From IMG/VR virus record IMGVR_UViG_3300027881_000007, positions 49,345 to 113,344 of that record: 64,000 nucleotides of DNA. One strand, 5' to 3'. Shown here piece by piece: positions 1 to 64,000 of this stretch; position 1 is the stretch's first letter; the number at the start of each line of letters is the position of its first letter. Origin of the DNA: a virus. A program made the position numbers and the translations under genes. The notes beneath the pieces were generated by a model that ran no database searches, was not told where the DNA came from, and saw nothing but the letters and a program-made list of their open reading frames with translations.

Positions 1-157
1 AAAGTCTCCTGAATATTCAGAACTTTTATTTGAGAGGTATATATTTGTAACTATATGTCCAGTCTCTTGATGGAATTTATATAATAGTTGGGCAAGTCGG
101 GATTCAAGTTCACACCTCTTCTTCTTTATTTTCTCTAGGTCTTTCATCTTCTTCATT

Positions 158-403
158 TCAACTCCTTCTCTTTGAGGACTTAGACTTCAGTTTCTTGATT
201 TTGTGTCCCTTCACTTTGTGAGGTGGCAACTTATAACCTACAAGCTCCCCCGAGAATCTGCCAAATACATCCATGGGTTTTAGTCTTTTATTGCACACGG
301 GACATCTATATTTCTTATCATTATCGTCGAACCATGCTTCACCAGTACACCAGTCGCTCATTCTAAATCTCCCATGACCTCCCTTACCTTCTCGCTTGCT
401 CAA
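158..403 (-). CDS. small basic Zn-ribbon-like hypothetical protein
   Basis: CPVC plus an upstream Cys and a downstream His; Lys-rich tail; co-directional with neighbours. Confidence 0.55.
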   Translation of the reverse strand: MSKREGKGGHGRFRMSDWCTGEAWFDDNDKKYRCPVCNKRLKPMDVFGRFSGELVGYKLPPHKVKGHKIKKLKSKSSKRRS

Positions 404-764
404 CTAAACCTTCTATTCTGTCTAATATTCCTAAGTAATTTAATTCGCCGGCCGTGTACTTGTGCTCATTATCATTTAACCACTGTACCATGCTTTTATA
501 TGTATCTAAGTACTCTGAACACACAACTTTACACACTGGGTCAACTAAACATTCCCCACATACTACACCTGATATAACAGTTAGTACTTCTCTAGCCGTG
601 GGACCACACTCAAATTTATAGTTTAAACCTATCATCTTAATATTTACTGTTGGCTTCTTACATCCCTTTAGTTGTTGGTGTTCCTTCGAACCGGACGGGA
701 TGTTTATATAAATGGGGTCTACTGCTGTTAATTTATCTCTCATTATTTCCATCAATTCCCCCAA
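384..764 (-). CDS. Cys-cluster protein, CxxCx5Cx3C family
   Basis: CGECLVDPVCKVVC. Confidence 0.65.
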   Translation of the reverse strand: MGELMEIMRDKLTAVDPIYINIPSGSKEHQQLKGCKKPTVNIKMIGLNYKFECGPTAREVLTVISGVVCGECLVDPVCKVVCSEYLDTYKSMVQWLNDNEHKYTAGELNYLGILDRIEGLVEQARR

Positions 765-982
765 GTCTCTACTAACTCGTCTAGTTTTATTTTGAACTCA
801 TCTTCTGTAACATTGTATCCTTTTATCCTGGAGAACCAACTTATCATTGTTCCATGTATCATGGAGTAGTTGTGACATGACATTTCACATATGAAACCAA
901 CCAGGCAGTCCTTACATACAACTTCCTCTATAGCAATTAATATATGTCTACCCCATCCCGGTTTCCATTCTACTTGCTCCAC
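752..982 (-). CDS. Cys-cluster protein, CxxCx5Cx3C family
   Basis: CKDCLVGFICEMSC. Confidence 0.65.
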   Translation of the reverse strand: MEQVEWKPGWGRHILIAIEEVVCKDCLVGFICEMSCHNYSMIHGTMISWFSRIKGYNVTEDEFKIKLDELVETWGN

Positions 983-1230
983 GTTTCACCCTTCTTCCTC
1001 TGTATTACACTCATTGCCTGCCTGAGAAAATGTTGCTCAACCTTCTTTGTATAGGGACGACTTTTGTCTATTCTACCAGTTGCACGTTCCGCCCAATCAT
1101 ACTTTCCTCTGCCGTCACAATGAGGACATACAATTGCCTCTGGTTCAAATGGTTCATCATTCGTGGGTGCTAATACTAGTCCAACTCCACTACATTGACC
1201 ACATAAATATTCACCCTCTTTTAATCTCAC
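970..1230 (-). CDS. DnaJ-type zinc finger (CxxCxGxG x2, DW) small protein
   Basis: CGQCSGVG...CPHCDGRGKYDW; same pattern as the 51.9-54.5 kb paralogs. Confidence 0.7.
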   Translation of the reverse strand: MRLKEGEYLCGQCSGVGLVLAPTNDEPFEPEAIVCPHCDGRGKYDWAERATGRIDKSRPYTKKVEQHFLRQAMSVIQRKKGETWSK

Positions 1231-1471
1231 TAAATCTATCCTTCCATGTTTCGTGTGTAATCAATATAGCCTTCGCTCGATGTGAGAGTATACCTTTAGC
1301 TTCAAATACTTCCCATAGTTCATCACAGACTTCACTACAGTTCATAAACAATATGCAGTCACTACATTTCTCTTCGACTACCTGAGTTGCCTTGTCGGCC
1401 ATCTCACTCCAGTCTTGTTTGTTCTTCGTTATTTCTCTTGGGAATAGTTTCACTTTATATAATCTCCCCAT
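1211..1471 (-). CDS. Cys-cluster protein, CxxCx5Cx3C family
   Basis: CSDCILFMNCSEVCDELW. Confidence 0.65.
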   Translation of the reverse strand: MGRLYKVKLFPREITKNKQDWSEMADKATQVVEEKCSDCILFMNCSEVCDELWEVFEAKGILSHRAKAILITHETWKDRFSEIKRG

Positions 1472-1656
1472 CTATCAACTACATGTCTCACTCGATGTGC
1501 CATACTTACAGGGGTTATGAGATCTAAAGGGATATTGATATTATTCTCCCTTAATACCTCGTATAAGTCGACACAGGATTCGCTACATCTGGTGTACAAT
1601 AGGCATCCCTGACATTTCTCTAAAATAATTTCAACTAATCTTTCAGCTTCTCTCAT
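1450..1656 (-). CDS. Cys-cluster protein, CxxCx5Cx3C family
   Basis: CQGCLLYTRCSESC. Confidence 0.65.
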   Translation of the reverse strand: MREAERLVEIILEKCQGCLLYTRCSESCVDLYEVLRENNINIPLDLITPVSMAHRVRHVVDRWGDYIK

Positions 1657-1872
1657 TTAATACTTATTCCTCCACGCATTCCGTATGAGTATACCCATTA
1701 CTCGATGTGTATAGATTTTCTCCCTTTCAAATTCGCTCCACAACTCATCACAGACTTCACTACAATTCACTTGTACTATACACTTTTTACAATGTCCTCT
1801 AATAAGTTTAAGAGCTCTATCCACTTTTTCATTATCTGATAGTTCACGATCCTTCATATGGAACCTCTTCAC
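1657..1872 (-). CDS. Cys-cluster protein, CxxCx5Cx3C family
   Basis: CKKCIVQVNCSEVCDELW; close paralog of 1211..1471. Confidence 0.65.
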   Translation of the reverse strand: MKRFHMKDRELSDNEKVDRALKLIRGHCKKCIVQVNCSEVCDELWSEFEREKIYTHRVMGILIRNAWRNKY

Positions 1873-2119
1873 TTGTAACAGTATGCTTAAGAAACTTAAC
1901 CATAGTTAGAATGTCTTTTTCTTCCATATCCCCTTGTGCTTTAATCCTCTCTAGAGAGGTCATGTATATCTCATTAAACTCGGGGCAAATGTCAGAGCAT
2001 GTTGTACTAACTAAACAATCAGGACAGAGCACTTTGACTATTGTAATCGCCATTACTCTTATCGCTCTGGCTGGAACTTGAGGTTGATTCGTTGCTTTGT
2101 GACTATAACTATGTCTCAT
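1844..2119 (-). CDS. Cys-cluster protein, CxxCx5Cx3C family
   Basis: CPDCLVSTTCSDIC. Confidence 0.65.
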   Translation of the reverse strand: MRHSYSHKATNQPQVPARAIRVMAITIVKVLCPDCLVSTTCSDICPEFNEIYMTSLERIKAQGDMEEKDILTMVKFLKHTVTSEEVPYEGS

Positions 2120-2349
2120 TTTAGAGCATCCAGTATGGCAACTACATGGTTGCCCGTCGCACCACAGTAACCATTATATGCTTCTGGAACATTAATGTCC
2201 CACGTCTTAATAACATCCCACACAGCGTTAAATTCAGGTGTCTCCAGTTCTTCTGGTAGTGGATCTCTCCACTCGATTGGGTTCTTCAGTTCATTCACTT
2301 CTTTCACTTCTCTCTTCATTCGCTTGTCTCCTTTTAACCAAATAACCAA
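2116..2349 (-). CDS. hypothetical protein
   Basis: ORF packed in the operon; protein-like composition. Confidence 0.5.
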   Translation of the reverse strand: MVIWLKGDKRMKREVKEVNELKNPIEWRDPLPEELETPEFNAVWDVIKTWDINVPEAYNGYCGATGNHVVAILDALK

Positions 2350-3132
2350 TGAGCAAAGTCTAACAGTACCATATCTCTAAACTTTAAAATGAATCCATAT
2401 AATCCGAAAACAATCAAAACTAGATATAAAAATCCTAAGAACATCGCAATAGTTGCTAGTGCAGATGCCAGGACTGCCAACCAGTGAAGTATTTTACGCC
2501 ACCAGGGCAGTCCGGCATACCATTTTTCAAATGGTTTAGGATATTTCTGTTTAACTTTTGCCACTGCAAAATCCTATGCTTATCATTTCTTAAATAAAGA
2601 TTTAACCCACTCAACAAACTTATCAACGTACTTCTTCACCAACGCTGGTTGTGCAATAAAATTCCAACCAACTATTAAACCTATTCCAAAACTAATAATA
2701 AGGTCCATAATAATTGCCTCCTAGTATGGTATGATTGTGATTAAATCGGCCACCCCATAACCTCCGTGGCCATTGCCCTCGCAGTTGTGCATATTAAATA
2801 GATGATCTCGGGGCACTTTGAATGTATTACTAATTAGGACATCCTGTAAAATTTTATCTGGTACTATTTTCTCTTCTTTGTAAGTTAGTCCACAGTTTCT
2901 ACAAGTGTAGACGAACTCGTTTTCCATGTTCCCTCCTCCTTCATTCGTTGTATATCACTGACTTTTGTAAGATGACACCCACAAGTACACCATGTGAATC
3001 TTTTATCCTTTTCAAATAGTTCATATTCCTTTTCTTGTTTAAATCTTTCTATTGATTCTGGAGACCATGTTTGATTACAGTTGTAGCATTTCCATAACCA
3101 TCTATAATCATCTGGAAGTTTTCCCATTGTTT

Positions 3133-3324
3133 TTACTCCCAATAAATACAGTCAACGGGGCACACTTCCATTGCCTCTGCTATACATTCTTGATCAGTAC
3201 TATCTGGGTCGATAACTTCTGCCAGCTCTGTGGACTCATTAAAACGAAATATGTCAGGACATACAATGACACAATTTTCACATCCATTACATTCATCCGC
3301 ATCTATTCTAACTCCTTTAGCCAT
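3133..3324 (-). CDS. monocluster [4Fe-4S] ferredoxin
   Basis: IDADECNGCENCVIVCP...CPVDCI; 63 aa, acidic; GGAG RBS. Confidence 0.9.
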   Translation of the reverse strand: MAKGVRIDADECNGCENCVIVCPDIFRFNESTELAEVIDPDSTDQECIAEAMEVCPVDCIYWE

Positions 3325-3335
3325 ACCTAACTCCT

Positions 3336-3563
3336 TTATGTATATTGATGATTCTTCTGTTCTTTCACATCTCTTGCCATTGATAATAACTCCGCTTTAC
3401 GTTCAACTGTTCTATCGTGATGTCTAGTGTCTGCACACATTATCATTAGATAATCTATGCCTTCACAGTATTCACTACAAGTTGCTCTAACTATACAACC
3501 TTTACATACTATTTCTTTAATTGCTTTCTTACATTCATTATACATACGAATATGTTCTTTCAT
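3336..3563 (-). CDS. Cys-cluster protein, CxxCx5Cx3C family
   Basis: CKGCIVRATCSEYC. Confidence 0.65.
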   Translation of the reverse strand: MKEHIRMYNECKKAIKEIVCKGCIVRATCSEYCEGIDYLMIMCADTRHHDRTVERKAELLSMARDVKEQKNHQYT

Positions 3564-3945
3564 CTACGGTCCTCTGCAAGTTTTCTCTTAAACGCATCTA
3601 CACATCTTCCGCATATGTCATATTCTTCTTTAAGTTTTTCAATGTATGATTCGCTTCCGTCCCATACTTGTTTAGAAGGATACAAATCAATACCGCAGCA
3701 TCCTCGGGATGATCCTCCTTTTATGTGCACTTTCTTAGATTTTGAGGTCTGTTTAACAATTAGAACAAGTTTTCTAGTACCAACTCTTGCCTTTGCTCGT
3801 CTTTTCCTTCTTCTTTCTTCTAGTATAAAGTCTGGAACTACTCCACCAAATATGGATCTACAGGGACCCATGTGTGCCTTTCCACAATCCCAACACCGAT
3901 CAGTCATCTTCGTCTCCTTCACTATTCACAGATACTCATCTTCAC

Positions 3946-4212
3946 TTATACATATACTCCAACAATGATGCCACCGATTGTAAAAAATAAAAGATCTAAT
4001 GCTGTATCGTCCCAATGACCTATAGGCCATTGATCAATTGTTTCTCGGGGTAGACCTAATAGAAAACCGCTTATCCCTCCCATGTACCAGTTGGGATTAC
4101 TAGCTATAGGGTATAATGCAATTGCTGCCCAAGCTAAGTGAAAGAGTTGATCAAGTCTTTTTCTCCATGTCTTACCAATCAATTCATCAATCTTGTCTTT
4201 AATAGCCATCAT
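3946..4212 (-). CDS. small membrane protein
   Basis: hydrophobic segments; DQLFH...E.ID motif. Confidence 0.55.
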   Translation of the reverse strand: MMAIKDKIDELIGKTWRKRLDQLFHLAWAAIALYPIASNPNWYMGGISGFLLGLPRETIDQWPIGHWDDTALDLLFFTIGGIIVGVYV

Positions 4213-4417
4213 CTTCCCCTTTAGTTAGTCCTTTCGCACTATCTATAGCTAATTGCTTAACCTCATCTGGAGACAACCTTCTACCTATTCTCCCCTCTAT
4301 TGTATTCATTTGTCTATAAACGGGATTGAAAACTTCGCGATATGTATCGCACGGCATATCACAAGTAGCATGAACTATACAACCTTTACATATTATCTCG
4401 ACGACTTCTTCGATCAT
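4199..4417 (-). CDS. Cys-cluster protein, CxxCx5Cx3C family
   Basis: CKGCIVHATCDMPC. Confidence 0.65.
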   Translation of the reverse strand: MIEEVVEIICKGCIVHATCDMPCDTYREVFNPVYRQMNTIEGRIGRRLSPDEVKQLAIDSAKGLTKGEDDGY

Positions 4418-4425
4418 TATACTTC

Positions 4426-4641
4426 CTATGGAGAAGGTTTTAAGGCAACTCTTCTGATTGCTTCTTCGTTTACAATGTAACTAAGATACTCGGCATTACC
4501 CACTAGTTTTTTGCACCCAGTACAATATACTCTAGGAATTCCACTTCCCTCCCATGCTAAGGGAGTTTCATGGGTCTCTCCACATTTGGGGCATATACAC
4601 TCAGTAGGCACTTTCTTTAACTCGGGTCCTATTCTCCGCAT
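4426..4641 (-). CDS. Zn-ribbon hypothetical protein
   Basis: CPKC...CTGC; GAGG RBS. Confidence 0.6.
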   Translation of the reverse strand: MRRIGPELKKVPTECICPKCGETHETPLAWEGSGIPRVYCTGCKKLVGNAEYLSYIVNEEAIRRVALKPSP

Positions 4642-4650
4642 TACTGCCTC

Positions 4651-5058
4651 CTAGAATATAGCACCAAGTTTGCGAACCAGTAGATCCCATAGACTAACCG
4701 CTTTATCCCAATAAGCAACTACAAGGAAAAGCGTATTAATCATAGTCATAATGACAATGATAGCAGTGTAACCAACAACTTTTCTGGAATACTTTTTAAC
4801 CATCATAGATGATATAACTGAAGCAACAGCCTGAGATGTAATTATTCTTTGTAGGGATTCAACTTCTCCCAAGTAATATTTTACACCACTGTCTGAATAG
4901 TAAAATATTCGCCTCAGTAAATCCTCTGGTCCTTCTTTCAACCAGGACTTTGTTAACTCCATCGACTCATTGTTGGCATGTACCTTAATATCGTCGGGCA
5001 CCTCTTTCTTATTTTTATTAATTTCTTTTAATACTTCTTCAAGTTTCTCTTCGCTCAT
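4651..5058 (-). CDS. hypothetical protein with C-terminal TM segment
   Basis: 135 aa ORF, hydrophobic C-terminus. Confidence 0.55.
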   Translation of the reverse strand: MSEEKLEEVLKEINKNKKEVPDDIKVHANNESMELTKSWLKEGPEDLLRRIFYYSDSGVKYYLGEVESLQRIITSQAVASVISSMMVKKYSRKVVGYTAIIVIMTMINTLFLVVAYWDKAVSLWDLLVRKLGAIF

Positions 5059-5173
5059 CGGACGACCCTTTGATTAAAGATTTAAGTCTAGAGAAGAACC
5101 TGCCCATATACCTTCCAATTACAATACCTATAAAGGTATAGAGGAGTGGTTCATATTCAGCAAATTTCATTGT

Positions 5174-5497
5174 CTACTTTCCCTTCGGTTTCTCCGGAAT
5201 CTTCGGATGGGCCTTAATTGATTTCCTGACTTTCGCTGGAGATTTACCTTTACCTCTCCAATAGGTTGACGCATGGACTTCATCTTTAACAGTTGCACAA
5301 AACGCTTCAGGATCATCAAGTTTCCCTTTCATCTTCTTCACACATAACTTAAAGAAACCGGGGGACTTCGGTCCCCCTTCAACTCCCTTCGAAAGAGTCA
5401 TTCCAAACTTTTTAACGCTATCTCTTGTCCAACCTTTCGGATAGTTCTTAAAACCAGATTCTTGTAGATAGTTTAAATATTCATTAAGTACATTCAT
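5174..5497 (-). CDS. basic hypothetical protein, possible head-internal protein
   Basis: N-terminus LNEYLNYLQE; GAACAAAT motif upstream. Confidence 0.55.
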   Translation of the reverse strand: MNVLNEYLNYLQESGFKNYPKGWTRDSVKKFGMTLSKGVEGGPKSPGFFKLCVKKMKGKLDDPEAFCATVKDEVHASTYWRGKGKSPAKVRKSIKAHPKIPEKPKGK

Positions 5498-5584
5498 AAG
5501 ACACCTCTCACTTAATTTTATATTTGTTCCAAATTGCAGGAATTATAACGCGGGTAAAGCATTAGAAATAATATGGAAAATGTC

Positions 5585-5860
5585 TTATGGGCGAGGAATC
5601 TGATCTTTATCGTCTGGGGGAGAAGTTTTGGGAGATTTATCTTTAGGATCCTTCTTTTTAGCAGCAGCAGCCCACTCTTGAATCTTATTTGAACCTACAT
5701 AAGCACCCCACAAAATTGCAACTAATTCTGGGGTTAAAGAAGGATATGGTTTTTCAAAATACCAAGCAAATGGAAACATAAATACAACCATACCTGTAAG
5801 AATTGTAGCAAAGAATGCAGTCTTTGAGGCCTTGTTATCAACACTCCATAAGAATTTCAT
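5585..5860 (-). CDS. small two-TM membrane protein (holin-like)
   Basis: two hydrophobic helices and a charged tail; start at MKFLWS after GAGGAG. Confidence 0.45.
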   Translation of the reverse strand: MKFLWSVDNKASKTAFFATILTGMVVFMFPFAWYFEKPYPSLTPELVAILWGAYVGSNKIQEWAAAAKKKDPKDKSPKTSPPDDKDQIPRP

Positions 5861-6588
5861 TGTATTCTCCTCACAAAAAGTAATGGCCATCTCTCATCGA
5901 AATTAGTAAAGTGTCGGTTCAACTGTTTCACTTCTTTTGTATCTGGAATATCTAATCTGTTTGGTTTAACTTTATATCTAACATTCCCTGTGAGGACACA
6001 TCCTTCAACTAGTCCACAAAACTGAGCAACCCGTTTTCCCCTTCTTTTAGGTTTTTTACAGTAGTCTTCATATCTCACAACCTTATATAAATCTGAAGGT
6101 AGTGTTGTTAATTGTGTATTTAAACGAGATAACTGTTCTTCGTGAATAACAGCTCCAGCCCTAAGATTTACTGAATGTCTTCTCCGAAAAGTTGATAAGA
6201 CACACATTATAGGATTTCTAACCATTACAACTATTTTTAAATCATCCTTAAACAAATCATATACATCATATAGATCTGGAGCGGAACGAGCACTCCCTCC
6301 AAAGGGTGCAGACCGTTTATATAGTACAACATCCTTTCTTGGAAATTTTTGAAGAAGTTTATCAATCATTGGTTGTATTTGACTCTTAGCATCTTGATGT
6401 TGTTTAAAGTCGCCTTGGCGATCCCACATTGTTCTTGTCAACTCATTAAACTCATTAATCAAGGGATCATTAAGTGGTCGATGATTTCCGCCAAGAGTTA
6501 AAACATTGCCCGGAGTGCTTAGTATTCTGAGCATCATTGTCGTACCAGAACCAGAGCAACCAACAATAAAGATAAACTTATAACTCAC
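5857..6588 (-). CDS. sulfotransferase family protein
   Basis: FIVGCSGSGTT (PAPS loop), VMVRNP...S, VRYED. Confidence 0.85.
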   Translation of the reverse strand: MSYKFIFIVGCSGSGTTMMLRILSTPGNVLTLGGNHRPLNDPLINEFNELTRTMWDRQGDFKQHQDAKSQIQPMIDKLLQKFPRKDVVLYKRSAPFGGSARSAPDLYDVYDLFKDDLKIVVMVRNPIMCVLSTFRRRHSVNLRAGAVIHEEQLSRLNTQLTTLPSDLYKVVRYEDYCKKPKRRGKRVAQFCGLVEGCVLTGNVRYKVKPNRLDIPDTKEVKQLNRHFTNFDERWPLLFVRRIQ

Positions 6589-6597
6589 TTCAATCTC

Positions 6598-7188
6598 CTA
6601 TAATACTAAGACAAGAGCAATCCCAACAGCAATTGCTCCTATAACTCCAAGGGTAATTTTATTTTCAATTCTTTGTTTCTCTAATTTATATTCCAACTGT
6701 AGAACTCTATTCTCGGCATTTACCCATAGAGTCCTGTAACGCTGAATGGTTATATCTTGGAGTTTGACAACATCTAACATTGCATTGTAAAGTTCAACTT
6801 CAACTTGTACTCTCTGAACCAATAGTTCAGAAATTTCAGCCATCATTTTGCCTTGCTCAATCTTGGCAACTATTTTGTTGTGCTCTTCAACAAGATATCC
6901 AACTACTTCAGCACCCTCTGGCACTTCCCCTTCCCAATCAAACTCTGTAGTCTGACCTTTTCTTATTAAGATAATGGGAACAGGTTCATTCATTTTATGA
7001 ACTTTATGAAGTATCTGCTTTAGTTTATCAACTCTGAGTTTGAAGGGGCGTTGGAATCTCTCTTCCATTTCAATGGGTTTAAATTCATCTGGAGGCTTGA
7101 AATCTTTTGGACCGCTGGCACAACTAGTCAGCAGACCAATTCCAAGCAGCACGTAGACGATCCAGGGACTCCTTAGCCGTTTGAACAT
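6598..7188 (-). CDS. lipoprotein with coiled coil and C-terminal TM (spanin-like)
   Basis: lipobox LLTSC; C-terminal ITLGVIGAIAVGIALVLVL. Confidence 0.55.
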   Translation of the reverse strand: MFKRLRSPWIVYVLLGIGLLTSCASGPKDFKPPDEFKPIEMEERFQRPFKLRVDKLKQILHKVHKMNEPVPIILIRKGQTTEFDWEGEVPEGAEVVGYLVEEHNKIVAKIEQGKMMAEISELLVQRVQVEVELYNAMLDVVKLQDITIQRYRTLWVNAENRVLQLEYKLEKQRIENKITLGVIGAIAVGIALVLVL

Positions 7189-7504
7189 TTTTTATCTCCT
7201 TAACGGTTCTATTAAAAGTCCTAATAGACCTACCTAAGTCGATCTTAACCACTTGCGCCACCTCTTCTCTTTTTGTCATCTTCGTTGCTAGGTTGTCATT
7301 TGCAACAGCAAGCTGACTTAGTGCAGTTGTTAGTTGTTGCATTTGAACGAACTGTTTCATTTCATAGTTGTGGCGGTCCGTTAGCATATCCTTTGTCTCA
7401 CTACGATAGCTAAGAAATATAATGAGAATAATAATAGCGAGAATGAATATGCCAAAGTCCTTAATTATTCCTAAGGCCTTGCTGAGTGCATCCATTATAC
7501 CCAC
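7124..7504 (-). CDS. N-anchored coiled-coil membrane protein (i-spanin-like)
   Basis: N-terminal TM then helical coiled coil; overlaps the lipoprotein gene. Confidence 0.45.
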   Translation of the reverse strand: MGIMDALSKALGIIKDFGIFILAIIILIIFLSYRSETKDMLTDRHNYEMKQFVQMQQLTTALSQLAVANDNLATKMTKREEVAQVVKIDLGRSIRTFNRTVKEIKNVQTAKESLDRLRAAWNWSAD

Positions 7505-8283
7505 TCCTTTATTCTATATCCCAAAAGGTCAAACAGTTTTTCATTTTGTTCTCTGTAAAAGATATTAAATTCTCTCCTCACCTTTTTCTCCATTGGTTCG
7601 AAATTAGCCCCTACCCTTGACCAAACCTTATATACCTTTTCTTGGCTGTCCTTATACATATCCCCTGTTTTCTTGCTATACCTTTTAGAAGGATGAATAA
7701 TTTCAGTGGGAAAGTCAATAGGATCTGCTCCAAGAAATTCGTGTATCTTACTCATCTCATTAGTGGTATCTTCTTTCATCCTTTCGACAATGTATATATG
7801 AACCTGTTCTCTAGGAATATTTATAAAGACATTTTCTGCAAGATGCTTATAATATCTTCCCAATCTCAGATACATAGTCTTAAATTTTCTACAATTTTCT
7901 AAAGTAAATTTCCAGTTCACTTTTTTTGCTTGAACATTCATTCTATAGTGTGAGTATGCCCGATCAGTTGGATTTCTAATTCCTATTATCAGTTTTGTGT
8001 CAGGAGCATATCTGCCCATAAGTCTCATAGCTTTTCTATGTCCTGCATAATCTGGACTTTTTTCACCAGAAATTTTTCCCACAAACTTACTCTTATACCA
8101 TTTAATTCCTTTATTCCAATTGTGTAAACCCCAAAATCTCATTTCAGTTCCACCGCCTACACCTGGTCTAACTGGACCTCCCCTTTTAGACATTGTTATA
8201 TCTGGATGTTTATTCAGGTTTAGAAACAACTGAGTAGTTCCACACTTTAAAAAACCTGCTATTATAAAATCAGGAAGTTTCAA
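7495..8283 (-). CDS. sulfotransferase family protein
   Basis: LPDFIIAGFLKCGTT, GEKSPDY, IRNPTDRAYSHY. Confidence 0.9.
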   Translation of the reverse strand: MKLPDFIIAGFLKCGTTQLFLNLNKHPDITMSKRGGPVRPGVGGGTEMRFWGLHNWNKGIKWYKSKFVGKISGEKSPDYAGHRKAMRLMGRYAPDTKLIIGIRNPTDRAYSHYRMNVQAKKVNWKFTLENCRKFKTMYLRLGRYYKHLAENVFINIPREQVHIYIVERMKEDTTNEMSKIHEFLGADPIDFPTEIIHPSKRYSKKTGDMYKDSQEKVYKVWSRVGANFEPMEKKVRREFNIFYREQNEKLFDLLGYRIKEWV

Positions 8284-8977
8284 TACAATCTCCTATCTCG
8301 TAAACTGGTCCATCGAATTTATTAAATACCTTTATAACATCATTAAATCTTGGGTCAACCCTTTTCAACATAAAACCATTCTTCTTATGGTTGAGTATTC
8401 TCCCAACTCTCATAGGTTCTCTGTAATCGAATGGATCTAGATTACAATGTTCATAAATTCTCGCTGATATTTCTTTAAAGTTTGAGACCATATTTTCATA
8501 CTTTATTGTTAAACAACTTTTTAAGTCTGCAATCATTTCAGTGTACTTTGGTATATAAGTAATATACTCATCAATCATTCTGGGAATCTGTTTCATCTTT
8601 CCCCTTTTACGATATTTCATTTTTATAATCGAATTCCATGAGTCAAGGGGATGTCTCACTATTTGAATTATTCTTGCATCACTACCAAAGAGTTCATTCC
8701 ATTTTTCACAATATTCAACAACTGTAATATTTGATAAATGGCGTTTACCAATTACTCTCTTTTCGTAGATTAGTTTATCTCCATGATTTAACTTAAACTT
8801 AGGGTATTTGTTGTAAAGATAATTCTTAGTTGTAAATTGAAATCTAGATGAATATCTACTTCGTATTATATGCTCTTCATTAAACATACCTGCCATTTGT
8901 GGATGTTTCTTACAAGTCCTATATGTAAGTGTAGTCCCACTTCTTGGAAATCCGACAACCAAAACCTTTACTCCCAA
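8270..8977 (-). CDS. sulfotransferase family protein
   Basis: VVGFPRSGTT, IVRHPLDSWNS, IKYE. Confidence 0.88.
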   Translation of the reverse strand: MGVKVLVVGFPRSGTTLTYRTCKKHPQMAGMFNEEHIIRSRYSSRFQFTTKNYLYNKYPKFKLNHGDKLIYEKRVIGKRHLSNITVVEYCEKWNELFGSDARIIQIVRHPLDSWNSIIKMKYRKRGKMKQIPRMIDEYITYIPKYTEMIADLKSCLTIKYENMVSNFKEISARIYEHCNLDPFDYREPMRVGRILNHKKNGFMLKRVDPRFNDVIKVFNKFDGPVYEIGDCIETS

Positions 8978-8978
8978 A

Positions 8979-9695
8979 TCATCTCCCCCTTAAACGCTTA
9001 TGAAACTTGTTAACTTCTCTATAGAGTTCTTTTGTTCTTTCAATAACTACTTCTTCTACTTCTTTACTTATTGGTTTATTAGTTGAGGCTTTTCTGTGAT
9101 CTACAACATTTATTAACTTTCTAAATGGTCCAACGTCCTGGAGTTTTATATCGTTTGTCCATTGTTCAAATCTTACAATAGGATTCCCTGACTCCAAAAA
9201 ATCAAAAACAACATTGTTCCATCTTGTTGTGTACCAGATAGCTAGTTTCTCTGTGTCTACGCCTCCAAAGCGTTCAGCCTGTTCGGGGTGTCTTCGACTA
9301 TACATTGAGCAATAAGCGTACACAGGATTTCGTACAATACACATTGCCTTAATAGAATTTATTGTTAGAAATGGAGTAAACTTAGAGACCCCACCACTGA
9401 ATAGAATGGGTTTTTTAGAATTGTGAACGAACCTTACTAAATTATCGTTAAGATTGATAGTCATATCAAGGTCAGTCCCAGTACGTTGTTTCCATCTTTT
9501 CTGCATAGTTGCTTTTGGCATATAACATATATCACCTGCGGAACCGATAACTGTATCTGGTCGCATATGAGCATTCATCAAACGTCTAACAAGAGATGTG
9601 GCATGACCACCCCATGGTGCAATTGCTACTTTAATATTCTGGTTCTTCATATTCTGTACCTTCCCATAACTCTCCAAATGGGAGACAAATTTCAA
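8979..9695 (-). CDS. divergent sulfotransferase-like protein
   Basis: IVRNPVYAYCS and VRFE motifs; degenerate P-loop (PWGGHATS). Confidence 0.55.
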   Translation of the reverse strand: MKFVSHLESYGKVQNMKNQNIKVAIAPWGGHATSLVRRLMNAHMRPDTVIGSAGDICYMPKATMQKRWKQRTGTDLDMTINLNDNLVRFVHNSKKPILFSGGVSKFTPFLTINSIKAMCIVRNPVYAYCSMYSRRHPEQAERFGGVDTEKLAIWYTTRWNNVVFDFLESGNPIVRFEQWTNDIKLQDVGPFRKLINVVDHRKASTNKPISKEVEEVVIERTKELYREVNKFHKRLRGR

Positions 9696-9966
9696 GACAT
9701 TCCAAAAGTAGTGATTGTGCCTTCTTCCTCCATTCTCTCTTCGGACTAATACAAGCGACTACAACTGTAAACCCTTGTTCTTCTAATAATGCAGCAAACT
9801 TTGCTATGAGCATTATATTGCTTTCTCGTCCCTCATCTGTAAAATCAGAGGGAAAATGTTCTCTTATCCTGTCCCCATCTAAAACAATACCATTAGTTTG
9901 TCTAGCAATACGATTTGCTAAAGTTGTCTTACCCGCCCCAGATCGACCTGTAATCCAATATACCAT
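9631..9966 (-). CDS. cysC: adenylylsulfate (APS) kinase, short form
   Basis: WITGRSGAGKTT, LDGDRIR, FTDEGRESN, ISP, YEEP. Confidence 0.85.
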   Translation of the reverse strand: MVYWITGRSGAGKTTLANRIARQTNGIVLDGDRIREHFPSDFTDEGRESNIMLIAKFAALLEEQGFTVVVACISPKREWRKKAQSLLLECLEICLPFGELWEGTEYEEPEY

Positions 9967-9978
9967 TTATGTAATCCT

Positions 9979-10494
9979 CTATCTGTTTATATAATCAGTT
10001 ATCACAGCAGCTCCATGAATAATCTCAACACTCTTCTCAACTATTTCAGCACCCTCTTCATGAGTTGGAGGTTCAAGTTCTAAGCTCGCTTGCATCCTTT
10101 CCATAACAACTAAAGGAAAATCAGATTCGATTGCTCTTTCAATACAAGTTTCATATGGAGTTTTTACATAAATAATTGTTACATCTGCTCCATATTCTTT
10201 ACCTAAGTTGATTACTTTCTCTCTTCTAAATTTTGTTGTGTGTGTTCCATCGAGAACTACATCTAGTCCTCTGATCAGACTGGCCCTAACCATTGTATTA
10301 AATGTGCCCCAAACAAAGTCTTCTAGTTTTGGATCAAATTCAACTCCAAGTGCAAGTCTAATATCATCACCACAAATGACTTGGTATTCCCGGAGTTCCC
10401 GATTCACTATTGTCGACTTCCCGCTCTTTGGGAGGCCGCACATTATCACCATCGTCGGTCTTCTCTCTACTCCTTGATCTTTCGGCATTCTCAA
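9979..10494 (-). CDS. P-loop kinase (AAA_33 / PNK-kinase-like)
   Basis: MCGLPKSGKST, DDIR, VVLDGTHTT. Confidence 0.8.
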   Translation of the reverse strand: MRMPKDQGVERRPTMVIMCGLPKSGKSTIVNRELREYQVICGDDIRLALGVEFDPKLEDFVWGTFNTMVRASLIRGLDVVLDGTHTTKFRREKVINLGKEYGADVTIIYVKTPYETCIERAIESDFPLVVMERMQASLELEPPTHEEGAEIVEKSVEIIHGAAVITDYINR

Positions 10495-11240
10495 TTCCCC
10501 TTTGAATTATTGTTTCGTAGTAGTCCATTATTCAAACCTCTTTTTGACCTTCTCCATATAAGCATACTGATCTATTCTTGGAGGATTTGGCTTATGATTA
10601 TATCGTGAAATAATTCTCCAATCCCTAACTTGTGGTTCTCTACATCTTTTACATTCTCTATACAATCTTGAGTATTCTCCTTCTGTACCGGTGCACTCTC
10701 TTGTAATAGTACCATCAGGTTGGGCATATACTACACTAGAGGCCTCTTCCCATTCATGTTCTTTTAAACACTTCATCGTGGGATTTCCATTTTTCTCCAT
10801 TACGCATCTGCCTCCGACCTTTTCTAATCGACTTGAGCAGCTTTCGATTCTGGAGTATGCTTTTTGCCTTTTTTGATTTCATTAATTATATGCTCCGATA
10901 GAATTTGATCTTGTTTTAGAAATAACCTTATTGCCTCAACAGTGATACACTTTGAAATCTCAGAGTAACAGCTTTCCTTTTTGCAATAACTCCTATCACT
11001 CTTTACTTCATGGTCATCACATCTTGCGCATGTACCTAAGATCATAGTCCCTATCATTTCTATTCCTTTCAATCTTCAAACAACTTCCAAAAGTGCTCAT
11101 TGACAACTTTTTGAATTTCAGGATCAGGATCTTTTTGCTCCTTAAATAAATTATATACAAACTTTCGATGAATTTTTGCTTCTTCTTCTGTGAGATTTCT
11201 ATGTCCGGGAAAGAGTTTTTCACAAAACTCAATCCAATTT

Positions 11241-11696
11241 TTATCGCCCGACATCTTGTACCTCACCTTCAATAGAAGGACCTTCTACAGAAAGAAGTTC
11301 TTCATCTGGTATTCCTAAACCAACTGGACTTAACTGCTCCAATTCATATACAACCATAGATTTTAGAATACTATTCCAAGTTTTCCTATTGAAGGGTCCA
11401 TCAGGCAAGTCATTGCCCCTAGTCCAGTCTTCTGCAGCCCTTGGTTTTCTTCGTGAAACTACACAACCAAGATATCCTTTATTGGGTCTTTCAATTGCTA
11501 CTATAGCATATACATTCTCAAAAGTATATAGTTTAAATTTAAAGCGATGTTCATATTCACCATTGCCGTGACCTTCTCCTTCGTCCTCTGTAATATGGAC
11601 ATAGTTTTCAACGTTTCCACGAGTTCCCAAGTCTTCTTCTATCCACTTTTTTAGATCTTTAATTGTATTACTCATAGTTCGCTCCTTTCTTGACAA
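11241..11696 (-). CDS. conserved-looking phage hypothetical protein
   Basis: GYLGC...RKPRAAEDWTRGNDLPDG; AGGAG RBS before the second Met. Confidence 0.6.
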   Translation of the reverse strand: MSRKERTMSNTIKDLKKWIEEDLGTRGNVENYVHITEDEGEGHGNGEYEHRFKFKLYTFENVYAIVAIERPNKGYLGCVVSRRKPRAAEDWTRGNDLPDGPFNRKTWNSILKSMVVYELEQLSPVGLGIPDEELLSVEGPSIEGEVQDVGR

Positions 11697-11752
11697 CGAA
11701 AAAAAATGAGGGGGTTGCGACCCTTTTGAAAAAAAGGCGTGGACCCCCTCAA
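11697..11752 (-). terminator. intrinsic terminator
   Basis: TGAGGGGG...CCCCCTCA stem followed by a T run on the minus strand. Confidence 0.65.
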
Positions 11753-11759
11753 AACCACA

Positions 11760-12095
11760 TCTATCCCAAAGGAGAAGAGTTTAGCAGCCTTTTCCTGTGT
11801 GGACCAAACTCTATTAATGCAGGGTCGCAGACAGAATGACATGAACTAAACCACACAAACCCCGGCAGATAGAGGCAAAGGCAGCAGGCGCAGCAAGGCA
11901 CCATCGAGGAGATGCGGACCTTGTTGAAAAGGGGTGGTCTCCCCAAACCACAACTTCCCTAGGAGTCGGCTAGCACAGTCAGGATTTTCTGGTGCAAACT
12001 GTGTTAGGGCCGCAGGTTCGCAGACGGCATGGGCTGGACTCGCACCAACCACTATGCTGAATCGGAGGGATTTTTTGATGCATAGTGGAGAAAAA
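11760..12095 (-). ncRNA. candidate structured ncRNA downstream of tRNA-Gly
   Basis: no convincing ORF; GC-richer than flanks; several hairpins; duplicated GCAGG(G/T)TCGCAGAC motif. Confidence 0.4.
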
Positions 12096-12100
12096 ACTTT

Positions 12101-12168
12101 TGGAGCGGGGGAGAGGAGTCGAACCCCTTCTGGACTTGGAAGGTCCTTACCGGCCACCCGGCCTCCGC
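12101..12168 (-). tRNA. tRNA-Gly(TCC), compact and atypical
   Basis: GCGGAGG/CCCCCGC acceptor, U73, encoded CCA, CTTCCAA anticodon loop, AGGGG-TTCGACT-CCTCT T arm. Confidence 0.8.
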
Positions 12169-12174
12169 ATGTCT

Positions 12175-12465
12175 TCATTTCGGAACCTCCAGAGGAGTGT
12201 TGTGATTCATTTTTCTTCGAAGCATTTCTTTAACCAATTCATTATGTACATTTATAATAAACTCAAACGCTTCTCTAGTCACATTACCTTTTTTATTCCA
12301 TGCGCCGTGTAGCATATGACATTTTCTATGAAGATCAACTAACTGCGGATTGGTTAACTCTCGTACTACCTTCCCGCTCCTGTCCCTCTCAATCTCTTTA
12401 AGACGATTATATGTGGAGGGTAATTTTTGTATTATTTTCAAATACCTTTCGATCAGAGGATTCAT
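12175..12465 (-). CDS. hypothetical protein
   Basis: 96 aa; LHRKCHMLH...H...EM.RR..H pattern. Confidence 0.6.
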   Translation of the reverse strand: MNPLIERYLKIIQKLPSTYNRLKEIERDRSGKVVRELTNPQLVDLHRKCHMLHGAWNKKGNVTREAFEFIINVHNELVKEMLRRKMNHNTPLEVPK

Positions 12466-12477
12466 TTTCTGATCCTA

Positions 12478-12849
12478 TTAGCGAGATCGTTTTAGTCGTC
12501 GTTTAGCCTGTTCCTTAAGAAGCTCAGCATAAGAAAATGATGAAACCCTAATATCCTCTTTTAATTCACCTTTTTCTCTTTGACCCTCGACCCACTTGGC
12601 CAACTTAGCTTGCATGCCATCTGCCCAATTGGAGAGAGTTGGGTTTTCCTTCTTATTCCAAACATTCAAATTTGTAAGAGCCTTTGAAACAGTTTCCCAA
12701 CCCTTCTTTTTAATCAGATCTTCGAAGTGACTCATCGAAAGTGTTTCAACATCTTTACCCTCAGGCACCTCAAGGACACCAGGATGTTTAACTGGAATTT
12801 TTACCTTCTGCTCACTAAGTCCTTCAAGGTAATTGTTTACGGCCTTCAT
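12478..12849 (-). CDS. hypothetical protein, possible head-internal protein
   Basis: AGGAG RBS; N-terminus NNYLEGLSEQ. Confidence 0.6.
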   Translation of the reverse strand: MKAVNNYLEGLSEQKVKIPVKHPGVLEVPEGKDVETLSMSHFEDLIKKKGWETVSKALTNLNVWNKKENPTLSNWADGMQAKLAKWVEGQREKGELKEDIRVSSFSYAELLKEQAKRRLKRSR

Positions 12850-12885
12850 ATTATGCTCCTATTTATAATATGTTCTATATAGACA

Positions 12886-13269
12886 CTATATTATCCCATT
12901 CGTTCTGTCGAGTGTAATCTTCACGTCTTGTATGGATTGTCCAAAAATCTGTTTCTGTAAAAGGAAATTACTCGTAGCAATCTCAAGTCGTTCCATAGAC
13001 TTATTTGCACAACGATCTTCTCTCAAATATTCTTGAATACCAAGAGCTTCAATAATGTCATCCTGGCTGACTTCATAGTTATACATTAATAAGCTCCCTA
13101 TTCTCCTTTCTGCTCCTTCTGTTTCTTGTATTTTCAGAGCATCTAGAAGTTGCTCTCTCGTACACTTTCCTCTAATTACAAGGATTTCACCCAAGAGAGC
13201 TTTTCCCTTGTTTTCAACTATTTCTGCCTCTGTGTATATACCTAGTTTCTCAAGTATCTTTCTTAACAT
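12886..13269 (-). CDS. stand-alone MshEN-like (c-di-GMP-binding) domain protein
   Basis: LLGEILVIRGKCTREQLLDALKIQ and RIGSLLMYNYEVSQDDIIEALGIQ resemble the tandem RLGxxLLxxGxxxxxxLxxxLxxQ motif. Confidence 0.7.
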   Translation of the reverse strand: MLRKILEKLGIYTEAEIVENKGKALLGEILVIRGKCTREQLLDALKIQETEGAERRIGSLLMYNYEVSQDDIIEALGIQEYLREDRCANKSMERLEIATSNFLLQKQIFGQSIQDVKITLDRTNGII

Positions 13270-13657
13270 GGTCGTCCACCTCACTTTTATATTTCTCAAA
13301 TTCAGTCTCTAGGCGAACAAAGTCCAATTTTATTTTGTCTATCTCCTTTATTTTCTCCGCTTGTGGTTCCATCTTAGTTTGAACTACAGCCATTTCTTTT
13401 GAGAACTCACTCAAACTAGTAGAGCATCCTTCCATAGTACTGGATAGTTTGTCAAGTTTTCTACAGAGTCGTGCATCACAAGTATTTCTATATTGACTAC
13501 AAAGTTCTTCCCATTTTTCTCTTGTTAAGACTTCTCTTGCATAATCAAATTTAAACTTAAAATAATCCTTGACTAACCATATTAATAGTCCAATACTCGC
13601 TGTAGCAATCACTCCAAAAATTATTTTCAGAAAGTCTGTGAAGGTGAATTTATCCAT
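13250..13657 (-). CDS. N-terminal TM coiled-coil protein
   Basis: one TM followed by heptad-rich helix. Confidence 0.55.
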   Translation of the reverse strand: MDKFTFTDFLKIIFGVIATASIGLLIWLVKDYFKFKFDYAREVLTREKWEELCSQYRNTCDARLCRKLDKLSSTMEGCSTSLSEFSKEMAVVQTKMEPQAEKIKEIDKIKLDFVRLETEFEKYKSEVDDHVKKDT

Positions 13658-14441
13658 CTATCGTGTCTCTTGGAGAGAGCATTTTCTCTACAACCTCATA
13701 GACATCTTCAGGATCGGGTTCAGATGCCATATCCTCTTTGAGGCACATTGTTTTTGCTCTCTCAAGTAGAGCCTCCTGTGCGCGAGAATTTTTCATCCCT
13801 TTTGATTCCATTAAATCAACTACATCTTGATTAGTAATTTGATCCGGCCGAATGTGCGTCTCAACCACTTTCTTTTTCTTTAAAGTTTTTACTTTTTTAA
13901 CAACCCTTTTCTTTGGTGGTAGAAATCCCTCAGTCAGAAAATGGTCAACAGCATTGTGCATACTTCTAAGTCTTTCCTCGGCCATACTTCTCGCTTCACC
14001 TTCTTCTTCTTCGTCGTCGATTATGATTTTTCTGTCGTCACCCTTCTTGTGAATGATAGTTTCATCATCTACTAATGTAACACTTACTTCTTTCTTCTCA
14101 GTTTTAGTTTCCTTTTCATCTTCAGTGATAACCCTTGCTTCTATTTTTACTGGACTCACTACCCTAAATTCACTTCTCCAAGGATCCATGTAGAATCCAT
14201 TTCCAATGATCTCCAATTTAGCCATTAACAACTCATCATCTTTCAGAGATCGTCTAACAACGCTGTTCAATGCTGGCAAATCAACAGAGATAGACTCACT
14301 ACGCACTTCGGCCGGAAACCCATATTCAACATTGTCTACTACAACTCGTAGTGTCCCAACCAATTCTTTGTAATCAATGCCGCCAATTTGAACTTCAAAT
14401 TGGAGTGTTCTCCGTTCATTGACTTTTAACTTTAGTGCCAT
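13650..14441 (-). CDS. hypothetical protein
   Basis: 263 aa; GAGG RBS. Confidence 0.65.
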   Translation of the reverse strand: MALKLKVNERRTLQFEVQIGGIDYKELVGTLRVVVDNVEYGFPAEVRSESISVDLPALNSVVRRSLKDDELLMAKLEIIGNGFYMDPWRSEFRVVSPVKIEARVITEDEKETKTEKKEVSVTLVDDETIIHKKGDDRKIIIDDEEEEGEARSMAEERLRSMHNAVDHFLTEGFLPPKKRVVKKVKTLKKKKVVETHIRPDQITNQDVVDLMESKGMKNSRAQEALLERAKTMCLKEDMASEPDPEDVYEVVEKMLSPRDTIDG

Positions 14442-14706
14442 AGCAATATCCTCTCTAATTAATCCTCATCGTTATTATTATTGTTATCAAACTTAACTTT
14501 GGTCACCTCAATCATTGTAAGATCTTCGACTTCTCTAGTTTTCTCTAATTCAACTCTCTTAACCATGACCAAAGGTCTTTTGATTTCTTCTTCTTCGATA
14601 CGCAAAACTGCCGTGCCGCCTACATCAGGTATAAGACCTGGACAGGGACAGCATATTATCCCTTTCGTAGCAACACTAGTGGCATTCATATATTTGTTCC
14701 CTCAAC

Positions 14707-15792
14707 TTATGGGTCACATAGATACAGATGATCAATATGAAACAGGTGACCCGCTGATCCATTCGATATATGAGCTATCTGTATAATCACCTGTCCTACA
14801 CCACTTACATAATCAGCATTTTGAATAGTAAATTTATAACTACTCTTCGCTCCTGCACTTGGGAAGTCGTCAACAGCGCCAGTTAAGTCATCAAAGACAG
14901 AAGTATTGAAATTCCATGCCCTGATCTTCTTATCATGTGCCGGGTTTCCTTGATAGTAAGCGGCAAGACAGACGTCAATATTATTTGTTGGTACATCATT
15001 AAAATCAAATCTAAAGTCAAATGCTGGGGCCGGCACAGCAGCTTCATTCAATACAAAATATGTATCATCTTCAGCATAAGTATTGACAAGTGCTCCTGAG
15101 TTGATAGATCCAACATTTATAAGAACCGACTTTGCAAGTCTCCAGTCTGGACTAGTTGTGGTCGCTGTTGTCGTTGTACTGGTTGTTGTCGTTGTGCTAG
15201 TAGTGCTTGTTGTAGTTGTAGTTATTGGAGCGGTAGTTGTAGTAGTCGTTGTAGTTGTAGTCACTACCGGAGTTCCACAAGTCACAACTTTATATGACGT
15301 CATTCTGCCTTCGTCATCGTAAGTCGCTTCAATACAATATGTCTCAATAACTCCTACGTCTGTTCCCACATTAGCTGCATTATTATAAATTCTAATTCGA
15401 CCTGTTAGCATACATCCAAATTCATTGAACGTCGTCTGATCAATATAAAAGTTTTCTTGAACGAGACCCAGGATCCTTCGAAGTATCTCTGTAAAAGAAT
15501 CAAACGTATTTACGAACACCTGAATAGTATCCGCTTTACCCCAAGGGAAATAGGTATCGTGATAAGCAATAAGGTACCAATCACCAATTGCATTTGGGGT
15601 AAAACTTGATCTATAACTTCCAGAACCTAATTCTATAAAAGTTACGGGAACTGTTGCACTTACTTCAGTTCCATTATCATCCCATATATTATATGTAAAC
15701 GCAGTGGAGTCAATGTTGGGGATTCGATTACCTGCTGTATCAGTAACCGTGAAATCTTCATGAATAATATCTCCCACTCGACCAATCTGCAT
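14707..15792 (-). CDS. putative virion protein with Thr-rich linker
   Basis: two beta-rich domains joined by a ~35 aa poly-Thr tract. Confidence 0.7.
   Translation of the reverse strand: MQIGRVGDIIHEDFTVTDTAGNRIPNIDSTAFTYNIWDDNGTEVSATVPVTFIELGSGSYRSSFTPNAIGDWYLIAYHDTYFPWGKADTIQVFVNTFDSFTEILRRILGLVQENFYIDQTTFNEFGCMLTGRIRIYNNAANVGTDVGVIETYCIEATYDDEGRMTSYKVVTCGTPVVTTTTTTTTTTAPITTTTTSTTSTTTTTSTTTTATTTSPDWRLAKSVLINVGSINSGALVNTYAEDDTYFVLNEAAVPAPAFDFRFDFNDVPTNNIDVCLAAYYQGNPAHDKKIRAWNFNTSVFDDLTGAVDDFPSAGAKSSYKFTIQNADYVSGVGQVIIQIAHISNGSAGHLFHIDHLYLCDP
15157..15266. repeat. coding trinucleotide low-complexity tract (GTN)n encoding poly-Thr
   Basis: gttgtagtagtcgttgtagttgtag... Confidence 0.8.
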
Positions 15793-15814
15793 TTATAATT
15801 CCCCTTAATTCACA

Positions 15815-16462
15815 CTATGCATACAGTCTCTTCTCAAACAGCATTGCTTGAGCATAGCGTAATGCTGCAGAGGTTGATCCTCTCAGTCTAGCTCCAATTG
15901 TATAAGTGTTTTTTCCATCTCTTAATGCTACATTAGTATCAAATTCTCCAACCACCCAGTTATCACCAGTATTTGGAATGTTAAGAAGTGGAGTGACAAG
16001 TGATACAATACTAGATCCGTCACTATTCAAATCTTCTCCAATTGTTACCTGAACTTCAGTTCCAACAGTCTTTATTGCTCCCAGTACTCGTATAAAAGCA
16101 TTTGGTAATCTATTCGATGGAATAAATTGTGTTGGGTCTACAACAACTCCACCTAACTCCTGCCATGGTGTTGTTGTTGTGATTTGAACGATTGAGTCAA
16201 CTAGTTTTGTCTGAGAGTGAAGAATGAAGACCTCCCTCTCTGTACCCAAGTGTGCAGCAATTACTCCATCGAGTGCATTGTTCTCAGGACCTGTCAAATC
16301 TCTGTCAATCCATATATCAACTGTGTCCAAAGCGATATCTTTATTGAGATATAGTAAGGTTGCAGTTCCTCCCAAAGCAAGAATTTCATAACGCAAATTC
16401 GGGAGGTTTACCTTCTGATTTGGAAAGTCATTTATTATTGAATAAGCATACTTTGTTGCCAT
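15815..16462 (-). CDS. virion/tail-associated paralog (YxYSIxNDFPNQ N-domain)
   Basis: likely start MATKYAYSIINDFPNQ after AGGAG; ALDGVIAAHLG motif. Confidence 0.65.
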   Translation of the reverse strand: MATKYAYSIINDFPNQKVNLPNLRYEILALGGTATLLYLNKDIALDTVDIWIDRDLTGPENNALDGVIAAHLGTEREVFILHSQTKLVDSIVQITTTTPWQELGGVVVDPTQFIPSNRLPNAFIRVLGAIKTVGTEVQVTIGEDLNSDGSSIVSLVTPLLNIPNTGDNWVVGEFDTNVALRDGKNTYTIGARLRGSTSAALRYAQAMLFEKRLYA

Positions 16463-17079
16463 TAGTCTATTCTCCTTAGTTCTAAGAATGCTTTGTATAT
16501 ATGCCAGGTCTCTTCTCCAACCACATCCTTGCCACAATCTATATCAATAGCGTGTGTACCCCTATCCAAGTGTATATTTACAAATCCAGATCTTGGAATT
16601 CTTTCACCTGGCATTGCTTGAGATGCTTCCTCAATATACTCCATCTCAGTATCAGTGCCATCCACTTGGATTCGCATTTTCAGGTTAACACCCACTGACT
16701 GTACTCCATAGAGAATAAACCAACTACATCTATAATTCCCATGATCTAGATGTGGGGTATTCAGAGTAACTACTTCTGTATATGCATCATTATCTGATGC
16801 AAATTCGCTAGTTCTTTCTTCTCGTATAATATCACCAATTGCGATACCAGGAGGAAACGGGACACCATCATGTGCTGCAACTATTGCATCCAATGCTGTC
16901 TCTTCTCCGGGAGGAAGAACATCTGTAAAATCAATATAACAACTATTATTGTGCTTGGTTACACCAAGAAGAACTACAGCAACTGCCGTAGAGTCCTCTA
17001 TCTCTAATGCTAACTTATTGCTCGCAACCACCTGATTAGGAAAATCATTTAGGATCGAGTATGTATATCTTTCTGCCAT
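16462..17079 (-). CDS. virion/tail-associated paralog
   Basis: YTYSILNDFPNQ, ALDAIVAAHDG and the shared C-terminal domain. Confidence 0.65.
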   Translation of the reverse strand: MAERYTYSILNDFPNQVVASNKLALEIEDSTAVAVVLLGVTKHNNSCYIDFTDVLPPGEETALDAIVAAHDGVPFPPGIAIGDIIREERTSEFASDNDAYTEVVTLNTPHLDHGNYRCSWFILYGVQSVGVNLKMRIQVDGTDTEMEYIEEASQAMPGERIPRSGFVNIHLDRGTHAIDIDCGKDVVGEETWHIYKAFLELRRID

Positions 17080-17080
17080 A

Positions 17081-17689
17081 CTAACCTCCGAAAAGCAACC
17101 TTGCCTTAGAAATGTAGGCTGTAGGACTACCTCCTGTATCGTTTACTCTATACTGAAGTATTATTGTTTTTGGACCATCTAGATCACACCGGCAAAACCC
17201 AGTGTAAATTGGTTTTACATCGGACCCTGGTTGCTGATGAATTATATTCTCTATTACCATATTTGCAGTTGTATCATACAGCCTGGCTTCTATTTCTCTA
17301 TTGGCTGGGGCACTACCAAATTTGAATGTCCAGTCGAGTCGGTATGTTCCTGGAGTCGGATCACCTGTTATATCTAATGTAAGTTTATCTATCCAATCAT
17401 TCGAAGTAGTCTCTGATTCAGATAATGATTCCACATAAATCGGATCGAGTATATCATATGGTAGCCCAGTATGACCTGCAACTATTCCATCAAGTGTAGT
17501 CTCTTCTGGTCCAGATAAGATAGACTCAAATTCAATATTACAAGTAGCATCATGGACAGTCGAACTAACATAAGGAGTAGTAATCGAAGAGGCAGCAATC
17601 TCTACTTCCATTTTCTCAATATCGACTGCCTGATTTGGGAAGTCATTTATAACAGAATATGAATATATAGTCACTATGATACCCTCCAA
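17081..17689 (-). CDS. virion/tail-associated paralog
   Basis: YSYSVINDFPNQ, LDGIVAGHTG; true start may be the GTG at 17674. Confidence 0.65.
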   Translation of the reverse strand: MEGIIVTIYSYSVINDFPNQAVDIEKMEVEIAASSITTPYVSSTVHDATCNIEFESILSGPEETTLDGIVAGHTGLPYDILDPIYVESLSESETTSNDWIDKLTLDITGDPTPGTYRLDWTFKFGSAPANREIEARLYDTTANMVIENIIHQQPGSDVKPIYTGFCRCDLDGPKTIILQYRVNDTGGSPTAYISKARLLFGG

Positions 17690-19284
17690 ATCTCTATTCT
17701 TGCTCTCCGAATATATGCAGTTCCAGTATCTATTTGTCTCCAGTTTATCTCTATATCAACAGTTCCTGATACATGAGTATAGTAGTAAAACCCGCTAAAA
17801 TCATAATAGTTAGAACCGTCTTGTGGTTCTAGTACTTCAAGGGCAACTGTAGTACCTCCTACTAGAACTCTAGCTTCAACACTTCCACTAGTCGATGAAT
17901 TTCTAATTTCTGCATACCAACCAACTCTGTATTTACCGGCTGGTCCAATGTCAAGATTTTCTATTTCAATTTTCTCTTGCCAAGAACTTGACGTTGTTGA
18001 AGATTCCCCATCAGAAGATTCCTCATAAAATTCGCTTCCAAATGTACCATCTCCATCACCACCGCCAGGTATTGTAATAGTAGCCTCTGATGTACTATCA
18101 GTAGCAGTAACACCATCACCAACAAAATTTATTATTGAATGTGGTGTATTAGGTAAGTTCACTCCCTCATCTTGAATGATTATATTAGAACCCGAACCAG
18201 TAGGTCCTGGTTCACCGTCAACGCCAGCAGCACCAGCCACACCATCTAACTTTACAACCTTAAAGGTGCCACCAGCAAAAATTGCAGCTGCATCATTTTG
18301 ATATCTTAACTGTACAGTTATAAAATCTCCACTTGAAAGTGAAGATATAAAACTATGACTCAAATGGTTATTTATATCATCTCTACTATCTATTGAACTA
18401 TCCGCAAAAACACTTGTTTCTGATGGTGAACCATTTAGAACACTGGTATCATTTACACGAACTTGTGCCTCAACGTCCGAAACAGATGGAGTGGAACCAG
18501 CATCAATATCAAAGTCATAAAGAATTAGATATAGTCCATCTACCTTAACATCTATTCTATCTGTATTTGTGTCATTATGCTCTAGGTTGGTGGGAACTGA
18601 TTCTTCATCAGTTGTGTCAAATGTAACATCGGCAAATGTTGTTCCTAGAGATAATGTTGTTGTTCTTCTTGCTTGGACTGCTGCAAGTTCTGTAGATACA
18701 GCAGCTGTACCATCTCCTCCAGTTTGATCTTCATATTCTAAATTTCCAGATGCAGATCTATATACAAGAACTCGACCATCAACAATTGCAGCATCATCAA
18801 CTACAACTCCTTTAATCTTTTGCGCATCATGGTCTAAGTCTGTAATATCTACCTCAAGATGAGTATGACCTGTGTCTGATTTTCCAGTTAAAGCTGTATC
18901 TACTTCTCCCTGAGTATATTTGTCAAGGTCAGTTACATCAGCTTCAAGATGAGTATGAACTTCCTCAGCAGCTCCAACTTGAAGAGCAGTAATCATGTGT
19001 GGGTTAGAAGTAGTGTCCGCAACATGGGCATCTACAGGATCTTCAGGTTCAGGGCATACACTTCCATCATGAGCAGCAACAACACCATTCAAGGCTGTCA
19101 CTTCACCACCCGACAGTGTAGAATCAAACTCTATATCAACATCATCTGGACTTGCAAATGGGGCAACAATTATATGCGTCAAGTCAGTAGTAATCGCACT
19201 CTCTGCCAGAATTTCATCTGTCAGTGTTGAAAGGCATACCTGACCACCAAAATCAGTAGACAGCGAATATGTGTATGTTGCCAT
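17674..19284 (-). CDS. tail fibre-like protein
   Basis: HTHLEADVTDLD repeats, Gly-rich/collagen-like patch, shared N- and C-domains. Confidence 0.7.
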   Translation of the reverse strand: MATYTYSLSTDFGGQVCLSTLTDEILAESAITTDLTHIIVAPFASPDDVDIEFDSTLSGGEVTALNGVVAAHDGSVCPEPEDPVDAHVADTTSNPHMITALQVGAAEEVHTHLEADVTDLDKYTQGEVDTALTGKSDTGHTHLEVDITDLDHDAQKIKGVVVDDAAIVDGRVLVYRSASGNLEYEDQTGGDGTAAVSTELAAVQARRTTTLSLGTTFADVTFDTTDEESVPTNLEHNDTNTDRIDVKVDGLYLILYDFDIDAGSTPSVSDVEAQVRVNDTSVLNGSPSETSVFADSSIDSRDDINNHLSHSFISSLSSGDFITVQLRYQNDAAAIFAGGTFKVVKLDGVAGAAGVDGEPGPTGSGSNIIIQDEGVNLPNTPHSIINFVGDGVTATDSTSEATITIPGGGDGDGTFGSEFYEESSDGESSTTSSSWQEKIEIENLDIGPAGKYRVGWYAEIRNSSTSGSVEARVLVGGTTVALEVLEPQDGSNYYDFSGFYYYTHVSGTVDIEINWRQIDTGTAYIRRARIEIWRVS

Positions 19285-20399
19285 TAACTAACCCTCCAAA
19301 GAGCCAATCTTGCCCTGCGTATATCTACATCGTCAGGACTAGATACTGTACGATAGTCTATATCTATAGTGTTTACACCGGAAAGAGATCTTAATGCAAA
19401 CCCAGAAACACTTATATACCCATTTAAGCTGCTATCATACCTGTTAAATCCCAACTCTGTTGTATCATTAAGTTCCACTCTACTTTCAGCATGATCACCG
19501 TTACCATCAATTTCATAATTCCACTGTATTATATATGTACCTGATGGAAGACTACTAGTTGTCAATCTTAATTTCAGTTGATATGTCTCACTAGTAGTTG
19601 AACTTTCCCCCTCAGAAGTAGCTTGCTGGTACTCAGGATTAAACTCGCCACCTCCACCTTCAATAAACTCATACTGTAGATCGCCCGTTGTAGAATCATA
19701 TACTAAAACTTTGCCATCAGCAATTGCAGAATCATCAACTGGAACTCCTTGAATCTTTACGGCATCGTGGTCAAGGTCAGTTATGTCCGCTTCAACATGA
19801 GTATGAACTACAGGGGCCCCACCAACATCCGAAAGAGTAACCATATGCGGATTAGATGTCGCATCTGCAATATGGGCATCTATATCATCGTGAGTGTTTG
19901 TACCTATATCTTGAATGTTCTCATGACTTATGTTTGATTCAGTAAAGTGAATCGTACCATCGTCAATGTGGGTATCAATTTCATCGTGTGTATATGTGCC
20001 TATATATTGAATATTTCTGTGGTCAATGTCAGTCTCAAAGAAGTGTATTGCTGTGCTATCTATATGATCTATTATCTCGCTTAAATCAAGGTCAACAAAT
20101 TCAAGACCATCTGCAGTTCCCTTTACAGCAACAACCTTCCCACCATCTCCAGCATATGTATTAGGAGTATCTGCAAGGCCTAAGAAAGTGTCAGCTCCAA
20201 CCCCACCGCCAATGAATTTCCAGGTAACAGGAGATTCATCTATTAACATCCATATAGTGTCGTCGTCGGTTTGTCTAGCAAACTTCCCAACATCGGCAGC
20301 TTCCAAACCAGTAGCACTTTCTCTTGCAGTTTGATTTGCATAAGTCCATGCATATGGTATGTGTACATCTGGTGGAGTTGCATCTTTATGCCAGGTCAT
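19284..20399 (-). CDS. tail fibre-like protein
   Basis: FLGLADTP...VAVK..DGLEF fibre motif; His repeats; shared C-terminal domain ending WRVS. Confidence 0.7.
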   Translation of the reverse strand: MTWHKDATPPDVHIPYAWTYANQTARESATGLEAADVGKFARQTDDDTIWMLIDESPVTWKFIGGGVGADTFLGLADTPNTYAGDGGKVVAVKGTADGLEFVDLDLSEIIDHIDSTAIHFFETDIDHRNIQYIGTYTHDEIDTHIDDGTIHFTESNISHENIQDIGTNTHDDIDAHIADATSNPHMVTLSDVGGAPVVHTHVEADITDLDHDAVKIQGVPVDDSAIADGKVLVYDSTTGDLQYEFIEGGGGEFNPEYQQATSEGESSTTSETYQLKLRLTTSSLPSGTYIIQWNYEIDGNGDHAESRVELNDTTELGFNRYDSSLNGYISVSGFALRSLSGVNTIDIDYRTVSSPDDVDIRRARLALWRVS

Positions 20400-20761
20400 T
20401 ACAAAATACTCCTCATTACGTGGCCGTTGATATTTATAAATACACTAAAATCAACACAAGAAGTAAAGATAGTATTCTCGTGCCAAGCTGTTCCCTCAAC
20501 ATCATCCCTTACCGTTCTAAAACGTACATGAAAAGTTGCGTCCTCTACACTTAGGTTGCTAATACTATCATTTATTATAATTGTCTCTAAGGTGATTTCA
20601 GTCCTTAAATTACCAGAAGCGGAAATCTCCCACAATTCAAAATAATCTGTTAGAGCGATCTGGTCATTAGCAGGAATGCCAATGCCCAGATCCTCTATAA
20701 ATATCTCACTAGTTGTATCATTTATAGCAATGATAATCGCTGGTCTTTCATCTAGTGCCAT
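20399..20761 (-). CDS. virion-associated paralog
   Basis: FIEDLGI.(I/V)PA.D N-domain shared with 20761..22038. Confidence 0.6.
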   Translation of the reverse strand: MALDERPAIIIAINDTTSEIFIEDLGIGIPANDQIALTDYFELWEISASGNLRTEITLETIIINDSISNLSVEDATFHVRFRTVRDDVEGTAWHENTIFTSCVDFSVFININGHVMRSIL

Positions 20762-22038
20762 TAGGCTCTCCAAGCAATTTCGATAATCAGAACTGGATCA
20801 GGGACACCAGATCCAGCATCAAGATAAGACTGTAGATAGTCACCAGCAGATAAATCTACGTTTGTTGTAAGGTCGTCGCCTCCTTGAGCAGCTGCGATTG
20901 CTAGGGTAGCAATATCGGTTGCTGTATCATTCTTCCTTATTCTCATATTGCAGGTTCCGACTGCATCAAGTTGTCCAGACATCATCACTATGGTCGCATC
21001 TCGTGGAATACGGAAACCAGCGTTGTTTGATGATAAATTCCCAACACCAAAGTTAAGGTACTGATTCTTTGTATTACCACCTCGACCAAATGTGAGGATC
21101 ATTCTTTGAACGCTTAGCCACTTGGAGCGATCATCGTCATACTCATAGAGTAGACCATTGATCACAGCCATTTGGCCATCAGCGAGACCAGTAGTTGGAG
21201 CAGAAGCTAGATCAGTCAATTCTAGAGGAGCATAACCACCTAAAGCAGTTAGTTGGACTGCACCAGCATCAACAAAGATTTGCCTACCAGCACCAGCTCC
21301 ACCTTGATCATATGCTCCGTCAAGAGTGTTTCCGCCAAAGATATCTGCATCAGCTATCCTTACCCAGGCAAGCAGAAACTCCTCCTCGTAAACATACATT
21401 GCTGGCAATTCTTGACCATCATTATTAACAATGACAGCTGCATTGTCAACTGGTTGACCAAGGTCTGTCCAAACACCAGTAGTGAGTTCAAAGATATTCT
21501 CCGAAGTTGAATCAAGGTTAATTACTCGATCGCCTTCAACAAGAAGCTTCATATCAACCCACGCAGTTCCATCCCACTTATACAAATGATTATCGTCTGT
21601 ATCTACATAGAAATCATATTGAGATGGATTGGCTGGTGGGGCTGCCTGAATCTTAAGAACTCGTGCTTCGACTGGTTCCTGCCAATGAAAGTCCCCAAAA
21701 GGTGGAGCATTGACAATGTTCTCCCAATCAACTATTGAATCACCAGGTGTCTGTAACTCAACCTTAGAGTAATAATTATCCTCTAGATAATAAATATGAA
21801 CAATTTCTAAGTATGTTGTCCCGTCTGCAGCAGATAAATCGCCGTCATATCCATTAAGGACTAACTCTCCTGCACCAACAGCAGCCCTTAGATCATCTGA
21901 CTCTGAGATCTGAGGATATGTAAACTGATCAGCAAAATCAATTGTATCCCCTGCTGGTACATTTATACCGAGATCCTCAATAAAGACATCAGCAGTCGAG
22001 TCATTCCTAACTTGTAATTGCCACATTTCTCCTGCCAT
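20761..22038 (-). CDS. tail fibre-like protein
   Basis: DNHLYKWDGTAW fibre motif; C-domain shared with 22054..22506. Confidence 0.7.
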   Translation of the reverse strand: MAGEMWQLQVRNDSTADVFIEDLGINVPAGDTIDFADQFTYPQISESDDLRAAVGAGELVLNGYDGDLSAADGTTYLEIVHIYYLEDNYYSKVELQTPGDSIVDWENIVNAPPFGDFHWQEPVEARVLKIQAAPPANPSQYDFYVDTDDNHLYKWDGTAWVDMKLLVEGDRVINLDSTSENIFELTTGVWTDLGQPVDNAAVIVNNDGQELPAMYVYEEEFLLAWVRIADADIFGGNTLDGAYDQGGAGAGRQIFVDAGAVQLTALGGYAPLELTDLASAPTTGLADGQMAVINGLLYEYDDDRSKWLSVQRMILTFGRGGNTKNQYLNFGVGNLSSNNAGFRIPRDATIVMMSGQLDAVGTCNMRIRKNDTATDIATLAIAAAQGGDDLTTNVDLSAGDYLQSYLDAGSGVPDPVLIIEIAWRA

Positions 22039-22053
22039 TTATCTACCTCCCAA

Positions 22054-22506
22054 TTATTCTCTCCACGCTAATTCTAATAGTAAAGTGGGAAAATCAACAT
22101 CCCCTGTTATCGCCTCTAAGTAACATTGTAAGAAATCATTTTCAGTCAAATCAATATCAAGGTCATCATTTGACTTTCCAACTTCTGCGGCCAGACTTAT
22201 ACTTGTGATATTCACCGGTGAATTGTTCTTTCGAATTCTAAATGTACAAGTAGCTAGATTTTGTGTCTGGACTGTCACGGCGGTGATTGTTGCATTTCGG
22301 GGGATTCGATATCCTACAACATTTGAATATGTACTAGAGATAAGGGCCATCCATCTATCATTTCTTATGTTGCGATGATCTATCCCATACGTCACATTTT
22401 CTCTGGCAGCACTTATCCATTTCGACCTATAGGTGTCATAGAATAATAGTAAACCATTGTCCTGCCTAAATTGGGACCCGGGTCCAACAAATGTATCTCT
22501 TAGCAT
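22054..22506 (-). CDS. virion-associated paralog
   Basis: RSKW.S...GYRIPRNATI...ELAWR equals the C-domain of the adjacent gene. Confidence 0.6.
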   Translation of the reverse strand: MLRDTFVGPGSQFRQDNGLLLFYDTYRSKWISAARENVTYGIDHRNIRNDRWMALISSTYSNVVGYRIPRNATITAVTVQTQNLATCTFRIRKNNSPVNITSISLAAEVGKSNDDLDIDLTENDFLQCYLEAITGDVDFPTLLLELAWRE

Positions 22507-22851
22507 TTCGATCCTTCTGTCTAGTCTTCATAAAGGATACTAGACCCAGCGCTTTTAGTTTCGTCATACAACAAACTTAACTTATTTCCAGGGATTTCAT
22601 CAACAGATTCTCTTACATAACTATGTAAGTTACCCTCAAGAGTTTTTAGTTTCTCGAAGAAGTGGTAGATGTTTTGAACCAAATACATTTCAGTTTGCTC
22701 TGGATCATTCTTGTTTTCCAACACCTCCACAAGATCTGCAAGACCCTCAAACATTCCCTTGGAATCTTCAGAAGTTAGTTGTTGAAGAAACTTGTGTGCC
22801 ATCTTCCCTGTCTTTTCCATTAAAGTCTCCCAGAAATAAGTTATATTTATA

Positions 22852-23106
22852 TCAACTAGACCCTTGCCTCTCTGATTGGATTCTCTCTAAATCCTGAATT
22901 GCTTGATCAATATATTCTTGTGCATCATCTTCATCGTCTTCGTCTTCAGAGATATTAAGGATCTGAATTGCTTTCATAATATCCACAGGTCTAATGTCAT
23001 TTGCCATAACAGTAGACGCTGCTTGCTGTAACAAAGTAACTGGTGATGTCTCAACATTAAAATTTTTTAAAATAGTAATAGCATCGTCAAGATCGGGAAT
23101 TGGCAT
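22852..23106 (-). CDS. hypothetical protein (MPIPD paralog)
   Basis: MPIPD...ANDI(R/K)P...AQEY(I/L)DQ shared with 23106..23363. Confidence 0.6.
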   Translation of the reverse strand: MPIPDLDDAITILKNFNVETSPVTLLQQAASTVMANDIRPVDIMKAIQILNISEDEDDEDDAQEYIDQAIQDLERIQSERQGSS

Positions 23107-23363
23107 TAGTAGAGTCCTCCCTTTCGCCTGTCCAAAGTTCTCACTATATCTTCGATTTGTTGATCAAGGTATTCTTGGGCATATGCTTCACCGCCTTCTG
23201 CAGGCGGGTCGACCAGATTTCTAATTGCATTAATCACATATAAAGGTTTAATATCATTCGCATATATAATTGCTGCAGCAAACTCTAAGACTTTAGGATC
23301 ACTCTCGCCAATTATAAAATCCTTCACTATCTTAACTGCAATCCTTATATCTGGTATAGGCAT
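23106..23363 (-). CDS. hypothetical protein (MPIPD paralog)
   Basis: tandem paralog of 22852..23106. Confidence 0.6.
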   Translation of the reverse strand: MPIPDIRIAVKIVKDFIIGESDPKVLEFAAAIIYANDIKPLYVINAIRNLVDPPAEGGEAYAQEYLDQQIEDIVRTLDRRKGGLY

Positions 23364-23365
23364 AA

Positions 23366-23803
23366 TTAATCCTTAGTTGCTATAATACCTACATTAGCAA
23401 ATGGACGCCAAGAGCTAGCAGTTGCTCCACCATCACTAGTTTCTATTACACCTGCTCCTGCCCAACTTCCCGGACCTGTTATGGTTGACCAAGAAACGTC
23501 AACTGCAGCGTTTATAATTATTGTATTGACTTCAGATTTATGGGTAACAAGAGTACCAGTCTTATCACTTGCCCAGATAGTAACATCATGGTCATGATCT
23601 GGTTGTGTCCAGGTCCCCTGCTGTTCTCCACCTCCAGATGAGCCACCATAAGATGAGGAGCCATGAACCGCTAGAACAGCATCACCAAGGGTCATATCAA
23701 TTGTCCACCCAGTTGGAGCAGCTGGTTGATAAAACCATTGCTTTACACCAGGATCAAACTGGATTACACTATCTGGTAAATTTGAACTACTGAGATCAGA
23801 CAT
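23366..23803 (-). CDS. tail fibre tip/collar-like domain protein
   Basis: FYQPAAPTGWTIDMTLGDAVLAVHG...HDH...WRPFANVGIIA; paralog of the 24161..24979 C-terminus. Confidence 0.7.
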   Translation of the reverse strand: MSDLSSSNLPDSVIQFDPGVKQWFYQPAAPTGWTIDMTLGDAVLAVHGSSSYGGSSGGGEQQGTWTQPDHDHDVTIWASDKTGTLVTHKSEVNTIIINAAVDVSWSTITGPGSWAGAGVIETSDGGATASSWRPFANVGIIATKD

Positions 23804-24160
23804 TAAGTGTCTCCCTTTACTAGACTTAGTAACTTTTTACCAAAGGTTTTTTTCTCTGGTTGTAGTGTACTTATAGAGTCTTTCGTTGCTTGAGCAACTC
23901 TTCTAAATCCAGTATCTACTGCTGTAGCAACCTGTTTGCCAGTTTTAACTTCTTCATTTCTTTGACTCTCAACTGCCGCTTGAATACCTATATGACTCTT
24001 CTCCATCCGAAAGAGAGAATCGAGCATTGCTTGAAATCTACAAAGATCAATAGTTTCTGTCTTTGTAGTTTGACTATCATGCATAGTGAGAGTTATATAC
24101 TGACCACACTTCTTCCCATCCTTTTCACATTCTCCATCACAAAACATTTCGACTCCTTAC

Positions 24161-24979
24161 TTAGTCTCTAGTTGCTATAATACCTACATTGGCGAATGGT
24201 CGCCATGTGTTTACTGTTGCATCATTTCCAGTTGCTGCACCGTGGTCATGACTTCCGTCTGAATCCGTTGTTTCTGTTTTGCCTTTTAATGCTTCAGTGG
24301 TAGACGATTCCTTAGACCACGCTATGCCATTACCACCCTCTAAGATAATGTCACCAGTATAACTGGCATCACTAAGAATAACACCAGTTTTATCACTTGC
24401 CCAAATATCAACATCGTGAGTGTGTGTTCCATCAGAAGAGATTGAGTGATCATGATCTGGTTGAGTCCAAGTACCCCTTTGTTCTCCACCGCCACCAGAA
24501 CCATAATATGAAGATGAACCATGAACTGCCAAAACTGCATCTCCAAGGGTCATATCAATTGTCCAGCCAACTGGAGCGGCCGCTTGATAGAAATACATCT
24601 TTGTACCTGTCACAATACCAAGAATGTCAGCAGCTTCATCTGCATCAAGTGGATATGCACCAATTACAATAAACTCAACAACATCAGCGGCAAGCAGGGA
24701 AGCACCAAATGTAACCGTATAGGGACCAGTTTCTTCATACTCATTTGAAAGAGTTGCGGCTACCTCTAAAGTAGCCTTCTGACCATTTACATAGACAAAA
24801 AGAGTATTTGATCCTGGAGAGTATGGATTAGTGAGAGTGAAGACAGTGTTACCTGACGCACCATCTGAACCCACATTTCTCTGATACATTTGAAGACCTG
24901 AGATATTAGGATCGTCTCCTTCTGTCTTGATCTTCTCTAAATAGTGTTCTCCACTAGCGGTCTCTTTAACAATTGACAT
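24161..24979 (-). CDS. tail fibre protein
   Basis: FYQAAAPVGW collar-like motif and HxH repeats. Confidence 0.75.
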   Translation of the reverse strand: MSIVKETASGEHYLEKIKTEGDDPNISGLQMYQRNVGSDGASGNTVFTLTNPYSPGSNTLFVYVNGQKATLEVAATLSNEYEETGPYTVTFGASLLAADVVEFIVIGAYPLDADEAADILGIVTGTKMYFYQAAAPVGWTIDMTLGDAVLAVHGSSSYYGSGGGGEQRGTWTQPDHDHSISSDGTHTHDVDIWASDKTGVILSDASYTGDIILEGGNGIAWSKESSTTEALKGKTETTDSDGSHDHGAATGNDATVNTWRPFANVGIIATRD

Positions 24980-24994
24980 TTGGTATACTCCCTA

Positions 24995-25306
24995 TTACGG
25001 TTTTGAAAACTTGTTTTTTACACCGTCTATTTGAGTAATATATGCTTCTCCATCCGGTCCGATGTCCACACCATTGTCCCGCAGATATTTCAAAGTTTTT
25101 GTTATTGCATCAAGTTGATCGCCTTCTGATGGATATTCAATAATTCTGTTGTCTCTATAGTCATTAAGAGGATATTCAGCTTCAGTAGCATCTCTTACAA
25201 AAGATAAATCATCTGGATGATCACTATCTATCCACTCATTACATTCTGCTGTCTCTAAGCGACTTCTCTCAATTACATTTCCCCCACCATCTCTTTTTAC
25301 CCACAT
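24995..25306 (-). CDS. tail fibre assembly-like protein
   Basis: R..EYPS.GDQLDAI...VK.KF.KP pattern. Confidence 0.6.
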   Translation of the reverse strand: MWVKRDGGGNVIERSRLETAECNEWIDSDHPDDLSFVRDATEAEYPLNDYRDNRIIEYPSEGDQLDAITKTLKYLRDNGVDIGPDGEAYITQIDGVKNKFSKP

Positions 25307-25318
25307 TACACATTCTCC

Positions 25319-26416
25319 TTAAAACTTTATAATAAAGTTTACAACTGCAATTGGATTCAAAACGTCTTGAGTTCCTGAACCTCCAGAACCAGTTATACCA
25401 TGGTTATGTGTATTTCCAGAACCAGCAGTTCCAGTATTAGGGTTGGAACCACGAGCATCGCCACCACCTGTGATACTAGAACCAGCAGTAATTACAAAGT
25501 TTCCAGCAACAGCAGGGTGTGAGTGAATTGGCATCTCAGCTATTGTTAGAGCATGACTACCAGTTGTATGAGTATGTGATATATCTACTGCCTCGGCACC
25601 ATCAGTGTCGGCAACACTTCGACCACCACCTGGGCCATATGGACCTCTTTGAGCCATATCTGGAACACTGAAGTTTGCTCCACCTCCACCCCAAGCATAT
25701 CCAATAGCAGCAAATAAGTCTGGATAATCAGCAACAAGAACTGAAGCTCCATCACAGAGCAGAAAACCAGATGGTGTACTGGTTCCACCATGCATTAACA
25801 TTGTACCAATGGGGACTAGATTGAGTAATTGTTGTGGAGTAGGATCAGGATTATAAAACACACCCCAACTTCTAACTTCTCCACTCCCTCCACCTGTGAA
25901 GCGCATCCTTAAATCAGAACCAGTATTTGAGAAGCTGTGGATTGCCCCATTATCAACTGATTCCCAATTAGCTCCACCATCCGCTGTAGCTTCAATTGTG
26001 GGAGATCCAGAGTCATCAAAGTCAATATAGACCATACATTCTGTTACTGTAATTGCGAGAGTTCCATCATATATATCTACACTTTCAAGTATTTCACCTG
26101 CTGTAAATTCATACTTATTATCTGTAGCATTATAAGTCATAGTTGTTGAAGCAATTAAAAGTTCATTGATAAAACCATCCCAGCTACAGTTTAGATATAT
26201 TGAATTACCGAGCATATCAGCGTACATATCAAATTCAGACCCGCCACCTCCACCTGCACCGTACTCTCTCCAACCAGTGTCAGTACCGTAGTACCTTAAC
26301 TTTGTATCTTCTGTATAAACTTCTCTTCCTACATCTGCTGCCGTCCAAGCTGGAAGAGTTGATACTCGTTGTCCGATAAACGGACCTTGCATATCAGTTC
26401 CATAGTTTTTACTCAT
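25319..26416 (-). CDS. tail collar domain protein
   Basis: PIGT...PSGFLLCDGA...YPDLFAAIG...F.VPD; LTIAEMPIHSH; VNFIIK. Confidence 0.85.
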   Translation of the reverse strand: MSKNYGTDMQGPFIGQRVSTLPAWTAADVGREVYTEDTKLRYYGTDTGWREYGAGGGGGSEFDMYADMLGNSIYLNCSWDGFINELLIASTTMTYNATDNKYEFTAGEILESVDIYDGTLAITVTECMVYIDFDDSGSPTIEATADGGANWESVDNGAIHSFSNTGSDLRMRFTGGGSGEVRSWGVFYNPDPTPQQLLNLVPIGTMLMHGGTSTPSGFLLCDGASVLVADYPDLFAAIGYAWGGGGANFSVPDMAQRGPYGPGGGRSVADTDGAEAVDISHTHTTGSHALTIAEMPIHSHPAVAGNFVITAGSSITGGGDARGSNPNTGTAGSGNTHNHGITGSGGSGTQDVLNPIAVVNFIIKF

Positions 26417-26429
26417 TGAGAATCCTCCG

Positions 26430-27677
26430 TTATCCTACTACTACGGCATCGAGAGATACGGTATTAACCGGCATCCAAACTCTGAGTTTATAAGGCGGGA
26501 CTGTGATGAGTTCCTCATTAAGCGGGTAAATCTTATCAACTCCATCGAAAAAAGCACTGGTTACTTGTAGACCACCAAGACTAGCTATATTAATATCATA
26601 ATAATAGTCACCAGCACTTAGAGTCCAATCACCAGGTGCTGTAATTGATTCTCGAATTATAGCGGCACCTGCAACAAAGAACATATTCTGTGGGAAGAAC
26701 CACATACTTATTGTACTTGGTCCAGTGGCTGCACTTATTGCTGTTCCAACTGATTGACGAAAAGCAGCAGGTAATACATTTGTAACTGTGCCTGCTTCTG
26801 AATCAGATAGATAGAGAGTATCTCCAATAGCAACTATAACTCCGGTTTCAACTGGTACATCGTCGGCCCTACCTGCCATTCTGACTTTGCCGCTACCATC
26901 AGCCTCAAGACCAACTTGTAGGATTACAGCATCTGCTTGATGGTCAAACGAATCAGCAAGGGCAGGCACCATTGCTCCAGTTGCATCAATATAGGCCAAC
27001 TCTCCAACAGTTAAACCAGTTGTATCAACATTATCTCTAATTGCATTGAATGTTTCCCAGCGGGAAGAAGTGCCCCAATACAATCTATCGGTTGACCTTA
27101 CATAGATGATTCTTGCTTCATGTTCATCTTGATCAAATGATGGAATTTCATCTTGTACACCTGCAAAGAGGGGAGCATAGACTCGTCTGTTTGCTGGGGT
27201 GCCTGGATCATAATCCCATACAGCGTCAATCTCAAATGCGGACCCACTCCATGACACTTCAACTGCTTTTAGGAATAGGTATCTATCGGCCGTAAATAGA
27301 GTTGCTGTTTGACTTGGTAGGATAACTTTGATAGAGGCTTCCGGGGCGGGTCTAGATTGTACATAAACATAATCAAGGACAACATAGTAATAACCTATTT
27401 CGTTCCACCATCCTCCAGACGGATCAACATAAAAATCACTGTCTTCAAAGTCTACAGTTAGAATTGATGTCGTCTGAATTAGTACATCGTCCTTGAAACA
27501 TTGACCCTCTGAGCAATCAACTTCTGTAAGCGATGCTTGTGTAACCTCAATAGAATGTGTGCCAAATAAGCAATTAAGTCCAGTGGTAATCATCCTGGTC
27601 AGCTTATTTACAACATTACTATGATAAGATGCATAGGGGTCAACTGTTCTTGATTGACTTGGTGTTGGATTGCCCAT
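26430..27677 (-). CDS. putative virion structural protein
   Basis: 415 aa, acidic, beta-rich; first gene of the tail block, after a GAACAAAT motif. Confidence 0.6.
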   Translation of the reverse strand: MGNPTPSQSRTVDPYASYHSNVVNKLTRMITTGLNCLFGTHSIEVTQASLTEVDCSEGQCFKDDVLIQTTSILTVDFEDSDFYVDPSGGWWNEIGYYYVVLDYVYVQSRPAPEASIKVILPSQTATLFTADRYLFLKAVEVSWSGSAFEIDAVWDYDPGTPANRRVYAPLFAGVQDEIPSFDQDEHEARIIYVRSTDRLYWGTSSRWETFNAIRDNVDTTGLTVGELAYIDATGAMVPALADSFDHQADAVILQVGLEADGSGKVRMAGRADDVPVETGVIVAIGDTLYLSDSEAGTVTNVLPAAFRQSVGTAISAATGPSTISMWFFPQNMFFVAGAAIIRESITAPGDWTLSAGDYYYDINIASLGGLQVTSAFFDGVDKIYPLNEELITVPPYKLRVWMPVNTVSLDAVVVG

Positions 27678-27784
27678 CTTACCTAATCTCCCCTCTTAGG
27701 AATAAAGTCTATTATAGGTTTAAAATTTGTTCTAATTAATATCTATTGTTAGCATAATCTAATTTTTTGTATTTGGCACATATA

Positions 27785-27797
27785 CTATATATATTAA
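27785..27797 (+). promoter_or_regulatory. putative phage promoter motif (C/T)(T/C)ATATATATTA
   Basis: recurs at 28029, 36132, 39759 and 60676, each upstream of a plus-strand unit. Confidence 0.6.
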
Positions 27798-27829
27798 TTT
27801 CTGAAGTGATATGGATGTTTTGTTTTTTT

Positions 27830-28010
27830 GGTGTCTCTGGAGGTGGTGCATTAATGGTTTGCACATAATCGGTTGGAGGACCTCACTACGCCCGTCCTCA
27901 AATTCGGGAGGACACCTTTGGGAGTGGGTGAGTTGCGGCCTCCAGAGTTGATCGCGTAGACCTAGGGCGGAGAGAGTAAATATAACTTCTCTTCGCCCAC
28001 CTTTTCTTTT
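27830..28010 (+). ncRNA. candidate structured ncRNA with terminator
   Basis: CTCTGGAGG (27835) pairs with CCTCCAGAG (27939); internal hairpins; terminator at 27965-28010. Confidence 0.55.
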
Positions 28011-28102
28011 CATGATTAAACAGAATCCTTATATATATTAATTACTAATTAAGACCAGGGTTGATGTTTTCTTTAAAACGTAGGCAGAGGAGGTTTTCAA
28101 TC

Positions 28103-28300
28103 ATGAAAGAGCAGGAGAAATTTCCCGACCTTGATGAAGATGTTGTTGAGATGATTAAATCCAACGATCTAATCAAGGTGAACTTTGAGAAGGGATATGT
28201 TGAATTTTATGATGGCAAAACGGAAAAACCTAACTTGGCGGTTTCTTTCCATGCACCATCAACATTCATCAATGAAACAATAAGAGGATTTTGTAAGTAA
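28103..28300 (+). CDS. hypothetical protein
   Basis: AGGAGG RBS before MKEQEK. Confidence 0.6.
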   Translation: MKEQEKFPDLDEDVVEMIKSNDLIKVNFEKGYVEFYDGKTEKPNLAVSFHAPSTFINETIRGFCK

Positions 28301-28416
28301 TACACAACTTGGTGGGGACTCCCAATTCATAAAATAATACTCCGGCACCGCGCCTGCTGGAGTTCCCCACCAAATTTTTTATATAGAATTTCTAATGAAA
28401 GGAGGGAGGGAAAAAT

Positions 28417-28851
28417 ATGAAAAAGATTTTCATTTTGGTACTAAGTATTTTGTTTCTAAGTGTGGGGGTTGCAGTTGCTGACATAGACTGGACTTTTACA
28501 GGTCCGGATACAAGTGTGACACCTATTGATGGAGGGACGAGGACCACGACTACTTGGTCAGCTACAGGTATAGGAACATATAATTATTCACCGGATCCTA
28601 TCAATAAAGGTGAAGATCCTCCTCCAACAACGACGACACCAGTGGATATTCATGAAAGTGATTCCATTCCCAACAATCCCCCACCTACAACTATTAATAC
28701 GTCTTCATCATGGAACAATAGCTCTACATTTGGTCCGGTAGTGGGAGGCAGTGGCCCAGTAGGTGGTAGTAGCAGCTTCTCATTTAGCAATGGGGGTATC
28801 CTGTGGGATGGTAGTTTTCGGGTTCCGCCCACTGATACACCATTACCCTAG
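28417..28851 (+). CDS. secreted Pro/Thr/Ser-rich protein
   Basis: signal peptide ending AVA; strong RBS. Confidence 0.7.
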   Translation: MKKIFILVLSILFLSVGVAVADIDWTFTGPDTSVTPIDGGTRTTTTWSATGIGTYNYSPDPINKGEDPPPTTTTPVDIHESDSIPNNPPPTTINTSSSWNNSSTFGPVVGGSGPVGGSSSFSFSNGGILWDGSFRVPPTDTPLP

Positions 28852-28903
28852 GTCAATAAGTTGTTTCAAGTTTGTAAAATTTTCTAATGAAAGGAGGTAG
28901 CCT

Positions 28904-29548
28904 ATGAGGAAGATTTTACTTGTATTTTTCTTTGCTATATCAATTGTACTTTTGCTCTCCCCTATAGTTTTAGCACAAGATGCAGATGTAGGAGTAGCGC
29001 TACTTGAGATGCAATTGGTATCATCTGATCCAATCTTGATAACTCCAGGTGGAGATGAAATCAAACCGGATAAATACAATTCTCCATCCGACATTGACAC
29101 CCGAGTTGTCACTGACACAACTCCAACCTGTGAAGAGATCTTCACAATTATTGACATGAAGCAGAAGGTGGGCACACCATTGTCATGGTATGACCAGGCA
29201 ATGAGGGCAAGATGCATTGAGCAACCTATACCCGAAGATGATGATAAGCAGGATGATTACAGACCTGAACTCTCATTAGCAGTGCCTGATACCCTTTCCA
29301 AAACTGAGGGAAAACTCACAAGAATCGAAATCAGAGTAACCAAGGACTGTTGCCCATCACCTGATATTCCGGACTGTCCCACTTGTGGGGATAGACCATC
29401 TAAACATAGTCCGGATGTAACAAGGGCAACACAATCTGCTAACCGTCCACAATCAACACATTCAACACAATCAAGTCGGTCATATAATGTTGAGAGAAGC
29501 TATCAGAGTACACCCAACGCAGATCGACCGGCTAGACCAAAGAGATAG
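28904..29548 (+). CDS. secreted protein
   Basis: signal peptide ending VLA; AGGAGG RBS. Confidence 0.7.
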   Translation: MRKILLVFFFAISIVLLLSPIVLAQDADVGVALLEMQLVSSDPILITPGGDEIKPDKYNSPSDIDTRVVTDTTPTCEEIFTIIDMKQKVGTPLSWYDQAMRARCIEQPIPEDDDKQDDYRPELSLAVPDTLSKTEGKLTRIEIRVTKDCCPSPDIPDCPTCGDRPSKHSPDVTRATQSANRPQSTHSTQSSRSYNVERSYQSTPNADRPARPKR

Positions 29549-29577
29549 CAAAGATGACCTTTGAAAGGAGGACGTCC

Positions 29578-30120
29578 ATGTGGCGTATGATGTATATATT
29601 AATCATTTTTGTTGCTGTCTCCTGTGCACCTAAGATGACCGTTTTGGTCGATGGGTACCCTATGAGTCAAGAGCAGGAATACTTATGGGTCCCAGATCCA
29701 GAGGTTGGTATAAGGATTCAGTACTATGTTGCTGGGTGGATAAAGAAAGATCTTGGAGGGGAAGAATTGGAACCGTATCCAATCTACTTCAAGATCAACG
29801 AGAAGGAATATCTTCCTGATAACGTTGAAGCTGTGACACTCAACGCTTGGATTAAGAATCCAAAGAACATTGAATATAAGGTTAACTCTTGGGTTGATGT
29901 GTCAAAACCCCATACTCGGCGTGTCAGTAAGATCGAACCTGTTTGCGGACTTACTAGCAAACTTAACAACTTCATTACCATTCATGGTCCTGTTGATTCT
30001 GGTTCAACTGTAAGATTAAGAGCAGTTCTCTATGATAACCAAGGGCTTCCTTTAGTTGCTATTGGTGATGCATATTACAAAGTAAAAAAACCAAAGAACG
30101 AAGAGCTCTATTCTCAATAA
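29578..30120 (+). CDS. lipoprotein
   Basis: lipobox VAVSC; AGGAGG RBS. Confidence 0.7.
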   Translation: MWRMMYILIIFVAVSCAPKMTVLVDGYPMSQEQEYLWVPDPEVGIRIQYYVAGWIKKDLGGEELEPYPIYFKINEKEYLPDNVEAVTLNAWIKNPKNIEYKVNSWVDVSKPHTRRVSKIEPVCGLTSKLNNFITIHGPVDSGSTVRLRAVLYDNQGLPLVAIGDAYYKVKKPKNEELYSQ

Positions 30121-30230
30121 TCGACAGTGATCAAATCTAAATTTGAAAGGGGGTGGTCAACAGTAGTGCGTAGGTAGAGGTAGTTACATTTTCAACTAAT
30201 TATATTCCCCTTGAAAGGAGGAATAAAGAA

Positions 30231-31265
30231 ATGAAGAAGACTATGGTATTATTGTCAATTCTTGCACTTCTATGCTGGGTCCCGAGTGCCTTCGCCATTG
30301 AGGGTGTAGGTGACTGGGATGGCGCAGCAGCGCAAGGCCAACTGATGGACCAGACCCAAGGTGGCCAGGCTGTCTTTGATGCTGATGGAAATACCATTGG
30401 CGGTCTCATGGGTCAAGAGTCTGAAATGATCCAAGAGATGAAGGCCGGTGGAATCGCCACCGCCAGTGTTGACCCCTGTGTTGACTGTCCAGATGACAAG
30501 ATAGCCATTGGCGGCGCCTACGCTCATTCCGAGATGGGTGTCTTCATGGAAGAAGGTCAACGTCAGGGTCAGGCTCAGATTGGTGTCTTCGGCCATATTT
30601 CCATCGACAAGCAAGAATGGTGGGAATTGAAGACCACCAAGAAGGGCGAGTTCAACTCAGATGGAACCAAAACTTTCAGTCTGAACAAGACAGAGACTAG
30701 TGATTATGACAAGACTTTTGACTTGACGAAGACTGAGAGTCATGACTCCGACTGGGACTTCCATGCTGACGTCGACGCAAACAAAACCTTCGACGTTGAA
30801 GCGGACGCCACTTTTGTCAATGAGAATGTAAACAAGACAGAAAATGAGTCCGAATCAGATGAAGGTCCTCCGGCAACAGAGTCATCCTCTGAAACCAACA
30901 CCAACACCAACACTCATTCCTTCGACGGTGCCTTGGGCGTTGATAAGCATTTTGATGCAGAAATCAATGCTGACGGTTCCCGTTCAGATGACTGGAGCAA
31001 GACTGTTGATGTTGACAAGACTGAGGACTTGACCGAGACAAAGACTGTAGAAGTCGTCAAAACTTGGGACAAGCACAATGACTTCGAGCTTGAGTGTACA
31101 GTCGTCGAGCACCACCAGAAAACTCTGACCTTTGATGGCAACGGTGTTGCTGGGGTCCAGTATGGTGGAGGCTATCAGTATGGAACGATCCAAGGGTATG
31201 CTAATGCAGGTGCCATGGGTGGAAGCCTTGACTACAACCCCATCGTCAGGCCTACTCTAGAATAA
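30231..31265 (+). CDS. secreted acidic beta-strand-rich protein
   Basis: signal peptide ending AFA; KT(F/V)D(V/L)xKTE repeats. Confidence 0.75.
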   Translation: MKKTMVLLSILALLCWVPSAFAIEGVGDWDGAAAQGQLMDQTQGGQAVFDADGNTIGGLMGQESEMIQEMKAGGIATASVDPCVDCPDDKIAIGGAYAHSEMGVFMEEGQRQGQAQIGVFGHISIDKQEWWELKTTKKGEFNSDGTKTFSLNKTETSDYDKTFDLTKTESHDSDWDFHADVDANKTFDVEADATFVNENVNKTENESESDEGPPATESSSETNTNTNTHSFDGALGVDKHFDAEINADGSRSDDWSKTVDVDKTEDLTETKTVEVVKTWDKHNDFELECTVVEHHQKTLTFDGNGVAGVQYGGGYQYGTIQGYANAGAMGGSLDYNPIVRPTLE

Positions 31266-31307
31266 TCTCCAGACCTGAGAGAAACTAGTTTTTCTCTTAG
31301 AAGGAGG

Positions 31308-31865
31308 ATGGCAATGAAGAAGCTAGCAATCTTGCTTGGATTCATTGCCTTCGCTCTCTTTGTATCACCAGTCTACGCTGATACAAGCGTAGTTGCAGAC
31401 TGGGACGCAGAGTCCTCTCAAATAATGGTGTTTGATCAGACCATTGATCTGATCAACCGCTCAGAAGTTGATGGACTCGTAATTAATAAGGATGTGGATG
31501 ATCTGTTTAATAAGGAAACGCAAACTATTGCTGCTCCTGTTCAGGCTGGTTTTTTCGACCACAAAGAATTCCAAAGACTCTGGAAGGAGGGGGAGGTTGT
31601 AGACCTTTCTGAACTTATAGAGTCGAAAGGAATGGAGCAGGATACAGAATCGTTAGCTGTTCAGCAGATTAATACGAAAACTGAAGTTAGCGGAGCAGAC
31701 TGCAACAATGACAAATCTAGTGCTAGTACAGGAGCATCTGCTGCTCTTGTTCAAGGATATGACGCGTCACAGGCTGGATATGGGAGCGGATTTATTGGAT
31801 ACCAAGCAGGAACTAGTCAATCAGCAACTGCCAGTAGTGTCAACTCGACTACTACTAGTCAGTAA
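31308..31865 (+). CDS. secreted protein, partial paralog of 30231..31265
   Basis: signal peptide ending VYA; DWD....Q....DQT motif. Confidence 0.7.
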   Translation: MAMKKLAILLGFIAFALFVSPVYADTSVVADWDAESSQIMVFDQTIDLINRSEVDGLVINKDVDDLFNKETQTIAAPVQAGFFDHKEFQRLWKEGEVVDLSELIESKGMEQDTESLAVQQINTKTEVSGADCNNDKSSASTGASAALVQGYDASQAGYGSGFIGYQAGTSQSATASSVNSTTTSQ

Positions 31866-31877
31866 GGAGGAACACGC

Positions 31878-32654
31878 ATGAAGAGAACGTTATTTGCGTT
31901 ACTCTTGGTTGTTGTTTTGATTTTTGCCTATACCCCTGTATGGTCTGGGGAGGCCAGCGAGAACTCCAATGAAGAGCAAGTGGAGGCTCTCGGTGAGGCC
32001 GGAGGCAGTGTGTTCAACGAGCAGGATACCTATGGAAGTAACTTCCAGATGGATCTATACATCGAAAAGTTCGAGATGGACCAGACGACAAACTGGAATC
32101 CTCAGTTGGATGCAAAAGTCGAAATAATCAAAACCATTAACATTAACAAAACCAAGACTGTCGATGTTGATATAGATGTCAATAAGACTGAAACGACCAA
32201 CGAAAACAAAACTGTGGACGTGGACGTGGACGTCAATAAAACCGAGACCCAAGGTGAAGGTGGAGAGGTTCTTCAGGCAACTAATGAAGTTCTGAACTCC
32301 TCCAACGGTAACGGTCATGGTAATGACATTGAGGTTGACATTGACTGGTACCCAATGTGTTGCACAGAAGTCGACATTATAATGGAGAATGTCCAGATTT
32401 CCATGATGTCCCAAACGGGTGGACAGTACTCTGATATGGGTGTCGATAATGCCTACGCAGTCGGAGAAGGTTCCTTCGAGATGCGTGGTCTGAATCAGAA
32501 CTTAGTGCAGCAGCAACTCAATGCTTCCAACGGAGCAGTTGGTGTACAGCAAATTGCGACCAGTTCCGCTACCGAGGTTCTTATCAATGGTGGTGGTGCT
32601 GTTGTAACTACTGATACCTACGAATCCTCAGGAGGCCTTGGCATCGTCGACTAA
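31878..32654 (+). CDS. secreted beta-strand-rich repeat protein
   Basis: signal peptide; KTVDVD(I/V)DVNKTET twice. Confidence 0.75.
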   Translation: MKRTLFALLLVVVLIFAYTPVWSGEASENSNEEQVEALGEAGGSVFNEQDTYGSNFQMDLYIEKFEMDQTTNWNPQLDAKVEIIKTININKTKTVDVDIDVNKTETTNENKTVDVDVDVNKTETQGEGGEVLQATNEVLNSSNGNGHGNDIEVDIDWYPMCCTEVDIIMENVQISMMSQTGGQYSDMGVDNAYAVGEGSFEMRGLNQNLVQQQLNASNGAVGVQQIATSSATEVLINGGGAVVTTDTYESSGGLGIVD

Positions 32655-32678
32655 TAGCAGGCAAAAAAGGAGCATAGG

Positions 32679-33479
32679 ATGAAACGTTTCCTATATATTC
32701 TAGTTGTCCTGTTCGCCTGCTTAACCATGGCGATCCCAGCTTATGCTGGAGATCTGGACGCTAGCGGGCAAGTCGGCGATCAGAACAATAACAACACGGA
32801 AAACAATGTTGCAAACGCCAATCAGAATGCGAATGCTCAGAACCAGTTCATGATTGGAGGTTCTCCGCAGTCAACCATCACAACGCATGGTTCGGAGATT
32901 CCCAGAAGCTTCCCAGTACCGGGTTCCGTTAACTATCCCGGTTATCCACAGTACTTCGGCCAGCCCACAGAGGACTACAACTTTCAGAAAGCAGGCGTTA
33001 TGCTGCTTTTCAAGAAGGTGTGGACTCGGGCTGAACTGGAGGCCATGGTAGGTGGCAGGGTTAGGCTCAACTCGAAATCTTTGGTTCCCCTGAAGAAGAA
33101 AGATGAAAGACTTCCTGAGGATACCATTGAGATCATAATCAAGCGGCCGCAGTACCCTGTACAGCAAGTAGGTCTCATTTATGTGTCAAGCAAAAATGTA
33201 GACTCCACTTCAATGGAAGTTTTATCCAAAGCTGCTCTATCTGCTCTGGACATGGGAGCCAAAACACTATTTCTGACCGCCGAAGGTTACTCACGAGTAA
33301 TCAAGGCATTTGGGTGGGGTATCGGTTTGAACTACACTCAGGCCTGGATTCAGAATTCCGGCAAAGGACAGAATAATGGTGGTGTTGGTTCCGGTGGTAC
33401 TGGAATCTCTGGTGGTGAAGCTGGATATAAGAGCAAACCCTGGATTCAAATGTTTGCTCTGAAACCCCTAGCGGAATAA
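32679..33479 (+). CDS. secreted protein with Asn/Gln-rich N-terminus
   Basis: signal peptide ending AYA; QNNNNTENNVANANQNANAQNQ. Confidence 0.75.
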   Translation: MKRFLYILVVLFACLTMAIPAYAGDLDASGQVGDQNNNNTENNVANANQNANAQNQFMIGGSPQSTITTHGSEIPRSFPVPGSVNYPGYPQYFGQPTEDYNFQKAGVMLLFKKVWTRAELEAMVGGRVRLNSKSLVPLKKKDERLPEDTIEIIIKRPQYPVQQVGLIYVSSKNVDSTSMEVLSKAALSALDMGAKTLFLTAEGYSRVIKAFGWGIGLNYTQAWIQNSGKGQNNGGVGSGGTGISGGEAGYKSKPWIQMFALKPLAE

Positions 33480-33503
33480 CCAGCCTATACTAAACCATTA
33501 ACC

Positions 33504-33546
33504 CCCTACTGACGAGTCAATCTCGACTTGTCAGTAGGGCTTTTCT
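33504..33546 (+). terminator. intrinsic terminator
   Basis: CCCTACTGACGAGTC/GACTTGTCAGTAGGG stem followed by T run. Confidence 0.75.
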
Positions 33547-33570
33547 TAATTTTTTTTATGGATAATAATC

Positions 33571-34128
33571 ATGGACCTTTGGTTAGAAGAATACGAAATT
33601 TCCAGATGGGCGTTTGAGTATTGTCGAGATACCTCAAACTCATTTGAAATCGCTGATCTAATTACAGTTTCCAAATGGGCATATGAATACTGTAGGTGGG
33701 TTAAAGATGATATTAGGATCAGACGCAGAATAACTAAGTCAGAACATGCCTACTTCTACTGTAGATTCGTTATGGACTTTCCAAGTATACGAAAATACAT
33801 AACGGAACCAGAGGATGCATATTATTATTGTAAAGAGCGTGAGAATCGTCCAGAGGTGAGGAAGTACATAACAGACTCATACTGGGCATACATTTATTGT
33901 AGGGAAATTGAGAATGATCCCGAGGTAGCAAAGTACATAACAATTCAGAACCTCTCAATGGTCTACTCAGTCAACATGGCCACAAACGCTAACGAGTTGA
34001 TATTAAAGGAGACCGAAGTTCTTGAACTGTTAGACAAAGAAACAAAAGAGGCGTGTATAGACTCTGCAATTGAGAACCACAAAAAACTGAAGCACAATAA
34101 GGCGGGACAACGAAAAAAAGTGGGGTGA
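33571..34128 (+). CDS. 23-aa tandem repeat protein
   Basis: five ITxxxxAYxYCRxxxxxPxxRKY-like repeats. Confidence 0.7.
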   Translation: MDLWLEEYEISRWAFEYCRDTSNSFEIADLITVSKWAYEYCRWVKDDIRIRRRITKSEHAYFYCRFVMDFPSIRKYITEPEDAYYYCKERENRPEVRKYITDSYWAYIYCREIENDPEVAKYITIQNLSMVYSVNMATNANELILKETEVLELLDKETKEACIDSAIENHKKLKHNKAGQRKKVG

Positions 34129-34210
34129 TACCATTTTAGCATCACCCCGTAACTGAATAGTAACTCTCTCGTTATGTGAGATAGTAAGTTTATTATTTGT
34201 TCTGCATTTC

Positions 34211-34942
34211 TTAGGAAATCAGTTTTTTCACGTCGGCTACTTTGGGTGCTCTTGCTCTCACTGTAATAACTCTCCATCCATCTTGACGTAGCTTTGCATC
34301 TCGACGTGGATCCTCATATGCCATTCTGTTATGCCAAAAGGCATTTGGGAATTCAAAGTCAACTTTATTTATTGGATCGGCCATATCTGTGATAAACTCA
34401 TATTCAAGATGACCCGTTATGATGAACTTCTTTATCGAATAGTTGTTCTGAATGAAGGGATATTTCTTTCTCAAAAACTTGATAAGTTGGAGTTTGTCTT
34501 TTGGACTCTTATCATCTTCGTCTACAGCATCATATGGTTCAGGGTCCTGAGCTCCCTCAAATTGAAAGAGATCGCTCATATCTTCATCTTGAATTTTCTC
34601 TTGAATTTCTTCAATTGTTGGGGCATCTTCATCGTCAGTTATTTCGTCAATGATTACTTCATCGACGGCCCCCTCATCTGTTATCACATCATCTTCACCA
34701 GTATCATTTAAGTCAACTTCGACTTTAGTTGGTTTCTCTTCAAATATCTCAGTCTTAGATTGTACTTGAGACATTGTTAGAGAAAACATTTTTCCAGAGG
34801 TGGGGGCACCAGAATATTTTGCTTTATACTCTTCAATAGACATACCATGTTTTCGAGTATGAGTTCCGGTTATAACTTTATAACCTACACCACACTCTTG
34901 ACAGATTACTTCGCCCTTATCGCTAAATTCGGGATAGTTCAT
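34211..34942 (-). CDS. Zn-finger plus acidic linker plus Vsr/DUF559-like nuclease domain
   Basis: CQEC...HTRKHGMSIEEYK; D...EF...FWH...RDAKLRQDGWRVI. Confidence 0.6.
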   Translation of the reverse strand: MNYPEFSDKGEVICQECGVGYKVITGTHTRKHGMSIEEYKAKYSGAPTSGKMFSLTMSQVQSKTEIFEEKPTKVEVDLNDTGEDDVITDEGAVDEVIIDEITDDEDAPTIEEIQEKIQDEDMSDLFQFEGAQDPEPYDAVDEDDKSPKDKLQLIKFLRKKYPFIQNNYSIKKFIITGHLEYEFITDMADPINKVDFEFPNAFWHNRMAYEDPRRDAKLRQDGWRVITVRARAPKVADVKKLIS

Positions 34943-34993
34943 TGAGTTCTCCTTTCTCGATTTAAGCATTTATATTTTGTTCTGAGGTTAACC

Positions 34994-35362
34994 ATGTATC
35001 ATTATCTGGTTGGATTAAGGATCAACGACCGTAAAAGTTTTGAAGAGGGAGAATTAATTTATCATGTTGATTTTGTATTTGACTACACAGAAGAGGATGT
35101 TGAGAACGTTAAACTTACAGCATCAGCAATGCAGAATGAAATGTGGCCAACCACAGGAGAAGAGGCGGCCCGAATATTTGGTTCTGCAAGAATGCTTAGT
35201 CAATTTCATTTCATGAGCTATAGAGCAAGGTTAAATGAGATTACTGTTTGTCACTTTCACACCGACTTTGAATTAGACCACGAATGGTTCACAATCTTCT
35301 TTAGAACAAATGATAAGGAATATTTGAAAAAGAAGATCAATGAAGCAAGGATAAAATTCTAG
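34994..35362 (+). CDS. hypothetical protein
   Basis: GAGG RBS; 122 aa. Confidence 0.6.
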   Translation: MYHYLVGLRINDRKSFEEGELIYHVDFVFDYTEEDVENVKLTASAMQNEMWPTTGEEAARIFGSARMLSQFHFMSYRARLNEITVCHFHTDFELDHEWFTIFFRTNDKEYLKKKINEARIKF

Positions 35363-35595
35363 TCGGAAGAGAGATTTCATCCTCTCTGAAAAAAGGGATA
35401 AATATGTTAATCAATATGAAAAAAGTTTTTGAAGATGTAATAGGTAAGCATGTAGGCACAAAAGTTGAAGTGACTACTATTGACATTCAAACCTCAAATA
35501 CTTGGAAGGTCGGCACTACGGACCATGGTGCTTTCACAATAGTTAAAGAAACACACGGGGGTTTCTCCATTTTTTAAGGAAGGGGAGAGGATGTT

Positions 35596-35898
35596 ATGTT
35601 TGAGAACATACTATATTCGGCAATGACTTTTGCCGCATGGATAACTGGACTGCTTATAGTGGCGGTAGGAGCAGTCATTGGTCTCCTTATTCATGTAAGT
35701 AGGATGGGTTATCAATGGTATATTATTCCATCCTTTGCGTTAATATGTGGAGTATTATTAATAATTGCCTCCACAAGAGTGTACTTAAAGTACCAGGACA
35801 AACTGGAGTTACTTACAATTGAGGCGGAGATTAATTTAGAACTTTCAGATTTTTACATCGAATCAGACGGAACATCCAAACCATCCCCCTATAATTAG
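35596..35898 (+). CDS. membrane protein
   Basis: two TM segments. Confidence 0.6.
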   Translation: MFENILYSAMTFAAWITGLLIVAVGAVIGLLIHVSRMGYQWYIIPSFALICGVLLIIASTRVYLKYQDKLELLTIEAEINLELSDFYIESDGTSKPSPYN

Positions 35899-35933
35899 AG
35901 AGGAGCAAATGCAAAAAGTCCTAATAACTCTAA

Positions 35934-36078
35934 TGGTAGGGGGTACGGCATATGGATGCTGAATGGCTTGCTACAAGTCATTCAAGATGGTTGGGAGGAC
36001 GCTTTTCAAATCGGCGGGTCTTTCCTTCTTTCAACCGCTGATACCGTCTTGGGTTCGATTCCCGCCCCCTATCACCCA
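35934..36078 (+). ncRNA. tRNA-like RNA with long acceptor stem and giant branched extra arm
   Basis: TGGTAGGGGG/CCCCCTATCA followed by C-CCA; 6-bp D stem; GGG-TTCGATT-CCC T arm. Confidence 0.6.
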
Positions 36079-36086
36079 GAGAAAAA

Positions 36087-36118
36087 GGTGCTCAGATTTG
36101 TCTGAGTACTTTTTTTTG
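36087..36118 (+). terminator. intrinsic terminator after the tRNA-like RNA
   Basis: GTGCTCAGA/TCTGAGTAC stem followed by a T run. Confidence 0.75.
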
Positions 36119-36131
36119 GTTCTCTAAACTA

Positions 36132-36144
36132 CCATATATATTAA
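36132..36144 (+). promoter_or_regulatory. putative promoter of the guide array
   Basis: CCATATATATTAA about 40 nt before the first edge repeat. Confidence 0.55.
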
Positions 36145-36182
36145 TTTATGGAGGTGGTTGTTGTATTTGTTTTTTTGTTCTA

Positions 36183-37883
36183 AGTGAACCAATGTTTAGT
36201 AAAAACCCAAATGAAACAAGTGAACCAAAGGAGAGGAGGCACAAACCCGATTAACCTCAGTGAACCAATTAGTTGGAGAAACCCAGTTTCAAAAAGTGAA
36301 CCAATGCGGATAACAAAACCTAAAGGTGAGAAGTGAACCAATGTGATTAATAAACCCAATAGGAGGGTAGTGAACCAGATGCTTCAAGAATCTAATGGAA
36401 CCTAGTGAACCAATATCTAGAAGTCCACCAATCGTTGTAAAGTGAACCATTTGGAAAGAGTATCCCATCTCACCCCAGTGTACCACGTGGTATAAGCACA
36501 ACCAATCAGTCTAGTGAACCACAATGGTGGAGAAAACCACAACATAGTTAGTGAACCAAACCTATGATAAAAACCCGCCGGATCAAAGTGAACCACAAGC
36601 CTGCAGTAAACCTCCGGAATGGAGTGAACCAGCGAAGCTCAGCAATCCTATATTTCTGAGTGGACCACAATGGTACAGAAACCCAAGATGTAACAAGTGT
36701 AAAAAACCAATCGGTGCAGGGCACCTCAGAGTGTACCAATCCGAAAAATTATGTGAACCAATAGTCTAGAGAAGAACCAGTCTTATAGAGTGAACCAGAC
36801 AACGACACTAATTCATTGTTGAGGAGTGAACCAATAGGAAATAGATAACCTGTTGTTGAAAGTGAACCAAACGTGTCCAAGAAAACCTTCCTTTCTTAGT
36901 GAACCACCGTGATTTAGGACACCTTAGGATCCAAAGTGAACCAGTAAAAAGCTAGTCACCCAGAGGGGTGGAGTGAACCTACGTTGGTTAGAAATCCAGT
37001 ACATGACAGTGAACCAATTAGTGTAAGAACAACCAAGAACAAACAGTGAACCATCTCGCCAGAGTAATCCAATTGCGCGGAGTGAACCAATCTAAGGAAG
37101 AAACCCAGTTTTGAACAGTGAACCAATGCTATCCAGTAAACCTGTGCGGAGGAAGTGAACCTGTTGAAGGAAGCGACCCTTGATGACCAAGTGAACCGAG
37201 ACGAGATAGATAACCTACGATATTGAGTGAACCCACCAGGGCTAGAAACCCTAGAAAGCATAAGTGAACCATTCCCCTGCAGTACTCCATCCTTGCCGAG
37301 TGAACCGAACCGAAGTAGAACTCCCACAAAATGAAGTGAACCCGTTAGCCTCAGTAGACCAGAATCAATGAGTGAACCTAAGGAGAGTAGAAACCTTCAT
37401 GTCTAAGTGAACCAATTTGCGAGAGTAACCCATTCCCCTTCAGTGAACCAACCCGGGGTAGAAACCCGACAAAGTCAAAGTGAACCGTGAGGCTTGAGAT
37501 AACCACCTCCTGTAAGTGAACTATTAATGAAACAGAAAACCAATCAAGGTCAGTGAACCAATAGAAGAAATGAAAATCAGATAGCACAAGTGAACCGTAA
37601 AATGTCATAAACCCGAAATATTTGAGTGAACCAGTCCTATGAAGCAACCGAGCATCGCTAGTGAACCAAGTTACGTAGTTAACCAAATTGCCGAGTGTAC
37701 CATATTGGTCAACCAACCCAGACAGAATAAGTGAACCTGGTATGGATAAATAATCTAAGACGATAAGTGAACCAGGACATCGAAGAAAAACCACGAAAAC
37801 TCAGTGGACCAAGATCGGATAGAAATCCAATCGTGAGTAGTGAACCATTTTGTGCTAGAAAAACCCGGAAGTCAAAGTGAACC
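36183..37883 (+). repeat. TIGR-type dual-repeat guide array, block 1 (about 48 edge repeats)
   Basis: AGTGAACC mostly every 35-37 nt; internal AGnnnnCC loop repeat; two variable ~10-nt spacers per unit. Confidence 0.92.
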
Positions 37884-37898
37884 ATCAAGGAGGTCTAA

Positions 37899-38174
37899 AT
37901 GAGCGAGATTGAATTAGGGCGAAAGGTAAGGGATACGGTTTCTGGATTTGAAGGAATTGCTGTTTGTCGTCACATTTATCTAAATGGTTGTGCAAGACTT
38001 AGCATTCAAGCACCCATTGATAAAGAGGGAAAATTGCCAGAGGTTGTCACCTTCGACGAACCGCAACTTGAAGTCATTGAAGAAGAGACAGGAATCGAAA
38101 AGTCAAAAGATGAAGGACCTGGCGGACCAATGCCCTATACGCCAACATCGCGTCATGAACCTAAAAGTAAATAA
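37899..38174 (+). CDS. small hypothetical protein embedded in the array
   Basis: AAGGAGG RBS right after an edge repeat; stop codon overlaps the next edge repeat; SH3/KOW-like G.KVRD.VSGFEG. Confidence 0.8.
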   Translation: MSEIELGRKVRDTVSGFEGIAVCRHIYLNGCARLSIQAPIDKEGKLPEVVTFDEPQLEVIEEETGIEKSKDEGPGGPMPYTPTSRHEPKSK

Positions 38175-38496
38175 GTGAACCCCAGTATATCAGAAAACCA
38201 ATACAAGCGAGTGAACCAGGGGGTTTAGAAAACCGGCAAGAAAAAGTGAACCGTTATCTAATAGACACCCAAGTGTCGAAAGTGAACCATTAAAGAAACG
38301 CGTGTAACCAATTCTTCGGAGTTGAGTCCTTACCGGCACGCAGAGTGAACCAGGGTTTTTTAGTAATCCGTTAGAAATAAGTGAACCAGGGTTCTACAGT
38401 AATCCACCAGTAACGAGTGAACCATTAACCAGAAGAAATCAAAAATAAAAAGTGAACCAGAAAGAAGCTAAAAACCCCAAAATCGGAAAGTGAACC
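38174..38496 (+). repeat. TIGR-type dual-repeat guide array, block 2 (9 edge repeats)
   Basis: AGTGAACC at 38174, 38210, 38245, 38281, 38344, 38380, 38416, 38451 and 38489. Confidence 0.9.
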
Positions 38497-38509
38497 GAGG
38501 AGAAGTGTA

Positions 38510-48988: not shown

Positions 48989-49333
48989 TCATTTCTCTTC
49001 TAAGATTTTGTCAAGAGTGGTTCTACTCTCGAACTCCTCAATCTTCACCAATTCGTCGATTTCTTGTGGAACATCCATGACTAAATCTTTATCTACTTTT
49101 CTAGGTTTCTCAATTATATCTTCGACTTCATAATTCATAATTCCCCTAGACTTTATAATCATCATAACAGGACCAAATTCTTTATCAGTAACATCTAAGA
49201 TAACCGGACATCTCACTTCTTTCCCTCTAAACATAATCATGTGATTCGCTTCATGGATTTTCACTCTTCGTTTTTCTCTTTTCATTGGCACCTTCCGAAG
49301 ATCCAAAAAAATAGACTCAACAGTGAAGCACAA
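48989..49333 (-). CDS. hypothetical protein homologous to the N-domain of the C1 peptidase
   Basis: VRCPVILD...GIMNYEV versus VRTPCIID...GITDYVI. Confidence 0.6.
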   Translation of the reverse strand: MCFTVESIFLDLRKVPMKREKRRVKIHEANHMIMFRGKEVRCPVILDVTDKEFGPVMMIIKSRGIMNYEVEDIIEKPRKVDKDLVMDVPQEIDELVKIEEFESRTTLDKILEEK

Positions 49334-49359
49334 TTACTCCACTGTTGAGTTCAAAGTTC

Positions 49360-50286
49360 CTAAACCACAACTTCTTCTGAGTCAACCTCAGGAACTTCTT
49401 CTTCATCTTCAATTTGCTCTTTGAAGATTTGGAAGGCTTCATACATAGTTCCCTCGTCTTCGTCTTCGCCCTCACCAGCATTGCCCATTGCACCTTTTGC
49501 TTTGGGAGGACCAGGACCAACGCCAGCATCCTCAGTAACTTCTTCCTCTTCTTCTTTCTCTTCTTCTTTCTCTTCTCCACCTTCCATTTCCTCATCGACA
49601 TCTAACTCTTTTTCCTCTTCTTTTTCTTCCTCTTTTTCTTCGTCCTGCTCAGCGACCAGTTCTTCACCAGCTGCCTCCATTACTTCCTTTTCTTCACCTT
49701 CGCCTTCCTCATCTTCCTCTTCCATCTCGGAGATCAGCTTTTCAATGACCGCACTTTCAACAGAATCGTCGGTCTCTAGTTGAGCAGCTTTAACCTGATT
49801 GTCTGCATCTTTGCCCTTCCTTGGTGGAAGTTCTTTTTCATCTCCAGCAAGACCAGCTGGCTCCTCAGGGACAATCTGCTCAGCTACTTCTTCGGCTTCT
49901 TCCTCTTCCTCATCCGCTACCATCTCCTCTTCGGCCTGCTCCATGGCCATTGCTTTTTCGGTATCTTTCTTGGAGTCCTCAACGTCTTCTGGTACCTCTG
50001 GAAGAGCGGCCTTGTCTTTGCCAACAGTCACGATATCTTTGCTGACTACTGACTCTTCCTCATCCAAAGAGATGGTAACACCTTCATCTTGATCTTGCTC
50101 GAAGTAGTACCTCTCAAGAATGGACGCAGCGTCTTTATGGGTGGGAAGTTCACCGTCACCCTTATAGCTGAGGATAGGATCAAGGAACGGACCTACCGTG
50201 TCTACATTCTTTGGAACTTCAGTAAAATCTGAAAGTGCCTCTTTGAGTAAGTTGGCGTACGAAACTTTTTTGGTTTTCTCGCTCAT
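49360..50286 (-). CDS. highly acidic scaffold/core-like protein
   Basis: Glu-rich; GGAGG RBS; GAACAAA motif upstream. Confidence 0.65.
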   Translation of the reverse strand: MSEKTKKVSYANLLKEALSDFTEVPKNVDTVGPFLDPILSYKGDGELPTHKDAASILERYYFEQDQDEGVTISLDEEESVVSKDIVTVGKDKAALPEVPEDVEDSKKDTEKAMAMEQAEEEMVADEEEEEAEEVAEQIVPEEPAGLAGDEKELPPRKGKDADNQVKAAQLETDDSVESAVIEKLISEMEEEDEEGEGEEKEVMEAAGEELVAEQDEEKEEEKEEEKELDVDEEMEGGEEKEEEKEEEEEVTEDAGVGPGPPKAKGAMGNAGEGEDEDEGTMYEAFQIFKEQIEDEEEVPEVDSEEVVV

Positions 50287-50394
50287 AATAATTCCTCCCT
50301 AATTTTCTTTTACCTCCCTAAAAGTCATAATTTTTGTCACTCGTAATTTATTTTTTGTTCTTATTATATTTCAATCTTACAGTCAGATAATATC

Positions 50395-51909
50395 TCATAT
50401 TGACATGCCTGTAAAAGAGGCATCTGTAGGAGAAGTTGTTCCGAGATGTTTTTCAGGTCTTTCTTCTTTAGATACAGCAACAATATTACCATTCAAAAAT
50501 TTGTATCTCTCAAAATCTGCCCGAAAGTCAATCGCTACATTCGCTCGACCACTCCTGTTCTTTCCAACAAACATATGGACTAAATTCTCATGCTCAACAT
50601 TTCGAGCAAGTAATGCTACAAAGTCTGCATGCTCAACTTTCTTAATTGACTCAGACATCATACCGAGATGAAGTTCTCTTGCATTCTTTATCCCATCATA
50701 CACTTGACGACCTAACTGACTTGCTGTGATTACTGGAATTTTGTAATAACTTGAAAGGCCTTTGAGAGATAAAGCGATGTGTCCCAACTCTATCCTATAG
50801 TGTTCGTGCCTACGATCAGGTCTGAGTAAATCAAGATAATCAACATATATACCCTGTATTGTCTCTTCCCCATAAGTTGTCATTGCATCATTTATAACAG
50901 GCATAAGATCATTGGGAGTAATCGAATAAGCAGGGAAAAATCTCATGATTACTGTACTGTTAGTTCGCCTAAGTTTATCCATTATCATTTGTTTGATATT
51001 AACTCCATTCTTTATATCGTGTACAACTTGAGGAGTAGTCCTATCAAACAAAGGTTGGTATGTTCTTAAATACGCATCACTAAGAGAATTTTCAAGAGTT
51101 ATATAGATATAAACTTTTTCAATTTTATCACCTTGAGGTGGCGCACTAAATACATCAAGTTCAGTTGCAGAATTTATTATCATATTATTCAATAGAGTTG
51201 ACTTGCCCGCACTGGTACCCCCACCAAAAATATAAAGTCTTTCAGTCTCAAATCCTCCATGTAAGATACTACCATCAAAAACTTGAAAACCGGCCGAGAC
51301 TTTATTTTTACCTGTATATTTCTCAACTATTTCTTCTTGAATAGGAGTGTGATCATCTTCAACTAAATCAAGAGAAGCTGACGATTCAATATCTGACATT
51401 CGATTGTGTTCCATTACATTTACATATAATTCTTTTATTACGTGCTCTTGATTTTTTACTAAATCATCAATTGCTTCAAACGAACCATCCTTGATTAACT
51501 CAACTAATTTAACCAATTCATCATAATTGGCGAACATTGATACCGCTTTTCTGTGTGTTCTTATTTGCTCAATGTTCTTATTAACTTCTTGAGTTTCTAC
51601 TTGTTCATGTGCTGATGATTCAAGGAAGTCTTTTAAACTTTCATACTTCTTACCAAATCCTGTCAAACTTGCGATTATTGCATCATTGCCCGAACCTTCA
51701 AGTCGAAGACCACAAATTCTATTAAGACATTCAAACTTACTTTTTGCGGTAACTGAAATTCCAATCTTTTCTTTCTCTTGAAAGAATTCAAGTACGTCTA
51801 AAATATCTTTACATAAAGTGTTATCTCTCCTCACTTTGCTCCCCTCGGGCAACTTACAAAATAGAACCGAGAAGCAAATGTTGAGAAACGCCTCCGTTAT
51901 CATTCTCAC
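50395..51909 (-). CDS. dnaB: replicative DnaB-like helicase
   Basis: GGTSAGKST, ITLEN, VDYLDL, TASQLGR, SES..K.EHAD, KNRSG. Confidence 0.9.
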   Translation of the reverse strand: MRMITEAFLNICFSVLFCKLPEGSKVRRDNTLCKDILDVLEFFQEKEKIGISVTAKSKFECLNRICGLRLEGSGNDAIIASLTGFGKKYESLKDFLESSAHEQVETQEVNKNIEQIRTHRKAVSMFANYDELVKLVELIKDGSFEAIDDLVKNQEHVIKELYVNVMEHNRMSDIESSASLDLVEDDHTPIQEEIVEKYTGKNKVSAGFQVFDGSILHGGFETERLYIFGGGTSAGKSTLLNNMIINSATELDVFSAPPQGDKIEKVYIYITLENSLSDAYLRTYQPLFDRTTPQVVHDIKNGVNIKQMIMDKLRRTNSTVIMRFFPAYSITPNDLMPVINDAMTTYGEETIQGIYVDYLDLLRPDRRHEHYRIELGHIALSLKGLSSYYKIPVITASQLGRQVYDGIKNARELHLGMMSESIKKVEHADFVALLARNVEHENLVHMFVGKNRSGRANVAIDFRADFERYKFLNGNIVAVSKEERPEKHLGTTSPTDASFTGMSI

Positions 51910-52277
51910 TCCTTTCCAGTTAATTCTTCTAATATCTGCTTATCAATCTCCATTGCAATTTTGTTACTCATCACCTGAATAATTTCTCTATCAATCTGTT
52001 TCTGTGCCTTTAAAAAAGCTGTCTTCCCATGCCCTCTTGGATAGAGGATAGCAACTTGAGCGGCGGTCGAATCTATCGTAATATGACTAGATGAGTCCCA
52101 TGACGCTTCCAACATTTTTGGTGGTCTTTTTCCAACAACGTTTTCGACCCAATCTAAATATCCATCACCATTACATTCTGAACACCTAAATGGTACAGTT
52201 GTACTATACTCACCGCACTGATAGTATTTTCCCTTACCCTTACATTTTTCACATTCATACATTTCATATTCAGACAT
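51906..52277 (-). CDS. DnaJ-type zinc finger small protein
   Basis: CEKCKGKG...CSECNGDGYLDWVENVVG. Confidence 0.7.
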   Translation of the reverse strand: MSEYEMYECEKCKGKGKYYQCGEYSTTVPFRCSECNGDGYLDWVENVVGKRPPKMLEASWDSSSHITIDSTAAQVAILYPRGHGKTAFLKAQKQIDREIIQVMSNKIAMEIDKQILEELTGKE

Positions 52278-52542
52278 GTCTCATCCTATTATATAACCAT
52301 TCGAAAATTTTTCTTGCATACGATTTGTCTAACCAGTATTGCTGAGGTCTCGTGGGGTCAGGTCCAATTGCATTTCTAATCCAGTCAACCTTTCCTGCGG
52401 AACCACAGAGGGGACAAGAAATTGTTTCTTTGACTCCCCATTTGGGTTTATGAACTTTATAACCGGAACCTTTACACTCCGGGCATACAAGTTCACCCTC
52501 CTTCAGTTTTAGCTTCAGCCACCGGCGCAATAATACCATCAT
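52270..52542 (-). CDS. DnaJ-type zinc finger small protein
   Basis: CPECKGSG...CPLCGSAGKVDW. Confidence 0.7.
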   Translation of the reverse strand: MMVLLRRWLKLKLKEGELVCPECKGSGYKVHKPKWGVKETISCPLCGSAGKVDWIRNAIGPDPTRPQQYWLDKSYARKIFEWLYNRMRHV

Positions 52543-52931
52543 AGAGTACTCGTCTCGCTTTCTCTTCTACTTCTTTTACAGCTTCATATAGATCTTTGCG
52601 TGCTTGATCAGTTGGAGGTGTCATTTTTCCAAACATCTTTCCATATGGACTTTTCAACATTTCTTCATGTCTTTCCATTTCTGCATCAATCTCAGCTATA
52701 ACTTTCACCCTCCACATTTGTAATACAACTTCTATAATAGCCTTTGGATCAGCATCAATACTCTTTCTAAATCCTTCTTCTTCTGTTAGATACATAACCC
52801 AAAATTTGAAAGATATTAGAGCAAGACCTCCAAGAAACTCTGACCATAAATAGTAGAAGGGCGTATCATGGTCTTTCACTCCAGCCAACTTCTTTGCAAA
52901 AAAAGCAGCCGCTTCTTCTTTTTCTTTTTCC

Positions 52932-53162
52932 TTAGTCGACTCTGACGACTCTTCCTGTTTTTCTATCATATTTAAACGTGCTCCCATAAGACTTTGGATG
53001 TTTACCCACAACGTTCTCAACCCAATCTAGTTTTCCATCTCCATGACAAGTATGACAAATAGTAGCTGCTACAAATCCACAACCTTTACAATCTTGACAT
53101 TCAACATCACTCGGGTTGGACTTTTCTGTAGTGTTTTGTAATTCTTCTTGGTTTGCCATCAT
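52932..53162 (-). CDS. DnaJ-type zinc finger small protein
   Basis: CQDCKGCG...CHTCHGDGKLDWVENVVG. Confidence 0.7.
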   Translation of the reverse strand: MMANQEELQNTTEKSNPSDVECQDCKGCGFVAATICHTCHGDGKLDWVENVVGKHPKSYGSTFKYDRKTGRVVRVD

Positions 53163-53367
53163 CTTTACCCATCATACCTTTGACCCAGTCTTGAAACTTA
53201 CCCTCTCCTAAGCAATGAGGGCAAGTTCCTACTGTAACTGAGTCTTCTGTTATTTCTTTTAAAATACCATCCCCATCACATATACTACAAAAGACCTCGC
53301 CTTCTTTAAGACAAGGTCTTATTCTCTTTACCCGATAGGTTACCTTTTTAACCATACGTCTTTTCAA
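53107..53367 (-). CDS. DnaJ-type zinc finger small protein
   Basis: CSICDGDG...CPHCLGEGKFQDW. Confidence 0.7.
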   Translation of the reverse strand: MKRRMVKKVTYRVKRIRPCLKEGEVFCSICDGDGILKEITEDSVTVGTCPHCLGEGKFQDWVKGMMGKDDGKPRRITKHYRKVQPE

Positions 53368-53935
53368 CTTTGAGACGCTTCGACCATCCCCTCATATACT
53401 TTTCCAACTTGGGGTTGTTCCCAGTTATACTCGCATACCTAGCACCCTGGAAAATATTCAACCAGAGAAGAACGAGTTCAGGTGGGTCATAACTGAGAAG
53501 GGTATTGAGGGATTTAATTGTGTTCTTTCCAACATCGCCATCTTCTACAATATCAGAATAAAGATGTCCCTCTCTATTCAAGAGATTCAGAGTCTGCTGG
53601 AGAAACTTAGATGCCTGGTAGGTACCCATGTTTACACCAGTATCAAACATTTCAATTGCAATATCATCGTCTGGAATAATATCCCCACAGAGAGGATCCC
53701 AGAATTTCAATTTATAAAAGTCTTTGATGCAGTCTTGTAAATCATCATCTCCATCAAGATTCTTAGGAAAATTGGGTTGACTTTTCTTGCCATCAATCAC
53801 AATCCAGCCCTTCCAAGTTGGATGTCTATCCCTTGCAACACCCTTGTAGGTTTCCCCACCCGGATCGTCAGGATCGTGACTATAGCCGCCTTCGTGACCC
53901 ATTGTTACTTCGAATGCTTTATCAAAATCTGCCAT
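53348..53935 (-). CDS. endolysin, glycoside hydrolase family 108 with peptidoglycan-binding domain
   Basis: HEGGYSHDPDDPGGETYKG, FDTGVNMG, DGDVGKNT, RGW..R. Confidence 0.9.
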   Translation of the reverse strand: MADFDKAFEVTMGHEGGYSHDPDDPGGETYKGVARDRHPTWKGWIVIDGKKSQPNFPKNLDGDDDLQDCIKDFYKLKFWDPLCGDIIPDDDIAIEMFDTGVNMGTYQASKFLQQTLNLLNREGHLYSDIVEDGDVGKNTIKSLNTLLSYDPPELVLLWLNIFQGARYASITGNNPKLEKYMRGWSKRLKVEKTYG

Positions 53936-54179
53936 CTTCTCCTCCTTGAAAGTTTTGTTTAGCTTTCCCTACTATATTCTCTACCCAATCAACTTTTCCT
54001 GTCTCATTACATTTTTCGCAATTTTTGATCCACCTATTTCTGTAGTAGGGTTTATCATAAGGCCATTCCCCTACTCCTTCTTGCCTATAAACAACTCCCC
54101 ACCCATTGCAGTCACCACATATTAGTTCACCTTCTTTTAATTCAATTTTGTGATTCTCAGTATCTACAACAGGTTTCAT
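53922..54179 (-). CDS. DnaJ-type zinc finger small protein
   Basis: CGDCNGWG...CEKCNETGKVDWVENIVG. Confidence 0.7.
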   Translation of the reverse strand: MKPVVDTENHKIELKEGELICGDCNGWGVVYRQEGVGEWPYDKPYYRNRWIKNCEKCNETGKVDWVENIVGKAKQNFQGGEDGRF

Positions 54180-54484
54180 CTTATTCTCTTCCCATCAGTT
54201 GGATCAACTACAATTCCCGTTGCTGCTCTTGGTCTCCAATCATCACCCTTTTTATTTTCTTCTCTTTTGCCAACAATGTTCTCAACCCAATCAAGTTTTC
54301 CCTCTCCAAGACATCTTGGGCATTGAACATAAATAGTTCGAAGTTCACCATCCTCGTTCATAACTCTTCCCCAACCATTACACGGTTCACATAAGTACTC
54401 ATTCTCGAGAAGAGTTATATTGTCATTTATATGATCTACAAGTGGCCGTACTATAATTGGTTTCATTAGAACCTCAATGGACAA
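54176..54484 (-). CDS. DnaJ-type zinc finger small protein
   Basis: CEPCNGWG...CPRCLGEGKLDWVENIVG. Confidence 0.7.
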   Translation of the reverse strand: MSIEVLMKPIIVRPLVDHINDNITLLENEYLCEPCNGWGRVMNEDGELRTIYVQCPRCLGEGKLDWVENIVGKREENKKGDDWRPRAATGIVVDPTDGKRIR

Positions 54485-55872
54485 GATGGATCTAAATGTA
54501 TAAACTCATCTTTCGCTAAAAATCTATCAACTACATATTTACAATAACCTTCATCTAGAGTTGTTAGCATGTCCAATGACCTTATTAAACTATTTGTCTT
54601 TGCTTTTTGTTTTCTTGTTATTCTTTCATGGTTGAACTTCCTTGTTACCATTTCAACCCCTCTAGTAAACTCTTCTAACTCCCTTGCTTCATATAAAGGA
54701 TATAGCTCATCTGAATATCGTTTAGCTACCTCTTGTATCTGTCTCATAGACTCCAAAGAGTACAACATTGAATAAATCTTTACAGGATCATGGAAAGTTC
54801 CCATTCCATCCTTTTGATATATATCCGAAGCGCTTGTCAATGACATTCTCTTAAAACCATATTGATCAGCCATAGAGTTTAGTTCATTACTATATGCATC
54901 AAGTACTGACCGATTGTTTCTGCCAAATCTTTTATCAAGATTGTTTGTCTTCACATACATCTTTACAACCATGTCATTTTCTTCATCATAAACCAATATA
55001 TATCTCGCTCGATTCAACTGTTTAAATGCCGCTCCAGCAGAGTCGTAAGATATAACTAAATCTATGTTGTGGACTTTCTTGACATGAGTCTTAAAAAATT
55101 CATAGAAAAATATGTCTCTTGGATTGCCGATCCCAAGAACGTGAAAATGTAAATAGTTTCTATTATTTCTTTTTACTTCATTTAGCAACGGAATCAATGG
55201 GATGATATAAGTAATACATGGAGTGTTTGCGTCAGATGCAAGATTTGCAACCATACCTCCAGTCCCATGATGCTCAAACTCTGCAAACAGATTATCATCT
55301 CGCATAATCTTCATAAATATATCCCAAAGAGCAGGAGTTCTGAAATGATGAATGTAAACTAGTTTTCTTTTAACATCACTTGGAAGATTAGCAGCTCTAG
55401 TATAAGACTGATAATTCCACCTGTATATATCATCATATACCTTAAAGAAATCAGGATGTCCTCCTTGACCCGGAGGCAGGTCTAATAAAAATGCTCGATC
55501 ATATACATCTTTATGTGTTACTAAAAAGTCGTGATATATATCCAAGAGACCCTTTGTCTGTTCCAAGTTTAAATCACCCATACTAACTTGAAACCCTCCA
55601 GAGTCAACTACAATTTCAGAATTACTAAATATAGTTCCTTCTTTCATACCTCTTAACATCTTAGCTTCATTATCAGCATAACCTTCCATATTCTTTCTCT
55701 TCCGAAGGTTCTGCCCAAAAGAATGAAGAAACATATTACAAGTTTGACCAAAAAAACTTGAAAGGTCATTACGAGTAAAATGGTTGTCAAAACCCCTCTC
55801 AGGATCCCTATAAAAGTTCTCCAGTATATTGTTTAGGGTTTGGACTCCTGCACAAATGTAATCTGATGCCAT
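54466..55872 (-). CDS. TGT-fold transglycosylase (DpdA/TGT-like), copy 1
   Basis: VVDSGGFQ, HFHVLG, SYDS; QueE nearby. Confidence 0.7.
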   Translation of the reverse strand: MASDYICAGVQTLNNILENFYRDPERGFDNHFTRNDLSSFFGQTCNMFLHSFGQNLRKRKNMEGYADNEAKMLRGMKEGTIFSNSEIVVDSGGFQVSMGDLNLEQTKGLLDIYHDFLVTHKDVYDRAFLLDLPPGQGGHPDFFKVYDDIYRWNYQSYTRAANLPSDVKRKLVYIHHFRTPALWDIFMKIMRDDNLFAEFEHHGTGGMVANLASDANTPCITYIIPLIPLLNEVKRNNRNYLHFHVLGIGNPRDIFFYEFFKTHVKKVHNIDLVISYDSAGAAFKQLNRARYILVYDEENDMVVKMYVKTNNLDKRFGRNNRSVLDAYSNELNSMADQYGFKRMSLTSASDIYQKDGMGTFHDPVKIYSMLYSLESMRQIQEVAKRYSDELYPLYEARELEEFTRGVEMVTRKFNHERITRKQKAKTNSLIRSLDMLTTLDEGYCKYVVDRFLAKDEFIHLDPSCPLRF

Positions 55873-56016
55873 AATACACTCCTATCTCAATTTTTTATTT
55901 GTTCCTTATTACAAAAAAATATACCGGGTAAGTCAAAGTATAAAATGGAATGAGTTTGACAGGTTAGAACTCACTTGGCAGATTTATAATATAGAACCAA
56001 TCTACAGGCAGCTTCA

Positions 56017-57510
56017 CTAGAATCTCAACGGGCAAGATGGATCAAGATGTTTAAACTCATCTTTTGCTAAGTACCTATTAACTACATATTCACAATGATC
56101 TTCATCGAGACTTGACAACATATCTAATGATCTTCTCAAACTATTTGTTTTTGCTTTTTGCTTTCTTGTTATTCGTTCATGGTTAAACTTTCTTGTAACT
56201 AATTCAACCTCCCTATTAAACTCTTCTAACTCCCCCGCTTCATATAGAGGGTATAACTTATCTGAATGATACTTTGAGACTTCTTGAATTTTTCTTACTG
56301 ATTCTATCGAGTATAGCATTGAGTAAACTTTTATAGTATCATAAAAAGTTCCCCAACCACTACCATGACATTTACTGCACTGGTTTCCTGCCCCATTAGT
56401 ACCAGCTCCATCACAACCTTCACACACTTGATAGACGTCAGAGATATCTCTTATTGGGACCTTTGAAAACTTATATTCATGTGCCATTTTATTTATTTCA
56501 TCATTATAAGTATCAATTACTAACTTATCCTTTCTACCAAATCTTTTTATTAACTCATTAGTTTTCAGGTACATCTTTACGATCATATCATTAACTCCAT
56601 CATAAACAGGTATATATCTTGCATTAAGTAGCTGGTGAAACATTGCTCCAGCAGAGTCATAAGATATGTGTAAGTCTATATTATGAATTTTCTTAACATG
56701 AGTCTTGAAAAACTCATAGAAAAATATATCTCGTGGATTACCAATTCCAAGTACATGAAAATGTAAATAATCTCTATTATCTTTTATTGCTTCATTTAGT
56801 AGTGGGATCAACGGGAGAATATAAGTAATACATGGAGTATTGGTATCAGATGCTAAATTTGCAACCATGCCTCCAGTTCCGTGGTACTTAAACTCCTTAA
56901 ATAAATTATTATCCCGCATGATCTTTATAAATATCTTCCAAAGAGCTGGTGTTCTAAAATGATGAATATAAATTATTTTATCTCTAACATAGTTTGGAAA
57001 CCTAGCAGCCCTAGTATATGATCGAAGATTCCAGTAATATATATCATTAAAATCTTTGAAAAACTTCGGATTTTTGCCTTGACCAGGAACAAAGTCTAAA
57101 GTAAAGGCTCTATCATAATCTTTATAATGATTGTATAGAAAGCGATGATACATCTGATCAAGTACCTTTGACTGATCTTCATCTAAACGACCTTTACTGA
57201 CTTGATAACCACCCGAATCAACTACTAATTCAGTCCTAGTAAATATAAGTCTCTGCCTCATATTCCTCAGTAACTTAACTTCTGATTTATTATATTTATC
57301 CATAGCTTTAGTATCTTCGATACCAATCCTTTTATTATTTGGTAAATTTTGTCCAAAAGAGTGAAGAAAAGAATTACAGGTTTGACCAAAGAACCTCGAA
57401 AGGTCAATACGAGTAAAATTATTCATAAAACCTCTATGAGGATCTCTATAAAAATTCTCCAATATACTATTTACAGTTTGAGCGCCTGCACACATATAAT
57501 CTGATGCCAT
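56017..57510 (-). CDS. TGT-fold transglycosylase (DpdA/TGT-like), copy 2 with Zn-finger insert
   Basis: VVDSGGYQ, HFHVLG, SYDS; insert CEGCDGAG...CSKCHGSG. Confidence 0.7.
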   Translation of the reverse strand: MASDYMCAGAQTVNSILENFYRDPHRGFMNNFTRIDLSRFFGQTCNSFLHSFGQNLPNNKRIGIEDTKAMDKYNKSEVKLLRNMRQRLIFTRTELVVDSGGYQVSKGRLDEDQSKVLDQMYHRFLYNHYKDYDRAFTLDFVPGQGKNPKFFKDFNDIYYWNLRSYTRAARFPNYVRDKIIYIHHFRTPALWKIFIKIMRDNNLFKEFKYHGTGGMVANLASDTNTPCITYILPLIPLLNEAIKDNRDYLHFHVLGIGNPRDIFFYEFFKTHVKKIHNIDLHISYDSAGAMFHQLLNARYIPVYDGVNDMIVKMYLKTNELIKRFGRKDKLVIDTYNDEINKMAHEYKFSKVPIRDISDVYQVCEGCDGAGTNGAGNQCSKCHGSGWGTFYDTIKVYSMLYSIESVRKIQEVSKYHSDKLYPLYEAGELEEFNREVELVTRKFNHERITRKQKAKTNSLRRSLDMLSSLDEDHCEYVVNRYLAKDEFKHLDPSCPLRF

Positions 57511-57599
57511 AACACACTCCTATCTCGATTTTTATTTGTTCCTTATTATAAAAAAATATACCTGGAAAGTCAAGTATAAAATAGAATGGGTTTAACGGG

Positions 57600-58085
57600 T
57601 TAGTACTTACCTGGCAGGTTTATAATATAGAACCTATCATCGAGATATTCTCTAAGAATTGGTTTCACCTCAGAAAGCCATTTAAGCTTCCCATTGTGAC
57701 AACCAGGTCTCGGTAGGATTACTTTTTCCCAGCCCATATTGTTAGTTAACCAAACTAAAGATCTTGTTGAAATGTCGACCAAATCTTTATCTGCCTTCTC
57801 CCACCAATTGTGTTTTACAGGAAAAGCAACAATATCAGTATCAATGACTTTATGAATAATCTGAACTATATTTCCATTCTCCTTAATTAAGTTGCCTAGA
57901 GTTCTATCAATACCATCGAACTTATCTCTTGCCTGTTTAGCGTTTCCGGCTCCCATTACACAGCAGCCGTTCTTCTTTACAAATCCATTTGTAGTAAGAC
58001 ATATTGCATCAGCGAGATTGACCACCTTTTCGCTGAACATGTCTGCCACTATCTCTTTCATTTTCTTTCTCTCTATGATACTCAT
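57600..58085 (-). CDS. macrodomain (ADP-ribose-related) protein
   Basis: ADAICLTTN...VMGAGNAK, FPVK..W, LPRPGC.NG.L.W. Confidence 0.8.
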   Translation of the reverse strand: MSIIERKKMKEIVADMFSEKVVNLADAICLTTNGFVKKNGCCVMGAGNAKQARDKFDGIDRTLGNLIKENGNIVQIIHKVIDTDIVAFPVKHNWWEKADKDLVDISTRSLVWLTNNMGWEKVILPRPGCHNGKLKWLSEVKPILREYLDDRFYIINLPGKY

Positions 58086-58175
58086 CTATTTTTTCTTGAA
58101 TCTCTTTCGGTGGTGGACCTGGACCAGTTAAGTGAGGTGCATTTAGCTTCTGATTAATTGATCCTCGAATCATAA

Positions 58176-59039
58176 TTATTCTCCTTCAAATTTATAACCA
58201 TCCTCTTTCATTCTTAAACATTTTGCTAAGTCAAACGTATAATCATAAATATGAAGTCCTTTTGAAGCACATACCATTTGTCCATCTTCAACTCCAATCT
58301 CAGCTGCCATGTACTCCTTTAACAACTGAATTGCAGCTAGGTTTGCAGGCAAACCACTCCAGAGATCCCATGACCTGAAATAAGGAAAGAAGTGGAGTTT
58401 TCCATCTTGAACTCTTGTATCAATGTGTCTCAAACATGGAGGGTCTTTTAGGACAATATCACTTGGATTAGCAACTTGGAGAACCATCTGATTATTCCTA
58501 TGACCCTTATTTTTGTATGTCCATATTACCCAATTAATTTGACTAAGGAAGTACATCTCACTCCCTTGAAAATCAAACTCAAGGGGTACAACTTCCCTAT
58601 CATCCCAGCATTCATCAGTGTAAACCAAACATTCTTCGTCTGTCTTAAGACCATCTAAGAATTCTTTCCTTCTATACCAATAGTCAAGAGGCATGGAAAC
58701 TTTATTTATTCTCTGACCATAAGTATATGATTCGTGCTCAGAAACTAAGTCTGTCATTAGGTAAGGAAGGTAATCATTTATGTATTCATCTTCAACTGGA
58801 TTTGGCATACTATATTGCTCAGGTATCTGAGGTAAGAGGCGCTTTGCATCAGGCAAATAAGATTGAGGTTTGTTACTTGGATCTCTAACACGAAATACAA
58901 CATAATCAAACTCAAGTCGTTTCTGGCCCGCATATGAACCTTGGTCGATTTTAAATACTCGACCATTTTCAATCATTTCATATAACAGTCTAAACCATGT
59001 GTCTTCGAGTGTCGTTGCTTCGACTTTTACTACGTTCAT
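58176..59039 (-). CDS. thyA: thymidylate synthase family protein
   Basis: YTYGQR, DPPCL, FRSWD...GLPAN, HIY. Confidence 0.85.
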   Translation of the reverse strand: MNVVKVEATTLEDTWFRLLYEMIENGRVFKIDQGSYAGQKRLEFDYVVFRVRDPSNKPQSYLPDAKRLLPQIPEQYSMPNPVEDEYINDYLPYLMTDLVSEHESYTYGQRINKVSMPLDYWYRRKEFLDGLKTDEECLVYTDECWDDREVVPLEFDFQGSEMYFLSQINWVIWTYKNKGHRNNQMVLQVANPSDIVLKDPPCLRHIDTRVQDGKLHFFPYFRSWDLWSGLPANLAAIQLLKEYMAAEIGVEDGQMVCASKGLHIYDYTFDLAKCLRMKEDGYKFEGE

Positions 59040-59114
59040 GTTTCACCTCTGGGGGTTCTGTTGTTGACGTGGTACTCCAAAAATCCCCATGTATAGTGGT
59101 AGTCATCGTCATGG

Positions 59115-59663
59115 TTACCCTCTTGGTGGTGGTGGTGGAGTTGTACTAGTTGATGTAGTCGTCGTATATGTAGTCGAAGTTCTAACATGCTGAGATTGTT
59201 CAAAATCTATCCTTAACTCTTTTAATTTTTCAAAGAAATCAAACTTGTTGTCTGCCCTAACTGGTTCTCTTTGTTCAGCAATTTCATGGTCATCAATTAT
59301 TGTAACCTTCTCACACTCCTTACATACCGCTAGTTTTCTCGTTATATTACTATTCTTCACATGACTCCATGCAAATACACGCGAAACTTCTATCCAATCA
59401 ATACTACCACATGGACAAAATACTTTGTGAAACCACTCAAAGGGTTCCTCTTGAAGACCGGTGGAGGGGTCATGAAAAGGCATAACCGTACTACTCAGAT
59501 TATGATTATGACCAGGTACTGCATGAGTGTGGCCATGCGTCACACCGGTGTGAGAATGACCAGCGCCCGGAACTGAATGAGAGTGTGGATTACCCCCAAC
59601 AGTCACACCTCCTCCAGCACCTTTTTGTAACTTCTTTAACTCCTTCTTTATTCTCTTAATCAC
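59115..59663 (-). CDS. hypothetical protein with His-rich tract and Zn ribbon
   Basis: HSH/HTH repeats; CPCG...CKEC. Confidence 0.55.
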   Translation of the reverse strand: MIKRIKKELKKLQKGAGGGVTVGGNPHSHSVPGAGHSHTGVTHGHTHAVPGHNHNLSSTVMPFHDPSTGLQEEPFEWFHKVFCPCGSIDWIEVSRVFAWSHVKNSNITRKLAVCKECEKVTIIDDHEIAEQREPVRADNKFDFFEKLKELRIDFEQSQHVRTSTTYTTTTSTSTTPPPPPRG

Positions 59664-59954
59664 TTATTCCCTCACTATACCATAGACCTCACCATAGGCC
59701 AATACTTTGTAAAGTACTCCATTGAGCAAAATATCCTGTCCAGCACTTCTATGACATACAACAACTTCACCAGGTTTAATTGTTTCAATGGTTTCTCCAA
59801 CAGACATCACTCTACCATGAAGTTGTGGCATCTGATTGGCGGTATCAGGAATTAGTATTCCAGCCTCAGTCTTCTGTGATTCTTTTATCACTTCAACTAT
59901 CACTTTGTCAAGTACCGCTTGAATCATACTTTTCTCCTTTTTAGATAAAGTCAA
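59664..59954 (-). CDS. groES: co-chaperonin GroES
   Basis: LDKVIV...KTEAGILIPD...G.V.SVG...IKPGEVV. Confidence 0.88.
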   Translation of the reverse strand: MTLSKKEKSMIQAVLDKVIVEVIKESQKTEAGILIPDTANQMPQLHGRVMSVGETIETIKPGEVVVCHRSAGQDILLNGVLYKVLAYGEVYGIVRE

Positions 59955-60612
59955 ACATCAAATGCATTCTCGTTGAAATGTTCACCTTGAACTCTTCAGC
60001 TGCATCAAGTACAAATGGTGTATTCTTCAGTAACTCGTCCCTGTTGCATCCTTGTGGCATTAAATAAATCCTATCATTAATGCCCATCTCAGCTACTTTT
60101 TGCACAAAGTTAAAATTCTCACGAGTTTCATAAAACACAACTTTTACATAAATATTTGGATACTTCACTGCCCACTTAACAAGATCAACTGCATCATCTA
60201 CATCATGAGGTAAAAACATCTTTGGTGATAAGACATAATTAGTTCTATCATTATTAGTTCTTTTATATAAATCTTTCAACCGATAACCATTTGTTTCAAC
60301 GTTTGCAAATGGATATTCCAACTTCCTCAACAACAGACTTGCATCAGTAATGTGGGCATCCCATGTGGGTTCTCCACCAGTTATCATCAATCCACACTTT
60401 TGATCATTGAGTATTTTTTGTATCTCCTTTAATGAATATTCGGCCTCCGGACTCACTCTCATTTTGACCAACGTGTCACACCAATTACATGCCTCTTTTC
60501 TTTCAACACGATCACAGTGTTTGAATCTAATGAGAAGCATTGACTTGCCTGTGTCCGGCCCTTCGCCCTGCCAAGTTTGAATACATTCGATTGCTTTAAT
60601 CTTCTTTTTCAT
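59941..60612 (-). CDS. queE: 7-carboxy-7-deazaguanine synthase-like radical SAM protein
   Basis: TWQGEG...IRF..C...CNWCDT, ITGGEP, VETNG, LSPK, R.H. Confidence 0.8.
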   Translation of the reverse strand: MKKKIKAIECIQTWQGEGPDTGKSMLLIRFKHCDRVERKEACNWCDTLVKMRVSPEAEYSLKEIQKILNDQKCGLMITGGEPTWDAHITDASLLLRKLEYPFANVETNGYRLKDLYKRTNNDRTNYVLSPKMFLPHDVDDAVDLVKWAVKYPNIYVKVVFYETRENFNFVQKVAEMGINDRIYLMPQGCNRDELLKNTPFVLDAAEEFKVNISTRMHLMFDFI

Positions 60613-60631
60613 GTGACTCCTTTCCATTTTT

Positions 60632-60641
60632 TATTTGTTCT
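60632..60641 (-). promoter_or_regulatory. putative phage promoter motif RGAACAAA(T/A)
   Basis: recurs at about 5522, 14691, 27725, 34973, 50353, 55896 and 57533, ahead of minus-strand units. Confidence 0.55.
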
Positions 60642-60729
60642 TAAACCCTAGTTCTTTTTCTCATAAATAAAGTTACTATATATATTAATTCCTAAGGGAA
60701 ACGACTGACTTTTAAAGGAGGAGATTGCT

Positions 60730-60948
60730 ATGAGAACTTTAACTAGAAACATAGTTGCTTTTGCATTTGGTGGACTTGCACTCATACTAGTCCTCTATGC
60801 AGAGGCAGAGGGTATTCCATTTTATGAACTCCTAACCCCAGTGATACTTATAATGACAGGAGTCTTTGTAGGTATCAACAACAAGGGTATTGAGTTCGTC
60901 TCAGCTGTAGGTGGTTGTCTTATCACCTATTTCTACATTATGTCATAA
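60730..60948 (+). CDS. small membrane protein
   Basis: AGGAGG RBS; hydrophobic. Confidence 0.6.
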   Translation: MRTLTRNIVAFAFGGLALILVLYAEAEGIPFYELLTPVILIMTGVFVGINNKGIEFVSAVGGCLITYFYIMS

Positions 60949-61001
60949 GGAACCGAGAGGGACTTCGGTCCCTCTCAACCTCTCCAAAAAAGGGAAATTA
61001 T

Positions 61002-61247
61002 ATGAAAAAATATATATCCTGTTTTTTAGTTGGGATCATCGGTATGACCTCTGTACTATCATGCCAAACAGCTGGTTTAGCACTCGCCGCCTTATTTCTT
61101 TCTGCAGTGGTTATTGGTATATTAACCGCAGATAGAAAAAAAGGTTTTACGGTGCAAACAGTCATTGGAACCTTTATAGCTATTGCAGGTTACATGGCTG
61201 GATTAATAATTGTAGTAATTTTCTTCCCACACTTTATAGGATTGTAG
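61002..61247 (+). CDS. small membrane protein
   Basis: three hydrophobic segments. Confidence 0.55.
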   Translation: MKKYISCFLVGIIGMTSVLSCQTAGLALAALFLSAVVIGILTADRKKGFTVQTVIGTFIAIAGYMAGLIIVVIFFPHFIGL

Positions 61248-61332
61248 ACGGTAGTACTGAGTTAGACAGCAAATAGCTGTCTTCCCCTAACTCGGTATGA
61301 AGGGGGTGGACCGATGCCCGCCCCCTTTTTTT

Positions 61333-64000
61333 CTAGATTGTCATTGACTGTTGCTTCGGACTCATTACTGGTTCTAACATTAAGTTATATCTATCTATCC
61401 ATGCAAACTTCAACATAGCCTTAACATCAACTACATAATATGGCGGGAGAGATATTTCTTCATCTGGTAGAGATATATAATCTATCTTTTTACCATTTGA
61501 CAAAAATTTCTTATTATATTTTTCAGCCACTTCTGGAGGTGCTGTCATAAGGTCAATTCCACTTAACTTAAATAAATAACCCTTCGAACCTGTATCAAAG
61601 ATTTTATATTCCAGTTCGTTCCAGTTCAACATTGAAATTACTCCGGGAGGTACTCTCTTATACTGACTCAACTTCCTTCCAAATGCAGATGGTCTAGCTA
61701 CTCCCTTATCTCCTTCCCCTATCTTTCGACGGAAAATGCTCTCTCTTGAATGAATGAAATCCATAATTTTCTTTATTGATACTTCATCTGATTTTAGAAT
61801 TAAATCCAACAATTCACTAAGAGACTCTTTTGTATAACTTGGATAATCACTTCGCTTTGTTGCAATTCCCATATTCACTATTTCGTCTGTCTTCCTACCT
61901 TCTTGAGAGATCACATAAATTGCATAATGTTTCTTTGCTAAAAATAAACCCCTCTTAATAATTAGTTCGTTCTTCAACTCCAAACGATTTCTTAATGGAG
62001 GAACATTATGTCTATCAATGAGGGGAGCAATAATTTGATTATTTAAAAATGTCTGAATTTCATCACACCATCCACCGATCTTGCCCATTATCTCATCTTC
62101 TGATTTAGTCTTATCTACTATTTCATCAAATGTGACAAATAGACTATCTGTATCACCAGTGATAATGAACTCAGTATCTCTACTAACATCTCCGTACATT
62201 TCCTGTTTTGTCAAGGGTTCGGGAATCTCATATTCAGAGATGCCTTTCTTAATCATATCAACATAATTATTTCCATGAATAATCGAAGTTTTGAGTGACT
62301 CTTGCCCGCTCAGGGTAATGCTACTCCCGAGATCATCATGGTAAAATCTAAAGAAATGATTTGTAAGAATTCCATATAACGCATTTGCTAAAACTTTATA
62401 GACTAATTGACGACCATGGTACATATCATGTAGATGATCTTCTCCTGCCTGTTTTGCATCAAACATCCTGTCTTTATACTCTTTTCTAGAACTTAATAAA
62501 TGATCTAACACCTCAGCATAAATTGAAACTTCTTTATCATGGGGTTTATAAAAACATCCATTTATTGTATATGTAAGATTTGCATCTTTGACTTTTTTCA
62601 TAAAGTCTTCTTTTTTAACCTTCATTTCTTGATTAAGAAATCCTGGATCATAAACTATATCAAACTCTTCTGGAAGTTTATCAGGATAATAGACAAAGTC
62701 ATATCCTAATGTATGGTCTTTAAACTTCGCAACAAATGTATTAATTCCAATATTATAAGTTAATATCAAACTCGGATACAGAGAGGTAAAATCGAAATCA
62801 ACAATATACTCATGGATACCTGTTCTAGGTTCCTTGACAAATGCTCCAGGAATTGATGCTTCCTTCACTTTATGAACATTGGCATTTCTTGAAGCAAATC
62901 CTTTATCTTTTAAGAATGAAATCACCAAACTATCAAGTTTGCCAAGATTACTAAATGCTCCAGCAAAACTTGAACTACCAATCTTTCTTATCTCATTCTC
63001 TAAGACTATAAGTCTAAGTTTATTATCTATTCTCAATATTAACTCAACGTCCTTTGTGTTGTAATCAAGTGCTCCATTAATATCTTTCTCATATTTCTCG
63101 GAGAAGTTTTCACCTACATCAGTTTTTGCTTCACCTAATTCTTCTTGTGCTATTGTCCCAAGTCGATAATTCTCTTTCTGTGTGAATGTAAAACTTTTAT
63201 ATAGTCTGAGTAAATCAAGTATAACCATACCAGCAATTTCACAGTATGTTCTCTTTTCATCAATTGCAAATGATACTTCATTAAACTTCGAAAGGGACTC
63301 TTGCTTTATTCTTAATTTCTTACATCTGTTGTAAATATAATAAAGGTCAAATCCAATTACATTCCAACCTACAAGAAAGTCTGGTTCCAAAGCTCTCATA
63401 TCTTTTATAAAATTAAGAAGCATTTCACGCTCAGTTTTGAAAATATGAATAGGATCATCTCTTGTAGATATGATATCTGGAGCATTCTTGTCATTCAGAA
63501 GACTTTTATTATCAACTACATATGTTATATATTTTCCATGATAATAATATCCTATAACGCAAATTGGTTGTTTGGCATCTTCAACATTTGGAAACTCTTT
63601 CGTTTTACTGTAGGTCTCAATATCCAAGAACATTATGTTCAGTTCTGTCTCGGGGGGTTCCCCTTTACTAAAATGATAATAGTCCTGAGCATACTTTACT
63701 GATATTCTTATGTCCCCTTCATATGTCCTTTCTGGATCTAATTGTGATTTCTGTCTATATGGAACCTTGATTACTTCTAACTTATCATATTCTATAAGGT
63801 GCCTATTATCAATCCCTTCTGGAAGTCTATAACAATAATAATCATCGTTCTCTTTATGATAAATTTTCTTATTGTCCTTATCTCTAAAGACGTGTAAAAC
63901 CTCTTTTGTTTTATTTAAGAATTGAACATCAACAAGTCTGTAATCTGGTCCATAAAACTTCTCTGGAATTTTATAGCGATATTTTCCTGTTCCAACAGCA
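61333..64000 (-). CDS. polB: family B DNA polymerase (5' end lies outside the window)
   Basis: DIET exonuclease I motif, DFTSLYPS, KVLANALYG, TGDTDS, KKHY; frame stays open from 63633 to the window edge. Confidence 0.93.
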   Translation of the reverse strand, partial: AVGTGKYRYKIPEKFYGPDYRLVDVQFLNKTKEVLHVFRDKDNKKIYHKENDDYYCYRLPEGIDNRHLIEYDKLEVIKVPYRQKSQLDPERTYEGDIRISVKYAQDYYHFSKGEPPETELNIMFLDIETYSKTKEFPNVEDAKQPICVIGYYYHGKYITYVVDNKSLLNDKNAPDIISTRDDPIHIFKTEREMLLNFIKDMRALEPDFLVGWNVIGFDLYYIYNRCKKLRIKQESLSKFNEVSFAIDEKRTYCEIAGMVILDLLRLYKSFTFTQKENYRLGTIAQEELGEAKTDVGENFSEKYEKDINGALDYNTKDVELILRIDNKLRLIVLENEIRKIGSSSFAGAFSNLGKLDSLVISFLKDKGFASRNANVHKVKEASIPGAFVKEPRTGIHEYIVDFDFTSLYPSLILTYNIGINTFVAKFKDHTLGYDFVYYPDKLPEEFDIVYDPGFLNQEMKVKKEDFMKKVKDANLTYTINGCFYKPHDKEVSIYAEVLDHLLSSRKEYKDRMFDAKQAGEDHLHDMYHGRQLVYKVLANALYGILTNHFFRFYHDDLGSSITLSGQESLKTSIIHGNNYVDMIKKGISEYEIPEPLTKQEMYGDVSRDTEFIITGDTDSLFVTFDEIVDKTKSEDEIMGKIGGWCDEIQTFLNNQIIAPLIDRHNVPPLRNRLELKNELIIKRGLFLAKKHYAIYVISQEGRKTDEIVNMGIATKRSDYPSYTKESLSELLDLILKSDEVSIKKIMDFIHSRESIFRRKIGEGDKGVARPSAFGRKLSQYKRVPPGVISMLNWNELEYKIFDTGSKGYLFKLSGIDLMTAPPEVAEKYNKKFLSNGKKIDYISLPDEEISLPPYYVVDVKAMLKFAWIDRYNLMLEPVMSPKQQSMTI

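Follow-up and report, generated by a model that had tools for sequence, protein, structure and literature searches.

Organization of the array, the embedded gene, and tas

The window analyzed here, a 64,000-nt stretch of DNA, carries on its + strand a long TIGR array, a 91-codon gene lodged within that array, and a tas gene directly downstream. The 113-kb fragment to which the window belongs comes from an uncultured jumbo phage and has a CheckV completeness of 36%. Sequencing runs that contain the window sequence are seawater and marine-sediment metagenomes, and no RNA run was among them.

The edge repeat of the array, AGTGAACC, was found in 56 copies in the 64-kb window, 49 of them exact versus 2.3 expected by chance. 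Copies were detected on the + strand only and were confined to positions 36183-38496. The period of the edge repeats is 35-37 nt, and a loop repeat of the AGAAACC type lies ~18 nt 3' of each. Edge and loop repeats alternate, and each ~36-nt unit holds two short spacers, the arrangement characteristic of dual-repeat TIGR arrays. In all, the array comprises ~55 dual-spacer units, split by a 298-nt gene cassette. Block 1 (36183-37875) contains ~46 dual-spacer units, several of which are shared with the array of a relative, L008. Block 2 (38174-38496) contains nine edge repeats and eight units, with the first repeat overlapping the stop codon of the embedded gene. An oversized unit of 63 nt in block 2 (38281-38343) has a nested hairpin of 14 pairs. 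This unit is kept in L008 and in a second relative, L011, and comparison with these two revealed one compensatory change in the hairpin.

An Rfam search of positions 35000-40500 returned only a sub-threshold match to SNORD56 inside the array, which was rejected (22 bits versus a gathering score of 36; E 0.44), and ARAGORN identified no tRNA in the window. The 113-kb genome was scanned for self-targets, defined as cognate spacers A and B matching opposite strands 7-14 nt apart with at most one mismatch each. Six such pairs were found versus 4.3 for shuffled A/B pairings, which does not constitute a signal.

The gene cassette is bounded by edge repeats on both sides. At the 5' junction, the repeat that closes unit 46 and opens the cassette (AGTGAACC, 37876-37883) is followed by ATC, the Shine-Dalgarno sequence AAGGAGG (37887-37893), TCTAA, and the ATG at 37899. 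The Shine-Dalgarno sequence, 5 nt 5' of the ATG, is kept in L011, where the repeat junction is also identical. The gene (37899-38174, + strand) encodes a member of phrog_16275 with a predicted SH3/KOW-like beta-barrel and a Gly-Pro-rich tail. Its TAA occupies 38172-38174, and base 38174 doubles as the first A of the edge repeat at 38174-38181. The Shine-Dalgarno sequence thus follows one repeat after 3 nt, and the gap between gene and repeat on the other side is 0 nt. An earlier note on this DNA had described the repeat, the Shine-Dalgarno sequence, the ATG, and the overlap of the stop codon with the 38174 repeat, and every detail of that anatomy is correct. The note had also called the gene inserted in register. 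Both gene borders are indeed edge repeats, but the 36-nt phase is not kept across the cassette because 298 nt corresponds to ~8.3 units, and no loop repeat stands at +18. The same 298-nt cassette with the same junctions was found in the independent JGI contig L011 and in sequencing runs X4 and X8; therefore, the layout is no assembly accident. The GC content of the gene (42.8%) resembles that of the array (41-43%) and of tas (40%), giving no compositional sign of recent import.

The tas gene starts in the same way as the embedded gene, as had been claimed. Its Shine-Dalgarno sequence, GAGGAG (38497-38502), abuts the last edge repeat (38489-38496) and precedes the ATG at 38510; the same arrangement is present in L008 and L011. 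Of 49 units, 12 have a Shine-Dalgarno-like tetramer in the spacer-A slot, and only for the slots at 37876 and 38489 was there a start codon at good spacing with a real ORF behind it. A suitably spaced start codon is also present for the slot at 37154, without a long ORF.

The tas gene (38510-39673, + strand) encodes a 387-aa protein of the TasA type, with a Nop domain, no nuclease domain, and the C-terminal residues Y376 and H385. The protein scored 111.9 bits against NCBIfam NF052498, TIGR_Tas_endo (cutoff 100), matched TaTasR (9MTY) by phmmer at 2e-10, and also matched the Nop domain of SpTasH. Foldseek searches with its AF2 model (pLDDT 86) retrieved the TasR structure 9mty (E 7.6e-8) and TasH structures, with E values up to 2e-5, followed by IS621 recombinase. 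Against Pfam at E<=1, there was just a weak match to PF02371, and neither HNH nor RuvC was found. Given the stretch of just 37 residues ahead of the Nop model and the lack of a detected HNH or RuvC domain, we assign the protein to the nuclease-free TasA type, in agreement with the earlier designation of this Tas as nuclease-less. In the AF2 model, those 37 residues are helical and lack a RuvC-like fold. The Nop domain itself contains ~90 extra residues. In alignment, Y376 falls on the catalytic Y289 of SpTasH, and 40 of 42 relatives share this Tyr. H385 is present in 35 of the 42, and its distance from Y376 is 2 residues off the SpTasH Y289/H296 spacing.

Promoter-like and terminator-like elements were located on both sides of the array-gene-array-tas segment. 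A terminator-like hairpin followed by T8 (36088-36117, + strand), read by eye, appears to end the upstream unit; the consensus terminator scan missed it because its T-run begins 3 nt past the stem. A promoter-like phage motif of the TAC[C/T]ATATATATTA type (36129-36143, + strand) lies ~40 nt 5' of the first edge repeat and is a putative start of the transcript. Four + strand copies of the TAC[C/T]ATATATATTA motif are present in the window versus 0.9 expected by chance, and all four precede a gene or array, including one at 39756, 3' of the tas terminator. A second terminator-like hairpin with a T-run (39702-39736, + strand), also recognized by eye and kept in L011, appears to end the unit. The consensus scan of 35900-39900 detected no + strand terminator. 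Sigma-70-like + strand promoters, a consensus that may not suit phage promoters, were absent from the array and from the region ahead of the gene, and + strand sites of this kind were found only inside or beyond tas. Since no promoter or terminator was detected at the gene and the motifs and hairpins bracket the whole segment, a single transcription unit is likely, and the 91-aa gene is most likely transcribed as part of it.

The 91-aa protein and its family

The 91-aa protein matched phrog_16275 at E 8e-18, with residues 1-82 aligned to profile positions 5-86 of 88. Across 27 aligned homologs, 14 residues are invariant, and all of them are present in the 91-aa protein. A profile search of 1.84 billion representative proteins, clustered at 50% identity, yielded 7,619 clusters with E<=1e-3, 3,880 of them with E<=1e-10, and many of these are tandem two-domain proteins of ~160 aa. 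An AF2 model of the 91-aa protein (pLDDT 73) displayed a five-strand SH3-like barrel followed by the Gly-Pro-rich tail. The family match, the invariant residues, the breadth of the family, and the predicted barrel together establish that the 91-codon ORF is a real gene. Within the window lineage, dN/dS between the window and L011 was ~0.6, a value derived from just 10 differing codons, which are too few to show purifying selection.

The earlier note had guessed that the protein is SH3/KOW-like. At the level of fold the guess finds support: the model reached VIA Z scores of 8.7 to the Spt5 KOW domain (4zn3_A) and 8.0 to NusG (2xhc_A). Tudor, NdhS, and R67 DHFR barrels scored less than 1 Z unit from these KOW scores. 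However, the protein matched no Pfam family at E<=1, and thus not PF00467 (KOW), and a profile search of PDB sequences returned nothing at E<=1. PADLOC and NCBIfam gave no match. The best PDB match of the model in Foldseek was weak (E 3e-3), BFVD matches were phage hypothetical proteins, and ESM Atlas matches consisted only of viral 'hypothetical protein' clusters. As modeled, the 91-aa protein shares a common small-barrel fold, and membership in the KOW family is not supported.

Distribution of the family was analyzed in 50,697 phage records. Homologs of the 91-aa gene were present in 23 cultured-phage records, from phages of Rhodobacter, Roseobacter-group bacteria, Rhodococcus, Pseudomonas, and Brevundimonas. 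The neighborhoods of these homologs vary among early, replication, and nucleotide-metabolism genes, with no common neighbor. Five complete homolog-bearing cultured-phage genomes were searched whole, and Tas was absent from each. Conversely, Tas homologs among the 50,697 records were limited to Ralstonia phage phiRSL1, which has no homolog of the 91-aa gene, and no cultured-phage record had both. Approximately 85 metagenome or viral loci encoding homologs with 43-66% identity, many of them short contigs of 1-4 kb, displayed neither a Tas match nor a 30-48-nt periodic repeat, and no conserved neighbor family was found across them. Of the homologs known from protein sequence alone, P0002 is the closest non-identical one, with 82% identity to the 91-aa protein, and a scan of viral contigs with it returned distant relatives only. 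A homolog was likewise absent from 77 other phage TasA loci. Co-occurrence of the gene with tas or TIGR arrays was found only in the window's own near-identical lineage. Homologs are therefore widespread and unlinked to TIGR loci, one of the two outcomes that the earlier note had listed as speaking against its proposal. The family is a common phage gene family without a link to TIGR-Tas, and its member in the window is most probably not a new Tas cofactor.

Gain, loss, and movement of array units in close relatives

Array comparisons with close relatives were made at increasing Tas identity. Three relatives, L007-L009, are identical to each other over the stretch fetched and encode a Tas 83% identical to that of the window; one of them is a complete 277-kb genome with terminal repeats. 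Their array is homologous to that of the window, with several spacers, an irregular element, and the oversized structured unit in common. No gene is present in this array, and no homolog of the 91-aa protein is encoded anywhere in the complete 277-kb genome. Scans of viral contigs with the Tas relatives at 90% and 72% recovered nothing beyond the L007-L009 contigs, which were already known.

Closer relatives carry the gene at another position or lack it from the array. L011 is an independent 2.7-kb JGI contig with a Tas 96% identical to that of the window, and a 2.4-kb contig from run X4, also with Tas at 96%, is arranged alike. In both, the cassette stands directly 3' of the homolog of unit 37730 and directly 5' of the oversized unit, and the homolog of the window's first post-gene unit (38174) stands upstream of the gene. 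A contig from run X6, with a tas gene ~94% identical at the nucleotide level, does not have the gene in its array; there, 26 new letters bridge 37775 and 38210, so that the unit at the junction has the regular length of 36 nt. The contigs from metagenome runs are low-depth (~5-7x). Between the window and L011, nucleotide identity is 96.0% for the gene and 96.3% for tas, that is, the two have diverged equally.

The cassette has thus moved (L011 and X4) or is missing (X6), indicating that the array reshuffles unit by unit at edge repeats and that the gene behaves as one of these units. The gene has persisted for a while in this sub-lineage. It is nonetheless dispensable, and it is moved or lost like a guide unit. 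Judged from these sequences, gain after the split from the L008 lineage would be the most parsimonious history of the gene, and loss through recombination between the flanking repeats would account for X6 equally well.

The origin, growth, and maintenance of TIGR arrays are openly stated to be unknown (PMC12045711; bioRxiv 10.64898/2026.09.09.750476). Together with its close relatives, the locus forms a natural series of arrays that differ by the gain, loss, and movement of whole units at 8-nt edge repeats, one of the moving units being 298 nt long and gene-bearing. Many spacers are inherited vertically between phages whose Tas proteins are just 83% identical. Unit-wise changes together with vertically inherited spacers point to repeat-mediated recombination as one process that shapes these arrays, with no sign of CRISPR-like polarized acquisition. 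The chief value of the locus lies in this series of related arrays and in what it reveals about unit-wise recombination at edge repeats.

The embedded gene as probable cargo and possible processing of its transcript

The 91-codon ORF is probably an ordinary phage accessory gene that is lodged in the array as a cargo cassette and co-transcribed with the array and tas. The earlier note had offered capture of cargo between repeats as one of its two suggestions. This suggestion is supported by the large size of the family outside TIGR loci and by the presence, absence, or relocation of the gene among near-identical arrays. In the proposed sequence of events, a 298-nt cassette bounded by edge repeats would have become lodged in the TIGR array of the jumbo phage. 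As the array evolves, single units are gained, lost, or translocated, the breakpoints falling at the 8-nt edge repeats; the gene is moved, kept, or lost as any other unit. The transcript is predicted to run from the promoter-like motif at 36129 through block 1, the gene, block 2, and tas to the terminator at 39702-39736.

Processing of such a transcript may release the message of the gene. SpTasH cuts its own precursor autonomously through Y289/H296 (PMC13421893), and tigRNAs start and end in the middle of the edge repeat and require full edge repeats (PMC12045711). Maturation of the guides at 37839 and 38174 would place cuts within 37876-37883 and 38174-38181. These cuts would leave a monocistronic mRNA of ~300 nt with an intact Shine-Dalgarno sequence, extending from ~16-20 nt 5' of the ATG to just past the stop codon. 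Because the TasA of the window keeps candidate counterparts of the Tyr and His that SpTasH uses to cut pre-tigRNA mid edge repeat, excision of the gene's mRNA at the flanking repeats by Tas is plausible by analogy. The locus is also a substrate for asking whether Tas processing yields translatable mRNAs and affects tas expression. The further suggestion that Tas autoregulates both ribosome-binding sites is pure conjecture.

A cargo gene by origin could also have a placement that is itself selected, with Tas cleavage at both flanking edge repeats, or Tas occupancy beside the Shine-Dalgarno sequence, setting the level or timing of both the protein and Tas; expression would then be tied to the maturation of guides. 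The tidy junctions, kept in two array contexts, would also fit selection for such functional coupling over passive carriage. In both genes the Shine-Dalgarno sequence directly follows an edge repeat, for tas in three lineages and for the 91-aa gene in two array contexts. The putative Tyr and His processing residues are retained in Tas, and for intragenic tigRNAs a link between tigRNA maturation and the translation of Tas has been suggested (bioRxiv 10.64898/2026.09.09.750476). A survey of the 77 TasA loci also identified one unrelated embedded gene of similar layout, a 183-aa ORF without a family match (L161:7267-7818) that lies between a 6-unit and a 10-unit sub-array and has its Shine-Dalgarno sequence right after an edge repeat. 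However, the 3' boundary of the L161 gene is not at a repeat. In addition, the distance from the last edge repeat to the start of the tas ORF ranges from ~26 to 100 nt in other TasA loci, so the tight repeat-to-Shine-Dalgarno layout is not general. The tidy junctions of the window may instead be a mere footprint of recombination at repeats, and overall we regard selected placement as unlikely. Other candidate embedded genes in the survey, in L128/L130 and L163/L175, proved false, their 'second sub-array' consisting of low-complexity or spurious k-mer matches.

A more elaborate proposal has Tas cuts at both repeats releasing an mRNA with a short leader and making the production of the KOW-like protein and Tas depend on guide maturation, with the protein in turn modulating TasA repression or host transcription or translation. 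If such wiring were real, TIGR arrays would be recombination-prone, promoter-equipped landing pads for the expression of phage cargo; we consider it distinctly unlikely.

A dedicated accessory factor of the nuclease-less TasA, for example a KOW-like module that binds nucleic acids or RNA polymerase, was the other suggestion of the earlier note. Several features are in keeping with it. The array harbors the gene, which shares both strand and unit with tas; in at least two lineages it has been passed on together with tas, the two diverging equally. Barrels of the KOW/Tudor type are frequent binders of nucleic acids or partner proteins, and TasA proteins are repressors (bioRxiv 10.64898/2026.09.09.750476), for which helpers are conceivable. 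Nevertheless, a homolog is entirely missing from the complete relative, whose Tas is 83% identical and whose array is homologous, and the X6 contig, ~94% identical at the nucleotide level, lacks the gene in its array. The 77 other TasA loci do not carry it, thousands of homologs occur in phages without Tas, and TasA has no clear association with other proteins (PMC12045711). With the family almost everywhere without TIGR-Tas, a role as an accessory factor is quite improbable, and the suggestion is not supported.

It is highly improbable that two independent arrays flank a gene with its own promoter, or that the locus is an assembly chimera: split TIGR sub-arrays with non-array sequence between them are known from the Peromyscus TasA locus (PMC12045711) and phage promoters may deviate from the sigma-70 consensus scanned for, but gaps of 3 nt and 0 nt between gene and repeats leave no room for a promoter or terminator, the exchange of units across the gene between relatives (unit 38174 stands upstream of it in L011) argues for a single array, and the same junctions recur in independent contigs from several studies.

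With the gene read as cargo, the locus belongs to a known type of system, and the gene-bearing array is a modest new variation. Like the dual-repeat TIGR-TasA systems described previously (Faure et al., Science 2025, PMC12045711; Xu et al., bioRxiv 10.64898/2026.09.09.750476), it is phage-borne, with a nuclease-free Nop-domain Tas beside a long array of ~36-nt units with two short spacers, and Tas carries putative Y/H processing residues. It differs in its ~55 units, compared with the 5-15 that are most common (PMC12045711), in the ~90 extra Nop residues, and in carrying a protein-coding cassette with an edge repeat at each border. Published examples already include arrays that flank tas on both sides, arrays located between tasParB and tasA, sub-arrays split by non-coding DNA, and guides inside tas. 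Text searches of PMC12045711 and bioRxiv 10.64898/2026.09.09.750476 found no account of an array that contains an unrelated protein gene with edge repeats on either side.

The tasParB-tasA loci resemble the present one in having a second protein gene in the operon and array neighborhood of tasA. TasParB, however, recurs as a conserved partner, and its operon structure persists from locus to locus. The 91-aa gene has no relationship to ParB, and even inside its own clade its presence is not conserved alongside tas. Intragenic tigRNAs and split sub-arrays (bioRxiv 10.64898/2026.09.09.750476; PMC12045711) similarly interleave guides and coding sequence on one strand and likewise pose the question whether guide maturation and translation are coupled. 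In those cases the guides lie within the effector gene or non-coding DNA lies between sub-arrays, whereas here an unrelated gene lies in the array. The gene also recalls phage morons or small accessory genes, which are small and scattered, have variable neighbors and their own Shine-Dalgarno sequence, are inserted into a transcription unit that already exists, and are present or absent among close relatives. In contrast to morons, its insertion site is a guide-RNA array, with both junctions exactly at repeats.

Shared spacers and irregular units in related arrays

Recognisable spacers are common to the window array and the array of L008 (positions 4462-5980), a related phage locus, in at least about eight guide units, examples being the window units at 36972, 37081, 37589, and 37730. 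Comparison of the two sequences indicates that TIGR spacers in these phages are passed down vertically and change by point mutation, and in both vertical inheritance and point-mutation drift they differ from CRISPR spacers. The array spacers had no self-targets in a scan of the 113-kb genome.

An irregular stretch of the array (window 36696-36752; L008:4823-4877) is near-identical in both phages despite Tas proteins that are only 83% identical, and its conservation is far above that of the adjacent spacers. It combines an enlarged edge-like box with a GC-rich hairpin and a 22-nt half unit. The second array unit, of 39 to 40 nt in the two phages, is also kept in position and sequence (window 36219-36258; L008:4498-4536). 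Its spacer-A slot, directly after the edge repeat, holds a Shine-Dalgarno (SD)-like purine run, and no ORF follows that run.

Near tas, an oversized unit of 58 to 63 nt was kept in all three lineages compared: the window (38281-38343), L008 (5886-5943), and L011 (521-579), the last an independent contig carrying the same 91-aa gene cassette. A nested hairpin of 14 pairs was predicted in this unit, with one compensatory change (A-U to G-C) and a loop that differs between lineages (UUCG versus CAAA). The oversized unit may be a structured RNA element within the array.

A second gene within a TIGR array and the 91-aa protein family

Another phage TasA locus, L161, provides a gene-in-array case (7237-7990) independent of the window. 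Its 183-aa ORF (7267-7818) lies 3' of tas, flanked by sub-arrays of six and 10 units, and had no Pfam or PHROG matches. The SD of this ORF directly follows an edge repeat, and a hairpin comes before the place at which the array restarts.

Most top-scoring family members of the window's 91-aa protein (P0150-P0297) are proteins of about 155 to 170 aa in which the barrel domain is duplicated in tandem. The same tandem-barrel form occurs in Phaeobacter phage MD18 (L002:3713-4276).

Upstream region and cultured Tas homolog

Immediately 5' of the array lies a tRNA-like 3' part (window 35935-36078) that includes a T-arm of the GGTTCGATTCC type and is kept in L008 (about 4330-4420); neither ARAGORN nor Rfam reported a tRNA or RNA family there. 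The + strand carries a candidate phage-specific promoter, a 15-nt TAC[C/T]ATATATATTA-type motif, at 27782, 36129, 39756, and 60673. It is repeated upstream of genes and of the array, frequently directly 3' of a terminator.

Among cultured-phage records, a clear homolog of the window Tas was present only in that of the Ralstonia jumbo phage phiRSL1 (H24/H25; 13249-14187; 31% identity, 4e-41), where the homolog is annotated as a transposase or hypothetical protein.
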